A stretch of DNA of 64,000 nt, taken from positions 68,127 to 132,126 of the forward strand of contig CAVOLF010000009.1 of assembly GCA_963696805.1 (NCBI GenBank), read 5' to 3'. Positions 1 through 64,000 of the stretch are shown one piece after another. The notes beneath the pieces are model-generated. The model worked only from the letters and a program-made list of their open reading frames with translations. It ran no database searches and was not told the origin of the DNA. The position numbers and the translations under genes are program-made. The stretch comes from an uncultured Rikenellaceae bacterium. Lineage in GTDB: Bacteria; Bacteroidota; Bacteroidia; Bacteroidales; VadinHA17. How positions within the stretch are numbered: position 1 is the first letter of the stretch; the number at the start of each line of letters is the position of its first letter.

Positions 1-1
1 A

Positions 2-850
2 CTGGCTGAGCCCCTGCGGAGGAACACAGCACCCTGCATTGCGTACGGTGTCTTCAGGATAATGGCTGAGAATCCGGAAGCTGTGATTGCGGTGACTCCG
101 GCAGATCATCTGATAAAGAAAGAGGATGAGTTTATGAAAGTCATGAATGAGGCCTTCAGGTTCGCCTCTGAGAATGATGCTCTGCTTACCCTGGGTATCA
201 AGCCTGACAGGCCCGAGACAGGCTACGGATATATACAGGCCAATATGAAGCAGCCGGTAAACGGTTTCAGCAGCCTGCACAAGGTGAAAGCCTTCACCGA
301 AAAGCCTGAGCTGAAGATGGCCAGGCTTTTCCTGGAGAGCGGTGACTTTTACTGGAACAGCGGCATTTTTATCTGGAGGGCCAGCTCAATCCTTGCTGCC
401 TTTGACAGGCATCTGCCTGATATCTATCACTCTTTCCTTGAAGGGAAGGAGAAGTTCAGCACCCCGGCCGAGAAGGAGTTCATAAAGCGTGCGTATGCTC
501 AGTGCAGCAGCATCTCAGTTGACTACGGGATAATGGAGAAGGCTGACAATGTATATGTCATTTGCACTGACCTTGGCTGGTCTGACCTCGGGACATGGAG
601 CTCGCTGTACCTTTATTCCGATCACGACCGTAATGACAACGCCGTCCTTAACTCGAAGGCGCTGACCTATAATTCCGAAGGGAACATTGTCAGCCTTCCC
701 AAGGGCAAGATTGCAGTGATACAGGGGCTTGATGACTACATTATCATTGACAGCGGCGACGTGCTGCTGATAGTTTCGCGTGAGCAGGAGCAGAACATCA
801 AGATGTACCTTGATGACGTAGGAAAGACAACGGGAGACCAGTACCTTTAG
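2..850 (+). CDS. mannose-1-phosphate guanylyltransferase (NTP-transferase family), 5' end cut by window edge
   Basis: The frame is open from nt 2 (LAEPLRRNTAPCIAYGVFRI precedes the listed M at 62). Blocks RNTAPCIAY, PETGYGYI, FTEKP and DLGTWSSL are typical of ManC-type enzymes. Confidence 0.8.
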   Translation: MAEPLRRNTAPCIAYGVFRIMAENPEAVIAVTPADHLIKKEDEFMKVMNEAFRFASENDALLTLGIKPDRPETGYGYIQANMKQPVNGFSSLHKVKAFTEKPELKMARLFLESGDFYWNSGIFIWRASSILAAFDRHLPDIYHSFLEGKEKFSTPAEKEFIKRAYAQCSSISVDYGIMEKADNVYVICTDLGWSDLGTWSSLYLYSDHDRNDNAVLNSKALTYNSEGNIVSLPKGKIAVIQGLDDYIIIDSGDVLLIVSREQEQNIKMYLDDVGKTTGDQYL

Positions 851-877
851 TCCTCAGTCCTCAGTCCCGACTGACGG
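851..877. repeat. short phase-locked heptanucleotide array (tcctcag tcctcag tcccgac tgac) starting right after the stop codon
   Basis: cagtc cores at 855 and 862 and a gactg core at 869, all in one 7-nt register. Same word family as the arrays at 22692, 30113 and 58674. Confidence 0.6.
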
Positions 878-890
878 GGCCTTAAATAAA

Positions 891-924
891 GAGGGTGTCT
901 CATTTTCTGATTTGAGACACCCTC
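891..924. terminator. perfect 12-bp hairpin between convergent genes, candidate bidirectional terminator
   Basis: gagggtgtctca (891-902) pairs with tgagacaccctc (913-924) around a 10-nt loop. It is flanked by aaataaa on the left, which gives a U-tract for the minus-strand gldN transcript. Confidence 0.6.
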
Positions 925-943
925 CCTGATTTCACACGATCAC

Positions 944-1816
944 CTAGTATTCCCAGAGATCCTGTTCAAAATTGAATATCTCATTCTTAATCCTTTCGGC
1001 CTCGAAGATCTGGGCAGGGCCCATTTTATACTGGTTGATAGACCTGTCATCATAGACGTTTGACTCGGCAATGATATAACCGTCAAACCTGCGCTGAAGC
1101 ATCAGGTCCTCAAATGAGATACGCTGAGCGTCATTGTAGTAGTTGAATGCCTCGCTGCTTGACAGCGCCTGCCTTACGTCTTCGTACCTGATCCAGAAGA
1201 GGCGTCTCTTCACCAGCCTGGAGGTGATCTGGTCATAGCCCATGTAAATGGGGCATATGCCAATGATGCGCACGTCAAGCCGTGAATGCTTCTTGTCAAA
1301 GAACCACTCCTCAAGCAGCATGAGCTGTTTGATGTCAGAGGGGTTTTCCATGTTGGTCACGGTTGAGTCCTGCTCGCGGCCGTCTGCATTGATGACGGTT
1401 ATGGTCAGGGTATCGCGGTTCATTTTGGCAGCAATGTCATTGTATGTTGTGGGTACTGTCATGGCATCACCGTCTGTTGCAACCACCCTGCCTGAGAGGA
1501 TCTCATTGAGAAGGATCCCCGAGAAGTTCATTCTTCCGTCCGACATCTCCGACACGAAGCGGTTGTTGGCAGCATCATATCTGAGTGAAGGATAGAAGAG
1601 GTTCAGGTTCATCTTCTCTCTCAGGTCAATTATACGGTAGAGTCTTTTTGACCAGATGACATCTGATTCCCCCAGGTAGGTATAATTGATCTTCTGGTTA
1701 TCGGGCATCTGTTTTGAATAGATGTCTCCGAACGACTGGGCCATTGAGGCTGTACAGATCAGGAGGCCGATAAGGCCTGCCAGAATTTTCCTGTTCATGA
1801 TGTGTATATCTTGCAT
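944..1816 (-). CDS. gldN: gliding motility / T9SS periplasmic ring protein GldN (PorN)
   Basis: About 290 aa with a signal peptide (MNRKILAGLIGLLICTASMAQS). It is the last gene of the gldK-L-M-N order, and its start overlaps the gldM stop (TAATG). The start could instead be the internal ATG at 1798. Confidence 0.8.
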   Translation of the reverse strand: MQDIHIMNRKILAGLIGLLICTASMAQSFGDIYSKQMPDNQKINYTYLGESDVIWSKRLYRIIDLREKMNLNLFYPSLRYDAANNRFVSEMSDGRMNFSGILLNEILSGRVVATDGDAMTVPTTYNDIAAKMNRDTLTITVINADGREQDSTVTNMENPSDIKQLMLLEEWFFDKKHSRLDVRIIGICPIYMGYDQITSRLVKRRLFWIRYEDVRQALSSSEAFNYYNDAQRISFEDLMLQRRFDGYIIAESNVYDDRSINQYKMGPAQIFEAERIKNEIFNFEQDLWEY

Positions 1817-3459
1817 TAGTTAATCTTAAGAATGATAGGGTTGAGGTCCCTTGTTCTTCCGTCGGGTCCAACTGCCTTAATCTTTTCTATTATGAGTTTC
1901 TGTCCGGCGCGCAGGTTGCCAATGAGGCCCTTCTGCTTATCGGTAAGCCTGTTGTTGTTTGATTCAGCCGTGATCTCAAAGCCCTTGTCGTTGACAGAGA
2001 CCGTGAAGCCTGTGACTGTATAGGTAAGGTCGAACTCAAAGTTCTCGAGGACTGCGGTCACAACCTGCTGTGCGGCTGCGACGCTTCTGAGCACGTTACC
2101 CTCTTTCATGTTGGCGAACCGTGCCTCGGGGTCAGGAAGTCTTCTCACCCTGAACTCCACTGGCGGGAAGGTCTGCACCTTGCCGTTGATGTTGGCTGAA
2201 ACGATCATCTGGGCGTTCTGCCCCACGGTTCTGGGCTCTGCCACATATTCACCGCGGTAGTCCTTGTATTTACCCCTCTTGATATCGCCGTTTGTCATGC
2301 GAACAGTCAGCTTGTCTGATCCCACGCCAGGCACTGATATGTCAACCGGGTTCTGAATGCCCTGGTAGAAGACGTTCATGGCTGTAGGGGAGACCACCAC
2401 GTTGGGCACGCCTACGGAATACTTCGAATCGAACTTGTACGTGCGGATTGCGCCGTCCGGAGCCTTCATCCTGATGACACCACCCCATGATTTCTCACCT
2501 GTTGACCCGGGTCTTACACTGTAGACACCCACACCTGATTCATCGATAGGAAGCGGCGTGGACTGACTTCCCGGCTCGTATGTAATGGATCCGTCGGCGT
2601 TGGTCTTTGAGGTATAGGGACCCACGAATATCTCCATATCCTGTGTTGTGTCGGTTGCAGCTACGAATACACGGGCCTCGTATGAATTACCCTGCATGAC
2701 ATACGTTGATACGGGGATGACAGTCGGAATGATCTTGTTGAACCTTAAAGAGCCGGCATCAATCTGCGTATAGAGGAAGTTGAGCACATCGGTCTCGGCA
2801 TTCCTGACGTCGACCTGCATCTTTGACAGTATTGTTATCACAGCCACCAGTGGCATTGTCTGGAAGTTGGCATTTACCCAGTTCTCAGTACCGGTCTTTT
2901 CCAGGTTCTCGGGGTCAGAGGTGTCAAGTATATCAAGTATTGACTGTTCGGCAGCCAGATCTTTTCCATCGAGGGTCTCCACAAGAAAGCCGCGAAAATC
3001 TTCCATTAGCGCCTTCAGGTCATTCCCCTTGCCATCCTGGTTTGCTCCGATAAGGACCTCTGAAGGGATGTTGTTCTCGTCAATCTTCTTGACCATGGTA
3101 ATATCAATCTGGTTGTCGGGAAGGAGTGCTTCCGATTCCGTACCTTCAGCTTTAGTGATGATCTCTACCTTAAGATCCTGGATATAATTATAAAGTTCAT
3201 CGGCACGGGCCTTGACATCATAGGCCTTTGTCTTCCACGTGCCCGCCTTCTCAGGGTTCTCAGCCGCCGCCACATCAAAAGCTGCATAGGCAATATCATT
3301 CTTTTTGATATAGTTGGCGGTGGTCTTCGTCAAGCTAAGGTCAACTTTCTTAAAAGCTTCGACGGCCTCCTTTGAAACGTTAAGCGCAAGCATTGCTGTC
3401 AGTATGAGGTACATCATACCGATCATCTTTTGCCGCGGGGTTTCTTTTCCCTTAGACAT
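1816..3459 (-). CDS. gldM: gliding motility / T9SS motor-associated protein GldM (PorM)
   Basis: 547 aa. The N-terminus PRQKMIGMMYLILTAMLALNVSKE is the characteristic single-TM GldM start, and the gene lies between gldL and gldN. Confidence 0.9.
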   Translation of the reverse strand: MSKGKETPRQKMIGMMYLILTAMLALNVSKEAVEAFKKVDLSLTKTTANYIKKNDIAYAAFDVAAAENPEKAGTWKTKAYDVKARADELYNYIQDLKVEIITKAEGTESEALLPDNQIDITMVKKIDENNIPSEVLIGANQDGKGNDLKALMEDFRGFLVETLDGKDLAAEQSILDILDTSDPENLEKTGTENWVNANFQTMPLVAVITILSKMQVDVRNAETDVLNFLYTQIDAGSLRFNKIIPTVIPVSTYVMQGNSYEARVFVAATDTTQDMEIFVGPYTSKTNADGSITYEPGSQSTPLPIDESGVGVYSVRPGSTGEKSWGGVIRMKAPDGAIRTYKFDSKYSVGVPNVVVSPTAMNVFYQGIQNPVDISVPGVGSDKLTVRMTNGDIKRGKYKDYRGEYVAEPRTVGQNAQMIVSANINGKVQTFPPVEFRVRRLPDPEARFANMKEGNVLRSVAAAQQVVTAVLENFEFDLTYTVTGFTVSVNDKGFEITAESNNNRLTDKQKGLIGNLRAGQKLIIEKIKAVGPDGRTRDLNPIILKIN

Positions 3460-3504
3460 TTGCGGATAGTTTAGGTGTTAACAGATATTTTGATGTACTT
3501 GACA

Positions 3505-4353
3505 TTACTTCACATTCATGGCTGCAAGCATGTTGCCGTACACATTATTCAGTGAGCTGAGGTTTTCATTCAGTTTGGCAACCTGTTCGCGGTATTTCTT
3601 AGTGTCATCGGCTGAGCCTGTAAGGTCTTTCATCAGACCCTCCATACCCTTGTAGATGACATCAGTGCTTTTGACATGGTCACTGGTGCCTCTCAGCTGC
3701 AGTTCATAAGCAGCATTGAGTGCAGAGAGGTTCTTGTTGAGAGCCTCCAGTTTCTCATGGTAGCTTCTGCCGCCTGTCTCTATGGTCTTCGATGACTCAC
3801 CGAGAGCCTGGTAGACCGGGCTGGAGTCAGCCATTGATCTTGCGGTCTGTTTAGCCGACTCAGAGAGGTTCGTGAGTGACTCATTTGCTTTACGGATGGT
3901 GCTGGTATACTCATTGGTAGTAGCAGCCAGGTCGCCCATGGCATTGAAGTTGGCTGTTGTCTCCGTGAGCTTTTTCAGTCCCGGACTCAGTCTGTCAAAG
4001 ACATCGGGGGTGATGCCTGCATCGGCCAGCATCCTGTCGAACTGTGACAGTCCTGCGCCGCCGCCGCCGCCACCGCCGCCAACAGATGCGAATCCAATCT
4101 CCTCACCGGAGTAATTGGGGTCAAGCTGAGGGTAGACCAGTTTCCAGTCTGGTTCTTCCTTCAACGGCTCAAAAGCAGAGAAGAAGAAGATGACTGCCTC
4201 TGTGATCAGACCGACAGCGAGCAGCAACCCTGCGTACGGGTAGTGCTGAATCTTAAAGAGAGCACCGATGATTACGACCGAGGCACCCCAGCCGTACAGT
4301 TTGGACATGAAAGCTTTCCACTTACTGGTATGAACAAATTCCGAAAGGCCCAT
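3505..4353 (-). CDS. gldL: gliding motility / T9SS motor protein GldL (PorL)
   Basis: 282 aa with two N-terminal TM helices (YGWGASVVIIGALFKIQHYPYAGLLLAVGLITEAVIFFFSAFEP) and a Gly8 linker followed by a coiled-coil-like tail. Its position in the operon also fits. Confidence 0.85.
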   Translation of the reverse strand: MGLSEFVHTSKWKAFMSKLYGWGASVVIIGALFKIQHYPYAGLLLAVGLITEAVIFFFSAFEPLKEEPDWKLVYPQLDPNYSGEEIGFASVGGGGGGGGAGLSQFDRMLADAGITPDVFDRLSPGLKKLTETTANFNAMGDLAATTNEYTSTIRKANESLTNLSESAKQTARSMADSSPVYQALGESSKTIETGGRSYHEKLEALNKNLSALNAAYELQLRGTSDHVKSTDVIYKGMEGLMKDLTGSADDTKKYREQVAKLNENLSSLNNVYGNMLAAMNVK

Positions 4354-4379
4354 ATAATTAATTTTTAGGTTAAACAGTA

Positions 4380-5714
4380 TTAGTTATTGACTCCAATATA
4401 AGTTCTCACATTACGGAACCCGACAAATGACTTTGTTGAGTCCTGGTATTCATAATCCCTTGTTGAATTCTGCATAAAAAGTGCAATATCCTTCCATGAG
4501 CCTCCTCTTATGACTTTGCGCTTGAGCACCGGGGGATCCTCGGGGCGTGCGTTGTATTCATAGTCGGGGTTCAGGTCATGGGTGAAGACATAAGCTGACG
4601 GATGGTAGGCGCATGAAGTCCATTCGGAGACGTTACCTGCCATGTCAAACAGTCCGTATTCATTCGGTTCGAACGAAGCAACCTTAATGGTATAGACGGC
4701 TCCGTCATCGATGTAGTTACCGCGCAGAGGCTTGAAGTTGGCCAGGAAGCAGCCCTGGTAGTTGCGTGTGTAGGGGCCTCCCCAGGGGTACATCGACAGA
4801 TCGAGTCCGCCACGTGCAGCATATTCCCATTCAGTCTCCAGCGGGAGACGGTAGTTGTGAACATCGGCAATACCCTGGGTACGCAGATGTTCATTCATGA
4901 AGTTGGTACGCCAGACGCTGAATGCGCGTGCCTGTACCCATGAAACACCCACAACGGGATAGTCATCATAGCCCGGGTGCCAGAAATAGAGTGTCGCCCA
5001 CGGCTCATTGAATGAATAGGTGAAGTCCCTGATCCATGCGAGGGTGTCAGGATAAATATTGACATTATGGTGCATGATGAACGATGAGCGGTCTACCACG
5101 TCGGTGGTGTTTCCGTCAAGGTCAGTGACCTGGCCTTCGTACTTCTGGTCCTTGTAGTTGTACCTTGCCTTGGCTGCCTGCTTGTAGTCAACCCAGAAAT
5201 ATGAGTAGTTGAGAAGCCGTGTGTCCCACTGCTTGTTGGCGTTGAATCTCTCTTCAGGGGGATAGTAGAGGGTCTCGAGGACTGCCAGGACATTCTCATC
5301 CCTGATAGTCTATCTCCTCGTCCCAGTTCAGAACATTGGGCTCAAGGACATTGCCCTCCTCATCGGTCCTGAAGAATTCGTAGCCCTCAATGCCTTCCTC
5401 ACCCAGTTTGGTCCTGAGGAGAGAGTCACGCACCCAGTATGTAAACTGACGGTATTTATTATTGGTGATTTCTGTCTGGTCCATCCAGAATGCTTCCACA
5501 GTCACTGTCTTGGAGAGACTGTTCATGGCACGCAACGGATCCTGATCACTCGGCCCCATCTGGTAGGAACCGGCAGGGATGAATGCCATTTCAAACGGTT
5601 CCGGCTCATAGAATTTTTTCCTTCCCTGGACGCCTGTCAGCTCGCCGATTCATAGGAGGAACAGCCTCCCAGGACAAAGATTAATGTAAGAGCTAAAAGG
5701 ATTACCTTTTTCAT
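4380..5714 (-). pseudogene. gldK: GldK (PorK) lipoprotein, FGE-sulfatase/SUMF1 fold, interrupted by two compensating frameshifts (real or assembly error)
   Basis: The N-terminal frame gives MKKVILLALTLIFVLGGCSSYES (lipobox) and then stops. The conserved middle (GELTGVQGRKKFYEPEPFEMAFIPAGSYQMGP...FWMDQTEITNNKYRQF) is in another frame. The C-terminal part (DENVLAVLETLYY...RLPLETEWEYAARGG...GGSWKD) returns to the first frame. Shift sites lie near 5640-5650 and 5296-5309. Confidence 0.85.
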
Positions 5715-5855
5715 GTGCGAAAATTTTATTTTTTTAAGGTCACATGGAACCCTCATGTAAGGATTCTCAGTTTCATCTCTGTTAACGTATGTATGACATG
5801 AGTGTTTCATATACTCATAAATTTAATCATGCAAGTTGTTCACTTTTTCCGTCTC

Positions 5856-6801
5856 TTACAGGAAACTAATACTTTTATATTTAGTGACGCTTCTTCCCAG
5901 GCCGATGTCAAAACTGTATGAAACCACGAATTCATGTGATCCACTGGTTCCTTTTCTGATCTCCGATATCGGGAAGTCATATCCATATCCAATCTTTAGA
6001 CCGTTGTACAATTCTACTCCTGCAAAACCTGTGATTGCGTCACTTATCCTGTAAGAAACGCCACCCCATATCTTTTTATTGTATCTGACCATGCCTGTTG
6101 CTATATATTGTGTTGCAGCACCGTCATTAACGATGAAAACCGATGGTATGAGCTCAAGTGAAGGGTTGGGCAGCTGGAAGTAGTATCCTGCGGTAAGGTA
6201 GTACTCGCGGCTGACATAGGTGGCTGTTTCGGAATATTTTATTTTGGGCTGGTTCAGGTGTGTAACCGAGATGCCGGCATAATAATTTAGTCCCTGGTAG
6301 AAGACACCGGCAGAGATGTCAAGGGCAAGGACAGATTCATCATTTTCAGGGATGAGCGGGTCGCCGGAGGGTGGGGTATGGCTTGTTCCCGAGGGGATGA
6401 ACCACTCGGGTGCGAGTGTCTTGTTAAGCATTCCGGCGCTGAAGCCTGCACCCAGTGTTCCGCTTCCTACCGGGAGGAGGGCCGAATAGGAGAGGTTCAG
6501 CTGGATATCATTGCTGAAGCCGTAACTGTCAGCCTCTACCATCAGGCCTGCACCGCTCCTCAGGCCCAGGATGCTGAACGGAGTGTTGACGTTGAAGATC
6601 ATTGTGGAGGGGGCTCCCGGGAATCCTACCCACTGCTGCCGTGTCAGGGCTGTGGCCGTTATCATGCCGGTCATGCCGGAGAAGGCGGGATTGTAAATCT
6701 GGGTATTGAACATGTAATTGCTCACCACCGGGTCCTGTTGACCAAAGACCATGCTCACCGGGATGATTAATGCTCAGGATGACTGTCTTGACTTTCTTCA
6801 T
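5856..6801 (-). pseudogene. porP: PorP/SprF family T9SS outer-membrane protein with a frameshift inside the signal peptide (real or assembly error)
   Basis: The body contains YNPAFSGMTG...TRQQWVGFPGAPST, typical of PorP/SprF. The ATG at 6801 gives MKKVKTVILS, then the frame changes by 1 nt to LIIPVSMVFGQQDP. The 946-nt length is not a multiple of 3. Confidence 0.75.
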
Positions 6802-6882
6802 GTTCAAGGAGCGTTTATGCGCCCTTAAATATAACGATCAAAATAAACAAAAAATATGCAAGGAGCCAAATTGAGACATTAT

Positions 6883-8067
6883 TTAGTGTCCGAACCTGAG
6901 CATGGCTCTCGTCCAGCGACCGGGTACCTGGTCACGGTTGGCCATAAGGTAGTCCTCGAATGAGCAGGCAACGTAATGGGGTTCCCCAGCGTTGTCACGT
7001 ATCTCTATCCACCAGCGTTCCGTGATCATGCTCTTGATGAAGATGGCTTCGCCTTCCAGATCGCTGAGGGTCACATGGTAACGGGTGAAGCGGCTGGTCA
7101 TCTGGTCGCCAAGGTATGATATCTCATACTGCTTCTGCGAGAAGCCCTCGAGGAAGAACCATATCAGCTGTGCCGCAAGGTGCGAGGTCTGTGACCGGTT
7201 GTCATGCATGGGGTTGACCTCCATGACTGCCAGTATCTTCAGATTATCTGACAGTCCGGCATACCTGGCCAGCAGGCAGATCTCCTCACCGTAGAAGCCG
7301 TTGGCTGACGGGAGGAAGGTGCCGGGGGCATCGGACTGGCGCACAGAGCCTATGTCAAACAGAGCTGCAGTGGCATCGCGGAAGAGAGGTTCCGTCTCAT
7401 GCACGGCTGCGCGTACCTCTCCTATCCTCATCATTTCATAATGCCTGCGGTTGAACCGGTTCACCACCTGCTGATCAGTGAGATAGGTCTGGTGCCCGAT
7501 TGCTGAGAGGTGCGACAGGTAACTGCTGCTGCGGTAGATCAGGTCATTCATCCAGTTGAGTGAGTCCGCAGTCTTCTTCTCTGCCGTGAAATCGAGCCTT
7601 GAATCAACCGATACAAGTGACCAGTCCTGCTTGAGCGAGGAGAGGCAACGGTCTATTGCAGGCATAAGGGCGCTGGTGCCGCCAATGACCACCGGAACGA
7701 TGTTCTGCGCCAGCAGCTGGATTAGCACGTCACGCAGTCCGGCCAGGGTGTCTTCAAAGGCAGAGCCGGGCTTGAGGTTGCCAAGGTCAGTTATCTTCAG
7801 CTTCCCCGGCAGGCGTGAGAAGGAATAGAGGCTCCGGCGTATGGCATCAGGTGCGTGTGATGAACCTGCGTTCGACGAAGAACGGTCATCAGGCACACCG
7901 ACGAGGGCGATGGCAAAACTGCTCAGGTCATCAATGGGGGCATTGCCGGTATTGACCGTCACGTTGTGGGAAAAAGCAGCGGATCCTCTCAGGGGCTCTG
8001 CCTCAGGCTTGTCGAGACATACGGGGTCAAAATACTGGTTCAGTTCGATCATATTATATAAGGTCAC
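6883..8067 (-). CDS. arginase/formiminoglutamase-fold (ureohydrolase family) protein with degenerate metal-binding motifs
   Basis: The blocks appear in ureohydrolase order, but the ligands are changed: VVIGGTSALMPA (for GGDHS), LVSVDSRLDF (for DAHxD), ALFDIGSVRQSDAPGT (for S.D.D..DP..APG) and AVMEVNPMHD. Confidence 0.55.
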   Translation of the reverse strand: MTLYNMIELNQYFDPVCLDKPEAEPLRGSAAFSHNVTVNTGNAPIDDLSSFAIALVGVPDDRSSSNAGSSHAPDAIRRSLYSFSRLPGKLKITDLGNLKPGSAFEDTLAGLRDVLIQLLAQNIVPVVIGGTSALMPAIDRCLSSLKQDWSLVSVDSRLDFTAEKKTADSLNWMNDLIYRSSSYLSHLSAIGHQTYLTDQQVVNRFNRRHYEMMRIGEVRAAVHETEPLFRDATAALFDIGSVRQSDAPGTFLPSANGFYGEEICLLARYAGLSDNLKILAVMEVNPMHDNRSQTSHLAAQLIWFFLEGFSQKQYEISYLGDQMTSRFTRYHVTLSDLEGEAIFIKSMITERWWIEIRDNAGEPHYVACSFEDYLMANRDQVPGRWTRAMLRFGH

Positions 8068-10382
8068 TTCTTTTTTCCGCCCCTGGTGCTTTTTGTCTTA
8101 CTGCCTTTTTCGATTATTGTCAGGCATTCCTCCCTCGTCAGCTTCTGCGGGTCAGTGCCTTTAGGGATACGGTAGTTGGCTTTGTCATGCACGATGTAGG
8201 GGCCGTATCTGCCATTCAGCACACTGATATCGCCGAATTCACTGATCAGCTTCAGCCTGTCTCCCTCTCTCTTCTCTTTTATCAGCTCCGTGGCCCGCTC
8301 TTCAGTGATGGTGTACGGATCATCCGTGCCTTTCTTCAGGGAGTAGAACTTGCCCCCGTGTTTTACATAGGGTCCGAACTTCCCGACACCCACGGTCATC
8401 TCGCTCCCCTCAAAGGTGCCCGCCACTCTTGGCAGGGCAAACAGAGCCAGGGCCTCATCAAGGGTTATTGTCTCAAGGAGCTGGTCACGCCTGAGGTTCG
8501 CAAAACGCGGTTTGTTCTCCGGGGTGGCCTCACCAAGCTGCACCACCGGCCCGAACCGGCTCATCCTTACTGAGACGGGCAGCCCCGTTGCCGGGTCTGT
8601 CCCGAGCTCGCGTGCACCGGTCATACGAGCCCTGTTGGAGAGAGATTCGTCAACCGTCTTGTGGAACGGGCTGTAAAATCCCGATATCATCCTGTCCCAC
8701 TCAAGCTCTCCGGAGGCTATCTCGTCAAACTCCTTCTCAACACCGGCGGTGAAGTTGTAGTCGAGGATATCCGGGAAGTTGGCAATAAGGAAGTCATTGA
8801 CGATCATCCCGATGTCGCGGGGGAAGAGCTTCGATTTCTCTTTCCCTGCAATTTCAACTTTTTCTGTCCTGGTAATTTTTCCCTTGGCAAGCGTTAGCTG
8901 TGCAACAGTCCGTTTTTCTCCGGGCCTGTCTTCGCGGGCAACATACCCTCGCGACTGTATGGTTGATATGGTAGGTGCATATGTAGAGGGTCTCCCTATC
9001 CCCAGCTCCTCGAGTTTCTTCACCAGGCTGGCCTCCGTGTAGCGGGGAGGGGGTGATGTGAAACGCTGGAGGGCGGTGATAGAATCAGGGGTGAGTTTCA
9101 TGCCCCTGTCAACACGCGGAAGAATCGATTTCTCATCTTCCCCCTGGCTACTGTCATATGATTCGGTGTAGACCTTGAGGAACCCGTCAAACAGTACTAC
9201 CTCTCCTGTTGCGGTGAAGGTGAACGGTGATGATGACATGCCGATGGTGATAGTTGTCTTCTCCATCTCGGCGTCTGCCATCTGCGAGGCTATAGCCCGG
9301 CGCCAGATGAGCTCATAGAGTTTCTTCTCATTGATGCTTCCTGTTGTGTCCTTCCTGTCAAAATATGCAGGCCTGATGGCTTCATGAGCCTCCTGTGCCC
9401 CCTTTGAATGAGTCTTGAACTGTCTTGTCCGCGAGTATTTGGCGCCAAATTCGCCCGTGATCACCTCCCTGGCGGTATTGAGCGCCAGCGATGAAAGGCT
9501 TGTGGAGTCTGTCCTCATGTATGTGATCTTCCCTGCTTCATAGAGCTTCTGAGCCACGGACATTGTCTGTGCCACTGAAAAGCCCAGCTTGCGGTAGGCC
9601 TCCTGCTGAAGGGTGGAGGTGGTGAAGGGCGGGGCGGGAGAGCGGGTGCCCGGTTTGACCACTATGTTCTCAACGGTGAACGACGATCCGTTACATGATT
9701 CCAGGAAATTTTTTGCCTGAGCCTCTGTGCTGAATTTCTTAGGGCACTCAGCCCTGAGGAGGAGATCAGAGCCCTCGCTGTTCTGCCCGCTGAATGAACC
9801 CGTCACCCTGAAGGCGGAGTCTGAGACAAAGCTGATTATCTCACGTTCACGGTCTACCAGCAGGCGTACTGCCACCGACTGTACCCTCCCTGCCGAGAGC
9901 GATGGCTGCACTTTCTTCCAGAGAACGGGAGAGATCTCGAAGCCGACCAGCCTGTCAAGGATACGGCGTGCCTGCTGTGCGTTGACCAGGTTCATGTCAA
10001 CCTGGCGTGGTGTCTCCACCGCCCTGGTGATGGCTTCTTTCGTTATCTCGTGGAACACTATGCGGCGCGTGGAGGAGGGATCAAGGCCCAGAACGGATAT
10101 AAGATGCCATGCTATGGCTTCCCCCTCACGGTCCTCATCGGAGGCGATCCAGACAGTCTTTGCCTGCCCGGCCAGCTTGCGAAGCTCGTTAACCACCTTC
10201 TTCTTCTCCTCGGGCACCTCATATACAGGCGTAAACCCTTTATCAACCTCAACTCCGAGGCCTTTCTTTTCAAGATCACGTATGTGCCCGAAGCTTGAGA
10301 CAACCGTAAAATCCTTTCCGAGGAATTTTTCTATCGTTTTTGCTTTTGCAGGAGATTCAACTATTACCAGATTTTCTGTCAT
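8064..10382 (-). CDS. topA: DNA topoisomerase I
   Basis: 772 aa. The Toprim start is LVIVESPAKAKTIEKFLG. The motifs SDEDREGEAIAWH and ITYMRTDS (active-site Tyr region) are present, along with C-terminal repeats (KFGPYVKHG, RYGPYIVH). Confidence 0.95.
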   Translation of the reverse strand: MTENLVIVESPAKAKTIEKFLGKDFTVVSSFGHIRDLEKKGLGVEVDKGFTPVYEVPEEKKKVVNELRKLAGQAKTVWIASDEDREGEAIAWHLISVLGLDPSSTRRIVFHEITKEAITRAVETPRQVDMNLVNAQQARRILDRLVGFEISPVLWKKVQPSLSAGRVQSVAVRLLVDREREIISFVSDSAFRVTGSFSGQNSEGSDLLLRAECPKKFSTEAQAKNFLESCNGSSFTVENIVVKPGTRSPAPPFTTSTLQQEAYRKLGFSVAQTMSVAQKLYEAGKITYMRTDSTSLSSLALNTAREVITGEFGAKYSRTRQFKTHSKGAQEAHEAIRPAYFDRKDTTGSINEKKLYELIWRRAIASQMADAEMEKTTITIGMSSSPFTFTATGEVVLFDGFLKVYTESYDSSQGEDEKSILPRVDRGMKLTPDSITALQRFTSPPPRYTEASLVKKLEELGIGRPSTYAPTISTIQSRGYVAREDRPGEKRTVAQLTLAKGKITRTEKVEIAGKEKSKLFPRDIGMIVNDFLIANFPDILDYNFTAGVEKEFDEIASGELEWDRMISGFYSPFHKTVDESLSNRARMTGARELGTDPATGLPVSVRMSRFGPVVQLGEATPENKPRFANLRRDQLLETITLDEALALFALPRVAGTFEGSEMTVGVGKFGPYVKHGGKFYSLKKGTDDPYTITEERATELIKEKREGDRLKLISEFGDISVLNGRYGPYIVHDKANYRIPKGTDPQKLTREECLTIIEKGSKTKSTRGGKKK

Positions 10383-10433
10383 CCGACTTTTTTTAAAAAC
10401 AGGGCAAAGTAAGCGATTAACGGCACTAACTTC

Positions 10434-10441
10434 AAAATTAT
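10434..10441 (-). promoter_or_regulatory. candidate Bacteroidota -7 promoter box (TAATTTTG) upstream of topA
   Basis: Matches the TAnnTTTG consensus on the minus strand, 52 nt upstream of the topA ATG. Confidence 0.3.
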
Positions 10442-10494
10442 TGAAAAAGATTCTGTATAAATCATTAAATTAGCGCCTATATTATGAGGGTATC

Positions 10495-12840
10495 ATGAGG
10501 GATAAAAAATTCCGGAAAAACATAATCTGGTTCTGGGTAATAATGTCTCTGCCAGTTGTTTTTGTGCTGACACTGTTCATCCTTATATCGGCCAACAGGC
10601 TTGGCCCTATCCCCTCGTTCGAGGAGGTTGAAAACCCTGCCAGCAACCTGGCAGCAGAGGTATATTCGGAAGACAATGTACTGCTTGGCAAATTCTATCT
10701 GCAGAGTCAAAACCGCACATGGACGGAATATGAAGATATTTCGCCGTATGTGGTTGATGCGCTGATAGCCACCGAGGACATCAGGTTCCAAAGGCATTCA
10801 GGCATTGATTTCAGGGGACTGGCCAGGGTGCTGGTCAAGACAATAATTTTAGGTAAGGAGACCGGCGGCGGAAGTACCATCTCCCAGCAGCTGGCGAAGA
10901 ACCTCTTCCTTCCCAGGGATCTCTCGAATGATCCTGCCATAGTACGGGGTGCAAGACTTACGGTGACCAAGTTCAAGGAGTGGCAGACGGCGGTGAAGCT
11001 CGAGAAGAGCTATACCAAGGAAGAGATCATCACGATGTACCTGAATGTCTTCGACTTTATATACAATGCTGTTGGCATTAACTCTGCCTCCCGCATTTAC
11101 TTCAACACCACCCCCGATTCACTGAACATCGAGCAGTCGGCCATGCTTGTCGGGATGCTCAAGAACTCCGTGGCCTACAATCCTCTGCGGAATGCGGAGA
11201 CGGCTCTCCGCAGACGAAACGTGGTGATATCGCAGATGGAGCGTTACGGCTACCTGCCACGTGAGGTGGCAGACTCTGTCAAGATGCTGCCGCTGGTGCT
11301 TGACCTGCGCGAAGACAGCCACAATACCGGCCCGGCAACCTATTTCAGGGAGTATATCCGCAGCACAATGATCAAGTACGAGCCCGAACGGAAAATGTTT
11401 TATTCCGATGACCAGTACAATGATGCAATGTGGCGCTGGCAGAACGACCCCCTTTACGGATGGTGCCGCAAGAACTTAAAGCCTGACGGCTCGAATTATA
11501 ATTTATACCGTGACGGACTGAGGATCTACACCACGCTGAACTCAAAGATGCAGACCTATGCCGAGGAGGCGCTTGTTGAACACCTTTCACAAAATCTTCA
11601 GCCTGTGTTCAGCAAAAAAGCAAAGACCTACAGGAACCCGCCCTATTCCAATGACCTTAACTCTGCACAGGTGAAACAGCTCATTGACAGGTCAGTGCGA
11701 CAGAGCGACAGGTACCAGAACATGAGGCGCGCCGGCGTACCTGAAGATTCAATCACCCTTGCCTTCAATACACCCATTCCCTTGAAGCTCTTTTCATGGG
11801 AGGGGGAGCGTGACACGGTGATGACGCCGCTCGATTCCATCAGGTACTACAAGTTCTTTGTCAGGTCATCATTCATGGCCATGGACCCGCATACGGGTCA
11901 TGTCAGGGCATATGTCGGCGGGCCCGACTTCAGGTACTTCATGTATGACGCCGTAACCCAGCAGAAGAAACAGGTAGGGTCAACCATCAAGCCCTTCCTC
12001 TACACCCTGGCGATGCAGGACGGCTATACGCCTTGCTATGAGGTTGAGAACATAGCCAGGTCGTTTGAAGTCAATGACACTGTATGGATACCCAGGAGCT
12101 CAGGTCCGGAGGAGTATCACGGGAAGATGGTGACCCTCAAATGGGGTCTGGCACAGAGTGAGAACTACATCTCGGCCTGGCTGATGAAGCAGTTTTCGCC
12201 CCAGGCTGTTGTTGACCTGATGCACCGCATGGGCATAAGGAGCTTCATAGACCCGGTATATTCAATTTTCCTCGGCACCTCAGACCTCTCCCTTGAGGAG
12301 ATGGTGGGGGCATACGGTACCTTCACCAACAAAGGGGTCTATACCCGTCCGCTTTATGTGACACGTATAGAGGACCGCAACGGCAACGTTATCTCCACCT
12401 TTACCCCTTTCATTGACGAGGTGATAAGTGAGGATGATGCCTACCTGATGACATCTCTTCTTCAGGGTGTTGTAAACACGGGAACAGGTCTCAGGCTAAG
12501 GGGCACCTACAAGCTAACCAACCAGATGGGAGGCAAGACGGGAACCACGCAGAACCACTCCAACGGATGGTACATGGGTGTCATGCCTGACCTGGTGGCA
12601 GGGGTATGGACAGGCTGGGAGGACCAGGCCATTCACTTTGAGGATCTGTCACTGGGGCAGGGATCTAACATGGCACTCCCGGTCTTCGGGCTGTTCCTTC
12701 AGAAGCTGTTGGCCGACAGTGATTTTGCATCTGTGGCTCAGTCACAGTTCGAGGCACCCTCCGGTTTCAACGTTGAGCTTGACTGTGACAACGTAAGGCG
12801 GCAGGAGCAGAGCGGCCCCTACAGGCAGCGTGAGTACTGA
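10495..12840 (+). CDS. class A penicillin-binding protein (transglycosylase + transpeptidase, PBP1A type)
   Basis: 781 aa with an N-terminal TM. The GT51 motifs are ATEDIRFQRHSGID and GGSTISQQLAKN. The transpeptidase motifs are GSTIKPF, SEN and KTGTT. Confidence 0.9.
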   Translation: MRDKKFRKNIIWFWVIMSLPVVFVLTLFILISANRLGPIPSFEEVENPASNLAAEVYSEDNVLLGKFYLQSQNRTWTEYEDISPYVVDALIATEDIRFQRHSGIDFRGLARVLVKTIILGKETGGGSTISQQLAKNLFLPRDLSNDPAIVRGARLTVTKFKEWQTAVKLEKSYTKEEIITMYLNVFDFIYNAVGINSASRIYFNTTPDSLNIEQSAMLVGMLKNSVAYNPLRNAETALRRRNVVISQMERYGYLPREVADSVKMLPLVLDLREDSHNTGPATYFREYIRSTMIKYEPERKMFYSDDQYNDAMWRWQNDPLYGWCRKNLKPDGSNYNLYRDGLRIYTTLNSKMQTYAEEALVEHLSQNLQPVFSKKAKTYRNPPYSNDLNSAQVKQLIDRSVRQSDRYQNMRRAGVPEDSITLAFNTPIPLKLFSWEGERDTVMTPLDSIRYYKFFVRSSFMAMDPHTGHVRAYVGGPDFRYFMYDAVTQQKKQVGSTIKPFLYTLAMQDGYTPCYEVENIARSFEVNDTVWIPRSSGPEEYHGKMVTLKWGLAQSENYISAWLMKQFSPQAVVDLMHRMGIRSFIDPVYSIFLGTSDLSLEEMVGAYGTFTNKGVYTRPLYVTRIEDRNGNVISTFTPFIDEVISEDDAYLMTSLLQGVVNTGTGLRLRGTYKLTNQMGGKTGTTQNHSNGWYMGVMPDLVAGVWTGWEDQAIHFEDLSLGQGSNMALPVFGLFLQKLLADSDFASVAQSQFEAPSGFNVELDCDNVRRQEQSGPYRQREY

Positions 12841-14193
12841 TCATGAGAAGAGCAGCCTGACTAGCCCCTCTACCTTGTTAACCTTTGATATTTTTATCCC
12901 GGGCTGTTCCCTGATGCTTCTGTGATATCCCGATACCACTATATTTTCAAAGCCCATCCTGGATGCCTCCATGATGCGCTGTTCAATTCTTGCCACCGGC
13001 CTGATCTCTCCTGAGAGTCCCACCTCACCGGCGAAAGTTGTATGCTGGCTTACGGGTGCGTCAAGGTTTGAAGAGAGTACCGCGCTCACCACTGCAAGGT
13101 CAATGGCAGGGTCACTGACTTTTAGTCCCCCGGCAATGTTAAGAAAGACATCCTTGACGGCCAGGCGGAACCCGGCTCTCTTCTCGAGCACTGCCAGGAG
13201 CATGTTCAGCCGCCTTGTGTCGAAGCCTGTGGAGCTTCTCTGCGGGGTGCCATAGACGGCGCTGCTAACCAGTGCCTGGGTCTCTATCATGAAGGGTCTC
13301 AGGCCGTCTACCGTGGCGGCGATGCATACGCCGCTTGCCGGGTCGCGGTCACGGCGGATGAAGAGCTCCGACGGGTCCGTTATCTCGCGCAGCCCGTTTG
13401 ATGCCATTTCGAAGATGCCTATTTCTGCCGTTGAGCCGAAGCGGTTTTTTACGGGTCTCAGTATCCGGAACACATAATTGCCGTCGCCCTCAAACTGGAG
13501 CACCACGTCAACGATATGTTCAAGCACTTTGGGCCCGGCAAGAGTACCGTCCTTGGTGATGTGGCCAATCAGTATCACCGGCACGCCCGACTCCTTTGCG
13601 TAGCGCAGCAGCATCGCGGCGCACTCCCTGACCTGTGACACTGACCCTGCGGAGGATTCAAGCAGGGAGGAGCTGAGCGTCTGTATCGAATCTATGATGA
13701 GCAGTCCGGGGCTGATGGCTCCTGCCTGTGCTATGACGCTCTCCAGATCAGTCTCATTATATATGAAGCAGTTATCATTTCTGCCTTCCAGTCTCTTTGC
13801 CCGCAGTTTGACCTGTCCCTCGCTCTCCTCACCGGAAACATAGAGCACTTTTCTGCCGCTGACGGCAAGGGCTATCTGCAGTGCCAGGGTCGATTTGCCA
13901 ATGCCCGGCTCGCCACCCATGAGTATCAGGGAGCCCTTTACCATGCCTCCGCCCAGGATGCGGTCAGCCTCGCCTATTCCGGCAGTGATGCGGTCATTCT
14001 CGTTTACCTCAATGCCTGAAAGAAGCTCGGGCTTCCTCCTGGGAGTATCCTTAACGAAAGAGGAGGAGGATGTAAGGGTCACAAGCTCCTCGCGGTAGGT
14101 GTTCCACTCCTTGCATGCCGGACAGTGGCCGATCCATTTGGGCGACTCGGCGCCGCAGTTCTGGCACACGTATACAGTCTTGTTCTTTGCCAT
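12841..14193 (-). CDS. radA: DNA repair protein RadA (Sms)
   Basis: Contains the zinc ribbon CQNCGAESPKWIGHCPAC, Walker A GGEPGIGKST, the KNRFG motif and a Lon-like C-terminal domain. Confidence 0.95.
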   Translation of the reverse strand: MAKNKTVYVCQNCGAESPKWIGHCPACKEWNTYREELVTLTSSSSFVKDTPRRKPELLSGIEVNENDRITAGIGEADRILGGGMVKGSLILMGGEPGIGKSTLALQIALAVSGRKVLYVSGEESEGQVKLRAKRLEGRNDNCFIYNETDLESVIAQAGAISPGLLIIDSIQTLSSSLLESSAGSVSQVRECAAMLLRYAKESGVPVILIGHITKDGTLAGPKVLEHIVDVVLQFEGDGNYVFRILRPVKNRFGSTAEIGIFEMASNGLREITDPSELFIRRDRDPASGVCIAATVDGLRPFMIETQALVSSAVYGTPQRSSTGFDTRRLNMLLAVLEKRAGFRLAVKDVFLNIAGGLKVSDPAIDLAVVSAVLSSNLDAPVSQHTTFAGEVGLSGEIRPVARIEQRIMEASRMGFENIVVSGYHRSIREQPGIKISKVNKVEGLVRLLFS

Positions 14194-14238
14194 GGAGAAT
14201 AGGATTACGCAACAGACAAATGTAATAAAAGCTGCTTA

Positions 14239-15276
14239 TCAGCTATTTTTTTCAGTGACCACTGATGACAAAATCTTCCCGCCCTTTCTGCCGAACATTG
14301 CAAAGAGGGAGATGGCGCCTGCGATTGCAATTAGTATCATCTGCGACTCATGCTCGAGGGTGGCATAGGCGAGTCCCTCTTCAAGCGGTATTGCGTATGC
14401 CACCAGTATCCCGCGCGACACTATCCAGTGATAGGCTCCCAGCCCGCTCTGTACCGGGGCGGCCATCCCGAAGCTGCCTATGACCAGGATGAACATCGCT
14501 GCCCCCATACCCAGGTCTGCCGTGGAATCGAGGCAGAGAAGCGGGAAATATGACATGAAGAAGTAAGATATCCAGAGCACGACGGTGAGAAGGATGAACT
14601 CCCACTTACGCCTGAGCCCGGCAATGGATTTGAGGCCGGCAAGAAGACCGTCGGAGAAGGAGTATAGCCTGCCGAATAAAGGATAGGCAGAGAGCCGTTT
14701 ACGGAGCATGAAAAACATCACCGTGGCCGTGATGGCGAGAAGAATCACAATGACCATTATCAGGGTGGCTGATCCAAGTGAGGATGAGAGTCTCTGTTCA
14801 GCCGGCATAAACACGTTCTCCGAAAGAAAACTTCCGGTTATGGTGCTGCCGGCAACCAGGGTCAGGCCCAGGATCAGCAGCACTGACAGGATGTCAATGG
14901 TGCGCTCAACCAGCATTGTTCCCACGAGCCTGTCAAAAGGAATATTTTCCTTCTTGCCCAGCGCCACACACTTGGAGACCTCTCCCAGTCTTGGGAAAAT
15001 CATGTTTGCGAAATAACCGGTCATCACGGCATGGTAGGCATTCATAAGGCCCGGCCTGTAGCCCATGGGCTCAATGAGCAGTGTCCAGCGGCGGGCCCTG
15101 ATGAAGAAGCTGAGGAAAGAGAAGATGACGGCGGGGAGCAGCCACCAGTAATGCGCCTTGCGAAGCACTGCCCATAGCTCCCCGAGGTCAATGCCCCTGA
15201 AGGAGAGCCACAACAGAAAAATGGCCAGTGCTAGGAAGACAATGGCCTGAATGCTTTGCTTCAGCCCCTTTTTCAA
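14239..15276 (-). CDS. polytopic membrane protein, UPF0104 / lysylphosphatidylglycerol-synthase-TM-like (flippase-like) family
   Basis: 345 aa with about 8 predicted TM segments. The N-terminal pattern LWLSFRGIDLGELWAVLRKAHYWWL is typical of this family. Confidence 0.5.
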   Translation of the reverse strand: MKKGLKQSIQAIVFLALAIFLLWLSFRGIDLGELWAVLRKAHYWWLLPAVIFSFLSFFIRARRWTLLIEPMGYRPGLMNAYHAVMTGYFANMIFPRLGEVSKCVALGKKENIPFDRLVGTMLVERTIDILSVLLILGLTLVAGSTITGSFLSENVFMPAEQRLSSSLGSATLIMVIVILLAITATVMFFMLRKRLSAYPLFGRLYSFSDGLLAGLKSIAGLRRKWEFILLTVVLWISYFFMSYFPLLCLDSTADLGMGAAMFILVIGSFGMAAPVQSGLGAYHWIVSRGILVAYAIPLEEGLAYATLEHESQMILIAIAGAISLFAMFGRKGGKILSSVVTEKNS

Positions 15277-15278
15277 TT

Positions 15279-15629
15279 TCAGACAAGTTTATTGGTGGCT
15301 GTATCAGGCATTATTATATGTGGGGTGAATGTCGACGCTTCCTCCAGGTCGACCATGGCATAAGACATGATGATTATCACGTCGCCGATTGCGGTTCTTC
15401 TTGCCGCCGGACCGTTGAGACAGATCTCACCTGATCCTCGCCGGCCTGTGATCACATAAGTCTCAAGCCTGTCACCGTTGTTTCTGTTGAGCACATGGAC
15501 CTTCTCATGTTCAACCAGGCCGGCTGCGTCCATCAGATCTTCATCGATGGTCACACTGCCCACGTAATTAAGGTCTGCCCCGGTGACGGAGACGTTATGT
15601 ATTTTTGATTTAAGAATTTCTATCATCAT
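15279..15629 (-). CDS. panD: aspartate 1-decarboxylase
   Basis: 116 aa. [32 protein letters not shown] contains the G-S self-cleavage site context (YVGS). Confidence 0.95.
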
Positions 15630-15681
15630 ATTGATAAAGGATGAATGCTTTTTGACACTGCAAAGATAAGTATCATTTTAT

Positions 15682-16542
15682 TCAGCGCAACCCTATCTCT
15701 ATATTGTCAATCAGCCTGACCTCTCCGGCAAAGAGAGCGATGCAGCCGTAGTATGTTTTATCAGGTGACATTTCTATGGTTGCCCTTACGGGAACAAGAG
15801 TTGCATCCTCAACTATTTCAAAGTACTCAATCCGGAAGTCGGGGATCATGTTTATCCTGTCAGCGACGAAATCCTTTATCTCTGCCGTTTCATAGTCTGA
15901 GACCATAGCTGCTGCCGCGATGAGGGTCCTGTAAATCTCTCCTGCCCGTTCACGGTGCTGCGGAAGCAGTCGACTGTTCCGGCTGCTCATCGCCAGCCCG
16001 TCCTTCTCCCTTACAATGGGGCATGCGACGATCTCTGTCTTTGGGGTAGTCACGTCGTGCCAGCTCCCTTATTATTGTCAGCTGCTGGTAGTCTTTCTGT
16101 CCGAAGAATGCGACTGAAGGCCTTATTATGTCAAAGAGTCTTGAGACCACCTGAGCTACACCGTTGAAGTGGCCGGGCCTGTGCAACCCCTCCATCACTC
16201 TTCCGATACCCCCGAAATCAAACACGCGTGGTGTCAGGCTCCGGGTAGATCTCCTCCACAGGCGGGGCAAAGACAAAATCGTTTTCCCTGAGCAGACCCT
16301 GAGAGCATCTGCAGGTCAGCCTCAAGGTTGCGGGGATATTTCAGGAGGTCATCAGGGTCATTGAACTGGGTAGGGTTGACGAAGATGCTCACGGCAACCA
16401 TCCGGCAGCTCTTCACTGCGGCCTCGACCAGAGAGAGATGGCCTTCGTGCAGCGCTCCCATGGTAGGTATAAAGCCCGGAAGCCTCAGAACGCATACCCT
16501 GTAATGCTCCCTTACCTCTTTGGCAGTTGTAAATACCTTCAT
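15682..16542 (-). pseudogene. panC: pantoate--beta-alanine ligase interrupted by three frameshifts (real or assembly error)
   Basis: There are four consecutive homologous segments in frames 0, 2, 1, 0. They are MKVFTT...[14 protein letters not shown]...NPTQFN, then [22 protein letters not shown], then [28 protein letters not shown]...GQKDYQQL, then [23 protein letters not shown]. Shift sites lie near 16290-16310, 16221-16240 and 16038-16048 (a CCCCAAA run). Confidence 0.85.
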
Positions 16543-16669
16543 TGTATGACTTTTTACTGACACACCGGATCCGGTACCGGAGTTGCACCTGGTCCGGTAA
16601 TACAAAATAACACCATTTTGTCAGTAACCCGTTGTATTTTAGCTTGGAAATTAATTGTATTTTTTTTAT

Positions 16670-16677
16670 TATCTTTG
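16670..16677 (+). promoter_or_regulatory. candidate -7 promoter box TATCTTTG for the glgA-like gene
   Basis: Matches TAnnTTTG, 37 nt upstream of the ATG at 16714, in an AT-rich divergent spacer. Confidence 0.35.
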
Positions 16678-16713
16678 CACTTTGATTAAATTAAGGTACA
16701 TCGGGAGGTTTTA

Positions 16714-17536
16714 ATGGAAAGCAGAAGGGTATTGTTTGTTTCGCAGGAGATAATGCCTTATCTTGGTGAGACAAAGCTTTCAAAGATCAGCCGTGATCTG
16801 CCGCAAGGCATACAGGAAAGGGGGAGGGAGATCCGGACATTCATGCCCCGATATGGTTCAATCAATGAGAGAAGGAATCAGCTTCATGAGGTCATCCGCC
16901 TCTCGGGGATGAACCTGATCATTGATGACACCGATCACCCTCTCATCATCAAGGTGGCATCAATTCAGTCTGCCCGCATGCAGGTCTATTTCATCGACAA
17001 TGATGACTACTTCCAGCGCAAGCATACCGTCGCTGATGCCTCGGGAAATGAGTATGAGGATAATGACGAAAGGGCCATCTTCTTTGCCAGGGGGGTTATT
17101 GAGACCGTAAGGAAGCTTCGGTGGGCCCCTGACATTGTACACTGCCACGGATGGCTCACATCACTCGTTCCGCTTTACCTCCGCAGGATCTACTCAGATG
17201 ACCCTGTGTTCAACAAGCTGAAAATGGTCTATTCCGTTTACAGTAACGGTTTCAAAAAGCCCCTGAAATCTTCACTGACTGATAAGCTTGAAGCTGACGG
17301 CATCGACAGCGGTGCTCTCAGCTCCATCAAAAACAACGTTGATTTCCTTAGCCTGACAACACTGGCGGCAGAAAATTCTGATGGCATAATTCTTGCCAGT
17401 GATAAGATTGACGATCAGGTGCGGAAACAGGTATCCGGGCATGGGCAAACCTCTGCTGGAATACCAGGGTGAGGAGAATTATATTGATGTTTACAATGAT
17501 TTTTATGACAAGCTCTTACTTGAAAAACAGAAATAG
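16714..17536 (+). pseudogene. short Bacteroidota-type glycogen/starch synthase (catalytic-domain-only) with a C-terminal frameshift
   Basis: Begins VLFVSQEIMPYLGET...FMPRYG...HCHGW. The listed ORF ends at 17472, but the conserved tail GKPLLEYQGEENYIDVYNDFYDKLLLEKQK is in the next frame and stops at 17534-17536. The 823-nt length is not a multiple of 3. Confidence 0.7.
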
Positions 17537-17562
17537 GAACCCACAACGGTCTTGTTACCGGA

Positions 17563-18805
17563 ATTCTGAAATATTTAACCTTTCTCTTCATCGCGTTATC
17601 AGTGATGCTGGCCTCGTGCAACGAGGACCCGTTAAATATTGGCAAGGGCCTGCTGCCTGATGATGACTTTATTGCAATCTATTCCACTGATACGGTAAAG
17701 GTCAGGGCCTATACGATGTACAATGAGAATTTGGTGTCATCAGACAGCACGAAGATGATTGCCGGCGGAATTTATGATGCCTATTTCGGAGACACACACT
17801 GTGATTTCGTGACCCAGCTCAGGCTGCTTGACTCGCTGCGTAAATCGGTCATAAACATAGACTCGGTTTTCCTGAGATTTATACCGTCATCAATCTCCGG
17901 AGACACTGCCGCAGTACACTATATAAGAATTTACGAGACCGGAACGGAGCTGACAGACCCGGATATATATTATACGGGACAGGACCCTGATACAATCAAG
18001 TTTCTGGGGGAGTACCCGATGCCGGTATTGAAGGCTGATTCCTCCTACTCTGTAAGGATTGACAACTCGGTAGGAGAATATCTCTTCAGGGATACCGCAA
18101 TGTTCAGACCTGCATCGAATTTCTACAAGGAGTTTTTCAAGGGGCTATATTTCGGCATAAGGAGCGAGACCAACCCTGTGCTGATTACCCTGACGGCGTC
18201 GGATAATCCGCTGGCTATCACCATATATTACCATGCGGCTGATACCATTGTCCGCTCTTATTCCTTCGTTGCAACCGAACGGGGTGTGAATTACAACAGG
18301 TTCACCCATGACCGGACCACCGCTGAGCCCGATAAGCTGATAACGCATGTCAATGACCTGGTTCTTGATACAGCCGCCTATCTTCAGACATACTACGGCA
18401 TCTATGTAAGGCTTGACCTGCCCTCACTTGAAGCATTCAGGAGCACAGAGAGACTGGCGGTCAACAAGGCGAGGATCATTGCTCCCGTACACATCGACGG
18501 AGAGACATATCTTGCAAACGGCATGCCCGCCCAGATATTGGTAAGGTACCGTGACAGCGAGGGCAAGGAGAGGGCAATCCCTGATCTTGTACGATAGTCT
18601 AAGCTATATGGACGGCACCTATTACAGTGAAAAGGACAGCTACATCTTCAACATCACCTCTTTTGTCCAGCAGTACCTTGACGGAAAGATCGACAACCCT
18701 TCAGTGGAATTGTTCTTCCCCTTATCAGCTGCAAAAAACGTCATCTTCAGGGCTAACGGAAACAACCCCGCCTTCAAATTGGAGTTTGCATACACAATAT
18801 ACTGA
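17563..18805 (+). pseudogene. DUF4270-like lipoprotein, frameshifted near 18555-18595; start codon uncertain
   Basis: The lipoprotein signal KYLTFLFIALSVMLASC has no upstream ATG in frame. The two ORFs (17602-18597 and 18551-18805) join as one protein. The panC / glgA / this gene / glmS neighbourhood is as I remember it from other Bacteroidota. Confidence 0.5.
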
Positions 18806-18848
18806 TTGACTATAAGTTAAATTATTGTTAACTAATGGAAATCATTCT

Positions 18849-20689
18849 ATGTGCGGAATTGTAGGTTACATCGGTTCCCGTCCTGCCCGTGATATAGTCA
18901 TCAACGGACTCAAGAGGCTGGAATACAGGGGTTATGACTCCGCCGGGAATTGCTATAAGCGACGGGGAGAGGACAGAGATCTTCAAGTGTGCAGGCAGGG
19001 TCCGTGATCTTGAGGAGATGGTTGCCGGCAAGGATTTCGACGGTTCAATAGCAATGGGTCACACCAGGTGGGCCACTCACGGGGAGCCCAATGAGATAAA
19101 TGCCCACCCGCAGGTATCGTGCAGGGGGCATTTTATTGTAGTACATAACGGCATCATTGAGAATTATTCCCGAATCAAGAAGCACCTGGAAAGCCGGGAC
19201 GTAAAGTTCACGAGCCAGACTGACACTGAGGTGCTGGCCAACCTGATGGAACATCTCTATCTTGAAGGCGACCTGTCAGCCGAACAGGCAATCATCATGG
19301 CCCTGAACAAGGTGGAAGGTACTTACGGTATTGCCGTGTACTGCCGTGATGAGCCAGGCAAGCTCTTTGCCGCCAGGCTGGGTTCACCGCTGGTGATAGG
19401 TGTGGGTGACGGCGAGAACTTCATTGCATCAGATGCCACTCCCATAGTTGAGCATACCCAGCGGGTGATCTATCTCAATGATGATGACCTCGCGGTCATA
19501 CGGAAGGATGAGATGGTGCTGAAGGCGATAAGAAACAAGAGGGTTGAGCCTGAGGTAAAGGAGGTTGACCTGAAGATCGGAGAGATTGACAAGGAGGGTT
19601 ACCCCCATTTCATGCTCAAGGAGATATTTGAACAGCCGCGTGCTATTCATGATACCTTCAGGGGCAGGGTGCTGCCGAATCAGTCGGGGCTCATGCTGGG
19701 AGGCCTGCACAATGTGTTTGACACCATAGCCTCGGCAGACAGGATAATGATTGTTGCATGCGGCACATCATGGCATGCCGGGCTGGTGGGCGAGTACATC
19801 ATAGAGGAGTACTGCCGCATACCCGTTGAGGTTGAGTATGCCTCTGAGTTCAGGTACCGTAACCCTGTGATCAAGAAGGGTGACATAGTCCTGGCTATCA
19901 GCCAGAGCGGCGAGACAGCCGATACGCTGGCGGCAATACGCCTGGCAAAGGAACGCGGAGCCATGGTTCTGGGCATATGCAACGTGGTGGGGTCATCCAT
20001 ATCACGTGAGACCAATGCCGGCGTCTTCACTCATGCCGGCCCTGAGATAGGGGTAGCTTCAACAAAGGCATTCACCACCCAGGTGGTGACACTGGCAATG
20101 ATCTCATTCGAGATAGGGTACCGCAAGGGATTATTGACGAAGCCCGTTACCGCGGTCTGATAGGCGAGCTGACAAGCTCTTCCCGGAAAAGATTGAGATG
20201 GCACTTAAGGTTAATGACCAGGCACTGGCGCTGGCTAAGATATACAAGGACTCAACCAATGCCCTTTACCTGGGCAGGGGGTTGCTCTACCCGGTGGCCC
20301 TGGAAGGAGCCCTGAAGCTCAAGGAGATCTCTTATATCCACGCCGAGGGATACCCGGCTGCAGAGATGAAGCATGGCCCCATAGCCCTTATTGATGAACA
20401 CATGCCCGTGGTGGTGGTGGCCACAAAGGAAAACTCCTATGACAAGATAGTGAGCAACATCCAGGAGGTAAAGGCACGGAAGGGGAAGGTAATAGCTGTT
20501 GTCACCGAGGGTGACCAGGTGATAAGTGCGATGGCTGATTATGTGATGGAGGTACCGGATACTATTTCGGTCTTCGCCCCTGTGCTGGCGGTGATACCGT
20601 TACAGTTGCTATCTTATCATATTGCCGTTCTGCGCGGATGCGACGTTGATCAACCACGCAACCTGGCAAAATCAGTCACTGTGGAATAA
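18849..20689 (+). pseudogene. glmS: glutamine--fructose-6-phosphate aminotransferase interrupted by three 1-nt indels (real or assembly error)
   Basis: Starts MCGIVGYIG...YRGYDSAG, then continues [12 protein letters not shown]...TRWATHG in the next frame (extra A at about 18948). It shifts again at the GGG run at 20127-20129 and at about 20170 (CTGAC). The tail ...[13 protein letters not shown] is canonical. The 1841-nt length equals 614 codons minus 1 nt. Confidence 0.9.
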
Positions 20690-20706
20690 TAAAAAGCTGA
20701 AGAATA

Positions 20707-22691
20707 TGGCTGACGGTTACAGAAGTCTGAGTATAGGAGAGATTCGCGGCCTCGAAGCTGCAGGCTGCCGGAGCAATTCATGGGAGAGTGTCTTTGTCAA
20801 GGACCCTTTCAATGCCGAAAGAATACAGAATGTCACTTTTTCAGGGATAGTAAGGCTCGGCTTTTTCAACGGCACAGCACGTGAGAGATGCGGCCTGCCG
20901 CTGCTCCACGGGATCAGGAACGCCCATATCCACAACTGCACCATATCTGACAATGTCACAATCACTGACATTACAGGCTTCATCGCCAATTATGACATTG
21001 GTGAAGGTGTGGTGATAAGGAACTGCGGCCATATCTCAACCGAGGGGCGCACATCATTCGGGAACGGAACCCGCGTGGCTGTCCTCAATGAGACAGGAGG
21101 CAGGGAGGTGCCCATATGGGACCGCCTGACATCACACATGGCATATATCATCACCCTCTACAGGCACAGGCCTGTGGCAATTGAAGTGATAGAAAAGTTC
21201 ATTGCCGACCACACCGAAAGCGTCAAGTCGGACCGCGGGGAGATAGGTGCAGGCTCATATATCGCCGGGTGCGGCACCATTAAGAACGTGAAGATAGGTT
21301 ACGGCGCCGTCATCGAGGATGTCTCACGACTGGCGGAAGGGTCGGTGAACAGCTCGTTCAAGGACCCGGTCTATATAGGCAATGACGTAATCATGGATCA
21401 CTTCATAATCTGCTCAGGATCAAGGGTTAATGACGCCGCCGTCATAGACAAGTGCTTCATTGGCCAGGGTTGTACCCTGTCAAAGCAGTATTCGGCGGAG
21501 AACTCACTCTTCTTTTCAAACTGCGGAGGATATCATGGCGAGGCATGCTCAATATTCGCCGGGCCCTACACGGTTACCCATCACAAATCGACACTGCTGA
21601 TAGCCGGCATCTTCTCATTCATGAACGCCGGCAGCGGATCAAACCAGAGCAACCACATGTACAAGCTTGGCCCGATCCACCAGGGTATCATGGAGAGAGG
21701 GTCTAAGACCACCTCCGACTCATACGTGCTGTGGCCGTCACGCATCGGGCCGTTTACGCTGGTCGTTGGCAGGCATTACCATAATGTCGATACCACGCAG
21801 TTTCCGTTCTCTTACCTGACTGAAGTGAACTATGAATCACAGCTTATTCCCGGAATAAACCTCCGCAGCGTGGGAACGATACGTGATGCCCAGAAATGGC
21901 CGAAGCGTGACATGCGCAAAGACCCGAAGAAGCTTGACCAGATAAACTATAACCTGCTGAGTCCGTTCACCGTGGGCAAGATGATGAACGGAAGGGAGCT
22001 GCTTAAGAAACTGCTGCGAGAGAACCCCGATCAGCCCTTCATCTCCTTTGACAGGATGAGAATGAAGACCTCTGCAGCCGAGCGGGGCATTACCCTCTAC
22101 CAGATGGGTATTGACAAGTTCATCGGCAACTCGGTGATCAAGAGGCTCGAAGGGACTGAGTTCAAAACGGATGCCGATATCAGGAAAAGACTGAAACCGG
22201 AATCCGACAGCGGTACCGGCGACTGGATCGACATGTCGGGACTCATTGCTCCGCTGAGGTCGATAGAGGAACTGCTTGTCTCCATCGAAAACAGGGAGAT
22301 GAAAAATGCCGACGCCATCAACAAGAGCTTCGAGCAGATTCACAGGCAGTATTATGACATGGAGTGGGCATGGATATATGAAAGGCTTCCCGGCGAGACC
22401 GGCAAGCCCAATGAGAAGCTTACGGCCAAAGATATTATTGATATTGTCGAAAGGTGGAAGAAGAGCGTGGTTGATCTCGACAGGATGCTCTATGAAGATG
22501 CCCGGAAGGAGTTCACCCTCTCATCAATGACCGGCTTCGGCATCGACGGTGATGATGAGGTGAAGAAGCGCGATTTCGAGCAGGTAAGGGGTGACTTCGA
22601 AAAGAACAGCGTCGTGCTCGCCATTCTCGATCATATCAAGATCAAGTCTGAACTGGGTGATGAGCTGATCGCCCGCCTGCGGCGCAAATGA
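20707..22691 (+). CDS. DUF4954-like protein with left-handed beta-helix (hexapeptide-like) repeats
   Basis: Starts MADGYRSLSIGEIRGLEAAGCRSNSWESVFV. Contains long I/V-G-x-x-x-x repeat runs (NVKIGYGAVIEDVSRLAEGSV...). The start is placed at the ATG at 20707, because the listed 20622 start overlaps glmS. Confidence 0.55.
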
Positions 22692-22816
22692 AGTCTCCAG
22701 TCCCCGGTCTTCAGTCTCCAGTCCTCATGCCAAGAGCCTGATAATCAATTCTTAATTCTTAAATCTTAATTCCGATTGCTGACTGCCGATTGCTGACTGC
22801 CGACTGATGACTATCG
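22692..22816. repeat. phase-locked heptanucleotide arrays filling a convergent-gene spacer
   Basis: agtc cores occur at 22692+7k (6 units). Then 10 consecutive units run in one register from 22747: aattctt aattctt aaatctt aattccg attgctg actgccg attgctg actgccg actgatg actatcg. The left (c)agtc half and right gactg half are reverse-complementary. Confidence 0.8.
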
Positions 22817-23866
22817 GTGCCCGTACATCTCGTCGTAATATTTTGAATAGGCTCCGGAGATAACCGTTTCGAGCCATTTCTCGTTCGCAAGATACCATTC
22901 TACGGTCATTTCCATTCCCTGTTCGAATGTGACCGACGGTCTCCAGCCCAGCTCCCGCTGAAGCTTGCTGCTGTCAATGGCGTACCTGAGGTCATGGCCT
23001 GCGCGGTCGGTTACATAAGTAATCAGCTTTTCAGAGCTTCCCACGGCCCTTTCAAGCTTTCTGTCCATGATGGCGCAGAGGACGCGCACGAGGTCAATGT
23101 TTTTCCACTCGTTGTCACCCCCAACATTATAGGTTTCCCCCTGTTTCCCCTCATGGAAGATCAGGTCAATGGCCGCGGCATGGTCCTCAACGTAAAGCCA
23201 GTCTCGTATGTTTTCTCCCTTGCCGTAGACCGGGATTGGTTTCATCATCTTTATGTTATTGATGGTAAGGGGAATCAGCTTCTCAGGGAACTGGTTTGGA
23301 CCGTAGTTGTTTGAGCAGTTCGATATCACCCAGGGCAGCCCGTAGGTGTTCCCGAAGGCCCTGACCATGTGATCCGAACTCGCCTTGGAGGCTGAATAGG
23401 GACTCCGGGGGTCGTATGCCGTCTGTTCGGTGAAGAAGCCCCCGTGCTCAAGCGAGCCGTAAACCTCATCGGTTGATATGTGGTAGAAGAGTTTCCTCAC
23501 ATCACTGCCGGGGTCGGCATCACGGAATGCCGTCAGCAGGTTAACGGTACCGATTATGTTTGTATAGATGAACTCATCAGGAGAACTGATTGACCTGTCG
23601 ACATGCGACTCGGCGGCCAGGTGTATGACACCGTCGAACCTGAACTCATTGAACAGGGCGCTCACAGCCTTTTTGTCAACTATGTCAACCCTGCGGAAGT
23701 GATAGTTAGGTGCTTTCTCAATGTCGGTGAGGTTGCCGAGGTTGCCGGCATAGGTCAGCATATCAGCGTTGACAATGGTGTAGTCAGGGTATCTCCTGAC
23801 AAGGCGTCTGACGACGTGTGAGCCTATGAACCCGGCTCCGCCGGTAACAAGTATTATCCTCTTCAT
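22811..23866 (-). CDS. rfbB: dTDP-glucose 4,6-dehydratase
   Basis: Starts MKRIILVTGGAGFIGSH, with YSASKASSDH (the YxxxK catalytic motif). The start is taken at the internal ATG at 23866. Confidence 0.9.
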   Translation of the reverse strand: MKRIILVTGGAGFIGSHVVRRLVRRYPDYTIVNADMLTYAGNLGNLTDIEKAPNYHFRRVDIVDKKAVSALFNEFRFDGVIHLAAESHVDRSISSPDEFIYTNIIGTVNLLTAFRDADPGSDVRKLFYHISTDEVYGSLEHGGFFTEQTAYDPRSPYSASKASSDHMVRAFGNTYGLPWVISNCSNNYGPNQFPEKLIPLTINNIKMMKPIPVYGKGENIRDWLYVEDHAAAIDLIFHEGKQGETYNVGGDNEWKNIDLVRVLCAIMDRKLERAVGSSEKLITYVTDRAGHDLRYAIDSSKLQRELGWRPSVTFEQGMEMTVEWYLANEKWLETVISGAYSKYYDEMYGHR

Positions 23867-24894
23867 GGTCTTTTCTCCTTTAGCCTGTTCTCCCACCGCC
23901 AGGCTGTATCCATAGCCTCGTCAAGCGATATCTCCGTTTTCCATTTAAGCTCACTGTTGGCCAGTGAGGGGTCAGCCCATATCTTTTCAATGTCTCCTGC
24001 CCTGCGGCCGGTAACGGTATAGTTCAGTTTTATCCCCGTAGCTCTCTCGAATGCCGCAATCGCCTCGAAGACGGAGACTCCTGTTCCCGTGCCGAGGTTA
24101 AAGACCTCGTAGTTCGTTTTATTCTCACCGTCAAGAAGTCGCCGCAATGCTGTCACATGAGCCCTGGCGAGATCGACAACATGGAGGTAATCACGTATGC
24201 AAGATCCGTCAGGAGTGTCATAGTCATTGCCGAACACCTTCAGTTCATCACGCAGGCCTATGGCTGTCTGGGTAATATAGGGAACCAGGTTTTCAGGCAC
24301 TCCGCGCGGCAGTTCGCCAATATGAGCTGTGGGGTGGGCACCTATCGGGTTGAAGTACCTGAGTGACACGGCCCTGTGCGATGGCCTTGATGCCATGGTG
24401 TCACGGATGATTATCTCGCCGGCCTGCTTGGTATAACCGTAGGGTGAGGCTGCCTCCTTCACCGGTGATGACTCTGTAACAGGCAGCGCATCAGGCTGAC
24501 CGTACACGGTGCATGATGACGAAAAGACCATCGCCGGCGTATTATGCCGCTCCATCATACCGAGGAGGTTGATAAGCGATGTCAGGTTGTTCCTGTAATA
24601 GTCAAGGGGTTTTCTGACCGACTCGCCCACCGCCTTGTAGGCTGCGAAGTGGATTATGGCATCTATCCTGCCCTCGGCGGCGAAGACCTCCTCGAGCTTT
24701 GTGACGTCACAGATATCATAGTCGTAGAATTTTGGCGTAACCGCGGTGATGGCATGGATGCCGTCAAGCACGGTGATGTCTGAGTTGTACAGGTTGTCAA
24801 TGATAATCACATCAAACCCATCCGTAATCAGTTCCACGGCCGTATGCGATCCGATGTAACCCGTGCCGCCGGAGACCAGTATTTTCTTCTTCAT
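23863..24894 (-). CDS. galE: UDP-glucose 4-epimerase
   Basis: Starts MKKKILVSGGTGYIGSH, with SSSCTVYG, YGYTK and RYFNPIGAH. The start is taken at the ATG at 24894. Confidence 0.85.
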   Translation of the reverse strand: MKKKILVSGGTGYIGSHTAVELITDGFDVIIIDNLYNSDITVLDGIHAITAVTPKFYDYDICDVTKLEEVFAAEGRIDAIIHFAAYKAVGESVRKPLDYYRNNLTSLINLLGMMERHNTPAMVFSSSCTVYGQPDALPVTESSPVKEAASPYGYTKQAGEIIIRDTMASRPSHRAVSLRYFNPIGAHPTAHIGELPRGVPENLVPYITQTAIGLRDELKVFGNDYDTPDGSCIRDYLHVVDLARAHVTALRRLLDGENKTNYEVFNLGTGTGVSVFEAIAAFERATGIKLNYTVTGRRAGDIEKIWADPSLANSELKWKTEISLDEAMDTAWRWENRLKEKRP

Positions 24895-26183
24895 TACAGA
24901 CTCCAGTATGTCAGCCACTTCATTTTGCCCCTGTAGAGGCCCTTCAGGTCTACAAGTATTCCCCTCTCGTTGAGGAGGTCAAGGAAGTATTTTTCATCAA
25001 GGCCTGAATACTCCCTGTGGGAGACGGCCACAATAATTGCGTCATACTTTCCTTCAGGCTTATCCTTCAGGTTTATGCCGTACTCATGTTTCACCTCTTC
25101 GGGTGATGCTCCCGGGTCGATGACGTCAACCTCAACACCGAAGTCGCGCAGCTCATTCACAACATCTATCACCTTTGAGTTGCGTATGTCGGTCACATCC
25201 TCCTTGAAGGTCATTCCCATAATCAGCACCCTGGACCTGTCAGGACTCTTGTGTGCGGCGATGATCTTTTTTACCGTCTCCTTGCCGGCGTAGGCGCCCA
25301 TGCTGTCATTGGTGAACCTTCCCGAGTCTATCATCTGGGGATGGTATCCCATGGACTTGGCCTTATACGAGAGATAATAGGGGTCTACGCCTATACAGTG
25401 GCCTCCCACCAGGCCGGGGTAGAACTTCAGGAAGTTCCATTTGGTTCCGGCAGCCTCAAGCACCTCGTAGGTATTGATACCCATACGGTTGAATATGATT
25501 GAGAGTTCATTCATGAAGGCGATGTTTATGTCGCGCTGTGTGTTCTCGATGATCTTGGCTGCCTCGGCAACCTTTATCGATGATGCACGGTGTACTCCGG
25601 CCTCTATAATGAGTTCGTAGGTTTTCGCTATGTTCTCTGCCGACTCAGGGTCACAGCCGCTGGTGACCTTGACGATCTTTGTAAGAGTGTGGTTCCTGTC
25701 GCCGGGGTTGATGCGCTCAGGTGAGAACCCGACCTTGAAATCGTCCGGATACTTTAGCCCGGAATACCTCTCAAGTACAGGCACACAGTCCTCTTCCGTG
25801 CATCCCGGATAAACGGTAGATTCATAGACCACGTAATCTCCCTTTTTAAGAATTCTTCCTACCGTTTCCGATGCCTTCAGCACGGGAGTGAGGTCAGGAA
25901 GATTGTGTTTGGTAACGGGTGTGGGGACTGCAATGATATGGAATGATGCCTCCCTGAGATCCTCAGGGTCGGAAGTGTATTTTATGTCTGTACCTTCGAA
26001 GGCTTCGTGTTCAAGCTCATTGCTCGGGTCTATGCCTTTCTTCATCAGCTCAACGCGGTCAGGCCTGATGTCAAAGCCCACCACCTTTATTTTACGGGCG
26101 AACTCGAGGGCGATGGGGAGGCCTACATACCCGAGGCCGATCAGGGAGAGACTTGTCTCCTTGCTTAAAAGTTTGTCGTACAT
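24894..26183 (-). CDS. UDP-N-acetyl-hexosamine 6-dehydrogenase (TviB/WbpO/WbpA-type nucleotide-sugar dehydrogenase)
   Basis: Contains LIGLGYVGLPIALEFA...VVGFDI and the catalytic region GGHCIGVDPYY. It is the first enzyme expected for a Wbp-type pathway and sits next to wbpB/D/E-like genes. Confidence 0.8.
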   Translation of the reverse strand: MYDKLLSKETSLSLIGLGYVGLPIALEFARKIKVVGFDIRPDRVELMKKGIDPSNELEHEAFEGTDIKYTSDPEDLREASFHIIAVPTPVTKHNLPDLTPVLKASETVGRILKKGDYVVYESTVYPGCTEEDCVPVLERYSGLKYPDDFKVGFSPERINPGDRNHTLTKIVKVTSGCDPESAENIAKTYELIIEAGVHRASSIKVAEAAKIIENTQRDINIAFMNELSIIFNRMGINTYEVLEAAGTKWNFLKFYPGLVGGHCIGVDPYYLSYKAKSMGYHPQMIDSGRFTNDSMGAYAGKETVKKIIAAHKSPDRSRVLIMGMTFKEDVTDIRNSKVIDVVNELRDFGVEVDVIDPGASPEEVKHEYGINLKDKPEGKYDAIIVAVSHREYSGLDEKYFLDLLNERGILVDLKGLYRGKMKWLTYWSL

Positions 26184-26184
26184 A

Positions 26185-27135
26185 TTATTTTTTAATTAGA
26201 GGATGATAATCTCCTGTTAATACTGAAAGAGCCGAGTTGCGTATCCGGTAAACGGTCTCGATGCTCTGTCGGGCATCTTCGAGCCCGTATCCGTGTCCCT
26301 TCAAAATTTCCCGGTAGGTGACGGTGTGGAGGTCGGTGAATCCTTCCGAGAATTCAAGTTCCTCACCGTCAACGGTGATGTGCCGGTATGTTCTATTTCC
26401 TTTTTCCTTTACTGTTTCGGGGAGGTCATTGAAGTCGATGCTCAGGAACCATCTGACGCGCGCTCTTTCGAGCTCGAGGAAACCGGAGGCTTTGTGTTTT
26501 TCAAGGAGGTGCACCCTGTTTGATACCACCGGACCGAAGATCCATCCCAGCATGTCAAAGAAGTGAACGCCGATGTTGGTTGCTATTCCGCCTGATTTGT
26601 TGACGTCTCCCTTCCATGATATATCGTACCAGTGACCACGGCTGGTGACATATGTAAGGTCTATGTCATGTTTTTTACCCGGAGGGGTGGCAGCGATCGT
26701 TTTGCGCAGCTCGATGATCACCGGGTGGTACCTGAGCTGAAGGATGTTGTAAATCCTGTGCCCGGTCTCCTTTTCTATCTCCTGGAGTGCGTCAATGTTC
26801 CACGGGTTGAGCACCACGGGCTTCTCGCAGATGGCGTCGGCCCGGTGCCTGAGTGCAAACCTGATGTGAGAGTCATGCAGGTAATTGGGTGAGCAGATGC
26901 TGACGTAATCAAGCTGTACGCCCCCTCTCTTCAGTTTGTCTATATGCCTGTCGAACCTCTCGAACTCGACGAAAAAATCGCTCTCGGGGAAGTAGCTGTC
27001 AATCTTGCCCACGCAGTCAAACCTGTCGAGGCTTGCCAGTAACCGGTTGCCGGTCTCTTTAATGGCTTTAAGATGCCGTTCGGCAATATAACCGGCAATA
27101 CCAATAAGCCCGAAATTTTTAGGTGTTTTATCCAT
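26185..27135 (-). CDS. Gfo/Idh/MocA oxidoreductase, WbpB-like (UDP-GlcNAcA 3-dehydrogenase)
   Basis: Contains GLIGIAGYIAERHLKAIK, ICSPNYLH and EKP. The context lies between the dehydrogenase and the acetyltransferase/aminotransferase. Confidence 0.75.
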   Translation of the reverse strand: MDKTPKNFGLIGIAGYIAERHLKAIKETGNRLLASLDRFDCVGKIDSYFPESDFFVEFERFDRHIDKLKRGGVQLDYVSICSPNYLHDSHIRFALRHRADAICEKPVVLNPWNIDALQEIEKETGHRIYNILQLRYHPVIIELRKTIAATPPGKKHDIDLTYVTSRGHWYDISWKGDVNKSGGIATNIGVHFFDMLGWIFGPVVSNRVHLLEKHKASGFLELERARVRWFLSIDFNDLPETVKEKGNRTYRHITVDGEELEFSEGFTDLHTVTYREILKGHGYGLEDARQSIETVYRIRNSALSVLTGDYHPLIKK

Positions 27136-27160
27136 CAGAAGATATTATGAAGGCATATGA

Positions 27161-27745
27161 TTACTGTACAATTTTTTTCACCCTTTCATCAGCAAGCAGG
27201 TATTTCTGTCCGCTCTCCGGGCAGACGGCCACTCCGTCGCTGTTGAAGGAGAGTTTGTGTCCGTATTCGGAGACCCATCCGGTCTGGCGGCCCGGGTTTC
27301 CTACCACCAGTGCAAAGGGTTTGACATTTTTTGTTATCACCGCACCGGCACCGATGAGTGAATATTCACCTATCTCATTGCCGCACACTATGGTGGCGTT
27401 GGCGCCGATTGAGGCTCCGCGCCTTACCGTAGTGGTGATGTACTGGTCGCGCCTGATGACGGCGCTGCGGGGATTGGTTATGTTTGTGAATACCATCGAG
27501 GGTCCGAGGAAAACATCATCTTCACATATAACTCCGGTATATATGGAGACATTGTTCTGGACCTTGACATTATTTCCCAGGATGACACCGGGTGAGACAA
27601 CGACGTTCTGGCCGAGGTTGCAGTTCTCTCCTATCACCGCGTCTTTCATGATATGGCTGAAGTGCCATATTTTTGTTCCTTTTCCTATCGTGCACCCCGC
27701 ATCGACCACGGCCGTCTCGTGTGCAAAAAACTCTCTATCCATCAT
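27161..27745 (-). CDS. hexapeptide-repeat N-acetyltransferase, WbpD-like
   Basis: Left-handed beta-helix repeats (GKGTKIWHFSHIMKDAVIGENCNLGQNVVVSPGVILGNNVKVQNNVSIY...). The start is taken at MMDREFF, because the listed longer ORF overlaps the upstream gene. Confidence 0.75.
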   Translation of the reverse strand: MMDREFFAHETAVVDAGCTIGKGTKIWHFSHIMKDAVIGENCNLGQNVVVSPGVILGNNVKVQNNVSIYTGVICEDDVFLGPSMVFTNITNPRSAVIRRDQYITTTVRRGASIGANATIVCGNEIGEYSLIGAGAVITKNVKPFALVVGNPGRQTGWVSEYGHKLSFNSDGVAVCPESGQKYLLADERVKKIVQ

Positions 27746-27749
27746 CTTT

Positions 27750-28877
27750 TCAGTTGAATTTTGACCTGATGCATCCGGTGATATATGATAGCTGTTCGTC
27801 GTCAAGCTCGGTGTGCATGGGCAGTGACAGCACCTGGCCGGTGAGCAGGGTGGTTACCGGGAAGTCATCTGCCCTGTAACCCAGGTGGGCATAGGCTTTC
27901 TGCATGTGCAGCGGCACGGGATAGTATATCATTGAAGGCACCCCCTCGTTCTCAAGGCACTCGCGTAGCCTGTTCCTCTCGCCGCCCTCGATGCGGAGGG
28001 TATACTGGTGAAATATATGTGATGAGTTTGCTGCACGAACGGGGATGGTTATGCCCGGCACCTCTGACAGCTCCCTGTCAAAATGGGCGGCCGCCTTCTG
28101 CCGTGCTTCGTTGAAGGCATCAAGATGGCTGAGCTTGACCCTGAGGATAGCGGCCTGGATGGTGTCAAGACGAGAGTTGACGCCTATGGTGTCATGGTAA
28201 TACCTGACCTTCATTCCGTGGTTCGTTATACTCCTTATAAGCTCCGCCAGCCCGTCATCGTCGGTGAAGAGGGCTCCGCCGTCACCGTAGCAGCCGAGGT
28301 TCTTGGAGGGGAAGAACGAGGTACAGCCTATGATGCCCATTGACCCGGCCTTTTTCACCGTGCCGTCACTGAAGCGGTATTCTGCTCCCGTAGCCTGTGC
28401 TGCGTCCTCGATGACATGTATGCTGTGACGGCGGGCAAGATCCATGATAGGCTCCATATCGGCACACTGTCCGAAGAGATGCACGGGCACTATCGCCCTG
28501 GTCCGCGGTGTGATTGCCTTTTCTATTGCCTCGGGGCTGATGTTGAATGTGCGGGGGTCAGGATCAACCAGGACCAGCTTCAGCCCGAGGAGCTCAATCA
28601 CCTCAACCGTCGCAATGAATGTGAAGTTTGTGGTTATCACCTCATCACCGGGTCTGAGGCCGAGGGCCATCATGGCTATCTGCAGTGCATCGGTGCCGTT
28701 GGCGCACGCAATGACATTGCGCACACCCAGGTAACCCTGAAGCTCCTCCTCAAAAAGACGGACATCAGGACCCTTGATGAAGGCCGTTGAGCTGATGACG
28801 TCCGAAATGGCACTGTCAATGTCTGCCTTAAGCCTCTCATACTGTGTACGGAGGTCAACCATCTCAATCTTTTTCAT
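27750..28877 (-). CDS. DegT/DnrJ/EryC1 PLP-dependent aminotransferase, WbpE/PorR-like
   Basis: Contains GPDVRLFEEEL...ANGTDALQIA...FFPSKNLGCYGDGG (PLP lysine region). About 375 aa. Confidence 0.85.
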   Translation of the reverse strand: MKKIEMVDLRTQYERLKADIDSAISDVISSTAFIKGPDVRLFEEELQGYLGVRNVIACANGTDALQIAMMALGLRPGDEVITTNFTFIATVEVIELLGLKLVLVDPDPRTFNISPEAIEKAITPRTRAIVPVHLFGQCADMEPIMDLARRHSIHVIEDAAQATGAEYRFSDGTVKKAGSMGIIGCTSFFPSKNLGCYGDGGALFTDDDGLAELIRSITNHGMKVRYYHDTIGVNSRLDTIQAAILRVKLSHLDAFNEARQKAAAHFDRELSEVPGITIPVRAANSSHIFHQYTLRIEGGERNRLRECLENEGVPSMIYYPVPLHMQKAYAHLGYRADDFPVTTLLTGQVLSLPMHTELDDEQLSYITGCIRSKFN

Positions 28878-28956
28878 GGATTTTTATGTCTCTCTATGGC
28901 GAAGATAATAGAATTTATTTTAACCTTTTTTTCCGCTCCCCAATCAGGTTTCTTTT

Positions 28957-28964
28957 TATCTTTG
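28957..28964 (+). promoter_or_regulatory. candidate -7 promoter box TATCTTTG
   Basis: Matches TAnnTTTG, 18 nt upstream of the ATG at 28982. Confidence 0.3.
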
Positions 28965-28981
28965 TTCATTATTGCTTATAC

Positions 28982-30112
28982 ATGGCGAGGGATATTACCG
29001 GTTACATCAGGGAGATGCTTTTCAGACACGATTGTGTCATTATTCCGGGTTTTGGTGCGTTTATAGGGAACTTTTTCCCTGCTCGTGCAGACCGCAGGGA
29101 AGGGCTCTTTCATCCTCCCTCAAGGAAGATAACATTCAACCGTCATCTTACCGGCAATGACGGGTTGCTGATAGGTCACATATCATCAGCTCTCGGCGCC
29201 GGTTACGGCGAAGCCCGCGACATTGTCCTGGAATGGGCTGATGACCTCAGAAGGAAAATCATAGCCGGAAACCCGGTACCCATTGAGCATCTGGGCACCT
29301 TCTCACTCAATTATGAGGGAGCAATAATCTTTGACCCTGACACCACGGTCAATTACCTTCTCTCATCGTACGGCCTGAGCGCCTATCACCGTCAGCCGAT
29401 GCCAGGTTATGACGTCAGGAAGAGGGCCCTTGAGAAACGTCGCGAACCCTCCGTGAACCAGCCTTCGGTAAGAAGCCTGCTCACGAGGGCCGCAGTGATA
29501 ATACCTATCCTGGTAGCCCTGGCCCTTGTGCCCTTCAATGACCATCTCTTCAAGGGAAATATAGAAGAATCAACCCTCAATCCGCTTGCCAGGGCTGAGC
29601 TTGAGTTCAACCGTGCTCAGATAGACGCCGGCACGACAGCAATAATAACAGCCGGGGAGACCGTGACTGCGGAGTCTGTCACGACTGACCCTTCAGGCAC
29701 GGAAAAGAGTGCAGTTCCCGGCCGCACTGATGCGGAAAAGCCAGCGGGATATGATCCTGCAGTCAGCGAGAGACCTGTTCAGCCAACCCCTGCAGTCAGC
29801 GAGAGACCTGTTCAGCCGTCCCCTGCTGTAACTGAGGCAACTGTGCGGCAGCCCGTCAGCCGCCCCTCACAGGCAGTCGTGGTTGAGGAGTACAGGTACC
29901 TGCTGATAATCGGCAGCTTCCAGGGTGAGGATAATGCCCTTACAATGGTCGAGAGCCTGCGCAGGCAGGGTTTTGACCCGGAAGTGGCAGGAGGGCCTGA
30001 CGGCTTCCTGCGCGTCAGCGCACAGTCATATGCCACGCTTGACGAAGCAATAGCAGAACTGGGAAAAGCGAGGAAGAATTACCCGGGCGCATGGGTATGC
30101 AAGAGCAGGTAG
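28982..30112 (+). CDS. HU/CCDC81-like N-terminal domain plus C-terminal SPOR domain protein
   Basis: The start MARDITGYIREMLFRHDCVIIPGFGAFIG is an HU-CCDC81-type N-terminus. It has a TM segment, a Pro/Ser/Val-rich linker with an 11-aa repeat, and a C-terminal YRYLLIIGSFQGEDNALTMVESLRRQGFDPEV (SPOR-like). Confidence 0.6.
   Translation: MARDITGYIREMLFRHDCVIIPGFGAFIGNFFPARADRREGLFHPPSRKITFNRHLTGNDGLLIGHISSALGAGYGEARDIVLEWADDLRRKIIAGNPVPIEHLGTFSLNYEGAIIFDPDTTVNYLLSSYGLSAYHRQPMPGYDVRKRALEKRREPSVNQPSVRSLLTRAAVIIPILVALALVPFNDHLFKGNIEESTLNPLARAELEFNRAQIDAGTTAIITAGETVTAESVTTDPSGTEKSAVPGRTDAEKPAGYDPAVSERPVQPTPAVSERPVQPSPAVTEATVRQPVSRPSQAVVVEEYRYLLIIGSFQGEDNALTMVESLRRQGFDPEVAGGPDGFLRVSAQSYATLDEAIAELGKARKNYPGAWVCKSR
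29756..29836 (+). repeat. in-frame 33-bp tandem repeat (2 full units plus a partial one) in the linker of the SPOR protein
   Basis: cctgcagtcagcgagagacctgttcagcc(aacc/gtcc) occurs twice, encoding PAVSERPVQP(T/S). A degenerate third start (cctgctgtaactgag) follows. Confidence 0.85.
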
Positions 30113-30250
30113 GATTCAGTCGGCAGTCTTCAGTCGGCAATCGGCAGTCGAAATCAGTCAGCAGTTACCAATCGACAATAGGCAGTCAATACGTAGGACT
30201 GAGGACTGAGGACTGAGGACTGAGGACTGAGGACTGAGGACTGCCGACTT
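30113..30250. repeat. largest inverted pair of phase-locked heptanucleotide arrays, (cagtcNN)n then (ggactga)6
   Basis: cagt/caat cores at 30117, 30124, 30131, 30138 and 30145. After a 3-nt phase slip they continue at 30155, 30162, 30169, 30176 and 30183. gactg cores sit at 30197+7k for k=0..7, including six perfect ggactga units. The array fills the spacer from the SPOR-gene stop to the metG stop. Confidence 0.9.
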
Positions 30251-32282
30251 ACTTGACGGGACTTCCGTTTTTTATCTTCTTCTCCGGAACCACAAAGACC
30301 AGCTTGCCGTTCTCATCTTCGGCCAGGAGAACCATTCCTTTCGATTCGATGCCCTTGATGGTACGCGGTGCCAGGTTGACAATGACCGAGATGATCTTGC
30401 CGGGCAGCTCCTCCGGACTGAAGTGTTCGGCTATGCCTGAAACGATAGTGCGTACATCGATTCCCGTGTCAACCTTCAGCTTTATGAGCTTTGCCGTTTT
30501 GGGGACCTTCTCTGCCTCAAGGATGGTGGCAGTGCGGATATCCATGCGAGTGAACTCATCGAAGCTGACATCCTCCTTCTGAGAGATCGCTGCAGCGCTC
30601 TCCGCAGCATTCGCCGTTTTAGTGTCAAGAAGCTTTTTTACCTGTCTCTCAATCTCTTCATCCTCCACCTTGCTGAACATCAGCTCGCCTGAAGAGACCG
30701 TGTGCCCGGGCAGGAGAAGGTCAGACCTGCCGGCAGCATCCCAGCTGAGGCCGGCGATACCCAGCCAGCCTCTCAGCTTATCCATCGAGAAGGGAAGGAA
30801 GGGTTCAAGCAGGATAGCGAGGTTGGCCGTTATCTGAAGTGAGATGTACATTATTGTTTTGACGCGGTCAGGGTCTGTTTTTACCACTTTCCACGGCTCC
30901 GTATCTGCAAGGTATTTGTTGCCGAGGCGTGCCAGGTTCATGGCTTCGGCAAGTGCCTGACGGAATCGGAATGCCTCAAGGTTGCTTTCGACGTTCTCCC
31001 GGCATGTCATGATGGAGTCCACCGTGGCAGTGTCATACTCAGTCATTACCCCCGGAGCCGGTACAGCACCCTTGTAATAATTATTTGTCAGAACCAGGGT
31101 ACGGTTCACGAAGTTGCCGAGGATGGCAACAAGCTCGTTATTGTTCCGCGCCTGGAACTCCTTCCAGGTGAAGTCGTTGTCTTTGGTCTCCGGGGCGCTG
31201 GCGCAGAGGGCATACCGCAGAGAGTCCTGCTTACCCGGAAAGTCAACGAGGTACTCGTGCAGCCAGACGGCCCAGTTGCGTGACGTGGAGATCTTGTCCG
31301 ACTCGAGGTTCAGGAACTCATTGGCAGGCACATTGTCAGGAAGGATATAGCTTCCCTCTGCCTTGAGCATTGCAGGGAAGATGATACAGTGAAAGACGAT
31401 ATTGTCCTTGCCGATAAAGTGGATCATGCGTGTCTCAGGGTCTTTCCAGTATTTCTCCCAGTCGGGGGTCAGTTCCCTCGTTGCGGAGATGTATCCTATT
31501 GGAGCGTCAAACCATACATAAAGGACTTTTCCTTCCGCTCCTTCAACGGGTACGGGCACGCCCCAGTCGAGGTCACGGCTGACAGCCCTGGGCTGCAGTC
31601 CCTGGTCGAGCCACGACTTGCACTGGCCGTATACGTTGCTCTTCCATTCGGTATGCTCGTCGAGGATCCATTTTCTTAACCAGGGCTCATATTTATCGAG
31701 AGGCAGGTACCAGTGGAGCGTGTCACGCATCACCGGCGCACTGCCGCTGATGGTTGAACGGGGGTTGATAAGATCGGTCGGACTGAGTGATGTGCCGCAC
31801 TTCTCGCACTGGTCGCCGTAGGCATTTTCATTGGAGCAATGAGGACAGGTACCGGTGATATACCTGTCTGCCAGGAAGCAGCCGGCCTCCTCATCATAGT
31901 ACTGGCTGGCGGTCTTCTCAATGAATTCACCCTGGTCATACAGCTTGCGGAAGAACTGAGAGGCAGTCTCGTAGTGTATTTTATTGGATGTGCGTGAATA
32001 GATGTCAAATGATATTCCGAAGTCGCTGAAGGCTTTCTTGTTGAGTTCATGATAGCGGTCAACCACCTCCTGCGGTGTGATGCCCTCCTTCCGTGCCTTG
32101 AGGGTGATGGGCACTCCGTGTTCGTCTGATCCGCAGATGGAGATGACATCCTCGCCGCGCATCCGCAGGTAACGGGTATAGATGTCCGACGGCACATAAA
32201 CACCTGCCAGGTGGCCGATATGTATTGGTCCGTTGGCATACGGCAGGGCTGATGTGATAAGGTGACGCTTGTACTTCTTCAT
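30249..32282 (-). CDS. metG: methionine--tRNA ligase
   Basis: Starts [27 protein letters not shown] (HIGH motif). It has a zinc knuckle ([18 protein letters not shown]), a KMSKS-like ISTSR region and a C-terminal EMAP/Trbp111-like tRNA-binding domain. The start is taken at the internal ATG at 32282. Confidence 0.95.
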
Positions 32283-32350
32283 CTGTGACAGGATGTTACT
32301 GTGGTTAACCCGGCAAATATAATGATTTTGGAGTTCAGCCCGGTTGGCAA

Positions 32351-33205
32351 TCACCCCTCATGGCCGAACGCAGTCAGCACTTCATGCATATATGTCCTTG
32401 AAACAGGTACTATTGAGGGAGGGATGCTGTCGAGCTCGAGCGCCAGCCCCTCCTTTTCCCTGCGGATCAGTTTGACCTTTTCAACATTCACCAGGTAGGA
32501 GCGGTGGCAACGGATGATGGACTCCCGTTTCAGCTCATCCTCCATGGTCCTGAGTGTATTGCGGAGCATGAACTTGGTTATCTTGTTCTGTGCCTGGTAC
32601 CAGACGGTGACGTAGTTGTCGCTGCCTTGCATATACAGTATATCGGAGTGCTTCAGCGACATCCTCAGTACCCCCTTCTCATCCCTGAGGGGAATCATTG
32701 GCTTCTGGCCCGGCCCCTCTGCCTGCTCCCTTATCCCGGTAAGTTTGAGTTTGCTGTCATTCCACGAGAACCAGAGCCAGAGCATTATGTAGGGAAGAGC
32801 CAGGGTGAGTGAGGTGTGACGCACTGACCTCCCGAGAAGCTCGGAAAAGCTACGGGTATCATCAAGTATCACGATCTCAAAAAAAGTGAAAAAGAGTGCC
32901 ATAGACAATATCTCCGCCGCAACCCAGACCAGGTAGTGCCATACTCTCAGCTGCAGGCCCCGGCGGACGGAGTGGTACATGATCACCCTGCTGACGGCGA
33001 CCACAAGTACACCGGAAAGGATAACCCCGCTGGCATAAATGAAGAGCGTCGGTGTTGAGACCTCAAACCATGTTGTCACCCCGAAGGGAGTGTATATGTT
33101 AAGGAAGAGCAACGCAAAACCTGCCGTAAACAGGATTGTCGTAACGATATTGCCCTTTTCCGTAAAGTAACCCGGCAGTCTGTAATTCAGATCGATGTTC
33201 ATCAC
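32351..33205 (-). CDS. membrane-anchored LytTR-family DNA-binding protein
   Basis: Four N-terminal TM helices and a C-terminal LytTR signature ([15 protein letters not shown]...[14 protein letters not shown]). Confidence 0.75.
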
Positions 33206-33393
33206 ACGGCTTTCAGGAGCAAATTTAACACTTTTGGCGAAGTAAGGTTTTCAGGTGAAAATCAGCCGTCGTATTTCACCCCTTATGGGCCATTTTTACC
33301 CCTGATAGCAGGGTTATGACCCCCGGGAGGGGCGGGGGCACCTATTTTTTTGTCACCCTGTCCGAATCTGTTTTGTTTGCAGAAAAATCTATC

Positions 33394-34545
33394 ATGGGAT
33401 ACACTCAGCAGGAGAGGGAATTTGCGGTATACTTCAGGGGGGGAGTGGAGGATGGCTATGTACCGGGTACCGGGATACGGATTGTTAGTGAGGTATTTCA
33501 TTCGTCTGGCAGTTACCGCTATTCTGACGGAAAGAATGTAGCATCCATTTTCAATTCTCTTTTCAGATCGAAGGAGCTGGAGCATTCAAATGACGATTTC
33601 CGTTATTATCTCCTTATCCCTGATGGCAGTGCCGGCAGGGGCGCCATCATCCTCCTTCACGGCCTCAATGAGCGAAGCTGGAACAAGTACATGCAGTGGG
33701 GCATGAGGCTGGCTTCTGATACCGGCAGGCCCGTTGTGCTCTTCCCGAGTGCCTACCATATGAACCGTTCGCCACGCAGCTGGATAGACAGGCATCTGAT
33801 GACGCCTCTGGTGACGGCGCGTACCACCATGCTGCCTGACACACAACTGTCAACGTTCGTCAACGTGGCACTGAGCACCCGAATGTCTTCATCGCCACAG
33901 CGCTTCCTTCTCTCGGGGTACCAGACCCTGAGGGACCTCGCCAGCCTGACCGGCACCGTCAGGGAGGGCTCTCACCCGCATCTGCCGGGAGGAGGTCCAG
34001 TTGACATATTTGCCTATTCGATAGGGGCCCTGGCCGCGCAGGTGATGATGCTGTCCAGGCCATCACTTCTGCCCGCGGAGAGCCGCATGCTGCTCTTCTG
34101 CGGAGGCAGTGCGTTCGGCCTTATGAACGGCACCTCGAAGCTCATCATGGACAGCAGGGCTTTCGAGAGACTGGTGACATTCTATCTCGAATGGCCGGAC
34201 GATAAGATGAGCAGGGATGGCGACCTGTTTATGCAGATACTGAATGGCACGCCTGAGGGAGAGGCTTTCTATGCCATGACTTCGCTCAGCAGGCTGAAGG
34301 ATATCTCAGGAACACCATTCGTAAACACCGGAGGAAAACTCAAGGCCATAACGTTTGCCGGTGACAGGGTGATACCTGCAGAGGCCGTGTCGGCCACGCT
34401 GCAGGGCGCTGACGCTGAGGTATGGTCTCCCGACTATCCCTTTACACATGAAAATCCTTTTCCCGTGCTCGCCGGAGACAGGTCTTGCGAGGTTGACAGG
34501 ACTTTCGACCGGCTCTTCACGACGGCGGCCGGATTTTTCTCATAA
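33394..34545 (+). CDS. alpha/beta-hydrolase-fold protein of unknown specificity
   Basis: Contains AIILLHGLNERSW and a nucleophile-elbow-like FAYSIGAL. The start is taken at MGYTQQ. Confidence 0.45.
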   Translation: MGYTQQEREFAVYFRGGVEDGYVPGTGIRIVSEVFHSSGSYRYSDGKNVASIFNSLFRSKELEHSNDDFRYYLLIPDGSAGRGAIILLHGLNERSWNKYMQWGMRLASDTGRPVVLFPSAYHMNRSPRSWIDRHLMTPLVTARTTMLPDTQLSTFVNVALSTRMSSSPQRFLLSGYQTLRDLASLTGTVREGSHPHLPGGGPVDIFAYSIGALAAQVMMLSRPSLLPAESRMLLFCGGSAFGLMNGTSKLIMDSRAFERLVTFYLEWPDDKMSRDGDLFMQILNGTPEGEAFYAMTSLSRLKDISGTPFVNTGGKLKAITFAGDRVIPAEAVSATLQGADAEVWSPDYPFTHENPFPVLAGDRSCEVDRTFDRLFTTAAGFFS

Positions 34546-34584
34546 AATGGCTACATTTGGTACTGCCAAATCAAAAGACATGTC

Positions 34585-35496
34585 ATGAAAGCTCTTGTAA
34601 TTCCGCCATATCTTGATGAGGGAGACCTGATAACAATCGTCACGCCTGCAAGTCACATTGATCAGGATGTTGTTCAGGATGCCGTGAAGTTGCTTGAAAA
34701 GTCAGGATTCATGGTGGCCCTGGGTAAGCATGTATTTACCAGAAGCGGGCCTTTTTCGGGAAGCGACGATGAGAGGCTTCATGATCTGCAGAAGGCAACC
34801 GATGATCGCCAGACAAAAGCAGTGCTCTGCTCCAGGGGCGGATATGGCATGTCAAGGATAGTGGACAGGATAGATTTTTCCGTGCTGAAGAGGCACCCCA
34901 AGTGGTACGTGGGTTACAGCGATATCACCTCATTGCACCTGTGGCTGAACAGGGTATGCGGTATAGCCTCGCTTCATGCTGAGATGCCTCTGAACTACAC
35001 CAATCCTGAATGCTCCCCGCTGTGCTATGATACCATGGTAATGGCACTGAAGGGCGAGGCGGAGCCCGTGAGATGGACAGCCCCGCACCAGGCGTCATTC
35101 ACCGTCACCGGACCGGTCACGGGTGGAAACATATCACTTATCTACAGCCTGAACGGAACGGTGGCTCAGCCTGACACCGAGGGGGCGATACTCTTCATAG
35201 AAGAGATAGGAGAGAAGTTCTATCATGTTGACCGGATGCTCACGGCGATGCGCATGACGGGAATGTTGAAAAACCTCTCCGCCCTGCTGGTCGGAGGGAT
35301 GGAAAAGATCACGGAGGGAGAGCATGTCTTCAATCAGACCGTTGAGGAGGTGGTTATGAATGTTGCCGGCGGTTACGGTTATCCGGTGCTCTTCAATTTC
35401 CCGGCCGGGCATATAAGTGACAACAGGGCGATCTACCTCGGCCGCGCTGCGCAGATCAGCCAGTCGGGCAGGGAGGCTGTCCTGAGCTGGCATTAA
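34585..35496 (+). CDS. ldcA: LD-carboxypeptidase (peptidase S66, muramoyl-tetrapeptide carboxypeptidase type)
   Basis: Contains CSRGGYG, the GYSDITSLH nucleophile motif and a C-terminal FPAGH. Confidence 0.8.
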   Translation: MKALVIPPYLDEGDLITIVTPASHIDQDVVQDAVKLLEKSGFMVALGKHVFTRSGPFSGSDDERLHDLQKATDDRQTKAVLCSRGGYGMSRIVDRIDFSVLKRHPKWYVGYSDITSLHLWLNRVCGIASLHAEMPLNYTNPECSPLCYDTMVMALKGEAEPVRWTAPHQASFTVTGPVTGGNISLIYSLNGTVAQPDTEGAILFIEEIGEKFYHVDRMLTAMRMTGMLKNLSALLVGGMEKITEGEHVFNQTVEEVVMNVAGGYGYPVLFNFPAGHISDNRAIYLGRAAQISQSGREAVLSWH

Positions 35497-35563
35497 CCTG
35501 CCGGCTGTTGCCATAGCTCATTGTTGATGACCAACATTGGCAGGTATATTGCATCAGGAATTT

Positions 35564-35592
35564 GCGATTATGACTGCCGACTGGTGACTGCC
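35564..35592. repeat. one-armed heptanucleotide array (cgattat gactgcc gactggt gactgcc)
   Basis: gactg cores at 35572, 35579 and 35586, preceded in phase by a cgatt unit. I found no complementary cagtc arm nearby. Confidence 0.55.
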
Positions 35593-35624
35593 AACGGCCT
35601 ACCCTACAATCTGGCTGCTTCGCT

Positions 35625-35647
35625 CAAATGACCCACCGGGTCATTTG
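35625..35647. terminator. 10-bp perfect hairpin in a convergent spacer (weak terminator candidate)
   Basis: caaatgaccc (35625-35634) pairs with gggtcatttg (35638-35647) around a 3-nt loop. Only a short T run (tt) follows. Confidence 0.35.
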
Positions 35648-35666
35648 TTAACGCTCGCCCCTCTAT

Positions 35667-35687
35667 TGCCTACTGCCTGTTGCCTCT
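35667..35687. repeat. three-unit heptanucleotide array tgcctac tgcctgt tgcctct abutting the stop of the downstream minus-strand gene
   Basis: tgcct cores at 35667, 35674 and 35681. A similar ctactgcc tacttac word occurs at 43066-43079. Confidence 0.5.
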
Positions 35688-35690
35688 TAT

Positions 35691-36887
35691 TCAGAATGCT
35701 GCCAGCAGCAGGTTGATATCCTTTGACAGTATCCCGAACTTCTGGCCGAGCACCTCGTTGGTGAGGATGCCGTTAAAGACGTACACACCGTCACGCAGTC
35801 CGTTGTTGAACTTGAGCATCGGGGTAATGCCTCCTGCGTCGGCTATCTCCTGCATCAGCGGCCTGAAGACGTTACTCAGCGCAATGGAGGCTGTCTTGGG
35901 AACGCGTGAGGGGAGGTTCCACGCCGAATAGTGTATCACTCCGTGCTTTTCGTAGATAGGATCCTTTATTGCCCTCGGCTCGGCCGTCTCGACGCATCCC
36001 CCCGTGTCTACGCTGAGGTCAACGATAACAGATCCGCGTTTCATCCCCTGGACCATCTCTTCGGTCACATAGAACCATGGCCTCAGGATATCCGTTGAGA
36101 GAGCCCCTATCAGCACATCGGCTGATTTCAGCGCTTTCTGAAGTACCTGCGGATGGAAGGTGGAGGTATAGAGCCTCTGTCCGAGCATATTCTGGAAATT
36201 GCGAAGGCGGTGCACCGAGGAGTCGAACACCCTGACTATGGCTCCCAGGCCCAGGGCAGCACGGGCAGCAAATTCACCGGCTGTGTTGGCTCCAATTATT
36301 ACAACTTCCGTCGGTGTCACCCCGGTCACCCCGCCGAGCATCACGCCCTTGCCTCCCGAGGTGGTGCTCAGGTATTCCGAAGCGAGGAGAACCGACGTGA
36401 TACCGCTTATCTCGCTCATCGATTCAACAACGGGGAACATGCCGTCGCTGTCTTTTATCCTTTCACTTGCCAGTGCGGTAACGCGTTTGCGCATCATCTG
36501 CGAGAGCGTCTCCTCTCCCATGGTGGCAGCATTCATGAATGAGATGACTATCTGCCCGCCCCTGAGCATGGAGGCCTCCTTCTGGGTGAAGGGGGCTATC
36601 TTTATGACGATGTCACAACCGTATATCTGTTGCGATGTGTCGGCCACAATGGCTCCGTTGTCACTGTACTCCCTGTCTGAGAAGCCGGCATTCGCACCGG
36701 CGCCGGTCTCCATAAAGACCTCATGGCCGGCATCGGTGAGTATCTTGACGGCTTCAGGGGTGAGAGCAATGCGTTTCTCGTCATCGAGAACGTCATGCGG
36801 CATTCCAACAGACATCTGCCGCCTGCTCACGGCTTTCTCAATAAGCTCTTCCCGCGGCATGAACGCGCTTCTTGACGGTTCACTCAT
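35691..36887 (-). CDS. alanine dehydrogenase / PNT-family NAD(P)-dependent oxidoreductase
   Basis: The N-terminal AlaDh_PNT domain starts with EKRIALTPEAVKIL. The Rossmann motif is VVIIGANTAGEFAAR. 398 aa. Confidence 0.7.
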   Translation of the reverse strand: MSEPSRSAFMPREELIEKAVSRRQMSVGMPHDVLDDEKRIALTPEAVKILTDAGHEVFMETGAGANAGFSDREYSDNGAIVADTSQQIYGCDIVIKIAPFTQKEASMLRGGQIVISFMNAATMGEETLSQMMRKRVTALASERIKDSDGMFPVVESMSEISGITSVLLASEYLSTTSGGKGVMLGGVTGVTPTEVVIIGANTAGEFAARAALGLGAIVRVFDSSVHRLRNFQNMLGQRLYTSTFHPQVLQKALKSADVLIGALSTDILRPWFYVTEEMVQGMKRGSVIVDLSVDTGGCVETAEPRAIKDPIYEKHGVIHYSAWNLPSRVPKTASIALSNVFRPLMQEIADAGGITPMLKFNNGLRDGVYVFNGILTNEVLGQKFGILSKDINLLLAAF

Positions 36888-37005
36888 CTGGCTTCGTTTT
36901 AAGGGTTAAACGGAAGTTGATTAACAGCAGATCAAATTTAATATTTTAATCGGAGAGAAAGCAAATGGCCCCGGATAATTAAGAGAGTCCTGATGATCCA
37001 GGCCG

Positions 37006-37120
37006 ATGGTCTCGATGATCCTGTTGCCGTCACCCCTTGATGGGGTCCATGGTCTCGATGATTCTGTTGCCGTCACCCCTTGATGGGGTCCATGGTCTCG
37101 ATGATCCTGCTGCCGTTACC
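37006..37120. repeat. 43-bp tandem repeat, about 2.7 copies, spanning the 3' end and stop codon of tsaE
   Basis: Copies at 37006-37048 and 37049-37091 are 42/43 identical. A partial third copy at 37092-37120 matches 27/29 and lies inside the CDS. Confidence 0.9.
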
Positions 37121-37501
37121 GGTGACGGTTATTGACAGTCTGAGTGTTTCGGGCGGCAGCAGCGGCTCGATGAGCTCCGGCCATTCCATGAAACACGGAG
37201 AGGCAGAATCAAAGTACTCCTCTATGCCGAAGTCGAGCACCTCGGAGATTTTTTTTATCCTGTAGAAATCGATGTGGTAGACAGGCAGGTTACCGGGGCG
37301 CCTGTATTCATTGATGAGGGTGAAGGTGGGGCTGGTGACGGTGTCGGCGACACCCAACTCATGGCATAATGCCCTGATGAAGGTGGTTTTGCCTGATCCC
37401 ATCTGCCCGTAGAAGGCGAATATCCTTTTGTCTGCCGTCTCCCTGAGGAAGTGTTTTGCCGCGTCGCGCAGCCGGCTCTTGTCAGTTATCACGATCTTCA
37501 T
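37073..37501 (-). CDS. tsaE: tRNA t6A37 biosynthesis ATPase TsaE
   Basis: Contains FAFYGQMGSGKTTFIRAL (P-loop) and SPTFTLINEY...YHIDFYR. The start is taken at MKIVITD. Confidence 0.85.
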   Translation of the reverse strand: MKIVITDKSRLRDAAKHFLRETADKRIFAFYGQMGSGKTTFIRALCHELGVADTVTSPTFTLINEYRRPGNLPVYHIDFYRIKKISEVLDFGIEEYFDSASPCFMEWPELIEPLLPPETLRLSITVTGNGSRIIETMDPIKG

Positions 37502-37517
37502 GCGGCAAAAATAGCTT

Positions 37518-39071
37518 TTAAACCGGCTCAAGCGTCACGAGGGGCAGCACCATCTCCTGGAGCGAGACACCCCCGTGCTGGAATGAATCACGGTAGTATG
37601 AGACTATATGGTTGTAGTTGTTGGGATAGACCAGGAAGTCATTTCCGCATGCGAAGATGTATCTCGAGGTGATGTTGGTCATTGGCAGCCCCGCCTTTGC
37701 CGGTGCTGTTATCTCAAACAGGTCGCGTGCATTGTAGTCAAGGTTCCTGCCGGTTTTGTAGCGCAGGTTCATTGAAGTCTGCCTGTCGCCCACCACCTTG
37801 ACGGGCTTCTGTACCTTCACCGAGCCGTGGTCGGTGGTGATCACCACCCGTGCTCCCTTTGCAGATACCTGCCTGAGGAGTTCGAGCAGCGGGGAGTGGA
37901 TGAACCACGAGTGTGTCAGCGAGAGCCATCCGGCTTCATCGCCGGTCATGTCACGGATAACGCCAATCTCTGTTCGGGCATGGCTCAGCATGTCAACGAA
38001 GTTATATACCACAACATTAAAATCATTTGCCAGGAGCTGCGGTATTTTATCATTCAGGCTTCTTCCATCGGCGTCAGAGATGATTTTGTTGTAAGTCCAC
38101 CTGCATCCCAGACCTGCCCTCTGGAGGTTTTTCGCCAGCAGCTTCTCCTCGTTGAGGTTCTTTCCCTCGTCTTCATTGTCTCCTATCCAGTACTCCGGCA
38201 TGAGCTCGCCGATGGCGGCTGGCATCAGCCCTGCAAAGAGCGCGTTGCGCGAATACTGTGTCGTGGTGGGGAGGATGCTCAGGTAGAGCTCTTCGGAGAC
38301 GGTGCGCATGACATGGCTCAGGTCAGCGGCAATGGTCTGCCACTGGTCGAGGCGCATGTTGTCAACGACGATGAAGAAGAGCGGCGATCCTTTCCCGATA
38401 AGGGGGAAGATCCGTTTTGACATCACTGCAGGTGAGATGAGTGGCCTGTCTGATGCATCGGCAGAGATCCACTGCAGGTAATTATTTGAAATGTATTTTG
38501 CAAAAGCCCGGTTGGCATCTGACTCCTGCATGCGCAGCACCTCCCTCATGCCGGTGTCAGATGATCTTATCAGCTCGGCCTGCCAGAAGGTGAGCCTGCG
38601 GTACAGCTCACTCCACTGCGTGAAGGTTGATGCCGAAGAGATCATGTCGGCTATTGATCCGAACTCTTCCCTGAAGACAGTGGTCGTCTGGCGTGTGACG
38701 ATATCTCCTGTATCAAGAATGCGCTTGAGGGTGAGCAGTATCTGTTGCGGCTTGACGGGCTTGATAAGGTAATCGGCTATCTGGGAGCCTATTGCTGCTT
38801 CCATGATATCCTCCTCTTCGCTTTTGGTTATCATCACCACGGGGATCGAAGGCCTGATAGCCTTGATGCGGCGGAGCGTCTCTATTCCGCTCAGTCCGGG
38901 CATGTACTCGTCGAGGAAGATGATGTCATAGGGGTTGTCCCTGACCATGTTAATTGCATCATTGCCTGACTGACAGGTCTCGGTCTCGAAACCCTTCTCC
39001 TTCAGAAAGAGGATATGAGACCGGAGCACCCCAACCTCATCATCGACCCACAGTATCCTTACCTGTCTCAT
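37518..39071 (-). CDS. porX: PorX-type response regulator (receiver domain fused to a PglZ/alkaline-phosphatase-superfamily domain)
   Basis: The receiver reads ILWVDDE...IIFLDEYMPGLSG...IKP. The C-terminal part has VVYNFVDMLSHA and VITTDHGS, typical of the PglZ fold. It lies next to porW/sprE. Confidence 0.8.
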   Translation of the reverse strand: MRQVRILWVDDEVGVLRSHILFLKEKGFETETCQSGNDAINMVRDNPYDIIFLDEYMPGLSGIETLRRIKAIRPSIPVVMITKSEEEDIMEAAIGSQIADYLIKPVKPQQILLTLKRILDTGDIVTRQTTTVFREEFGSIADMISSASTFTQWSELYRRLTFWQAELIRSSDTGMREVLRMQESDANRAFAKYISNNYLQWISADASDRPLISPAVMSKRIFPLIGKGSPLFFIVVDNMRLDQWQTIAADLSHVMRTVSEELYLSILPTTTQYSRNALFAGLMPAAIGELMPEYWIGDNEDEGKNLNEEKLLAKNLQRAGLGCRWTYNKIISDADGRSLNDKIPQLLANDFNVVVYNFVDMLSHARTEIGVIRDMTGDEAGWLSLTHSWFIHSPLLELLRQVSAKGARVVITTDHGSVKVQKPVKVVGDRQTSMNLRYKTGRNLDYNARDLFEITAPAKAGLPMTNITSRYIFACGNDFLVYPNNYNHIVSYYRDSFQHGGVSLQEMVLPLVTLEPV

Positions 39072-39086
39072 TGGCTTCCCCTCATG

Positions 39087-41744
39087 TCACCGGTTGTTAT
39101 TATACTCCTTCGCATAGAAGATGCTGTACCTGTCAATATTCTTGTCCTCCCTGAGTTTTGCCAGGTTATCGCGGCTGATATTGTAAGGTGTCAGAGCGGC
39201 ATCGGCTGCTCCCCTGATGGTTTCTGCCGGATTGAATGCGCTGAGCCATGCGGCAGCCTCACCGGCATTGGCGAAGGGTCCGGTTGCGATGAGGATATAG
39301 CCAAGGTCAACGACAGTACCCTCGGTGGTATAGGTTTTATCGGCAAAATTGTCAAGGTTATAGTTGATGATATCAAACACCATCTGGTTCATGTTTGCCT
39401 GGAAATTACGGGCAACGATAATGACATAATGCGGTTGCAGCATGTCAGCATGATATAGTACCTCCGCGATGCGGGTATCCTCTGCAATCTTTATGGCCGG
39501 AATCTCCTTCCTGAGGAAGTCGTTTATCTCTGCCGCCCGTTTTCCTTCCGGGGTGGATGGGAACCTGGCCACCAGGGAGTCAAGTTTTGCCTTGTATGCC
39601 ATCTCTCCTGCCAGGGCGCCTGTGGCCATGGCGTCAAGGAGCATGAATTTAGGGACAAGTGTTTCGCCGGCGAAGAGCTTCACTGCCTCGTTGGCGATTG
39701 CCTGTGTCTCTGAGTAGCGTCCTTCAGTGAATGCCTGGTATGCCGTCTCATAGCTCCCGGAAGCCCTCGCGGCCATCTCCTGGTGTTTTCTGACATAGTC
39801 GGGGTCGGAGAGTATCTGTGCAAACTCAGAACCGGGGAATGAAGCCAGCAGGTCAGCCCTGCGTCTGTCGGCCCGGGCAGGGTCATAGAGGCGGAGCAGG
39901 CGGTAGAGTTCATACAGGGCCTCAGCTCTGATATTGTCATCACTGCCTGAGCGCGAAGCCTCCTCGAACGAACTGGCAGCTGCGAGGGTGTCAGCCAGCC
40001 TTGATGCCAGTGCTTTCCCCTCTCCCAGCAGTGCTGCAGCGCTTGCATTTGCTGATCTTCTCATAAGTGAGTCTGTCAGCGGAAGATTGCGCAGGTAATA
40101 CTCTTTGGTACGCTGCGGGTCTGCGCCGGCGCTGTCGCTCTGCTGTCTCTCCTCACCGTTTTCTGGCTGAGAGCTGTTGCTGAATGCTGCGCGTGCCTTG
40201 TTCGATCTGCGCCAGTTGTCTTCAAGCCTTCTGTCGCCCCAGCGGCGTTTGAACTCGGTACGGCCGAATGAGAGAGCCGTCTGGTTGTAGAAATACCATC
40301 CTCCCTCAGCGGAGATAGCTCCACTGTATCGCTGCTCATTCTCATAGTAGAGGCCCATGTTGTACCTGTCACCACCGTCACCTGTCCGGGCCCGGGTCTG
40401 TGCTTCCTCATAGGAGCGGATGATTCCGGCAATAAGGGCGTCACGCTCTGCCGCGTTCATCGCGGCCACCCTGCGCAGGCTGTCCTCGGTGACAACCACG
40501 TTATGGAAACCCGAATACTCGCTCAGGTCCGAAGCCCTGCGGCTGATACTGGCATAATCAGGGAACCGGGTATCAATGAGGGTGGAGACGCTGTCATAAT
40601 AGAACGATGCCGTCATATATTCCGGCAGGGCATAGTAGTGTTCGCCCAGGGCGAGGTATGAACGCGCCCTCTGGCGGGTGTTAACCGTGGTGCTGGCTGC
40701 TGACTGTGACCACAGTCTGAGGGCTTCGTCAGTGTTGCCCACCCGCTTTTCCAGCTCGCCGAGGGCAAAATAGATCTGGTCAAGGTAATCCTTGTTCTTT
40801 GAGTCACGCAGCATCCTGCGCAGCGATTTCCTGAGGTCATCAGCGTCACCTTGCGATATGTCGGCCACTCCTGCAAGGTTTATACCGGCGTTGAACTCCA
40901 GGTCATAGGACGGGTTCATGCGTATCACCTGGCTGAACCAGCGCGTGGAGAGTGCATTTTCACCGGCTGCCTTGCATACCTGGGCAAGGAGATAGGTAAG
41001 GCGCACTCTTGTGTCCTTGTCTCCCGAGAAATCTGCGGCTTTTGTCAGCGGTTCTATGGCATCTCCGAACCGTTTCTGCCTCAGTAGGATGTCAGCGCGC
41101 GTCGAGTAATACATGGCCCTGAGTGCCCCTGACAGGTTATCCGGGTCACTTATCTCCTGAAGCAGTCGCGATGCCTCGTTATAGTTCCCTTCCTCAGTCT
41201 GGATGCGGGCCATCCATATGCCTGCCTCTGTCACGAGGTCAGTGTCAGTGGCTATGCTCACAGCATATGACAGGGATGACCTCGAGGCCATGAAATTCTT
41301 CTGGTAAAACTGCGCTTTGGCCATCAGGATATAGGCGTCATCGACCCACTCATTGTACTCGCGCCTGTTATAAAACTCATCACTACGTGCATTGCCACCC
41401 CTGCGACCCTTCTCGGACGGCCTGGCGGTGATGGAGTGGAGCGCGATAACCTTAGAAGCCTTCTGTATGGCCCGCTCCATATCCGGAGAGGCTGCCCGGG
41501 CCGACTCGTCGGAGGAATACTCGAACACCGGGATGAGGGTGCTGTAATCATCACGGTGCGATGACTGAACCTTCTTCACCCCGGCCTTATAGGCCTCGTT
41601 CCCGTTGAACCAGATGTTGTACTTGGAGATCAGTGAGTTGTAGAAACGGCTAGCGCCGGTGTTCTTTTCCACGGAACAACCGGCAAGAATCAGGGTGAGT
41701 ATGATGCTCACCGCTGCAAGGAATTCTTTATGCCGTAATCTCAA
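39087..41744 (-). CDS. porW: T9SS periplasmic TPR lipoprotein PorW/SprE
   Basis: 885 aa with lipobox LILAGCS followed by KNTGASRFYNSLISKYNIWFNGNEAYKAG, the characteristic SprE N-terminus. Contains multiple TPR-like repeats. Confidence 0.7.
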   Translation of the reverse strand: MRLRHKEFLAAVSIILTLILAGCSVEKNTGASRFYNSLISKYNIWFNGNEAYKAGVKKVQSSHRDDYSTLIPVFEYSSDESARAASPDMERAIQKASKVIALHSITARPSEKGRRGGNARSDEFYNRREYNEWVDDAYILMAKAQFYQKNFMASRSSLSYAVSIATDTDLVTEAGIWMARIQTEEGNYNEASRLLQEISDPDNLSGALRAMYYSTRADILLRQKRFGDAIEPLTKAADFSGDKDTRVRLTYLLAQVCKAAGENALSTRWFSQVIRMNPSYDLEFNAGINLAGVADISQGDADDLRKSLRRMLRDSKNKDYLDQIYFALGELEKRVGNTDEALRLWSQSAASTTVNTRQRARSYLALGEHYYALPEYMTASFYYDSVSTLIDTRFPDYASISRRASDLSEYSGFHNVVVTEDSLRRVAAMNAAERDALIAGIIRSYEEAQTRARTGDGGDRYNMGLYYENEQRYSGAISAEGGWYFYNQTALSFGRTEFKRRWGDRRLEDNWRRSNKARAAFSNSSQPENGEERQQSDSAGADPQRTKEYYLRNLPLTDSLMRRSANASAAALLGEGKALASRLADTLAAASSFEEASRSGSDDNIRAEALYELYRLLRLYDPARADRRRADLLASFPGSEFAQILSDPDYVRKHQEMAARASGSYETAYQAFTEGRYSETQAIANEAVKLFAGETLVPKFMLLDAMATGALAGEMAYKAKLDSLVARFPSTPEGKRAAEINDFLRKEIPAIKIAEDTRIAEVLYHADMLQPHYVIIVARNFQANMNQMVFDIINYNLDNFADKTYTTEGTVVDLGYILIATGPFANAGEAAAWLSAFNPAETIRGAADAALTPYNISRDNLAKLREDKNIDRYSIFYAKEYNNNR

Positions 41745-41849
41745 ATAATGACGGTTTATACTCTATAACTGAAGAGGTGCGGTAAAAGTATTCAAAGTTA
41801 AGAAAAAGAGGCCAGAAACGGGGTGTTGATGCCCGTGGCGGCAGCAGGC

Positions 41850-42950
41850 TCATTTCATCTCCACTCTCTTTGTCGGTGCCATCTCCGCGTTGCGTTTCTC
41901 AACCTGGCTGACGACGGTGTCGGCAAGGGTCATGAAGGCAAGCCCTGTCTCGCTGTCATTCAGTGCCGCCGGTGTTCCGGTATCACCACCGTCGCATATG
42001 CTTTCTACGAGGGGTATCTGACCCAGCAGTCCGGTGCCGCTCTCGGCGGCGAGCCTGCTGCCGCCCTCCTTGCCGAAGATGTAGTACCTGCGGCCGGGCA
42101 GCTCGGGAGCCACGAAGTACGACATGTTCTCAACAAGACCGAGCACCGGCACATTAATGGCTTCGCTGCGGAACATGGCTATCCCCTTGCGGGCGTCGGC
42201 CAGCGCCACCTCCTGGGGAGTAGTAACCACTATTGCTCCTGTGACAGGCACCTCCTGAACCAGTGTGAGATGAATGTCGCTTGTCCCGGGAGGCAGGTCG
42301 AAGATGAGGTAATCAAGCTCACCCCAGTCGCCCTGCGTGATGAGCTGCTTGAGAAAACTGCTTGCCATCGGGCCACGCCAGATGACCGCCTCGCTGCCTT
42401 TGACGAAGAAACCGATGGAAAGAATCTTCACACCGTACCTTGTCATCGGGATGATGAGGTCATTGCCGTTTTCATTGCGCACGTCGGGACGATAGGTCTC
42501 CGCATGGAACATTCTCGGCACCGAGGGACCGAAGATGTCCGCGTCAAGTAGCCCGGTGGCATAACCCTTGCGTGCCAGCGCCACCGCCAGGTTAACGGCA
42601 ACGGTCGATTTGCCTACCCCGCCTTTGCCCGATGATACGGCGATGATGTTCTTCACGCCTGGCAGGATATCCCTCCTGGGAGGGGCCATCTTTTCAACCA
42701 CGATCCTTGGCCTGACCTCAATCGAAGAGATTACCGCATCAGGCCCCAGCACCTCCTTTACTGCCCTGACACAGTTGCTCTTGATCGATGTGAGGAAGGG
42801 GTCATTAGACTTTTCCGGCACAAGCACAATTGCTATCCCTTCCGCCGTTTCGGAAATATCTCCCACCATCCCGAGGGTGACGATGTCACTGCCCTTTTCA
42901 GGATGGGAAACCATCTTCAGGGCCTTTAGAATGTCTTCTTTTTTATACAT
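41850..42950 (-). CDS. Mrp/NBP35 (ApbC) family iron-sulfur cluster carrier ATPase
   Basis: The N-terminal DUF59-like segment reads ILKALKMVSHPEKGSDIVTLGMV. It has the deviant Walker A SGKGGVGKST and a DLPPGTSD motif. Confidence 0.9.
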   Translation of the reverse strand: MYKKEDILKALKMVSHPEKGSDIVTLGMVGDISETAEGIAIVLVPEKSNDPFLTSIKSNCVRAVKEVLGPDAVISSIEVRPRIVVEKMAPPRRDILPGVKNIIAVSSGKGGVGKSTVAVNLAVALARKGYATGLLDADIFGPSVPRMFHAETYRPDVRNENGNDLIIPMTRYGVKILSIGFFVKGSEAVIWRGPMASSFLKQLITQGDWGELDYLIFDLPPGTSDIHLTLVQEVPVTGAIVVTTPQEVALADARKGIAMFRSEAINVPVLGLVENMSYFVAPELPGRRYYIFGKEGGSRLAAESGTGLLGQIPLVESICDGGDTGTPAALNDSETGLAFMTLADTVVSQVEKRNAEMAPTKRVEMK

Positions 42951-42988
42951 GGTTATGAATTATGATTGTTGTCTTCACTACTACCTCG

Positions 42989-43079
42989 CGGATTTGCGAT
43001 TTGCGATTTGCGATTTGCGAATCTTGATTAAATCGACAATCGAAAATCTGAAATCGAAAATTTCTCTACTGCCTACTTA
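42989..43079. repeat. phase-locked heptanucleotide array with a different core: (gcgattt)4 then (aatcgNN)4
   Basis: 13 consecutive units in one register: cggattt gcgattt gcgattt gcgattt gcgaatc ttgatta aatcgac aatcgaa aatctga aatcgaa aatttct ctactgc ctactta. The cgatt and aatcg cores are reverse complements. Confidence 0.9.
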
Positions 43080-43102
43080 CTTTGATTAACACATCAAGCT
43101 AA

Positions 43103-43459
43103 TCAGAGTTCAACTGAGGGATCCCAGAACTTTTCCCTGAACTCAAGGACCACATCTTCCCTCACCGTGAAGTCCTCGTTTTCAAGCAGTTGCTGCATGG
43201 TTGACGAGTTGCCGAAGTGATTTTTGCCGGTGAGCATCCCGTTGCGGTTTACAACGCGGTGGGCAGGGATGAATCCGGGCAGCGAGTGCGAGGAGTTGAG
43301 TGCCCAGCCTACCATCCTGGCTGATTGTGCGGTGCCCAGGTACCTGGCAATGGCCCCGTATGACGTTATCCGTCCGTGGGGTATTTGCCGGGTGACATCG
43401 TAAACGCGGCTGAAGAAGCCTTCGTTGTCAGCCGAGGGGAGAGATGATCTCTTTTTCAT
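43103..43459 (-). CDS. alkyltransferase-like (ATL) protein: MGMT DNA-binding domain lacking the acceptor cysteine
   Basis: Contains IPHGRITSYGAIA, and the motif reads IPAHRVVN where active O6-alkylguanine transferases have PCHRV. Confidence 0.75.
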   Translation of the reverse strand: MKKRSSLPSADNEGFFSRVYDVTRQIPHGRITSYGAIARYLGTAQSARMVGWALNSSHSLPGFIPAHRVVNRNGMLTGKNHFGNSSTMQQLLENEDFTVREDVVLEFREKFWDPSVEL

Positions 43460-44126
43460 TCGGAAGTCTGAATGACAGGTATGTGATTGGGACTCCCTGC
43501 TTCAGGAAGATCTCCTCGTAGTACGTTCTTATGGAAAGCATCGGGTCATCCGGCATCTGTACATAGAGATCCGTCACTGACGCTATGATCTCCAGCCGGT
43601 TGGCATGCACCACCGAGAGAGTATAGTCATACAGCTCCCTGCTGTCTGTCTTAAGGTGAATGATGCCGTTATCCTTGAGAAACTGCCTGTAAAGGTTCAG
43701 GAAAAAGGGTGCCGGCAGCCGTTTCTTTTCTCTCTTCCTCTTGGGCTGGGGGTCAGGGAATGTAAGCCATATTTCATCTACCTCGCCGGGAGCAAAAAAG
43801 GAGCCTGCAAACTCTATACGGGTGCGCAGGAAGGCAGCATTCGGCATCTGCTTCTGATGTGATTCCTTTGCTCCCCTCCACATCCTGGCTCCCTTGATAT
43901 CTATGCCGATGAAATTCCTGTCAGGATATTTACCGGCCAGTCCGACAGTGTATTCGCCTTTGCCGCAGCCCAGTTCAAGGACAATGGGATTGTCATTGCC
44001 AAACCAGTCACTTCGCCATTTTCCCTTCAGCAGGTGATCATTCCTGAAAGCCTCTTCAAATGAAGGTTCGATCACTTGGTCGAAGCCTTTCATCTCAGTC
44101 CACCGTGCCAGTTTGTTCTTACCCAA
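43428..44126 (-). CDS. trmB: tRNA (guanine46-N7)-methyltransferase
   Basis: Contains LELGCGKGEYTVGLA, FPDPQPKRK..KRL and LKTDS. Confidence 0.9.
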   Translation of the reverse strand: MGKNKLARWTEMKGFDQVIEPSFEEAFRNDHLLKGKWRSDWFGNDNPIVLELGCGKGEYTVGLAGKYPDRNFIGIDIKGARMWRGAKESHQKQMPNAAFLRTRIEFAGSFFAPGEVDEIWLTFPDPQPKRKREKKRLPAPFFLNLYRQFLKDNGIIHLKTDSRELYDYTLSVVHANRLEIIASVTDLYVQMPDDPMLSIRTYYEEIFLKQGVPITYLSFRLPNEKEIISPLG

Positions 44127-44134
44127 AGCCTTTC

Positions 44135-44623
44135 CTATCTGCCCTTGTCCTCTTTCAGGGATATCGTCATTGCCATGTCGTAAACCCCCTTCAGCAGAGT
44201 GTCTCTCATGCCGTGTATGACGCTGAAGTGGTATTCGCCCTCTTCGGGAAAGAAGACATTTGTTTTATACGGGATGGTCAGTTCACGGAGGTCGCCTGCA
44301 CCTCTTCCGAGCCACTTCCCTCTTTCATCGGTGATCATTGCCTGCAGGGTGTCAGTGACGATGGTGCCTGAGGGGAAGGTGGTGACAATGAAGAGATACA
44401 TGTTACGATAGGGGTAGTCGGTCGATGTCCTTACCGACAGGTCAATATTGAATGTGCTTACGGTATCCCCTATTGTGCAGGTATATCTTGCAGGGTCGTA
44501 CATGCTCCACTGCCTGTCATCAATCCTGTAGTTGTCTGAGAAGAGGGTGTTCCTGTCACATGAGAGGGTGGTGACTGCCAGCATGATGCCGGCAATAAGT
44601 ATGCTACTTCTGCCTTTTCTCAT
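44135..44623 (-). CDS. gldH: gliding motility lipoprotein GldH
   Basis: 162 aa with lipobox TTLSCD, W..Y.. and YPYRNMYLFI blocks. The neighbourhood (PSP1, holB) is as I remember it from Bacteroidota. Confidence 0.75.
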   Translation of the reverse strand: MRKGRSSILIAGIMLAVTTLSCDRNTLFSDNYRIDDRQWSMYDPARYTCTIGDTVSTFNIDLSVRTSTDYPYRNMYLFIVTTFPSGTIVTDTLQAMITDERGKWLGRGAGDLRELTIPYKTNVFFPEEGEYHFSVIHGMRDTLLKGVYDMAMTISLKEDKGR

Positions 44624-45746
44624 TTCTCCTGGGATATGGTTTGTTTCTGCCCTTGCCTTCGCGCTGATTGCTTTTTGTTTCGAACCTTGTCAGTCCGCTG
44701 TTCTGCAGCAGCAGGTCGTTCCCTTTTCCGATCGCGTTGTTTGCCGGGCTTGCCAGCAGGTTCTCCGGCTTAATCCCTTTCCTGTTTAGCTGTATGATCT
44801 CGCGAACCCGGGCTACCGGCACTGCTGTGAGGTTGACTGCCATGCGGGGGTCTGTCGAGTACCAGTAGATGCCTGTGTGGACCTCCATCTTCATGAAGTG
44901 GGCTGTTCCTCCCGCCAGTTCGAGGGGTATCTCCTTCGACGGGTAGTCTTTCTGTGCGTCTATGTAACAGTCGAGCTCATAGTTGAGGCAGCACTTCAGC
45001 TTGCCGCACTGTCCGGCCAGCTTCTGGGGGTTGAGTGACAGATCCTGGTAGCGGGCATGAGATGTGGTTACAGACATGAAGTTAGTCACATGGGTTGAGC
45101 AGCAGAGTTCGCGTCCGCAGGTGCCTATGCCGCCTATCCGTCCTGCCTCCTGGCGGGCTCCTATCTGCCTCATCTCTATTCTGATGTGAAACTCCTCGGC
45201 AAGCACCTTGATCAGCTGACGGAAGTCAACTCTCTCATCGGCAAGGTAGTAGAAGATCGCCTTTGTCTTGTCTCCCTGGTACTCGACGTCGCCTATCTTC
45301 ATTGCCAGCCCCAGGTTCTCGGCTATCTTCCTTGACCTGAGCATGGTGTGATCCTCAAGCTTCCTGGCCTCTTCCCACTTCTGCAGGTCGACCGGCCTGG
45401 CCTTCCTGTAGACCTTCTTCATCTCATCAATGACAGGCCTGACCTTCATCTTCTTCAGCTGCTCCATGACCAGGAATCCGGTCATTGAGACGTATCCGAT
45501 GTCATGGCCGGGCGATGCCTCCACAGCGACTACGTCATCAACCTCAAGCCTCAGCCCGTTCACGTTGCGGTAAAAACCCTTGCGCGTGTTCTTGAAACGA
45601 ACTTCGATGACCTCATTGTACCTGGGGTCGAAAGGCAGCCCGGCAAGCCAGTTGTATTCATTCAGCTTTTTTGTCCCGGTGCGGTATTTTATTTCAGGCG
45701 GTGAAGGCTCTTCGCCTCCCTGGGCCTGTATATCTTCGTTTGTCAT
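44604..45746 (-). CDS. PSP1 domain protein (RicT/YaaT-like)
   Basis: The PSP1 core has Cys clusters GTCGRELCCSTH and CGKLKCCLNYE, and a basic C-terminal tail. Confidence 0.8.
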   Translation of the reverse strand: MTNEDIQAQGGEEPSPPEIKYRTGTKKLNEYNWLAGLPFDPRYNEVIEVRFKNTRKGFYRNVNGLRLEVDDVVAVEASPGHDIGYVSMTGFLVMEQLKKMKVRPVIDEMKKVYRKARPVDLQKWEEARKLEDHTMLRSRKIAENLGLAMKIGDVEYQGDKTKAIFYYLADERVDFRQLIKVLAEEFHIRIEMRQIGARQEAGRIGGIGTCGRELCCSTHVTNFMSVTTSHARYQDLSLNPQKLAGQCGKLKCCLNYELDCYIDAQKDYPSKEIPLELAGGTAHFMKMEVHTGIYWYSTDPRMAVNLTAVPVARVREIIQLNRKGIKPENLLASPANNAIGKGNDLLLQNSGLTRFETKSNQREGKGRNKPYPRRNEKRQK

Positions 45747-45850
45747 GACGTCAGGTTATCTCTGCCGATTGCGGGGTCCGAAGATCCTTTAACCGGAGGG
45801 TGAATGCAAAATTAGGAATAAATGCGCTATTTTCAAGTGATTCCCCTCAG

Positions 45851-46978
45851 TTACCTGATAAGTCTCAATGTCTTCAGCGCCAGATCGAGGAATATCATTT
45901 TGGTGTTGCCGTTGCTTTCGACGTGAGCGAAGGCAAGGTTGAACTCCCTGTTAAGTGCATTAATGTTACTCTCATTGATGAACGGATGAAACTTCTGCGA
46001 GAAGTCGTCTTCACTCTGTGTGAGGTGGACAAGTTTATTTTCGCGACCACCGAAATTCAGGATAAAGTTCTCACGTATCATCCTCAGGGCGTAGGAGAGG
46101 AAGCTCTTTTGTCTCTCCCTTCCCAGTGCCGCTGTCTCCTCGGACCATGTCACCAGCGATTGTATGTCACGGGTATAGGCTGTCCGCATCAGTCTTGTAA
46201 AGCGGTCAAGGTGCACGGTGGTATTGTCATCCTCACGGGCCAGTTCCATGGCCCTGACCATGTTGCCGTTAGCAATGGCGGCTATCTCTGACGCCCTCAC
46301 AGGCTCTATGCCGGCCACCCTCTCAAGGTGAGCGCTCAGATCGCCGGAGGAGATGGAGGGGATCCGGATATGCTGGCAGCGTGAGGTTATTGTTGGCAGC
46401 AGCTTGTCATCCTCCTCGGAGACGAGGATGAAGAGTGTTCTTGCGGGGGGCTCCTCTATCATTTTGAGAAGCTTGTTTGCCGTCTCGGGGTTCATCTTCT
46501 CAGGGAGCCAGATGATCATGATCTTGAAGTCGGATTCAAACGACTTGAGACTGAGTTTGCGTATTATCTCCGCCGCCTCGGCAACAGGAATAAGCGCCTG
46601 TTCATTGGCCACCTCCATCGCTTCAGTCCAGGTGCTCAGCGAGAACCAGGGCGACCGGAGAACCATGGTACGCCACTGTGAAATGTATGTGTCGCTGACC
46701 GGTTCCGATCCGGCCTTTTTCTTTATGACGGGAAAAACGAAGTGCAGGTCAGGGTGGATCAGCTTGTCATACTTGACGCATGAAGGACACACGCCGCAGG
46801 CATCTTCCGGGGTCCGTTTTTCGCAGCTGATATAACGTGCAAAGGCAAGGGCGATGGCAAACTTGCCGCTCCCCCCGGGCCCATAGAAAAGGAGTGCATG
46901 GCTGACACGGTTCTCCGCAACGGAGTTCCTCAGCCTGTCAATTACTGCCTGTTGCCCTGGTATCTGTGAGAAATTCAT
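45851..46978 (-). CDS. holB: DNA polymerase III delta-prime subunit
   Basis: Contains HALLFYGPGGSGKFAIALAFARYISC, a Cys cluster (CGVCPSC) and SRCQ. Confidence 0.85.
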   Translation of the reverse strand: MNFSQIPGQQAVIDRLRNSVAENRVSHALLFYGPGGSGKFAIALAFARYISCEKRTPEDACGVCPSCVKYDKLIHPDLHFVFPVIKKKAGSEPVSDTYISQWRTMVLRSPWFSLSTWTEAMEVANEQALIPVAEAAEIIRKLSLKSFESDFKIMIIWLPEKMNPETANKLLKMIEEPPARTLFILVSEEDDKLLPTITSRCQHIRIPSISSGDLSAHLERVAGIEPVRASEIAAIANGNMVRAMELAREDDNTTVHLDRFTRLMRTAYTRDIQSLVTWSEETAALGRERQKSFLSYALRMIRENFILNFGGRENKLVHLTQSEDDFSQKFHPFINESNINALNREFNLAFAHVESNGNTKMIFLDLALKTLRLIR

Positions 46979-47034
46979 TTTGCCCTGCCGCTGACGGAGA
47001 GCAAAAATAGTAAAAATAAAGTGAAAGACCCTGA

Positions 47035-47532
47035 TCAGAGAGCTGCAAGAACACTGTCATAATCAGGTTCCTGTGCGATCTCGGGGACCAGCTGGGTATA
47101 TTTTACCACTCCCTGCTCGTCAATAATCACTATGCTCCGGGCATAGAGTCCGGCAAACCCGCCGTCAAGAATCCCAATCCCATAGTCCTTGCCAAATGCG
47201 CTGTCGCGGAAGCCTGAGAGTGTTGTTACATTTGTTATACCTTCAGTTGTGCAGAAGCGGCCATGAGCAAAAGGGAGATCCTTTGTAATGGCGAGGACAA
47301 CGGTATTGTTCATTCCTGCTGCAACCTGGTTGAATTTCCGCATTGCGGTGGCACATATTCCGGTGTCGAGGCTGGGTGAAATGTTAAGTAATACTTTTTT
47401 GCCCTTCAGCTCTTCGAGAGTGAGTTCTCCAAGATCTGATTTTACAAGTTTGAAACCAGGAGCCTTGCTGCCTTTTGCAGGCAGTTCGCCGTATGTATTG
47501 ACGGGGTTGCCTTTTAATGTGATTTTTGCCAT
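47035..47532 (-). CDS. tpx: thiol peroxidase (atypical 2-Cys peroxiredoxin)
   Basis: 165 aa. PSLDTGICATAMRKFN contains the peroxidatic Cys, and FCTTEG contains the resolving Cys. Confidence 0.9.
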   Translation of the reverse strand: MAKITLKGNPVNTYGELPAKGSKAPGFKLVKSDLGELTLEELKGKKVLLNISPSLDTGICATAMRKFNQVAAGMNNTVVLAITKDLPFAHGRFCTTEGITNVTTLSGFRDSAFGKDYGIGILDGGFAGLYARSIVIIDEQGVVKYTQLVPEIAQEPDYDSVLAAL

Positions 47533-47752
47533 ATTGAATGAATTTTAGATTATTTCTTTGTATGATTGAATCTATTTCGCTACTGATTAACGCGGATCAC
47601 CATGATTCCAATTATACGGGTGTCGTTGTAAAATCAGTGAAGCTCATTTTTTTGTTAACTGTAAATTTAACAAATCCGGACAGCATTTGTTTACCGGTTG
47701 AAATAAACCCTCATTATTGCCCCATACCCTCACAAGATAGCTTATAACTTAT

Positions 47753-47760
47753 TATTTTTG
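47753..47760 (+). promoter_or_regulatory. candidate -7 promoter box TATTTTTG for pgk
   Basis: Matches TAnnTTTG, 31 nt upstream of the ATG at 47791. Confidence 0.35.
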
Positions 47761-47790
47761 CATGATAGAAAAGAATTGTAATCAATTAAT

Positions 47791-49062
47791 ATGAATTTTA
47801 TGAAACTCATTGATGATTTTAATTTTAAGGGCCATAAAGCCATTGTCAGGGTCGATTTCAACGTTCCGCTCGACAAGCAGACGCGCGAGGTCACCGATGA
47901 CAATCGCATACGCGGTGCACTCAGGACCATCAGGAAGATTACCAGCGACGGCGGCTCAGCTATTCTAATGTCACATCTCGGCCGCCCCGAGGGTGTTATG
48001 GAAAAATATTCCCTCAGGCCTGTGCTTCCGGTACTTGAGAAGCTCCTTGGGATGAAGGTCGCATTTGCACCGGACGCGCTTGGTGACGAGGCAGTTGCCA
48101 TGGCTGCAGCCCTGCAGCCCGGAGAGGTTATGATGCTTGAGAACGTGAGGTTCTATCCCGAGGAGGAGGGCAAGCCGGTACTGCCTGAGACAGCCACCGA
48201 TGAGGAGAAGAAAGCCGCCAAGGCGGCGCTGAAGGTGAAGCAGAAGGAGATGGCGAAGAAACTGTCAACATATGCTGACATATATGTCAATGATGCCTTC
48301 GGCACGGCTCACAGGGCTCACGCCACAACGGCTGTAATAGCTGACTTCTTTCCTGAGGACAAGAGGATGTTCGGGTTCCTTATCAACAGTGAACTGGCTG
48401 CAATGGATAAGGTGCTCAGGAGCTCCCGGAAGCCCTTTACGGCTGTCATGGGCGGTGCAAAGGTGTCGGATAAGATACTCATCATCGATAACCTTCTCGA
48501 CAGGGTTGACAACCTGATCATAGGAGGAGGCATGACCTACACTTTCATCAAGGCTAATGGAGGTAAAATAGGAAATTCGCTCTGCGAGGAAGATAAGCTG
48601 GACATTGCAAAGGCGGTGATGGAAAAGGCAAAGGCGAAGGGAGTGAACCTGCTGTTCCCCGTTGACGGCATCAACGCAGATAAGTTTGATAACAGTGCAA
48701 ATACTTATTTATCAGCTATTGATGATGTGAAGGATGGCTGGATGGGACTTGACATCGGTCCGGAGAGCATAGCCCTGTTTGAGAAGGTCATAATGGAATC
48801 GGAGACCATTCTCTGGAACGGCCCAATGGGTGTCTTTGAGATGGAAAAGTTCGCAGCAGGGACTACTGCAATAGCAAAAGCAGTGGCAAAAGCGACGGAG
48901 AAGGGTGCTTTCTCCCTGATCGGGGGAGGGGATTCCGTTGCAGCCATAAACAAGAACGGCCTGGCAGACAAGGTCAGTTACGTATCGACCGGAGGCGGCG
49001 CAATGCTTGAATACATGGAAGGCAAGAAGCTGCCCGGCATCACGGCCATAAGGGGAGAATAA
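47791..49062 (+). CDS. pgk: phosphoglycerate kinase
   Basis: Contains [24 protein letters not shown] and STGGGA. Confidence 0.95.
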
Positions 49063-49601
49063 TGAAACGGCGGTTCATACCGGTGCTGGCTGTCATGCTC
49101 CTTCTTATTGGGTGTGGCAGGGATGACCAGAAGACTTCGGGTACAATCACCCTGACGAATGAGTTGTTCGGTACAACAGTATATTACTCTATGGGATTGT
49201 CATTCAAACAAGCAGGGGCAATCTCTTCGCTGACCGTGCCGGGGCCTGATGTCTTTCTAGAGGCCGGCTCGCTTGCTGAAGGCAGCCCGGTTGAACCGTT
49301 TCTTTCTGCCAATACACTGGAACCCTCATATGCCTTCATGGGTGAATATATGACCGAAAGCGAGGCCGTGGATGCGTTCGTGGCACTCACCGATGCCAGT
49401 TCACTTTCATCGGTATTTTCATTTATTGACCTTGCCACGCCGCTGAGGAAAAATCAGGTATGGGTTGTGAGAACACGCGATAATAATTTTGCCAAGATAA
49501 GGATCATTGAGGTTGTCCTGAACACCGCCGCCAACCCGGATTTTGCCTCCTGCAGGCTTGAATGGGTCTGGCAGCCGGACGGAACGGCGACATTCCCGTA
49601 G
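49062..49601 (+). CDS. small lipoprotein of unknown function
   Basis: Signal peptide plus lipobox [19 protein letters not shown]. The start overlaps the pgk stop (TAATG). I recognise no family. Confidence 0.5.
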   Translation: MKRRFIPVLAVMLLLIGCGRDDQKTSGTITLTNELFGTTVYYSMGLSFKQAGAISSLTVPGPDVFLEAGSLAEGSPVEPFLSANTLEPSYAFMGEYMTESEAVDAFVALTDASSLSSVFSFIDLATPLRKNQVWVVRTRDNNFAKIRIIEVVLNTAANPDFASCRLEWVWQPDGTATFP

Positions 49602-49606
49602 CAACT

Positions 49607-50596
49607 ATGAACTCACACTTGACTGAAGAGATCTTCAAAGTCACCGACGCTCAATCATTTGAGAAGACGGCTCTGGAGATCTTCCGTTTTCAGGCTGCTC
49701 TATGCCCTGTCTACAGGGAGTATATAAACCTTCTGGGAATTGACATTGAAGGTGTTGGCGATATTTTTTCCATACCCTTCATGCCTGTTTCCTTCTTCAG
49801 GGATCATGCCGTAATGACAGGAGGGGGAGAGCCTGAAACGATATTCCTCAGCAGCGGCACGGCTGCGATGAGGCAGAGCAGACATATGGTCAAAGACCTG
49901 TCATTGTATGACGTGAGTCTTGAGAAGGCCTTCAGGATCTACTACGGCGATCCGTCGGGCTATGCCATAATGGGACTGCTGCCTTCCTACCTTGAGAGGG
50001 AGGGATCATCACTCATCTATATGGTGAAGAGGCTGATGACACTCTCGGGTAACAGCTCCGGGGGCTTCTTTCTCGATGACAGCGATGCGCTGATCAGGGC
50101 CATTGACCGTGCGCGGATGTCAGGATTGAAGGTGCTGCTCCTCGGTGTCACCTTCGCGCTGCTTGACATGGCAGAAGGCTATCGCGCGGATCTCTCAGAC
50201 ACTATCATCATGGAGACGGGCGGCATGAAGGGAAGGAGGAGGGAGATGATAAGGGAGGAGGTGCACGAGATAATCAGGGAGGCCTTTGGAGTGACATCGG
50301 TGCACTCGGAATACGGCATGACGGAGTTGCTCAGCCAGGCTTACTCGCGCGGCGGAGGTCTCTTCAGGTCCCCTCCCTGGATGCAGGTGCTGATACGCGA
50401 CAGTCACGACCCCGGGTCACACAGCAGGGCGGCAGGAGCGGTGGGAGGGATCAGCGTCATTGACCTGGCCAACATCTGGTCATGCTCATTCATTGCAACA
50501 GAGGATCTTGGCCGTATGCATGAGGAGGGACTCTTCGAGGTACAGGGACGTTTTGACGAGGCCGATCTGCGGGGGTGCAACCTGCTGGTATCGTAG
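49607..50596 (+). CDS. LuxE/PaaK-like acyl-adenylate-forming enzyme (acyl-protein synthetase family)
   Basis: Contains FRFQAALCPVYREY, SSGT..M.QSRH, ETGGMKG and EYGMTEL, as in LuxE-like proteins. The start is taken at MNSHLTEE. Confidence 0.5.
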   Translation: MNSHLTEEIFKVTDAQSFEKTALEIFRFQAALCPVYREYINLLGIDIEGVGDIFSIPFMPVSFFRDHAVMTGGGEPETIFLSSGTAAMRQSRHMVKDLSLYDVSLEKAFRIYYGDPSGYAIMGLLPSYLEREGSSLIYMVKRLMTLSGNSSGGFFLDDSDALIRAIDRARMSGLKVLLLGVTFALLDMAEGYRADLSDTIIMETGGMKGRRREMIREEVHEIIREAFGVTSVHSEYGMTELLSQAYSRGGGLFRSPPWMQVLIRDSHDPGSHSRAAGAVGGISVIDLANIWSCSFIATEDLGRMHEEGLFEVQGRFDEADLRGCNLLVS

Positions 50597-50650
50597 AGAT
50601 GAAGGCAGGCGTCAGAGTCCGGGAAAAGACAAGATGTCAGAGCTTGAGCA

Positions 50651-50710
50651 GGGATAGGGGCAGGGGTCAGAGCCATAGCAGGGATATCGGCGGGTATCAG
50701 ATCCCGAGTA
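50651..50710. repeat. diverged 30-bp tandem duplication overlapping the stop codon of the first Stealth gene
   Basis: 50651-50680 and 50681-50710 share 22/30 positions, including an identical first 10 nt (agcagggata) and tcaga. gtcagag words also occur at 50611, 50636 and 50666. Confidence 0.45.
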
Positions 50711-51737
50711 TACGATCTAGCCAGCTGAACAACTTCTTCCGCTCCTCTTCTTCGCACATGTCGAGGCTCTGGGCACACATGTAGATGATGCGGGGATCCT
50801 GTTCACAGAGGGCGATCTTGCTCTCAATGTATCCGGGCCCCCGTTTTTCCGGCTTGAGATAGGCCACGGCAGGCGGGGCAATGTTCCTGGTGCCGCTGAG
50901 CAGCTGCAGATGGTTCGCGAGTGAGATAAAGGTGAACTGCCGGTGGTCACGGAACCGGTATGTGATATTCTCCCTGAGCAGGGCATCGTTTTTCATGAAG
51001 AACTCCTCAACAGAGAGCCTGTTGACCGGATGCGGCGTATGGCTGTTGGTGAAATACCTGTATCTGAATCCGAGCAGTGCGGCGGAATTCCACTGGCCCA
51101 GGTGAAAGGAGGCCCTCGGCTCAAAATCGCGCCTGCCGGCAAGATGCCTGTTGAAAGCTGTTCTGATGCGGTTCCAGAGAACCCGCGGCCCGGGAGCCGG
51201 CACCCACCTGCCCCTCAGCACTGGCCGGCTGCCAGTGAACCACTCCCCCGGGGTGATGTTCCTCACCAGGAATGTGTCATCATTGAAATAGACAAAATTG
51301 TCGGAGAGACCCCTGATCCTCCAGATCATGTTCGCAATGGTGATGCTGTTGAAGGTGGGCAAAAACTCTTCATACCCCCTGAAGATCTCTTTGTGATCAA
51401 CTATCCTTACTGAAGCGGAACGACCGGGAAAATGGCTTTCAACATCTTCATGCAGGCCCGGATTCTGGGCGTCGGTGACAATGAATATGTTCCTCACGAA
51501 GGGGGCAAAGCGCAACACCGACAGCATGCAATACCTGATCTCGTTCGAGGAGGCGAAGCGTGTGAAGTGGGCCCCGGAAGAGACAGGCAGATCATTCCTT
51601 CCTATATATCTGTTGCGCTTCTCCGCCAGCTGCGGGTCACTCCCGTCAACCCATGCTATCACCACGTCAACAGGATCATCCGGTGACATTTTGTTGCTCT
51701 CTTTTGCCGGGAACACTTCACTTTTCATGCTGCACAT
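50697..51737 (-). CDS. Stealth-family (CR1-CR4) hexose-1-phosphoryl transferase-like protein, paralogue 1
   Basis: Contains VDVVIAWVDGSDP (CR1), FASSNEIRYCMLSV...RNIFIVTD (CR2) and YFNDDTF. The true start may be an internal Met. Confidence 0.7.
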   Translation of the reverse strand: MCSMKSEVFPAKESNKMSPDDPVDVVIAWVDGSDPQLAEKRNRYIGRNDLPVSSGAHFTRFASSNEIRYCMLSVLRFAPFVRNIFIVTDAQNPGLHEDVESHFPGRSASVRIVDHKEIFRGYEEFLPTFNSITIANMIWRIRGLSDNFVYFNDDTFLVRNITPGEWFTGSRPVLRGRWVPAPGPRVLWNRIRTAFNRHLAGRRDFEPRASFHLGQWNSAALLGFRYRYFTNSHTPHPVNRLSVEEFFMKNDALLRENITYRFRDHRQFTFISLANHLQLLSGTRNIAPPAVAYLKPEKRGPGYIESKIALCEQDPRIIYMCAQSLDMCEEEERKKLFSWLDRILGI

Positions 51738-51798
51738 TTATAACTGTGTTCTGCGGGACGAATATTTTCTCTCTCTGCCTCCAGCCATCTGTATTTTC

Positions 51799-52821
51799 TC
51801 AGTTTTCACGGGTCACACCTAATATCCCTTCGAGCCAGCTGAATATCCTCTTCTGCTGCCCGCTGCCGAGCATCTCCATGCTCTGGATACATACCGATTT
51901 TATACGCGGGTCTTTCATGCAACGACTGATCCGTCTGTTGAGACGTGCTTCGGAATACCACGGATGCAGGTACCCGAGGTTAAGCCTGGCGAAATTCCTG
52001 TTGCCGCCGAGTATCTCAAGGTGGTACGCCACGGAGGTGGCGAGCAGCTGACCGGCATCCCTGAAACGGTATGATATGGTCTTTTTCAGCAGCTCCACGT
52101 TGGCACTGAAGTACTCCTCAAGGGTTTTTACCCTCATGGGATGTGCCGTATGACAGTGGAAGAAATAGCGCCATCTCATGCCGACCAGGGTGGCACTCTT
52201 CCACTGGCGGATATAAAATGAGATCCTGGGCCGGTAATCCATGTTGCGGCGTATATGCCTGTTAAGAAGCATCTTCCATGCGTTACCGGCAATCTTCCTG
52301 AAAGGAGGAAGGAGCCATTTGCCCCTCAGGACAGGTCTGCCGCCGATGAACCACTCCTCTTCAATTGTCTCCCTTATCAGTATTGTATCATCATTGAAGT
52401 AGATGAAATTTTCCGACAGGCCTTTGATCCTCCATACCATTGCCAGGATGGAGGAGCTGTTGAAGGTGGGCAGGTACTCCTCGTAACCGCGGAATATCTC
52501 CGTGTGGTCAACAATTTTCAGGCAGCCTGCCTTTGCGGGAAATCTCTCTCTGACCTCTTCATCGAGGCCGGGGTCCTGCTCGTCGGTAACAATGAAGATG
52601 TTTCTTATAAAGGGTGCAAACGACAAAATTGAGAGGACACAGTATCTGATTTCGTTTGATGATGCGAAGCGTGTCGGGAGGGCTCCGGGGTGCGCAACGC
52701 TCTTTTTCTCCTGTGCCAGGTAACGCTCCCTCTTCTCCGTAAGCCTCCCGTCACTGCCGTCGACCCACAGTATCACCGCGTCAACAGGGCCTCTTCCGGC
52801 AGGATTTCTGTTATCTGACAT
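51799..52821 (-). CDS. Stealth-family hexose-1-phosphoryl transferase-like protein, paralogue 2
   Basis: Contains VDAVILWVDGSDG, FASSNEIRYCVLSI...RNIFIVTDEQ and YFNDDTI. It is collinear with paralogue 1 over the full length. Confidence 0.7.
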   Translation of the reverse strand: MSDNRNPAGRGPVDAVILWVDGSDGRLTEKRERYLAQEKKSVAHPGALPTRFASSNEIRYCVLSILSFAPFIRNIFIVTDEQDPGLDEEVRERFPAKAGCLKIVDHTEIFRGYEEYLPTFNSSSILAMVWRIKGLSENFIYFNDDTILIRETIEEEWFIGGRPVLRGKWLLPPFRKIAGNAWKMLLNRHIRRNMDYRPRISFYIRQWKSATLVGMRWRYFFHCHTAHPMRVKTLEEYFSANVELLKKTISYRFRDAGQLLATSVAYHLEILGGNRNFARLNLGYLHPWYSEARLNRRISRCMKDPRIKSVCIQSMEMLGSGQQKRIFSWLEGILGVTREN

Positions 52822-52886
52822 TGTTTTGTTGTAAATTTACGCCTTTATATATTTTTTTACAATTTTAGCCAGAAATTTACAGACGG

Positions 52887-53735
52887 ATGTCCGGAGGCAA
52901 TCGAAAAAATATCGGAGTAGTGTCTATGGTCAGGAATGACCAGTTCTTCATTCCCAAATGGATTGACTATTACGGGAGGGAGCTGGGACATGAAAATCTC
53001 TATCTTCTCCTTGACGGGCATGATCAGGCCCTTCCCGAAGGTCATGAAGCCATCAACGTGATAATGATACCCGGCCAGAGGCTGAGCAGGTCAAGGGGCG
53101 ACAGAAACCGCATTGACCTGATCTCCAACTTCTCGAAGGCTCTGTTCCTGAGATATGACCTGATCATTGCACATGACATCGATGAGGTCCTGGTTGTTGA
53201 TCCCGATCAGCAGCTTTCTCTGGCCGACTATCTGCAGCGGCCGGTGAGATACGCCTCCCTCTCTGCCCTCGGCCTTGATGTGGGGCAGAACCTCGATCTC
53301 GAAAAGCCTATCGATCCTTCCCGGCCGTTTCTCGAGCAGAGGAGCTTCGCCCACGTGTCGGCACGCTATACCAAGGCCGTGGTGGCCACCAGGCCGCTCA
53401 GATGGGGCTCAGGGTTTCACAGGGTGAGGCACAGGAATTTTCACATTGACCCCAATCTCTTCCTGTTTCATTTCGGGATGGTCGACTACGGGATTTCACA
53501 GAAGAAGATGGAGGATCAGTCGTTGCTCAACGCCGGCTGGCGCGGGCACCTGGACAGAAGGTATGAGCTGTTCGACCTGGTTACGAAAAAGACCCCTGTT
53601 GACGGCGACGCCTTCTTCAAGCAGGCAAGAAGGAGAGAGAGTCTCTTCCGCCCGCTCTTTGCACTCAATAAGCCGGGAATGCTTCCTGAAAAACCGGTGA
53701 TCAGGATTCCTGAGCGGTTCAGGAGCATAGTATAA
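52887..53735 (+). CDS. glycosyltransferase (GT2/GT92-like fold)
   Basis: The N-terminal IGVVSMVRNDQFFIPKWIDYYGRELGHENLYLLLDGHD and a DxD-like DIDEVLVVD fit this fold. Confidence 0.45.
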   Translation: MSGGNRKNIGVVSMVRNDQFFIPKWIDYYGRELGHENLYLLLDGHDQALPEGHEAINVIMIPGQRLSRSRGDRNRIDLISNFSKALFLRYDLIIAHDIDEVLVVDPDQQLSLADYLQRPVRYASLSALGLDVGQNLDLEKPIDPSRPFLEQRSFAHVSARYTKAVVATRPLRWGSGFHRVRHRNFHIDPNLFLFHFGMVDYGISQKKMEDQSLLNAGWRGHLDRRYELFDLVTKKTPVDGDAFFKQARRRESLFRPLFALNKPGMLPEKPVIRIPERFRSIV

Positions 53736-53776
53736 GACACCGCACACAATCAGATATATCTTAACCAGCAGGAAAC

Positions 53777-54595
53777 ATGAGGTTCAAATACAGACTCAGA
53801 AAAGCATACAGAAATTTTATTTTCAACCTAAGTGCTTCCGAGAATCCTCTCTGGCTGGCCTGGTGCAGGCATATTTACAAGCCCCGGCCCGGCACCATAG
53901 AGGTATTCCTTGACAAATATTCAAGGGAACACAAGCCTGTTACCTTCCTGCAGGTGGGGGCAAACGACGGTTTCATCAATGATCCGTTGCACATTTTCAT
54001 AAAGAGGGACAACTGGCGGGGAGTGCTCCTGGAGCCCCTGCCCGACGTTTTTGATGAATATCTTGCCAGGCTGCACAGGAAGAGACCGGAGATCACTGCC
54101 ATCAATGCCGCTCTTGACCGTAACGACGGAACGAGACCGTTCTACAAGCTCTCGGTAAGCAGGGAGCGGTGGGCTCACGGACTGTCAAGCTTCAACAGGG
54201 AGGTGCTGGTGAAAAAGCTCACAGACGGCAGCATGGAGAGAAATATGCGCCGGCAGGGAGTGACTCTCCCCGCCAGTGAAGATGAATGCATCACCAGTGA
54301 TGAGGTAGTCACTGTCAGCCCGGAGACGTTGCTGAAGAAATTTGACGGCCAGGAGCTGGATCTGCTTGTAATAGATACCGAGGGCTATGACTATGAGATA
54401 TTGAAAATGCTGGACCTCGACAGGATCTCTCCGGAGGTGATTATCTATGAGGAGATGCTCTTCGATGAAAAAACTGCCGGCGAGTGCCGTGAATACCTGA
54501 AAAATCATGGGTACTCATGCAGCTCGATCAAAAGAGACGTGCTGGCAGTGAAAGAGCCGCTGTCACCGAAGGGCGGCACAGGAGATGGATACTGA
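53777..54595 (+). CDS. FkbM-family SAM-dependent methyltransferase
   Basis: FLQVGANDGFINDP and LLVIDTEGYDYEILK match the two signature FkbM blocks. Confidence 0.7.
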   Translation: MRFKYRLRKAYRNFIFNLSASENPLWLAWCRHIYKPRPGTIEVFLDKYSREHKPVTFLQVGANDGFINDPLHIFIKRDNWRGVLLEPLPDVFDEYLARLHRKRPEITAINAALDRNDGTRPFYKLSVSRERWAHGLSSFNREVLVKKLTDGSMERNMRRQGVTLPASEDECITSDEVVTVSPETLLKKFDGQELDLLVIDTEGYDYEILKMLDLDRISPEVIIYEEMLFDEKTAGECREYLKNHGYSCSSIKRDVLAVKEPLSPKGGTGDGY

Positions 54596-56180
54596 CGCCG
54601 ACTTAACCCGGAGGAATATCCACCGTGGGATATATCTTGCCGCCTTATGCCTTATAGCGGTCTTCCTGCCGTCATCACGTTACATGCTGTCGGTCAGCGA
54701 GATCATCCTGGCTGTCAACTGGGTGGCAGAGGGCGGTTTCAGGACCAAATTCAGCAGGCTGCGTTCTGACAGGGGGGCCATAGCCTTTATACTGATCTAC
54801 GTTCTGAGTGTTATCGGAGTAATATGGTCCGAAGATCCGGGCTATGCATTAACGCATGACCTGCTCCACAAATTACCCACCCTGTTCATGCCTCTCATTG
54901 TGGCCACCAGCGCTCTCCCCGGCAGGAAGATGACCAGGGTGATCCTGCTGCTCTTCATCTCATCGGTAGTGGTGGTTTCATTCATAGGCTTCTTCAGCAG
55001 ACTGCTGCAGCCGGCACTCTCATTCCGTGAAGCCTCACCCTTTATTCCCGGCATCTATTTCGGACTGATGGTGATCATTGCAGCTTTTCAGCTGCCGCTG
55101 CTGGTGCGGGAGATTACCGGAAGCCGGCAATACTTCATTGCGGGCCTTGCCATCTCAGCGTGGCTTATCTTCTTCCTCTTCCACCTGCGGGCCCTGTCAG
55201 CTGTTGCCTCCTTTGCTGCTGCCCTGATATGCCTGACAGCAGTTCTTTCAGCCAGGTCAGACAAGGCCCTGGTTAAGATTTTGTTGCCGGCAATATTCCT
55301 TATCGCGACTGCACTTGTAATCAGGCCGATGGTCAAAATATACAGGCAGACACATGCAGAGCCGCATATCGACCTCGTCAGCCTCGACAGTTTTACAAGC
55401 CGGGGCAATCCATACCTGCATGATACCTTAAATATTATAAGGGAGAACGGCAACCCGGTTTACCTCTACATTGCCGACGAAGAGCTGAGAGAATCCTGGA
55501 ATGAGAAGAGCAGCCTTGACTATGACAGGGAAAACCTGGTGGGACAGGAGCTCAGGGCTACACTCTTCAGGTACATGTCATCACTCGGCTTCCGGAAAGA
55601 TTCAGAGGGCTTTATAAAGCTCACTGACAATGATATAGCCGCTGTAGAGAGAGGTGTCACAAACCATCTGAACGTTGACCGTCCCGGCTTTTATGTAAGA
55701 GCCTATGAGGAGTTGATGAGCCTCTATATCTATTATAAAAGCTCACGGCAGATGACGGAGTGGGGCTCCCTGACAAAAAGGATAGATCTCTGGAGGGCAT
55801 CATGGAAGGCATTCCGGGAGCGTCCTCTCCTGGGATGGGGTACCGGCAGCATCATGAAGGCGGTGGAACACGGACTTCAGAAGAACGGCTCCATGCTGTC
55901 AGGACTTAACATGAAACCGCACAACCAGTTTCTTTGCATTATGCTATCGCTGGGGGTGGCCGGTCTGATCATCACGGTGCTGCTCTATGCCTTCTTCGTC
56001 TTTGAGAGGAAAGCACACAGATCGCTGATGTTCATACTGTTCCTTGCCGTTTTCCTGGTCAATTTCCTTGGCAACAACTCCCTGGAGTCACAGCCGGGTC
56101 AGGATCTTTTCGTCTTCTTCTCCATGGTTTACGGATACTTTTATCCGACACTAAAAAAAGAACCAGGGTTTATTTACTGA
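54585..56180 (+). CDS. O-antigen ligase / polymerase-like (Wzy_C domain) polytopic membrane protein
   Basis: About 10-12 TM segments and a large periplasmic loop. WGTGS...KPHNQFLCIMLSLGVAGLI resembles the Wzy_C motif. Confidence 0.55.
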   Translation: MDTDADLTRRNIHRGIYLAALCLIAVFLPSSRYMLSVSEIILAVNWVAEGGFRTKFSRLRSDRGAIAFILIYVLSVIGVIWSEDPGYALTHDLLHKLPTLFMPLIVATSALPGRKMTRVILLLFISSVVVVSFIGFFSRLLQPALSFREASPFIPGIYFGLMVIIAAFQLPLLVREITGSRQYFIAGLAISAWLIFFLFHLRALSAVASFAAALICLTAVLSARSDKALVKILLPAIFLIATALVIRPMVKIYRQTHAEPHIDLVSLDSFTSRGNPYLHDTLNIIRENGNPVYLYIADEELRESWNEKSSLDYDRENLVGQELRATLFRYMSSLGFRKDSEGFIKLTDNDIAAVERGVTNHLNVDRPGFYVRAYEELMSLYIYYKSSRQMTEWGSLTKRIDLWRASWKAFRERPLLGWGTGSIMKAVEHGLQKNGSMLSGLNMKPHNQFLCIMLSLGVAGLIITVLLYAFFVFERKAHRSLMFILFLAVFLVNFLGNNSLESQPGQDLFVFFSMVYGYFYPTLKKEPGFIY

Positions 56181-56268
56181 CCCTGGTCTCTGTTACAATA
56201 AGTACAATCAGACGTGATGCCTCCTGAGCCTTCATCCGGGAACCCGGGAGGTGATAATGCGGGCCGGC

Positions 56269-57471
56269 TTAAAGACCGAGTTTTGTTTTGATATCACCCG
56301 GGACCGCATCCTTGTGGACCATGATGTAGATGGTCTTGGCCCTGACGAAGCTCTCTGACATATTCAGATAACCGCCGTGAGGGTTCCTGTCGGTGCCCCA
56401 AGAATTCTTGGTGATATAGTATTTCGTGCCGTTCTGGTCCTTCACGATGCCAGTCAGGTGCATCAGGTGATCATCGGTGGTAACGAATGTCTCATAACCC
56501 TTTTGGCGTACCTCCTGTGTAACATCAATTTCAGGGTTAGGTTTATCGAAGGTTCCGGGAATGGGAGTACGGTCTGCCTGGGCGCCTTCAAACCGGGCAC
56601 GGTCTGTCATCGCAGGGAGATCCATTTTAGATATGTCAGGAATGACGGCCACGCCGTTGGCATGCGAGAACCCCCTTTCGCTAACATCACCGTCCCAGTT
56701 AACGGTGTATCCGTTGTTAAGAGCGTAATCCATGATCTGAATAAGCTCGTCGAGCGGGACATTATGGAAGCGGTTCATCTCCCAGTTGTCAGGCACCTCC
56801 AGGAGACCTTCAGTATAGAAGGGGAAATGGGAGAATGAGGTGATGTGTACATAATCATCCATATTCAGGCCCAGACTGGCAGCGAATGACTTCGGGGTAT
56901 AAGTCTGGCCCTTCCAGGTGAATGACTCCGGCTGGTCACCCAGGTAGATGTCGAGTATGGCATCGACCACCTCGTCTGATTCCTTGCTGAGGCGTTTCAT
57001 CTTTACCGGTACGGTTGTCACGGCATCGATATATGACTGCAGTTCGCGATGGTTATGTACCGGAGACTCGTAGCTTATACCCGAGTATACTTCCTGGGGC
57101 ACCAGCCCGTCTTCCCTGAACACTCTGAGCCATGACGGCGAGAGGCTTCCCTCGCCAAGATTGCCCTTTCCCTGGCGCAGGTAATTATCCTTGATTCTGT
57201 TTTCATATGTCTTTCTGACCACGAACATTTCTGACAGGTCATACTCTCCTTTTCCCAGGCGGAGAAGCTCCGACTCCATGAATGAGGTGGTGGCAAAGCA
57301 CCAGCAGGTACCCGTGGCGGATTGATTTTTAACCGGCGTGGCAGGCAGTGAGACCACGGTTGTGAATTTGTAGCCTTCAGGTTTGGCCTCCTCCTGTTTT
57401 TTGGCCTTCTGTGCCTGCATCGGTGTAAGCACGAGTGCCAATGCCACTAAAGCGTAAATAATCTTTTTCAT
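56269..57471 (-). CDS. secreted papain-superfamily (C1, aminopeptidase C/bleomycin-hydrolase-like) cysteine peptidase
   Basis: The signal peptide is MKKIIYALVALALVLTPMQAQ. The active-site block is QSATGTCWCFATTSF, with C-terminal H and N regions (HLMHLTG, KNSWG). Confidence 0.8.
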   Translation of the reverse strand: MKKIIYALVALALVLTPMQAQKAKKQEEAKPEGYKFTTVVSLPATPVKNQSATGTCWCFATTSFMESELLRLGKGEYDLSEMFVVRKTYENRIKDNYLRQGKGNLGEGSLSPSWLRVFREDGLVPQEVYSGISYESPVHNHRELQSYIDAVTTVPVKMKRLSKESDEVVDAILDIYLGDQPESFTWKGQTYTPKSFAASLGLNMDDYVHITSFSHFPFYTEGLLEVPDNWEMNRFHNVPLDELIQIMDYALNNGYTVNWDGDVSERGFSHANGVAVIPDISKMDLPAMTDRARFEGAQADRTPIPGTFDKPNPEIDVTQEVRQKGYETFVTTDDHLMHLTGIVKDQNGTKYYITKNSWGTDRNPHGGYLNMSESFVRAKTIYIMVHKDAVPGDIKTKLGL

Positions 57472-57569
57472 ATGTACTTTTATTAAAGTGTTTTGCGGAA
57501 AGATCAAAAATATTCAAATAATCTGAACCCGGAAATGTTTTTGAACAGGCATGCTGATAAGCCGTATCA

Positions 57570-57944
57570 TCAGATTGTGGGATAGAATGCATTCTCAATG
57601 TGGTCAACCTCCCGGCCGGCTCTGCTGATAATAATGGTGATGATGTCAAACCTGGCCTCTTTAGCCAGCCCGGTTCGGTTTATGTAGTTCGAGGCTGCAT
57701 TGATTATTGTCCTCTGTTTGGGGACATTGACCGCCTCTGCCGGATGGACCTGGTAGTCGACCGAACGGGTCTTGACCTCCACAAAAACAATGAAGCCATT
57801 GTTTTCGGCGATGATGTCAATCTCGGTCTTTCCCGATCTCCAGTTCCTGTCGCGGATCGTATAGCCGTTCTGCATGAGGTATGAGGCAGCCAGCTCTTCG
57901 CCCCTGCGTCCCAGTGAGGTTCTGTCGCTTGTTTCAGATTTCAA
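57570..57944 (-). CDS. yraN: YraN-family (UPF0102) endonuclease-like protein; only a TTG start is available
   Basis: Contains GRRGEELAASYL...GYTIRDRNWR...EIDIIA...VFVEVKTR. The listed start at 57944 is TTG, and no in-frame ATG precedes the conserved N-terminus. Confidence 0.8.
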   Translation of the reverse strand: MKSETSDRTSLGRRGEELAASYLMQNGYTIRDRNWRSGKTEIDIIAENNGFIVFVEVKTRSVDYQVHPAEAVNVPKQRTIINAASNYINRTGLAKEARFDIITIIISRAGREVDHIENAFYPTI

Positions 57945-58002
57945 TGAGCTGGTTTTTCTGAGGTTCTGTCGGTCATTTCAGACTTCAATGAGCCGGTTTT
58001 TT
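57915..58002. repeat. 44-bp tandem duplication (2 copies, 38/44 identical) across the response-regulator stop / yraN start junction
   Basis: Unit 1 (57915-57958) is tgaggttctgtcgcttgtttcagatttcaatgagctggtttttc. Unit 2 (57959-58002) is tgaggttctgtcggtcatttcagacttcaatgagccggtttttt. Confidence 0.9.
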
Positions 58003-58619
58003 ATTGCGTAGAGGATAAGACTCGCAGTGTTTTTCGACCCGGTTTTGGCCAGCAGGTTGGCCCTGTGCTTGTCAACCGTACGTTTGCTTATGTACAGTTT
58101 GTCAGCGATCTCGTGGTTCGACAGACCCTCGCATATCTTGAGAAGGATCTCCTTCTCACGCTTTGAGAGGCTTGAGCTCTTTTCCTCCTGTTCCCTGTTC
58201 TTGATCCTTTTTATGACATGATACAGCAGCTCCTGTGAGAAGTAGTTTCCCCCCTTGTGCACTGCAATGATCGCGTCATGCACGTCGGAGATATCTGAAT
58301 CCTTGAGGATGAATCCCTTAGCCCCCGCATCTACCATGCGGTAGTAATACTCCTCCTCACCGTACATTGAGAGCGCAATGACTTTTGTATCCGGTGCCCG
58401 GCGTGTGAGCTGCGATGTAGCCTCAGCGCCGTCCATCTCCGGCATGCTTATATCCATGAGGACGATATCTGCGGGACAGGCCTCGAGGATCTTCAGCAGT
58501 TCGGCTCCGTTGGATGCTTCGGCAACCACATCGAACCCGTCATAGGCTCCGAGAAGTATCTTCAATCCGTTTCGAAAGAGATGATGGTCATCAGCCAGTG
58601 CGATCCTGATCTTATCCAT
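57978..58619 (-). CDS. NarL/FixJ-type response regulator (receiver + LuxR HTH)
   Basis: Contains IALADDH, VLMDISMPEMDG, and LSKREKEILLKICEGLSNHEIADKLYISKRTVDKHR. Confidence 0.9.
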   Translation of the reverse strand: MDKIRIALADDHHLFRNGLKILLGAYDGFDVVAEASNGAELLKILEACPADIVLMDISMPEMDGAEATSQLTRRAPDTKVIALSMYGEEEYYYRMVDAGAKGFILKDSDISDVHDAIIAVHKGGNYFSQELLYHVIKRIKNREQEEKSSSLSKREKEILLKICEGLSNHEIADKLYISKRTVDKHRANLLAKTGSKNTASLILYAIKNRLIEV

Positions 58620-58673
58620 GTTTCTGGAATAGTTTAACCTCTGCGAGGTGTCGTTTTATTGTCTTAAATCCCA

Positions 58674-58762
58674 TGTCCTCAGTCTTCAGTTTTCAGTCCT
58701 CAGTCTTCAGTAAATCATCATTTTACCGACTGTTGACTGCCGACTGCCGACTGCCGACTGAT
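58674..58762. repeat. inverted phase-locked heptanucleotide arrays inside the kinase / response-regulator spacer
   Basis: cagt(c) cores at 58680, 58687, 58694, 58701 and 58708. The loop is taaatcatcattttacc. gactg cores sit at 58728, 58735, 58742, 58749 and 58756. That gives five potential 5-bp helices in register. Confidence 0.9.
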
Positions 58763-58763
58763 C

Positions 58764-59711
58764 TCACTGATCCACCCTGATGAGGGCGCTGGTTCCCTTC
58801 CCCTTTGAGCTTTCCAGGACAAAGACCCCGTCAACCGACCTTACCCTTGTTTCAATATTCGGTATGCCCATCCCCGTCATCTCCTCCGACGAGAGTTTCT
58901 CCATGTCAAAACCGCGGCCGTTGTCTAGATACTGCAAGGTAATGATTTTTTGATGTCGCCGAAGGTCCATCTCAATCTTTGAGGCGCCTGAGTGTTTCAT
59001 TCCGTTGTTGATCAGCTCGCAGGCAGCCCTGTAAAGAACCACCTCCTTGTCAGTATCAAACCTTTCGCCCTCCATGTTTGTCCTGAACTCGATGTTCACA
59101 CTCCGCGTGGAGTTGACCTTTGCAGCGAATGTGCTGATCGCGCTGGCCACTCCCAGGTTGGCGAGTACATGAGGACTCATGTTGTTGGATATCTCCCTGA
59201 TGGTGCTGATGGCTTCGTTAACAACATGACTGGTGTTATGAAGGATCTCTATGCCTACCGGGTCGGTGACTTTTGTGTTCAGCGCCGAGAGAGACATCTT
59301 CACCGTGGACAGGAGAGGGCCGAGACCGTCGTGAAGGTCTTTGGCGAACCTCTTTTTCTCAGTTTCCTCAGTGTTGATGATCGCATTCAGAAGCCGGCGT
59401 TCTGACCTGGCCCTGTCGATCTCGGCCCGTTTAAGGGAGTAGAAGAGTTCCCTGATGAGGACCACCCCGGTTATAATCATTACCGAGATCAGCACATTCA
59501 TCCACTCGTCTACCATCATGAGTTCGAACGAAGGCTTGCCCTGGAAGTATTCAATGAGCTGTATCAGTGTGCGGACAGCCATCAGCACAAAAGAGGTTGA
59601 AAGAAGGATCCATGAGAGCCGGTACCTGGTTATCTTCATGAACCGCAGCGCTATTCCTGCAGCAACTATCTGCAGGATAATTGATATGAACAGGGCGATC
59701 AGGCGTACCAT
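58764..59711 (-). CDS. NarL-class sensor histidine kinase (HisKA_3 + HATPase), membrane-embedded sensor only
   Basis: Three to four N-terminal TM helices with no periplasmic domain. The phospho-acceptor box is AKDLHDGLGPLL. The ATPase has N and G boxes (NNGMKHSGA, DNGRGF, GMGIPN). Confidence 0.85.
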   Translation of the reverse strand: MVRLIALFISIILQIVAAGIALRFMKITRYRLSWILLSTSFVLMAVRTLIQLIEYFQGKPSFELMMVDEWMNVLISVMIITGVVLIRELFYSLKRAEIDRARSERRLLNAIINTEETEKKRFAKDLHDGLGPLLSTVKMSLSALNTKVTDPVGIEILHNTSHVVNEAISTIREISNNMSPHVLANLGVASAISTFAAKVNSTRSVNIEFRTNMEGERFDTDKEVVLYRAACELINNGMKHSGASKIEMDLRRHQKIITLQYLDNGRGFDMEKLSSEEMTGMGIPNIETRVRSVDGVFVLESSKGKGTSALIRVDQ

Positions 59712-59776
59712 TGTAACAAAAATTTAATTCATACAAAATTAGGAGTTTATTACCTTTGGGGCGCCAAAACGGAAGA

Positions 59777-60010
59777 ATGAAAACCATTTATACGGCCAAT
59801 AATTTTTATTACAGCTTTGAGGCGGGAGCCGGCACGCTTTTCAGCAGCACTTCTCATGAGGCTGATGAGGTTCATCGCAGACCCCTCAGATTGCGCAGGG
59901 AAGGTGACACTTCGGCCGGGGTTGACGACATCATCCGCGACGGCTCTGTTACTTTGGCAGAAGTTGTTCATAAATATCTCCCTGACAATACGGCACTTAC
60001 AGCAGAATGA
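59777..60010 (+). CDS. possible small protein (77 aa), no recognised family
   Basis: The open frame has a strong G-at-codon-position-1 bias (gag gcg gga gcc ggc ... gac gac atc atc cgc gac ggc), unlike the overlapping minus-strand ORF. There is no clear ribosome-binding or homology evidence. Confidence 0.3.
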   Translation: MKTIYTANNFYYSFEAGAGTLFSSTSHEADEVHRRPLRLRREGDTSAGVDDIIRDGSVTLAEVVHKYLPDNTALTAE

Positions 60011-60274
60011 CATGTAAAATCCTTGTATATCACTGGAAATTAAGAAAATACAAACACAGTACGCAACGAATTATTCATGAAACAGCTGACTTACAACTTA
60101 TTAAAAACACGTTAAAAAGTTGTTAATAATTACAAAATCTCAATTCCCTCTAATTCTGCCCGTAAATGTAATTTAACCCTCTCCCTCAGTAACACCGAGC
60201 CTTAATCGCAATAAATTAAAAATCAACATATTACAAAGAACAATAACCATAAACATTCTAACTCAACTCAAATT

Positions 60275-63200
60275 ATGCGAAAACTTAAGTTCACATTCAT
60301 TCTGTTGTCTCTGTTAATAGGGTCATCCGCCCTGATGGCACAGATGACAACCTCCTCACTGAGCGGTAACATTACCGACAGCAGAGGTGAAGCCCTCGCT
60401 GGTGCCACTGTTGTTGCGGTACATGTTCCGTCAGGCACCCCGTATGCAACCTTCTGTGACAATTCAGGAAACTACAGGATCCAGAACATGCGTGTCGGCG
60501 GTCCGTACAAGGTTGATGTCTCCTTCGTGGGCTATTCAAGCAGCACTTACACTGACGTCTTCCTGAAGCTGGGCGAGACCTATGTTCAGAACGGCCAGCT
60601 GACGGAGACGACGACCTCTCTCCAGGAGGTAGTTGTGACTGCCGGCCTGCGTAACTCTATCCTCAGTTCAGAGCGTTCCGGCACCCAGACGAACATCAGC
60701 GGGCGCGACCTGGTAAACATGCCGACCATCAGCAGGAGTATAGCCGACTTCACCAAGTTCACTCCGCAGGCCCAGGGCAACTCATTTGGCGGACGTGATG
60801 CACGCTTCAACACTGTAACCATTGACGGTGCAGCATTCAACAACAACTTCGGTCTCAGCAGCAACCCCCTCCCGGGCGGAAATGCCCAGCCTATAGCTCT
60901 CGATGCCATCGAGGAGATCTCAGTCAACGTAGCACCCTATGATGTGCGCATGTCGCAGTTCACAGGCGCCAGTATCAACGCAGTGACCCGCAGTGGTGAC
61001 AACACCTTCAAAGGATCAGTCTATTCATATATCCGCCCCAAATCATTCACCGGAAACACGGTTGACGGCAATGAGGTGACCGGCGCCAGGGAGAGAAGCT
61101 CCTTCAACATCGGAGGACGCGTTGGCGGCCCGATCATCAATGACAAACTCTTCTTCTTCGTCAGCGGCGAGTACGAAACCGAATCTATCCCCGGCGTAAC
61201 GTGGAGACCCAGCACCGACGGTGTGGCCAATCCTGATCTCATGATCTCAAGAACCCTTGAATCAGATATGGTCCGCGTCAGGAATCACCTGCTGAATACC
61301 TATGATTATGACCCGGGCAAATACAAGGACTTTGATCCGTTCACCAATACGAACACAAAGATCCTTGCCCGTCTCGACTGGAACATCAACAAGAATCACA
61401 AGCTGACCCTCAGGTACAATGATGTTGTAGGTATATCAGACCAGCAGACCAACTTCAACAGCGGACCCCCGAACAATACCCGTGCATCAGGGCGTATCAG
61501 CAGTTCGTCACTCGCCTTCTCGAATGCCTTCTACGGCTTCAAGAACACCGTGCGTTCAATGACCGGCGAACTCAACAGCAGCTTCTCACCGAAGATCTCA
61601 AACAAGTTCCTGGCCAGCTATACCTTTATACAGGATACGCGTACGAGTGATTCAGACATCTTTCCCTTTGTTGATATCTGGGAAGACGATGACCAGTACA
61701 TGTCATTCGGTTACGAACTCTTCACCTTCAACAATGATGTTACGAACAAGACGCTCACCATCACCAACAACACAACATTCAACCTGAACAGTCATACGGT
61801 TACAGCAGGTGTCTCCTTTGACCGTCTCTTCTTCCGCAACTCATACATACGTGAAGGCACCTCCTATTATCGCTACGGATCGGTTGATGACTTCATCAAC
61901 GGAGCTGACCCGATTGGTTTTGGGATTACCTATGGATATAATGGTGTGGATGCTCCGGGTGCAACAGCAACATTCGGCTTTGCAGCCGTATACGGTCAGG
62001 ATGAGTGGCAGATAAGTCCGCAGTTCAAGCTGACTTACGGTGTGCGTCTTGAGCTCCCGCTCTATCTTGATGAACTGCAGGGCAACCCCGCAATTGCAGC
62101 CCTCACATTCATCGACGGCAAGAAGATGGATGTAGGTACATGGCCTGACAGCAAGCTGGTTATATCACCGAGACTCGGCTTCAACTGGGACGTAAACGGC
62201 GACCGGTCACTGCAGGTGCGTGGAGGAACAGGACTCTTCACCGGCATGCTTCCCTTCGTGTGGTTCACCAACCAGCCTTCCAACGCTGGCGTTATTCAGT
62301 CTCCTGAGATCGGTTGGGGCCCGGGCAATGCAAACCTTGCCGGACTGGAATTCAATCCTGACTACAAGGATTTCCTTGCCAGCAATCCGACTCTCTTCCC
62401 GACAACACCCGGTGACCTGCCAAGCAACTCGTCACTGGTACAGGTCGGCAAAGACTTCAAATTCCCCCAGATATGGCGTTCGAACCTTGCATTTGACATC
62501 GAGTTGCCATGGAACATGATCTTCACCGGCGAAGCAATCTATTCAAAGGATATCAACGCCGTACAGCAGATCAATATTAACCTTTCTGATCCGACAGGCA
62601 CGCTTGCAGGTCCTGATAACCGTGTTTTCTGGACTAACAGTACCATTGCCAAGGTTAACAGTAATATAAGCGCCGCCACGGAGCTTATTAATACCAAGAA
62701 GGGCTATCAGTACTCTCTTACAGCCATGCTGACCAAGAACTTCAGCAAGGGTCTCTCAGGCATGTTTGCCTATACCTATACTCAGGCCAAAGACATCAGT
62801 AACAACCCGGGATCATCAGCCTACTCAGCCTATTCTTCCAATTCAGCTGTAGGAAGTCTGAACGACCCCGAGCTGAGCTATTCAAACTTTGCAACACCCC
62901 ACAAGTTTATCGGTGATGTTTCCTATCGCATTGAGTATGCCAAAAACTTTGCTACAACATTCTCACTGGTTTACCAGGGCTACCAGCAGGGAAGGTGGAC
63001 CTACACCTATTACAATGACCTGAATGGTGACAATGTATCTTCGGATATCATGTATGTTCCGGAAACTGCAGGTGAAATAACCTTTGTTGACTACAGCGGC
63101 ATGACGGCAGCCGATCAGCAGGCAGCATTCTGGGAGTATGTCAACAACAACAAGTACCTGAGCAGCCGCAAGGGTGACTATGCCGAGAGGTTTGGAGAAC

Positions 63201-63538
63201 TCAGGCCCTGGATGCATCGTTTTGATGCCAAGATCCTGCAGGATATCTTCACCAATTTCGGAACCGACCGCAAGTACACTTTGCAGATCAGCCTTGACAT
63301 GCTTAACATTGGCAATATGATCAATGACGCCTGGGGCACCTGGGTTTATAACCCGCTGTCAAGCTATGACAACGTGAGACCCCTCAGAGTGGTAAGCAGA
63401 GGCAACGCTACCACTGCTCCTACTTTCAGGCTCAACGCCACTTCTCTTGCGAACTGGGAAGAGGTTACCACACTCAGCAAGAGCATAAGCACCTCAAGCA
63501 CATGGGGTTGCCTGCTGGGCATTCGACTTATTTTCTAA
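60275..63538 (+). CDS. TonB-dependent outer-membrane receptor with N-terminal carboxypeptidase-regulatory-like domain
   Basis: 1087 aa with a signal peptide. The CarbopepD_reg-like block is SGNITDSRGEALAGATVVAVH...GNYRIQNMRVGGPYKVDVSFVGY. It has a plug region, and the C-terminal beta-barrel ends in aromatic ...RLIF. Confidence 0.85.
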   Translation: MRKLKFTFILLSLLIGSSALMAQMTTSSLSGNITDSRGEALAGATVVAVHVPSGTPYATFCDNSGNYRIQNMRVGGPYKVDVSFVGYSSSTYTDVFLKLGETYVQNGQLTETTTSLQEVVVTAGLRNSILSSERSGTQTNISGRDLVNMPTISRSIADFTKFTPQAQGNSFGGRDARFNTVTIDGAAFNNNFGLSSNPLPGGNAQPIALDAIEEISVNVAPYDVRMSQFTGASINAVTRSGDNTFKGSVYSYIRPKSFTGNTVDGNEVTGARERSSFNIGGRVGGPIINDKLFFFVSGEYETESIPGVTWRPSTDGVANPDLMISRTLESDMVRVRNHLLNTYDYDPGKYKDFDPFTNTNTKILARLDWNINKNHKLTLRYNDVVGISDQQTNFNSGPPNNTRASGRISSSSLAFSNAFYGFKNTVRSMTGELNSSFSPKISNKFLASYTFIQDTRTSDSDIFPFVDIWEDDDQYMSFGYELFTFNNDVTNKTLTITNNTTFNLNSHTVTAGVSFDRLFFRNSYIREGTSYYRYGSVDDFINGADPIGFGITYGYNGVDAPGATATFGFAAVYGQDEWQISPQFKLTYGVRLELPLYLDELQGNPAIAALTFIDGKKMDVGTWPDSKLVISPRLGFNWDVNGDRSLQVRGGTGLFTGMLPFVWFTNQPSNAGVIQSPEIGWGPGNANLAGLEFNPDYKDFLASNPTLFPTTPGDLPSNSSLVQVGKDFKFPQIWRSNLAFDIELPWNMIFTGEAIYSKDINAVQQININLSDPTGTLAGPDNRVFWTNSTIAKVNSNISAATELINTKKGYQYSLTAMLTKNFSKGLSGMFAYTYTQAKDISNNPGSSAYSAYSSNSAVGSLNDPELSYSNFATPHKFIGDVSYRIEYAKNFATTFSLVYQGYQQGRWTYTYYNDLNGDNVSSDIMYVPETAGEITFVDYSGMTAADQQAAFWEYVNNNKYLSSRKGDYAERFGELRPWMHRFDAKILQDIFTNFGTDRKYTLQISLDMLNIGNMINDAWGTWVYNPLSSYDNVRPLRVVSRGNATTAPTFRLNATSLANWEEVTTLSKSISTSSTWGCLLGIRLIF

Positions 63539-63560
63539 CGTGCACATTATCAGATAATTA

Positions 63561-63590
63561 AAGAGGCCGGGAAACCGGCCTCTTTTTTTT
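63561..63590 (+). terminator. Rho-independent terminator after the TonB-dependent receptor
   Basis: aagaggccgg (63561-63570), a gaaa loop and ccggcctctt (63575-63584), followed by a T run to 63590. Confidence 0.85.
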
Positions 63591-63748
63591 GAACCGCATG
63601 GTTTAAAAAGTTAATATGTGTGTTGATAAAAGAGAACTTTTATTCTTGTCTGCTCTGTCATGCTTGTCTATTTTAGCAAAACGCGTTTGTTACAGCAGAA
63701 GGTAGACTAAGTAACTTATTTTCAAACTTTAATATTTTTTTACGATCA

Positions 63749-64000
63749 ATGGGAGATTCACTTGTCCATACGGCCCCCGTCGCCTCTAACGAAAAGGAGT
63801 TGGGAATAAAAGAGGAGAAAAAAACCAGGAAGGAAGCGGAGGCTATGGATAAAAAGGTCAGGCTGCCAGGTAACAACGGCAAAAAGACTTATGCGTATGA
63901 CGAAGCCATAAGGGCCACCCGCGAATATTTCGGCGGAGATGACCTTGCGGCTAAAGTATGGGCAAGCAAATACGCTCTCAAGGATTCCTTCGGCAATCTC
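63749..64000 (+). CDS. N-terminus of adenosylcobalamin-dependent (class II) ribonucleotide reductase, 3' end cut by window edge
   Basis: The frame is open to the window end. KTYAYDEAIRATREYFGGDDLAAKVWASKYALKDSFGNL matches my memory of Bacteroidota NrdJ N-termini. Two in-frame ATGs (63749, 63845) are possible starts. Confidence 0.55.
   Translation, partial: MGDSLVHTAPVASNEKELGIKEEKKTRKEAEAMDKKVRLPGNNGKKTYAYDEAIRATREYFGGDDLAAKVWASKYALKDSFGNL

Follow-up and report, generated by a model that had tools for sequence, protein, structure and literature searches.

Heptanucleotide repeat arrays in the convergent spacer between a SPOR-domain gene and metG of an uncultured Bacteroidales bacterium

Heptanucleotide repeats in bacteria

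Heptanucleotide arrays have been known in bacteria since 1990. In that year, Mazel et al. reportedly gave STRR1 as CCCCAGT and STRR3 as CAACAGT, which we take to be circular permutations of CAGTCCC and CAGTCAA and thus members of the same CAGTCNN family as the arrays in the stretch of DNA analyzed here (the window, 64 kb from an uncultured Bacteroidales bacterium). On the account of Mrazek (2007), as relayed in PMC4679880, no other class of long simple sequence repeats is as abundant in prokaryotes as heptanucleotide tandem arrays. Cyanobacterial STRRs are intergenic 7-bp tandem units that can fold into hairpins, such as the one between hupS and hupL, and roles in transcript stability or translational coupling have been suggested (PMC2670836). 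In Xanthomonas, GGGAATC arrays are 89-93% intergenic, lie on average 28 nt from the upstream ORF and are under-represented between divergent genes, and in each of two genomes with ~185 arrays they stand 70-75 times as inverted pairs that could form stem-loops (Rehm et al., 2015; PMC4692102). TAACTGA direct repeats occur in Beggiatoaceae, Cyanobacteria and five Bacteroidetes; in Beggiatoaceae they are mostly forward and direct, just upstream of start codons, with only one inverted set (MacGregor, 2015; PMC4679880).

The preliminary description of the window recognized no described class in its repeats, a view that this literature (cyanobacterial STRRs, Xanthomonas/Nostoc repeats, TAACTGA) overturns. 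The spacer between the SPOR-domain gene and metG is a new, STRR-like example of the heptanucleotide microsatellite kind: its units run head to tail in at least three copies (4.9 and 7.0 by TRF), and the arrays are dispersed with an excess of period 7, mostly intergenic with a 3′ bias, rare between divergent genes, fast to change between close relatives and frequently paired in inverted orientation. Like the STRRs, they are 7-bp tandem units scattered through intergenic regions and capable of forming hairpins; the host, however, belongs to the Bacteroidales and is not a filamentous or heterocystous cyanobacterium, so they are not STRRs sensu stricto, and STRRs, unlike the window arrays, also lie inside genes for structured RNAs. 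The GGGAATC and GGGGA(C/T)T repeats of Xanthomonas and Nostoc are likewise tandem 7-nt units with invariant and variable positions, typically in about four copies, with inverted pairing and stem-loop or cruciform potential; they vary extensively in length and sequence between close species, and no function has been found for them (PMC4692102). Their G-rich unit forms G-quadruplexes, whereas CAGTCNN, GATTTGC and AATTCTT cannot; the host phylum differs, and several unit families are mixed within a spacer here. TAACTGA repeats are also intergenic heptamer arrays, with strain-to-strain indels in 7-nt increments, and in Bacteroidetes they are mixed with other heptamer arrays, as here (PMC4679880). 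The core ACTGA is common to TAACTGA and GACTGAG, but the window arrays lie at gene 3′ ends, at stop codons, are often inverted and are built of CAGTCNN and other units, and we do not assign them to the TAACTGA family.

In agreement with the preliminary description, the anatomy of the spacer is not that of a CRISPR array (23-50-nt repeats with unique spacers, as against contiguous 7-nt units), a coding repeat or a REP/BIME element. The REP/BIME elements of enterobacteria are thought to shield upstream mRNA from 3′ exonucleases, and the likeness is one of functional analogy only, both being repeated, hairpin-forming extragenic mosaics at 3′ ends or between convergent genes. REP units are imperfect palindromes of ~35-40 nt with conserved sequence and a link to RAYT transposases, whereas here a 7-nt unit repeats, tandem arrays make up the arms and there is no conserved long palindromic unit; a Pfam scan of 10 flanking proteins found no transposase.

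Arrays in the window and their distribution

The 136-nt spacer (30113-30248) is periodic at 7 nt, as first described: its lag-7 identity is 0.69, against 0.254±0.038 in shuffles (maximum 0.395) and a mean of 0.248 over all 136-nt windows of the 64 kb. When lags 2-15 were scanned across the 64-kb window, 28-nt windows with at least 24 matches were found only at lag 7 and its harmonic, 14. The features of the spacer and of the other array sites are collected in Table 1.

Table 1. Coordinates of genes, arrays and the predicted hairpin in the window.
Feature	Position	Strand or setting	Basis or content
HU-CCDC81/SPOR-domain gene	28979..30112	+	Pfam PF18174, PF18175, PF05036; ORF list
Left half-array, block 1	30117..30151		Direct reading; TRF 30117-30150: period 7, 4.9 copies, 77% matches
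Left half-array, block 2, after 3-nt phase slip	30155..30189		Direct reading
Right half-array	30195..30248		TRF 30195-30243: period 7, 7.0 copies, 100% matches
Predicted ladder hairpin, whole spacer	30118..30249		RNA and single-stranded DNA folds
metG (methionine-tRNA ligase)	30249..32282	-	Pfam PF09334, PF19303, PF01588; stop TAA 30249-30251
Second array spacer	22692..22812	Convergent: DUF4954 gene / GDP-mannose-dehydratase-like gene	Stop to stop
Third array spacer	58675..58760	Between two same-strand (-) genes	Inverted arms CAGTCYT x5.3, CCGACTG x5.0
Fourth array spacer, composite module	42985..43082	Between same-strand (-) genes	GATTTGC x4.3, linker, AAATCGA x4.6, CTACTGC units
Fifth site	35572..35689	Convergent: LD-carboxypeptidase / alanine dehydrogenase	Two arrays + core element
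Minor site	849..878		AGTCCTC x2.7, then one inverted GACTG

The first heptamer core lies 4 nt from the TAG stop of the SPOR-domain gene (30110-30112). By direct reading, cagt/caat cores stand at 30117, 30124, 30131, 30138 and 30145 and, after a 3-nt slip, at 30155, 30162, 30169, 30176 and 30183, exactly as first listed. Block 1 comprises five CAGTCGG-type units (CAGTCGG, CAGTCTT, CAGTCGG, CAATCGG, CAGTCGA) and block 2 five degenerate ones (CAGTCAG, CAGTTAC, CAATCGA, CAATAGG, CAGTCAA), the latter forming the inner part of the predicted hairpin. In the right half, gactg recurs at 30197+7k for k=0..6, within six ggactga units and one ggactgc; an eighth copy had been claimed at k=7 (30246), where gactt is found instead, leading straight into the metG stop (tta, 30249-30251). 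In the TRF register, this half consists of seven perfect AGGACTG units and a terminal CCGAC(T), which adjoins the metG stop and exactly complements CAGTCGG, the first unit on the left. The encoded MetG protein is identical to P0125.

Six sites in the 64 kb carry arrays, four of them inverted, with arm lengths of 10 vs. 8, 5.3 vs. 5.0, 4.3 vs. 4.6 and 4.6 vs. ~5.9 units. The preliminary description saw the same design at all of them, always touching a stop codon, and both statements hold in part. Besides the metG spacer, true CAGTCNN/GACTGNN inverted half-arrays occur at 22692-22812 and 58675-58760. The former combines CAGTCYC-type units (x4.6), central AATTCTT (x3.7) and GATTGCT/GACTGCC units with a 14-nt period (lag-7 identity 0.63; fold z -4.0 on the + strand and -1.2 on the - strand). 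The latter lies 3 nt from the stop of a histidine-kinase gene and 56 nt from the next start (z -6.4 and -5.3). The arrays at 42991-43061 are inverted but built of other units, GATTTGC/AAATCGA, and end 24 nt from a stop (z -2.3 and -0.4 for 42985..43082). At the fifth site, GACTGCC x3 (35572-35592) and CTAYTGC x3.3 (35663-35685) are direct, not inverted, and flank a separate 70-nt core element (35597-35668) with its own hairpin, the left array being ~75 nt from the nearest stop. The minor site has only 2.7 units; it begins inside the TAG stop of a nucleotidyl-transferase gene, folds no better than shuffles and is followed by a classical terminator hairpin (~892-925, -28.5 kcal/mol, z -4.4, then UUUAUUU).

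The preference for period 7 and for gene 3′ ends extends beyond these sites. At 2.5 copies or more, 110 kb from the genus held 16 arrays of period 7 vs. 2 of period 6 and 2 of period 8; in the window together with 80 Bacteroidota metG loci, arrays of at least three copies numbered 47 at period 7 vs. 8-12 at periods 6, 8 and 9. Although this sequence is 88% coding, 38 of the 47 are intergenic, 14 lying in convergent and 3 in divergent spacers. Higher-order in-register repeats of 14 and 42 nt are present. Within the window, arrays occupy 4/6 convergent, 2/23 same-strand and 0/6 divergent spacers, and the expected enrichment at gene 3′ ends takes the form of a preference for convergent spacers (4/6 vs. 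2/29 others, Fisher p=0.004). Independent projects yielded kindred arrays in many MAGs, and at least 120 metagenome contigs carry them as well. Most window sites read CAGTCNN on the sense strand after a stop, but as a general rule this was rejected, since it fails in a metagenome sample (19 vs. 20) and in one relative (L001); gene calls on those contigs were crude, which makes their coding/intergenic split unreliable.

Turnover of the arrays among relatives

The closest MetG loci all belong to uncultured Bacteroidales/Bacteroidota. Directly 3′ of the metG stop, 7-nt arrays are present in all relatives whose MetG is 96-98% and whose flanking DNA is 89-93% identical, but their units and architectures differ. 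Five distinct array contents were found among these strains: CAGTCCT x7 in the window; CAGTCGG, then AATTAAG, then GACTGTG/GACTGAA arrays in L207; GATTTGC-type arrays in L202, L203 and L206; and other mixes in L201, L205 and L204. Further array contents are seen in the more distant congeners L001, L002 and L003, and the orthologous spacer of the more distant L004 holds a classical bidirectional terminator. Promoter-bearing spacers on the same contigs are conserved. The convergent AlaDh/S66 spacer, 194 nt long in the window, measures 127 nt in L204, 47 nt in L201 and 6 nt in L202. No match came from a metagenome scan that used the final 24 nt of metG as its anchor, and a 1112-aa "MetG" (P0001) was set aside as a duplicated chimera of a distant organism. 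The genus is heavily sampled in metagenomes and, because strains with ~90-93% identity in the flanking genes carry different arrays, is a convenient natural experiment for tracking the birth, death and dispersal of arrays, for strain typing and for testing the effect of hairpins on mRNA 3′ ends.

That the arrays are artefacts of assembly is extremely improbable. Contigs of the relatives often end inside arrays (L001, L202, L203, L206), which would suit such a reading, and array copy numbers may for that reason be collapsed or uncertain. However, L201 and L205, from two different samples, are identical over the 187 nt compared, including a 160-nt spacer; the perfect array is only 49 nt long, below typical read length; and the independent projects mentioned above yielded arrays of the same kind. 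For annotation, these spacers are hypervariable repeats of a known type that break assemblies, not a new genetic system.

Some modules recur at other sites. An 85-nt module (window 42991-43075) recurs at a non-orthologous site in L202, after the metG stop (12072-12156), with 96.5% identity, whereas the genes flanking it are only about 91-92% identical between the two; and 22 kb of L003 holds two copies of a composite of a GATTTGC array, an AATTCTT array and a 70-nt core, the last being that of the fifth window site. Such recurrence would be expected if arrays belonged to small elements that move or disperse, MITE-like in their mosaic make-up, and insert beside stop codons or terminators. We consider this improbable: in the limited genome sequence covered, neither terminal inverted repeats nor target-site duplications were recognized, the boundaries and internal copy numbers of the elements are variable, most arrays are wholly different between sites, no transposase is linked to them, and ectopic recombination between arrays explains the same data.

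Another reading makes the arrays phased platforms for a DNA- or RNA-binding protein that reads 7-nt units, three of which span 21 bp, or about two helical turns. The period holds although copy numbers differ, units within an array conserve the CAGTC core, and S1, Csp or CsrA-type binders have been proposed for TAACTGA repeats (PMC4679880). Nevertheless, the unit at one locus changes completely between strains (CAGTCCT, GATTTGC, CTACTGC, AAGTCCTTAATGTCC), units in other Bacteroidota are unrelated, and no candidate protein was identified. In IMG/VR viral contigs, neither the CAGTC core nor period 7 is exceptional: CAGTC at period 7 (81 loci) is no commoner than two of three composition-matched control cores (CTGAC and TCCAG, at least 120 each; ACGTC, 18) and occurs at period 6 in at least 119 and at period 8 in 108 loci, although viral and giant-virus coding repeats confound this test. 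On this evidence a binding platform appears very improbable.

It is also conceivable, if distinctly improbable, that a dedicated process at gene 3′ ends, rather than passive slippage, writes or spreads the arrays; the agent might be an activity of polymerase, primase or RT-like type working in a 7-nt register, or else a small element, non-autonomous and targeting stop-codon-proximal DNA. Consistent with this, an array starts no more than a few bases from the metG stop in every relative examined despite total sequence turnover, whole modules sit at non-orthologous stop codons, and different phyla share the period although their unit sequences are unrelated.

The predicted hairpin and the origin of the arrays

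The preliminary description proposed that the two complementary halves zip into 5-6-bp helices separated by 1-2-nt mismatches, and our folds show just such a ladder. As RNA it reaches -64.3 kcal/mol (z -7.25) on the + strand and -62.2 kcal/mol (z -7.96) on the - strand, with a basal stem of 18 bp, and as single-stranded DNA -30.2 kcal/mol (z -5.75); the energies thus stand far from those of shuffled sequence, as had been anticipated. Rfam 15 gave no match at gathering score in the window and none at E<=1 for 30050-30310 or 35480-35710, again as anticipated. Like a Rho-independent terminator, the hairpin lies directly 3′ of stop codons and is stable. Unlike one, it has a far longer stem with regular internal loops, no U-tract on either strand by direct reading (tails UUACUUGACG on the + strand and GAAUCCUACC on the - strand) and no conservation in close relatives, and we do not classify it as such. 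A simple terminator scan of 20-40 kb called no site within the spacer, the one call at 30255-30269 being inside the metG coding sequence; the scan was uninformative, most of its hits being intragenic.

The hairpin could nonetheless be the selected feature, a bidirectional terminator or mRNA 3′-end stabilizer for the convergent pair, functionally like REP/BIME, with 7-nt units used because periodic arms still pair after indels. Its stability on both strands, together with strong folds at 58668 and 22689, its position exactly from stop to stop and its matched arm lengths point this way, as do the classical terminator at the same position in L004 and a metagenome sample in which 22/131 CAGTCNN arrays have an inverted partner, vs. 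~1% of random positions with any such run nearby. Against it stands the behavior of close relatives. The hairpin is not conserved among them and only some fold better than chance: z for the metG spacer is -7.3/-8.0 in the window, -4.8/-4.9 in L207, -2.5/-1.6 in L202, -1.5/-0.2 in L201 and -0.3 in L204. Because L201/L205 and L204 keep arrays here with folds no better than shuffles, the notion of a designed hairpin implicit in the preliminary description is weakened. Moreover, the AlaDh/S66 spacer, which also bears arrays, has shrunk to almost nothing in L202, the two variable positions per unit are mostly non-complementary between the arms, and the organism has classical U-tailed terminators, such as that at ~892-925, while this hairpin lacks the U-tract on both strands. 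Selection for the hairpin is possible but unlikely.

We consider it probable that the spacer is a mosaic of heptanucleotide microsatellite arrays, a "satellite library" driven by slippage and recombination and tolerated in 3′ spacers. The genus uses a small stock of 7-nt units linked by single substitutions (CAGTCGG - CAATCGG - CAGTAGG - GATTGCC - GATTGTC - GATTTGC, plus AATTCTT; CAGTAGG reads CTACTGC on the opposite strand), the unit amplified at a given locus varies from strain to strain, and arrays extend up to or into the stop codon, filling gene 3′ spacers and avoiding promoter-bearing ones. Arrays would grow and shrink by in-register strand slippage, for which 7 nt may be a favored register in many bacteria; a polymerase footprint has been offered for this preference in the literature as a hypothesis only. 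Counting against slippage, no two strains were found to differ only by +/-7 nt in one array. Recombination or template switching between arrays would reshuffle them between loci, and selection would remove only those copies that harm coding or promoter sequence. Where complementary cores come to lie on the two sides of a spacer, as here, a crossing transcript or a single DNA strand would fold into a register-tolerant ladder hairpin, which may, by analogy with REP/BIME and STRR hairpins, serve both convergent mRNAs as a 3′-end barrier to exonucleases or read-through. The hairpin would then be a frequent but facultative by-product, its barrier role not being the reason that the arrays exist. The matched arm lengths count against this explanation, because independent neutral slippage would not predict them. 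Finally, nine of nine relatives examined retain some array directly after the metG stop, which could reflect selection for its presence.

Heptamer arrays and predicted hairpin of the metG spacer

The 136-nt spacer (30113-30248) between the convergent SPOR-domain gene and metG, the methionine-tRNA ligase gene, had been described as periodic at 7 nt, and the core positions and periodicity claimed for it were all reproduced. Direct reading of 29950-30400 placed CAGT/CAAT cores at 30117 + 7k (k = 0-4) and, after a 3-nt slip, at 30155 + 7k (k = 0-4); GACTG recurs at 30197 + 7k (k = 0-6), the eighth copy reading gactt and entering the metG stop codon (30249-30251). Lag-7 identity of the spacer is 0.69 vs. 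0.254 ± 0.038 in shuffles, the maximum over all other 136-nt segments of the 64 kb being 0.705. Strongly periodic 28-nt segments of the 64 kb showed only lag 7 and its harmonic 14 among lags 2-15.

The two halves were proposed to zip into a ladder of 5-6-bp helices. Folding bore this out, with energies better than those of shuffled controls for + strand RNA (-64.3 kcal/mol, z -7.25), - strand RNA (-62.2 kcal/mol, z -7.96) and single-stranded DNA (-30.2 kcal/mol, z -5.75). The predicted ladder has small symmetric internal loops and an 18-bp perfect basal stem, since CCGACTG, the last unit on the right, departs from its own array and is complementary to CAGTCGG, the first on the left. At its 3′ end, a transcript of either gene would carry this register-tolerant ladder hairpin, and the hairpin might plausibly, as a facultative effect, stop 3′ exonucleases or read-through. 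In the sequence, a U-tract 3′ of the hairpin is absent on both strands.

Location and composition of arrays, modules and neighboring features (window coordinates unless a relative's contig, L-number, is named; fold z, + / - strand)
Feature	Location	Strand	Description	Fold z	Source
HU-CCDC81/SPOR protein gene	end 30112	+			Pfam
Left array	30117-30150		CAGTCGG, 4.9 copies, 77% matches		TRF
Right array	30195-30243		AGGACTG, 7.0 perfect copies		TRF
MetG gene	30249-32282	-			Pfam
Array site	849-878		just 2.7 units	not significant
Array site	22692-22812		inverted CAGTCNN/GACTGNN arms	-4.0 / -1.2
Array site	35572-35689		two direct-orientation arrays flanking separate 70-nt hairpin element
Array site	42991-43061		inverted, units GATTTGC/AAATCGA	-2.3 / -0.4
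Array site	58675-58760		inverted CAGTCNN/GACTGNN arms	-6.4 / -5.3
85-nt module	42991-43075; L202 12072-12156		composite
70-nt core	35597-35668; L003 12150-12219 and 19540-19614
Intrinsic terminator	~892-925	-	15-bp stem, then UUUAUUU; -28.5 kcal/mol	-4.4
33-nt repeat	29756-29826		2.2 copies, in frame
43-nt repeat	37006-37120		2.7 copies, 94% matches
44-nt repeat	57915-58001		2.0 copies, 88% matches
Window	after metG stop		CAGTCCT x7
L207	after metG stop		CAGTCGG, then AATTAAG, then GACTGTG/GACTGAA arrays; inverted design again	-4.8 / -4.9
L202, L203	after metG stop		GATTTGC x6, linker, AAATCGA arrays	-2.5 / -1.6 (L202)
L206	after metG stop		GATTTGC/GATTGTC
L201, L205	after metG stop		AAGTCCTTAATGTCC, CTACTGC, GACTGAA units	-1.5 / -0.2 (L201)
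L204	after metG stop		GATTTGC, GATTGTC, CTACTGC units; 59-nt (about 60-nt) higher-order duplication	-0.3
L002	after metG stop		direct CAGTCGS arrays, 42-nt super-repeat
L001	after metG stop		GGTCTGA x7+, to contig end
L003	after metG stop		GATTTGC, AATTCTT, 70-nt core

Placement in the window and turnover among relatives

The preliminary description saw the same design at other sites. This held for 22692 and 58675, where inverted CAGTCNN/GACTGNN arms (N, variable base) recur, but not for the sites at 42991, 849 and 35572, which have other units, too few units or direct orientation. Its expectation of enrichment at gene 3′ ends agrees with the window, in which arrays occupy four of six convergent spacers vs. 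2/23 same-strand (tandem) and 0/6 divergent ones (Fisher p = 0.004, convergent vs. all others). Both purely convergent spacers are filled by arrays from one stop codon to the other, the stop codon also forms part of several first units (e.g., TAGTCCT, TAGTCAT), and tandem spacers leave 41-56 nt between the array and the next start. Intergenic sequence holds 24% of the window's CAGTC/GACTG words vs. 8.4% of its length.

By MetG comparison, the window belongs to an uncultured genus of Bacteroidales, and P0125, a database MetG of this cluster, is identical to that of the window. In the relatives, flanking DNA is 89-93% identical to the window and promoter-bearing spacers align well, yet each lineage has a wholly different spacer downstream of the metG stop, always made up of 7-nt arrays that start within a few bases of that stop. 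L201 and L205, from two independent samples, are identical over the compared sequence after the stop. L004 (MetG identity 78%) carries a classical bidirectional terminator in place of arrays. Fold z varies among the relatives, and fold significance at this spacer is not conserved. In the window, the convergent AlaDh/LD-carboxypeptidase spacer contains arrays and is 194 nt long; its counterparts in L204, L201 and L202 measure 127, 47 and only 6 nt. Arrays can thus be dispensed with at a given site. Lineage turnover, variable folds and spacer shrinkage indicate that the constant feature is heptamer arrays in 3′ spacers, not a given sequence or hairpin.

A primary terminator or stabilizer function of the hairpin is unlikely in view of the missing U-tract, the loss of the fold in close relatives and the dispensability of arrays at a given site; moreover, the U-tailed terminator downstream of gldN indicates that the organism uses classical terminators alongside heptamer hairpins. 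A phased protein-binding array fits poorly with wholesale sequence turnover and is very improbable. Many contigs of independent assemblies end inside heptamer arrays (L001, L202, L203 and L206, and also L110, L129, L136 and L153). Assemblies thus often break at these repeats, and true copy numbers may exceed those reported. That the arrays are assembly artefacts is scarcely credible, being excluded for their existence, with exact copy number still exposed.

Dispersed modules, described heptamer arrays and origin

By direct reading, the units of the genus form a single-substitution network: CAGTCGG, CAATCGG, CAGTAGG (reverse complement of CTACTGC), CCGATTG (rotation of GATTGCC), GATTGTC and GATTTTC/GATTTGC. 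Higher-order repeats at 14 and 42 nt are multiples of 7. The two copies of the 85-nt module, at non-orthologous gene 3′ ends (within 42985-43082 in the window and after the metG stop in L202), are 96.5% identical vs. only ~91-92% for their flanking genes, suggesting that the module dispersed recently or was copied between spacers by gene conversion. The ~70-nt core contains a 10-bp hairpin, AAATGACCC-ACC-GGGTCATTT, in which the copies differ by compensatory changes (L003, GATCC...GGATC), and the RNA folds of the core reach z -4.6 and -3.0. GATTTGC and AATTCTT arrays always precede the L003 copies. No Rfam family matched the core, which may represent a small module, either mobile or terminator-like. 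Such dispersed modules match a MITE-like mobile origin of the arrays, which is nevertheless improbable and lacks defined ends. Judged from sequence, the unit network and moved modules resemble a satellite "library," differentially amplified and shifted between loci.

The 1.53 Mb made up by the window and 80 Bacteroidota metG loci contained 47 arrays with three or more copies at period 7, vs. 12 at 6, 8 at 8 and 12 at 9. Period-7 arrays were intergenic in 38/47 cases, though ~88% of the DNA is coding, with 14 in convergent and 3 in divergent spacers; units varied widely across genera and several formed inverted pairs. A metagenome scan found CAGTCNN x4 in at least 120 contigs of all G+C ranges. 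Among the matches listed, arrays often lay beside other heptamer arrays and directly after stop codons, 22/131 had an inverted partner within 200 nt (random positions with any such run nearby, ~1%), and both orientations occurred, a sense-strand orientation rule not holding. The CAGTC core and period 7 did not stand out from controls in IMG/VR viral contigs, a collection that carries no information on this question.

Rfam gave no match to the window feature, whether the threshold was the gathering score or E <= 1. The cyanobacterial units STRR1 (CCCCAGT) and STRR3 (CAACAGT), reportedly described by Mazel in 1990, are rotations of CAGTCCC and CAGTCAA. The view that these arrays belong to no described repeat class is refuted by the literature. 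Essentially the same syndrome exists in Xanthomonas and Nostoc, where heptamer arrays are 89-93% intergenic, lie a mean of 28 nt from the upstream ORF, are depleted in divergent spacers, form 70-75 inverted pairs per genome with stem-loop potential, differ strongly from one sister species to the next and are for the most part transcribed, with no function found (Rehm 2015, PMC4692102). Beggiatoaceae, Cyanobacteria and Bacteroidetes carry heptamer arrays, TAACTGA among them, in which strains differ by 7-nt indels (MacGregor 2015, PMC4679880), and 7-bp STRR (short tandemly repeated repetitive) hairpins, common in filamentous cyanobacteria, may stabilize transcripts (PMC2670836). Heptanucleotide repeats form the commonest class of long simple sequence repeats, perhaps because the polymerase contact is likewise 7 nt long (Mrazek 2007, as summarised in PMC4679880). 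The window feature is genuine and visually striking but falls into a described class; it is a new member, hosted by an uncultured Bacteroidales genus and mixing several unit families in one spacer.

The best supported reading, and probably the correct one, is an STRR-like heptanucleotide satellite library. Arrays would arise and turn over by in-register slippage together with inter-array recombination or template switching; their distribution is consistent with selection elsewhere confining them to 3′ spacers. An active writing or targeting mechanism that places them at gene 3′ ends is very unlikely. The well-sampled genus would be a good system for asking why the unit is 7 nt and whether arrays have any function.

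Other repeats and duplications

The 33-nt tandem repeat within the SPOR-domain gene encodes a repeated PAVSERPVQP(T/S) linker. The 43-nt tandem repeat, at and just past the TsaE gene's 3′ end, is a second variable 3′-end repeat, non-heptameric, with ~2 copies in L204 and ~1 in L201; the 44-nt tandem repeat spans the boundary of two same-strand genes. P0001, a 1112-aa database "MetG" of a distant organism (ENA contig, 5334 nt), is an internally duplicated chimera with residues ~103-533 repeated, probably a misassembly. The convergent spacer 50597-50696, without 7-nt periodicity, has repeated GTCAGAG and GCAGGG(A/G)TA motifs and may represent another repeat type.

Follow-up and report, generated by a model that had tools for sequence, protein, structure and literature searches.

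Between two co-directional genes of an uncultured Rikenellaceae bacterium lies a spacer that carries a run of seven-nucleotide words, and the question that it raises is whether this run is a self-complementary element shaped by selection on its structure or a sequence of some other origin. The source assembly (G000) comprises 3.57 Mb in 13 contigs, and the window, by which we mean the whole 64,000-nucleotide stretch that was analysed, corresponds to G000:C9:68127-132126. At positions 42989–43079 of the window, thirteen heptamers follow one another in a single 7-nt register, exactly as listed in an earlier note on this sequence. They read cggattt, gcgattt (three times), gcgaatc, ttgatta, aatcgac, aatcgaa, aatctga, aatcgaa, aatttct, ctactgc and ctactta. 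The gene bounds also confirmed the placement of the repeat on the minus strand, downstream of the stop codon of a gene for an alkyltransferase-like protein (ATL) and upstream of the start codon of mrp. The features of the locus, including the parts of the element that is hereafter called the cassette, are as follows.

41850–42950, minus strand: downstream gene, encoding a Mrp/NUBPL-type P-loop ATPase (PF10609, ParA/NUBPL, E = 3e-91)
42951–43102, minus strand: the entire ATL-mrp intergenic spacer, 152 nt, from the ORF bounds and the comparison across the genus
42978–42989: left junction CTACTACCT, then CGC; a remnant of the resident CTAYTGC array, from the alignment with the relative G055
42991–43020: left arm, (GATTTGC) x4.3, perfect, found with TRF; a length-variable module with 0–6 perfect units elsewhere (71 copies)
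43017–43030: centre, the degenerate heptamers GCGAATC TTGATTA, with the 7-nt phase kept; the family consensus is GAATTTTGATTA, from which the window copy is 1 nt off
43026–43034: palindromic centre GATT-A-AATC, whose geometry was compared with that of the CAGTC/GACTG loci
43031–43061: right arm, a conserved 31-nt core AATCGACAATCGAAAATCTGAAATCGAAAAT, counted in G000 and its relatives
43062–43079: cassette tail TTCT + CTACTGC CTACTTA, of which the canonical form is TCCTCT-(CTAYTGC)n, from the 71-copy consensus and the G055 alignment
43082–43097, minus strand: small hairpin TTGATTAACACATCAA directly after the ATL stop codon, also found in the closest relatives
43103–43459, minus strand: upstream gene, encoding the ATL, with an MGMT DNA-binding domain (PF01035, E = 1.4e-23)

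Both arms contain at least three head-to-tail copies of a 7-nt unit, as is characteristic of simple sequence repeats (SSRs): TRF reports GATTTGC in 4.3 copies at 100% (42991–43020) and AAATCGA in 4.6 copies at 76% (43030–43061). A repeat search over the element recovered inverted arms of 29–31 nt with a complementarity of 77–79%. The tail of the cassette merges into the resident array beside the ATL stop codon. Since the hairpin TTGATTAACACATCAA is common to the closest relatives, it is part of the old spacer and not of the cassette.

The element at 42989–43079 is non-random and more than chance would produce, and it is no one-off. With TRF at a score of at least 50, the whole of G000 yields 83 arrays of period 7, against 2, 4, 5 and 2 arrays of periods 6, 8, 9 and 10. 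A stringent lag-k scan returned 77 arrays at lag 7, of which 68 are intergenic, and between 0 and 3 at every other lag from 4 to 12. The main words according to TRF are CAGTCNN/GACTGNN, CTACTGC, CTATTGC, GCGATTT (25 arrays), AATCGAA (17 arrays) and AATTCTT. The CTACTGC-type word, which had been seen to close this array and another in the window, is real and occurs genome-wide (31 TRF arrays of CTACTGC and 25 of CTATTGC), and the cgatt unit reported beside gactg units is likewise present, at 35563.

The right half of the element has been copied as a unit. BLAST of this half against G000 found it at about 20 places with 93–100% identity over about 50 nt, and the identity extends to the units that appear irregular in the window (GAC, GAA, TGA, GAA). 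Allowing up to three mismatches, the 31-mer AATCGACAATCGAAAATCTGAAATCGAAAAT occurs 13 times in G000, 31 times in G005 and 13 times in G017; allowing up to two, it occurs 50 times in G046 (29 of them exact), 21 times in G053 and 24 times in G005, all four of these genomes being congeners of G000. Several of the G046 copies are found at contig ends, where the contigs break. A reversed-pattern control gave no match among 41 genomes. At up to three mismatches the 31-mer is missing from most other genomes of the genus that were sampled, which makes its distribution in the genus patchy, and from 16 sampled genomes of other families in the same order. All the genomes compared are metagenome-assembled genomes (MAGs), in which assembly errors at repeats are possible.

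The cassette copies are a family related by descent, and 71 of them give the consensus [(G/T)AAAGTCY]n-TGAAG-(GATTTGC)0-6-GAATTTTGATTA-AATCGACAATCGAAAATCTGAAATCGAAAAT-TCCTCT-(CTAYTGC)n, with a size of 60–130 nt. The window copy departs from this consensus by two substitutions and by the loss of the AAAGTC module. As dispersed, extragenic and imperfectly palindromic sequences, the cassettes have these traits in common with REP and REPIN elements. Nested MITE-like insertions, namely a GC hairpin of about 21 nt and an element of about 55 nt, were observed within GATTTGC arrays.

In a public collection covering 185,579 species, the exact 31-mer was found in 78 stretches. They belong to some 15 MAGs that carry the label Bacteroidales, uncultured Rikenellaceae or Rikenella sp., and to one contig of a Candidatus Falkowbacteria (CPR). 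In the Falkowbacteria genome, another seven matches are spread over five places of its own, one of which was inspected and has the same left-to-right design. Arrays of AATCGNN were detected in 5 of 151 sampled Patescibacteria, one genome having 143 matches. Because the CPR genome has AATCGNN arrays of its own, built from a small vocabulary, the identity of the 31-mer may be a coincidence, and horizontal transfer is not claimed. Of 201 Bacteroidales genomes sampled, 21 contain the motif (CAGTCNN)3CAGTC; they come from scattered families, and the spacer types are unchanged. Carriage of the cassette by phages was rejected, as neither the 31-mer nor (GATTTGC)4 was found in IMG/VR contigs.

The history of the window copy can be followed in its spacer. 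Synteny of mrp and ATL extends across the whole genus, and the spacer between the two genes is a hot spot of repeat turnover: it measures 51–57 nt and is array-free in four species, carries (ATTTGCG)2-18 beside the mrp start codon in others, and holds unrelated MITE-like elements in still others. In the closest relative, G055, the flanks are 93–94% identical, and the spacer is 78 nt long, against 152 nt in the window, with (CTAYTGC)3 and without the cassette. G055 has CTACTGCCTATTGCCAATTGCC at the left junction and its spacer reads ...TTCACTACTGCCTATTGCCAATTGCCTTCTTTG..., while the window has CTACTACCT, then CGC and the cassette, then CTACTGCCTACTTAC. The net gain relative to G055 is about 74–79 nt, next to or inside the resident CTAYTGC array. 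Since the cassette is missing from G055 despite flanks of such similarity, the window copy is, on this alignment, a recent gain in its genome. Comparison of the junction with G055 gave no unambiguous target-site duplication; the left junction is ambiguous, and the flanks CTACTACCT and CTACTGCCT may just be adjoining array units. Taken as a whole, the cassette forms an imperfect palindrome whose array ends vary in length, and no clean terminal inverted repeat, of the kind that bounds a MITE, marks its ends. The G055 assembly breaks here, a hint that the ATL-mrp site could be polymorphic in the G055 population.

Arrays grow and change by whole 7-nt units between species. At one orthologous site, the unit GCAAATC is present in 3, 5 and 3 copies, and such whole-unit copy-number change between relatives is typical of heptanucleotide SSRs. 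Other comparisons between filled and unfilled cassette sites showed replacement rather than simple insertion.

The earlier note had described the window locus as having the architecture of the CAGTC/GACTG arrays with a different core. This is correct and can be sharpened, as the geometry is closer than could be seen from the window. Units of both families consist of a 5-nt complementary core and a 2-nt spacer. The expectation that the arms of each locus are mutually complementary fails when whole units are scored, the arms being no better than shuffled pairings (12 pairs at 6 or more of 7 positions, against 13.3 +/- 3.2), and holds decisively once cores and spacers are scored apart. Among adjacent arrays, CAGTC stands with GACTG in 31 cases and CGATT with AATCG in 12, with a single crossed combination (Fisher p = 6e-10). 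The spacers behave in the opposite way. At CAGTC/GACTG loci, none of 98 facing spacer dinucleotides is complementary, against 18% expected, and a complementary spacer pair occurs in just 1 of 46 loci, where 5000 permutations led to an expectation of 18.4 +/- 3.0; five unit types are common to both arms, but no type is ever found on both arms of the same locus. In the window cassette, too, the spacers are non-complementary (CGATT+TG facing AATCG+AC/AA), as read off this single locus and with no statistic attached.

The order and the register of the arms are equally constrained. For runs within 90 nt of each other in G000, CAGTC precedes GACTG 46 times and CGATT precedes AATCG 15 times, with no reversed case in either family; 573 kb of sequence from relatives gave 47 cases against 0 reversed. 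A sense-strand preference of single arrays was rejected as the cause of this fixed order: unpaired arrays in tandem gene contexts divide 10:11, and 12 of 32 pairs lie between co-directional genes. Of 57 loci, 23 have a distance of 1 mod 7 from the last CAGTC to the first GACTG, and 11 have a distance of 2 mod 7 (chi-square p = 1e-6); the window cassette, with its centre TGATT-A-AATCG, has the same 1-nt mirrored register.

The two families also occupy the same places in the genome. We examined 38 spacers of G000 that are orthologous to spacers holding a CGATT cassette in the relatives, with the following contents.

CAGTC-GACTG pair: 18
Single CAGTC or GACTG array: 5
Same CGATT/AATCG cassette: 9
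Other heptamer arrays: 2
No heptamer array: 4

CAGTC-GACTG pairs are present in 19 of 271 convergent gaps as a baseline, compared with 18 of 38 at these orthologous spacers (p ~1e-11). The CGATT and CAGTC/GACTG cassettes thus swap at orthologous spacers. The outer arrays by the stop codons are often common to the species, while the inner cassette differs.

Cassettes are found preferentially between the 3′ ends of genes. In G000, 59 of 135 intergenic heptamer loci lie in convergent and 11 in divergent gaps, against a background of 203 convergent and 301 divergent among 1234 gaps of at least 80 nt (p = 9e-14 and 2e-6); in three relatives, 19 of 30 cassette copies are convergent. Arrays begin at or within stop codons. 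A strand bias of the cassette relative to transcription is unproven, as the orientation ratio of 9:1 in tandem contexts of G000 vanishes in the relatives (4:4).

The earlier note had taken the conserved period and self-complementarity of the locus, with the sequence swapped, as the mark of an element that is selected for its structure or generated by a mechanism. Selection on structure was not borne out. Folding gave unexceptional z-scores of −0.29 (RNA in the gene sense), −1.88 (opposite strand) and −1.77 (DNA), and a thermodynamic hairpin signal was rejected. Across 23 pairs and 102 distinct copies, compensatory changes amount to a single cell, which is no within-family covariation of the kind that a selected hairpin would leave, and the outer helices are broken in 50–70% of these copies because the left arm varies between 0 and 6 perfect units. 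As one copy among those of a dispersed cassette, the right arm of which is preserved letter for letter, including positions that do not pair, the window locus provides no independent evidence of structure selection; such selection at this locus is not supported. Nor does it follow that a sequence-specific binding site is excluded, as the same note had concluded, since a conserved core with a free spacer also fits heptad iterons bound by a protein.

Several known types of element were also rejected. A search of the window against Rfam 15 at the gathering threshold gave no match, and positions 42850–43200 had none with E <= 1 either, which rejects a known RNA family. Positions 42800–43250 contain no terminator-like site, the stem being A/U-rich with internal loops and lacking the G+C-rich stem and U tract of a canonical terminator. 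One weak match to a sigma-70 promoter was no better than in shuffled sequences. Mobilisation by a RAYT/IS200 transposase was rejected, as Y1_Tnp (PF01797) has no match in G000 (92.8% complete), G046, G053 or G055, though 13–50 cassette copies are present there; 19 of 41 genomes of the genus have a match, without relation to cassette copy number.

We consider it somewhat probable (about 0.6) that the window locus was acquired recently, as one copy of a dispersed cassette that is small and non-coding and is part of a lineage-wide mosaic of heptanucleotide arrays that fill the spacers behind genes and that arose by slippage and spread. Each family would descend from a founder palindrome (core-N-core′), the arms of which would then have lengthened and homogenised separately through replication slippage. 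Copies may have spread, and replaced each other, through recombination at, or insertion into, the heptamer arrays shared by their flanks, with host functions or a further factor presumably moving them. The invariant arm order, the letter-perfect core and the empty site in G055 argue for such descent and recent spread, and against hairpins that were assembled again and again under structural selection. In bacteria, a long palindrome is known to make DNA unstable when it is perfect. For this reason only interrupted palindromes, with five paired and two unpaired positions, would persist, and such instability would best explain the rule of mismatched spacers. Slippage by itself does not explain the period of 7 that all word families share. 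As to function, we infer that, between the ATL and mrp cistrons, the window cassette probably amounts to neutral baggage, its maximal effect being a weak imperfect hairpin in the transcript. Arrays nevertheless persist in corresponding spacers of different species (34 of 38 have some array), which could reflect function rather than tolerance.

If there is such a function, the cassettes might act as 3′-end RNA elements, their imperfect hairpins serving as bidirectional terminators, insulators or blocks to 3′-exonucleases in the manner of REP/BIME sequences. The 2x2 mismatches would then prevent cutting as perfect double-stranded RNA, and the word families would be interchangeable because only the fold matters. 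The strong enrichment between convergent genes and the depletion between divergent ones agree with this, as do the arrays that begin at or inside stop codons, the spacers that stay occupied while their content is swapped, and the single cassette orientation in 9 of 10 tandem cases in G000. Canonical terminators, with a hairpin and a T-run, are also rarer in convergent gaps with arrays than in those without (24% versus 41%; p = 0.02, a weak difference that is confounded by gap length). However, the gene-sense RNA folds no better than shuffles and has neither a GC-rich stem nor a U tract, compensatory changes are confined to that one cell, the outer helices are broken in most copies, and the orientation bias is gone in the relatives. 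Thermodynamics predicts no fixed arm order, and the window copy precedes a start codon in a co-directional gene pair that in G055 does without it, all of which leads us to regard a role in 3′-end RNA as possible though unlikely. That the locus is an ordinary microsatellite which arose in place by slippage, with inverted arms as chance neighbours, is scarcely credible. Arrays do change by 7-nt steps and single unpaired arrays exist, but the 31-mer of the right arm is common to dozens of non-orthologous loci in several species, both arms are missing from the site in G055, and the arm families are always matched and ordered; the dispersed 31-mer copies and the G055 site contradict an origin in place.

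Two further readings give the heptamers a partner. The omega repressor accepts direct and head-to-head units, but not tail-to-tail units, on the heptads of plasmid pSM19035. The arrays described here share this iteron architecture, and the architecture only: their 7-bp units adjoin one another, keep a conserved core and stand in direct or head-to-head order, never tail-to-tail. They could therefore be iterons on double-stranded DNA for small putative proteins that polymerise along contiguous 7-bp units, each word family with its own paralogue and with a possible role in nucleoid organisation or in the management of supercoils between converging genes. Such proteins would account for the conserved 5-nt core beside a free 2-nt spacer, the strict 7-bp period across at least six word families, the exclusively head-to-head order, a 31-mer conserved to the letter at non-pairing positions also, and arms whose register is exactly mirrored or in phase around a centre of 1–2 nt, which a hairpin loop would not need. 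They would also require several specificities to replace one another at the same spacer, and would not predict the anti-complementarity of the spacers; the copy number of the units is highly variable, and the same words in very distant phyla (CPR) are better explained by a physical or mutational cause than by a protein specific to one lineage. We find this reading very doubtful. Alternatively, the cassettes could be substrates of a putative machinery that reads architecture and not sequence (the 5+2 heptad, head-to-head arms, odd centre and mismatched spacers) and installs or exchanges cassettes at defined slots behind genes, with a logic comparable to that of integron attC/IntI or REPIN/RAYT. 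This is rather doubtful; if true, it would explain why unrelated word families share one geometry, why one such family takes the place of another at orthologous spacers, and why phyla as distant as Bacteroidota and Patescibacteria have words in common.

Compared with what has been described before, the dispersed cassette adds a new and real member to a class of bacterial heptamer repeats that is known but still lacks an explanation, and it is not a unique regulatory site. Heptanucleotide SSRs are generally over-represented in prokaryotes (PMC4692102, citing a 2007 survey as well as Mrazek and Huang). The heptameric SSRs of Xanthomonas (GGGAATC) and Nostoc (GGGGAYT) are over-represented and intergenic, and in Xanthomonas the arrays form 70–75 inverted pairs, the members of which lie on opposite strands and invariably converge (Rehm et al. 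2015, PMC4692102). The lineage studied here resembles these systems in its intergenic excess of period 7 and in array lengths that vary between related species, and the convergent pairs of Xanthomonas correspond to its fixed head-to-head order. Unlike those of Xanthomonas and Nostoc, the words here are not G-rich and so have no quadruplex potential, several word families stand in a fixed modular order, and in one family a non-repetitive core of 31 nt is dispersed as a whole. The share of loci between convergent genes is 44% here, compared with 16% in Xanthomonas.

Direct repeats of TAACTGA and mixed heptamers have been reported from Beggiatoaceae, Cyanobacteria and five Bacteroidetes, with 7-nt indels between strains, repeat-free relatives and broken contigs (MacGregor 2015, PMC4679880). 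Heptameric STRR sequences are also known from cyanobacteria such as Calothrix (as cited in PMC4692102). As with these TAACTGA repeats and STRR, the arrays studied here are patchy across distant phyla and mix heptamers within one spacer, and they also share the indels in 7-nt steps, the relatives with shorter repeat-free spacers and the contigs that end in repeats. Here, 9 of 55 centres even include TTAACTGA. In Beggiatoa, most sets are forward-oriented and found a short way upstream of start codons, whereas those described here are found mainly behind stop codons as inverted pairs. The association with XisH hinted at for TAACTGA repeats (MacGregor 2015) was not found, as the gene was detected in 0 of 201 Bacteroidales, a weak negative since the control genomes were silent too.

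BIMEs are mosaic combinations of a few motifs at the 3′ ends of genes. Like REP and BIME sequences and the REPINs of enterobacteria and Pseudomonas (Bertels and Rainey 2011, PMC3116915), the cassettes are short, imperfect extragenic palindromes that form mosaics of few motifs and favour gene 3′ ends, and the same spacers hold species-specific variants in sister species. They differ from REP and REPIN elements in their tandem 7-nt units of variable number and in the lack of a RAYT in the genomes richest in copies. There is also a resemblance to the SDR elements of Nostoc punctiforme, in that both are very small dispersed elements inside heptamer arrays with nested insertions. Elhai et al. reportedly found in 2008 that these SDR elements, of 21–27 nt, are embedded in heptameric tandem repeats, and are said to have proposed that they move via RNA. 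The cassette described here differs in its size of 60–130 nt and in being built of heptamers itself, and it has no bearing on an RNA intermediate.

In many bacteria, to our knowledge, heptanucleotide repeats exceed all other long microsatellites in over-representation, and we know of no cause or function for them. This lineage sets clean rules that any explanation must meet: no period but 7, a 5-nt core that is complementary beside 2-nt spacers that are not, a single arm order, a mirrored register, and conserved slots at which the word family is swapped. For annotation, spacers of this kind are repeat cassettes that break assemblies and are not to be taken for locus-specific regulatory sites. 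If it is true that the rules reflect selection against perfect palindromes together with slippage, the lineage would be a natural experiment on palindrome stability; if they instead reflect a dedicated protein or RNA function, they would point to a new layer of 3′-end genome organisation in Bacteroidales.

The spacer between the genes for the Mrp ATPase and the alkyltransferase-like protein (mrp-ATL spacer), which holds the window copy of the CGATT/AATCG cassette, has a different occupant in a second subgroup within the genus: it is filled there by a palindromic element based on GATTTACGAACAAGGAA / TTCCTTGTTCGTAAATC. Half of this element (TTCCTTGTTCGTAAATC) is found in the 51-nt "empty" mrp-ATL spacers. 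In the closest relative, G055, two contigs (the end of C57 and the start of C17; L041, L042) overlap and break within the spacer, at exactly the position that the cassette takes in the window. This break may represent a strain-level presence/absence polymorphism in that metagenome.

Small elements were also observed in or beside the heptamer arrays. A GC-rich element of ~55 nt (TCCCGA...CGGGATTGATCCTG...CAGGATCAAA) sits within GATTTGC arrays in several species, at loci that are unrelated to one another. It has the appearance of a second small mobile element, one with the GATTTGC heptamer array as its target. A ~21-nt hairpin, ACTGTGTCCGCCCACCGGCGG, is likewise found within GATTTGC arrays of the window's own genome (C12:8500 and C12:145300). 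A dispersed ~85-nt element (CCCCTGCAATCTGGCTGCTTCGCT..ATGACCCACCGGGTCATTT..AACGCTCGCCCCTCTA) recurrently adjoins CTAYTGC arrays, and at C12:169980 of the same genome it is inserted in the 31-mer core of the cassette itself.

Locations of the elements
~55-nt GC-rich element: mrp-ATL spacers of G054, G052 and G041 (L022, L032, L034); also L108, L128 and L138
GATTTACGAACAAGGAA / TTCCTTGTTCGTAAATC palindromic element: mrp-ATL spacers of other genus members (L016, L019, L021, L033, L035-L037, L039)
~85-nt element: window 35590-35690; mrp-ATL spacers of G012 and G048 (L012, L026); several cassette-orthologous spacer loci

The window contains four further heptamer loci (849-867, 22692-22812, 30117-30243 and 58675-58760), of which three are pairs running from CAGTC to GACTG, with their first bases at a stop codon or within one (TAGTCCTCAGTCC, TGAAGTCTCC). 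At the 58675 locus, the orthologous spacer of the copy-rich congener G046 carries a CGATT/AATCG cassette instead (L126).

The exact 31-mer of the cassette is also present in a Candidatus Falkowbacteria MAG (G241; L152, VMTK01000028.1 5605-5688), on a CPR contig with a GC content of 41%. This copy has a left arm of its own (GATTTAA/GATTGCA) and a tRNA-Asn gene directly downstream. The 1.3 Mb genome contains seven further AATCGNNAATCGNNAATCG matches in five places, one of which, (GGATTTC)n-AAAATA-(AATCGTC/AATCGAA)n, has the arm order of the cassette. Another CPR genome, G320, contains 143 matches.

In the order-level sample, a few other Bacteroidales genomes (G165, G031, G134, G151) are rich even in the reversed control word, (CTGACNN)3CTGAC; G165, a member of the same family as the window's genome, has 56 matches to it. 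The heptamer words that are amplified therefore differ between lineages, each lineage amplifying different ones.
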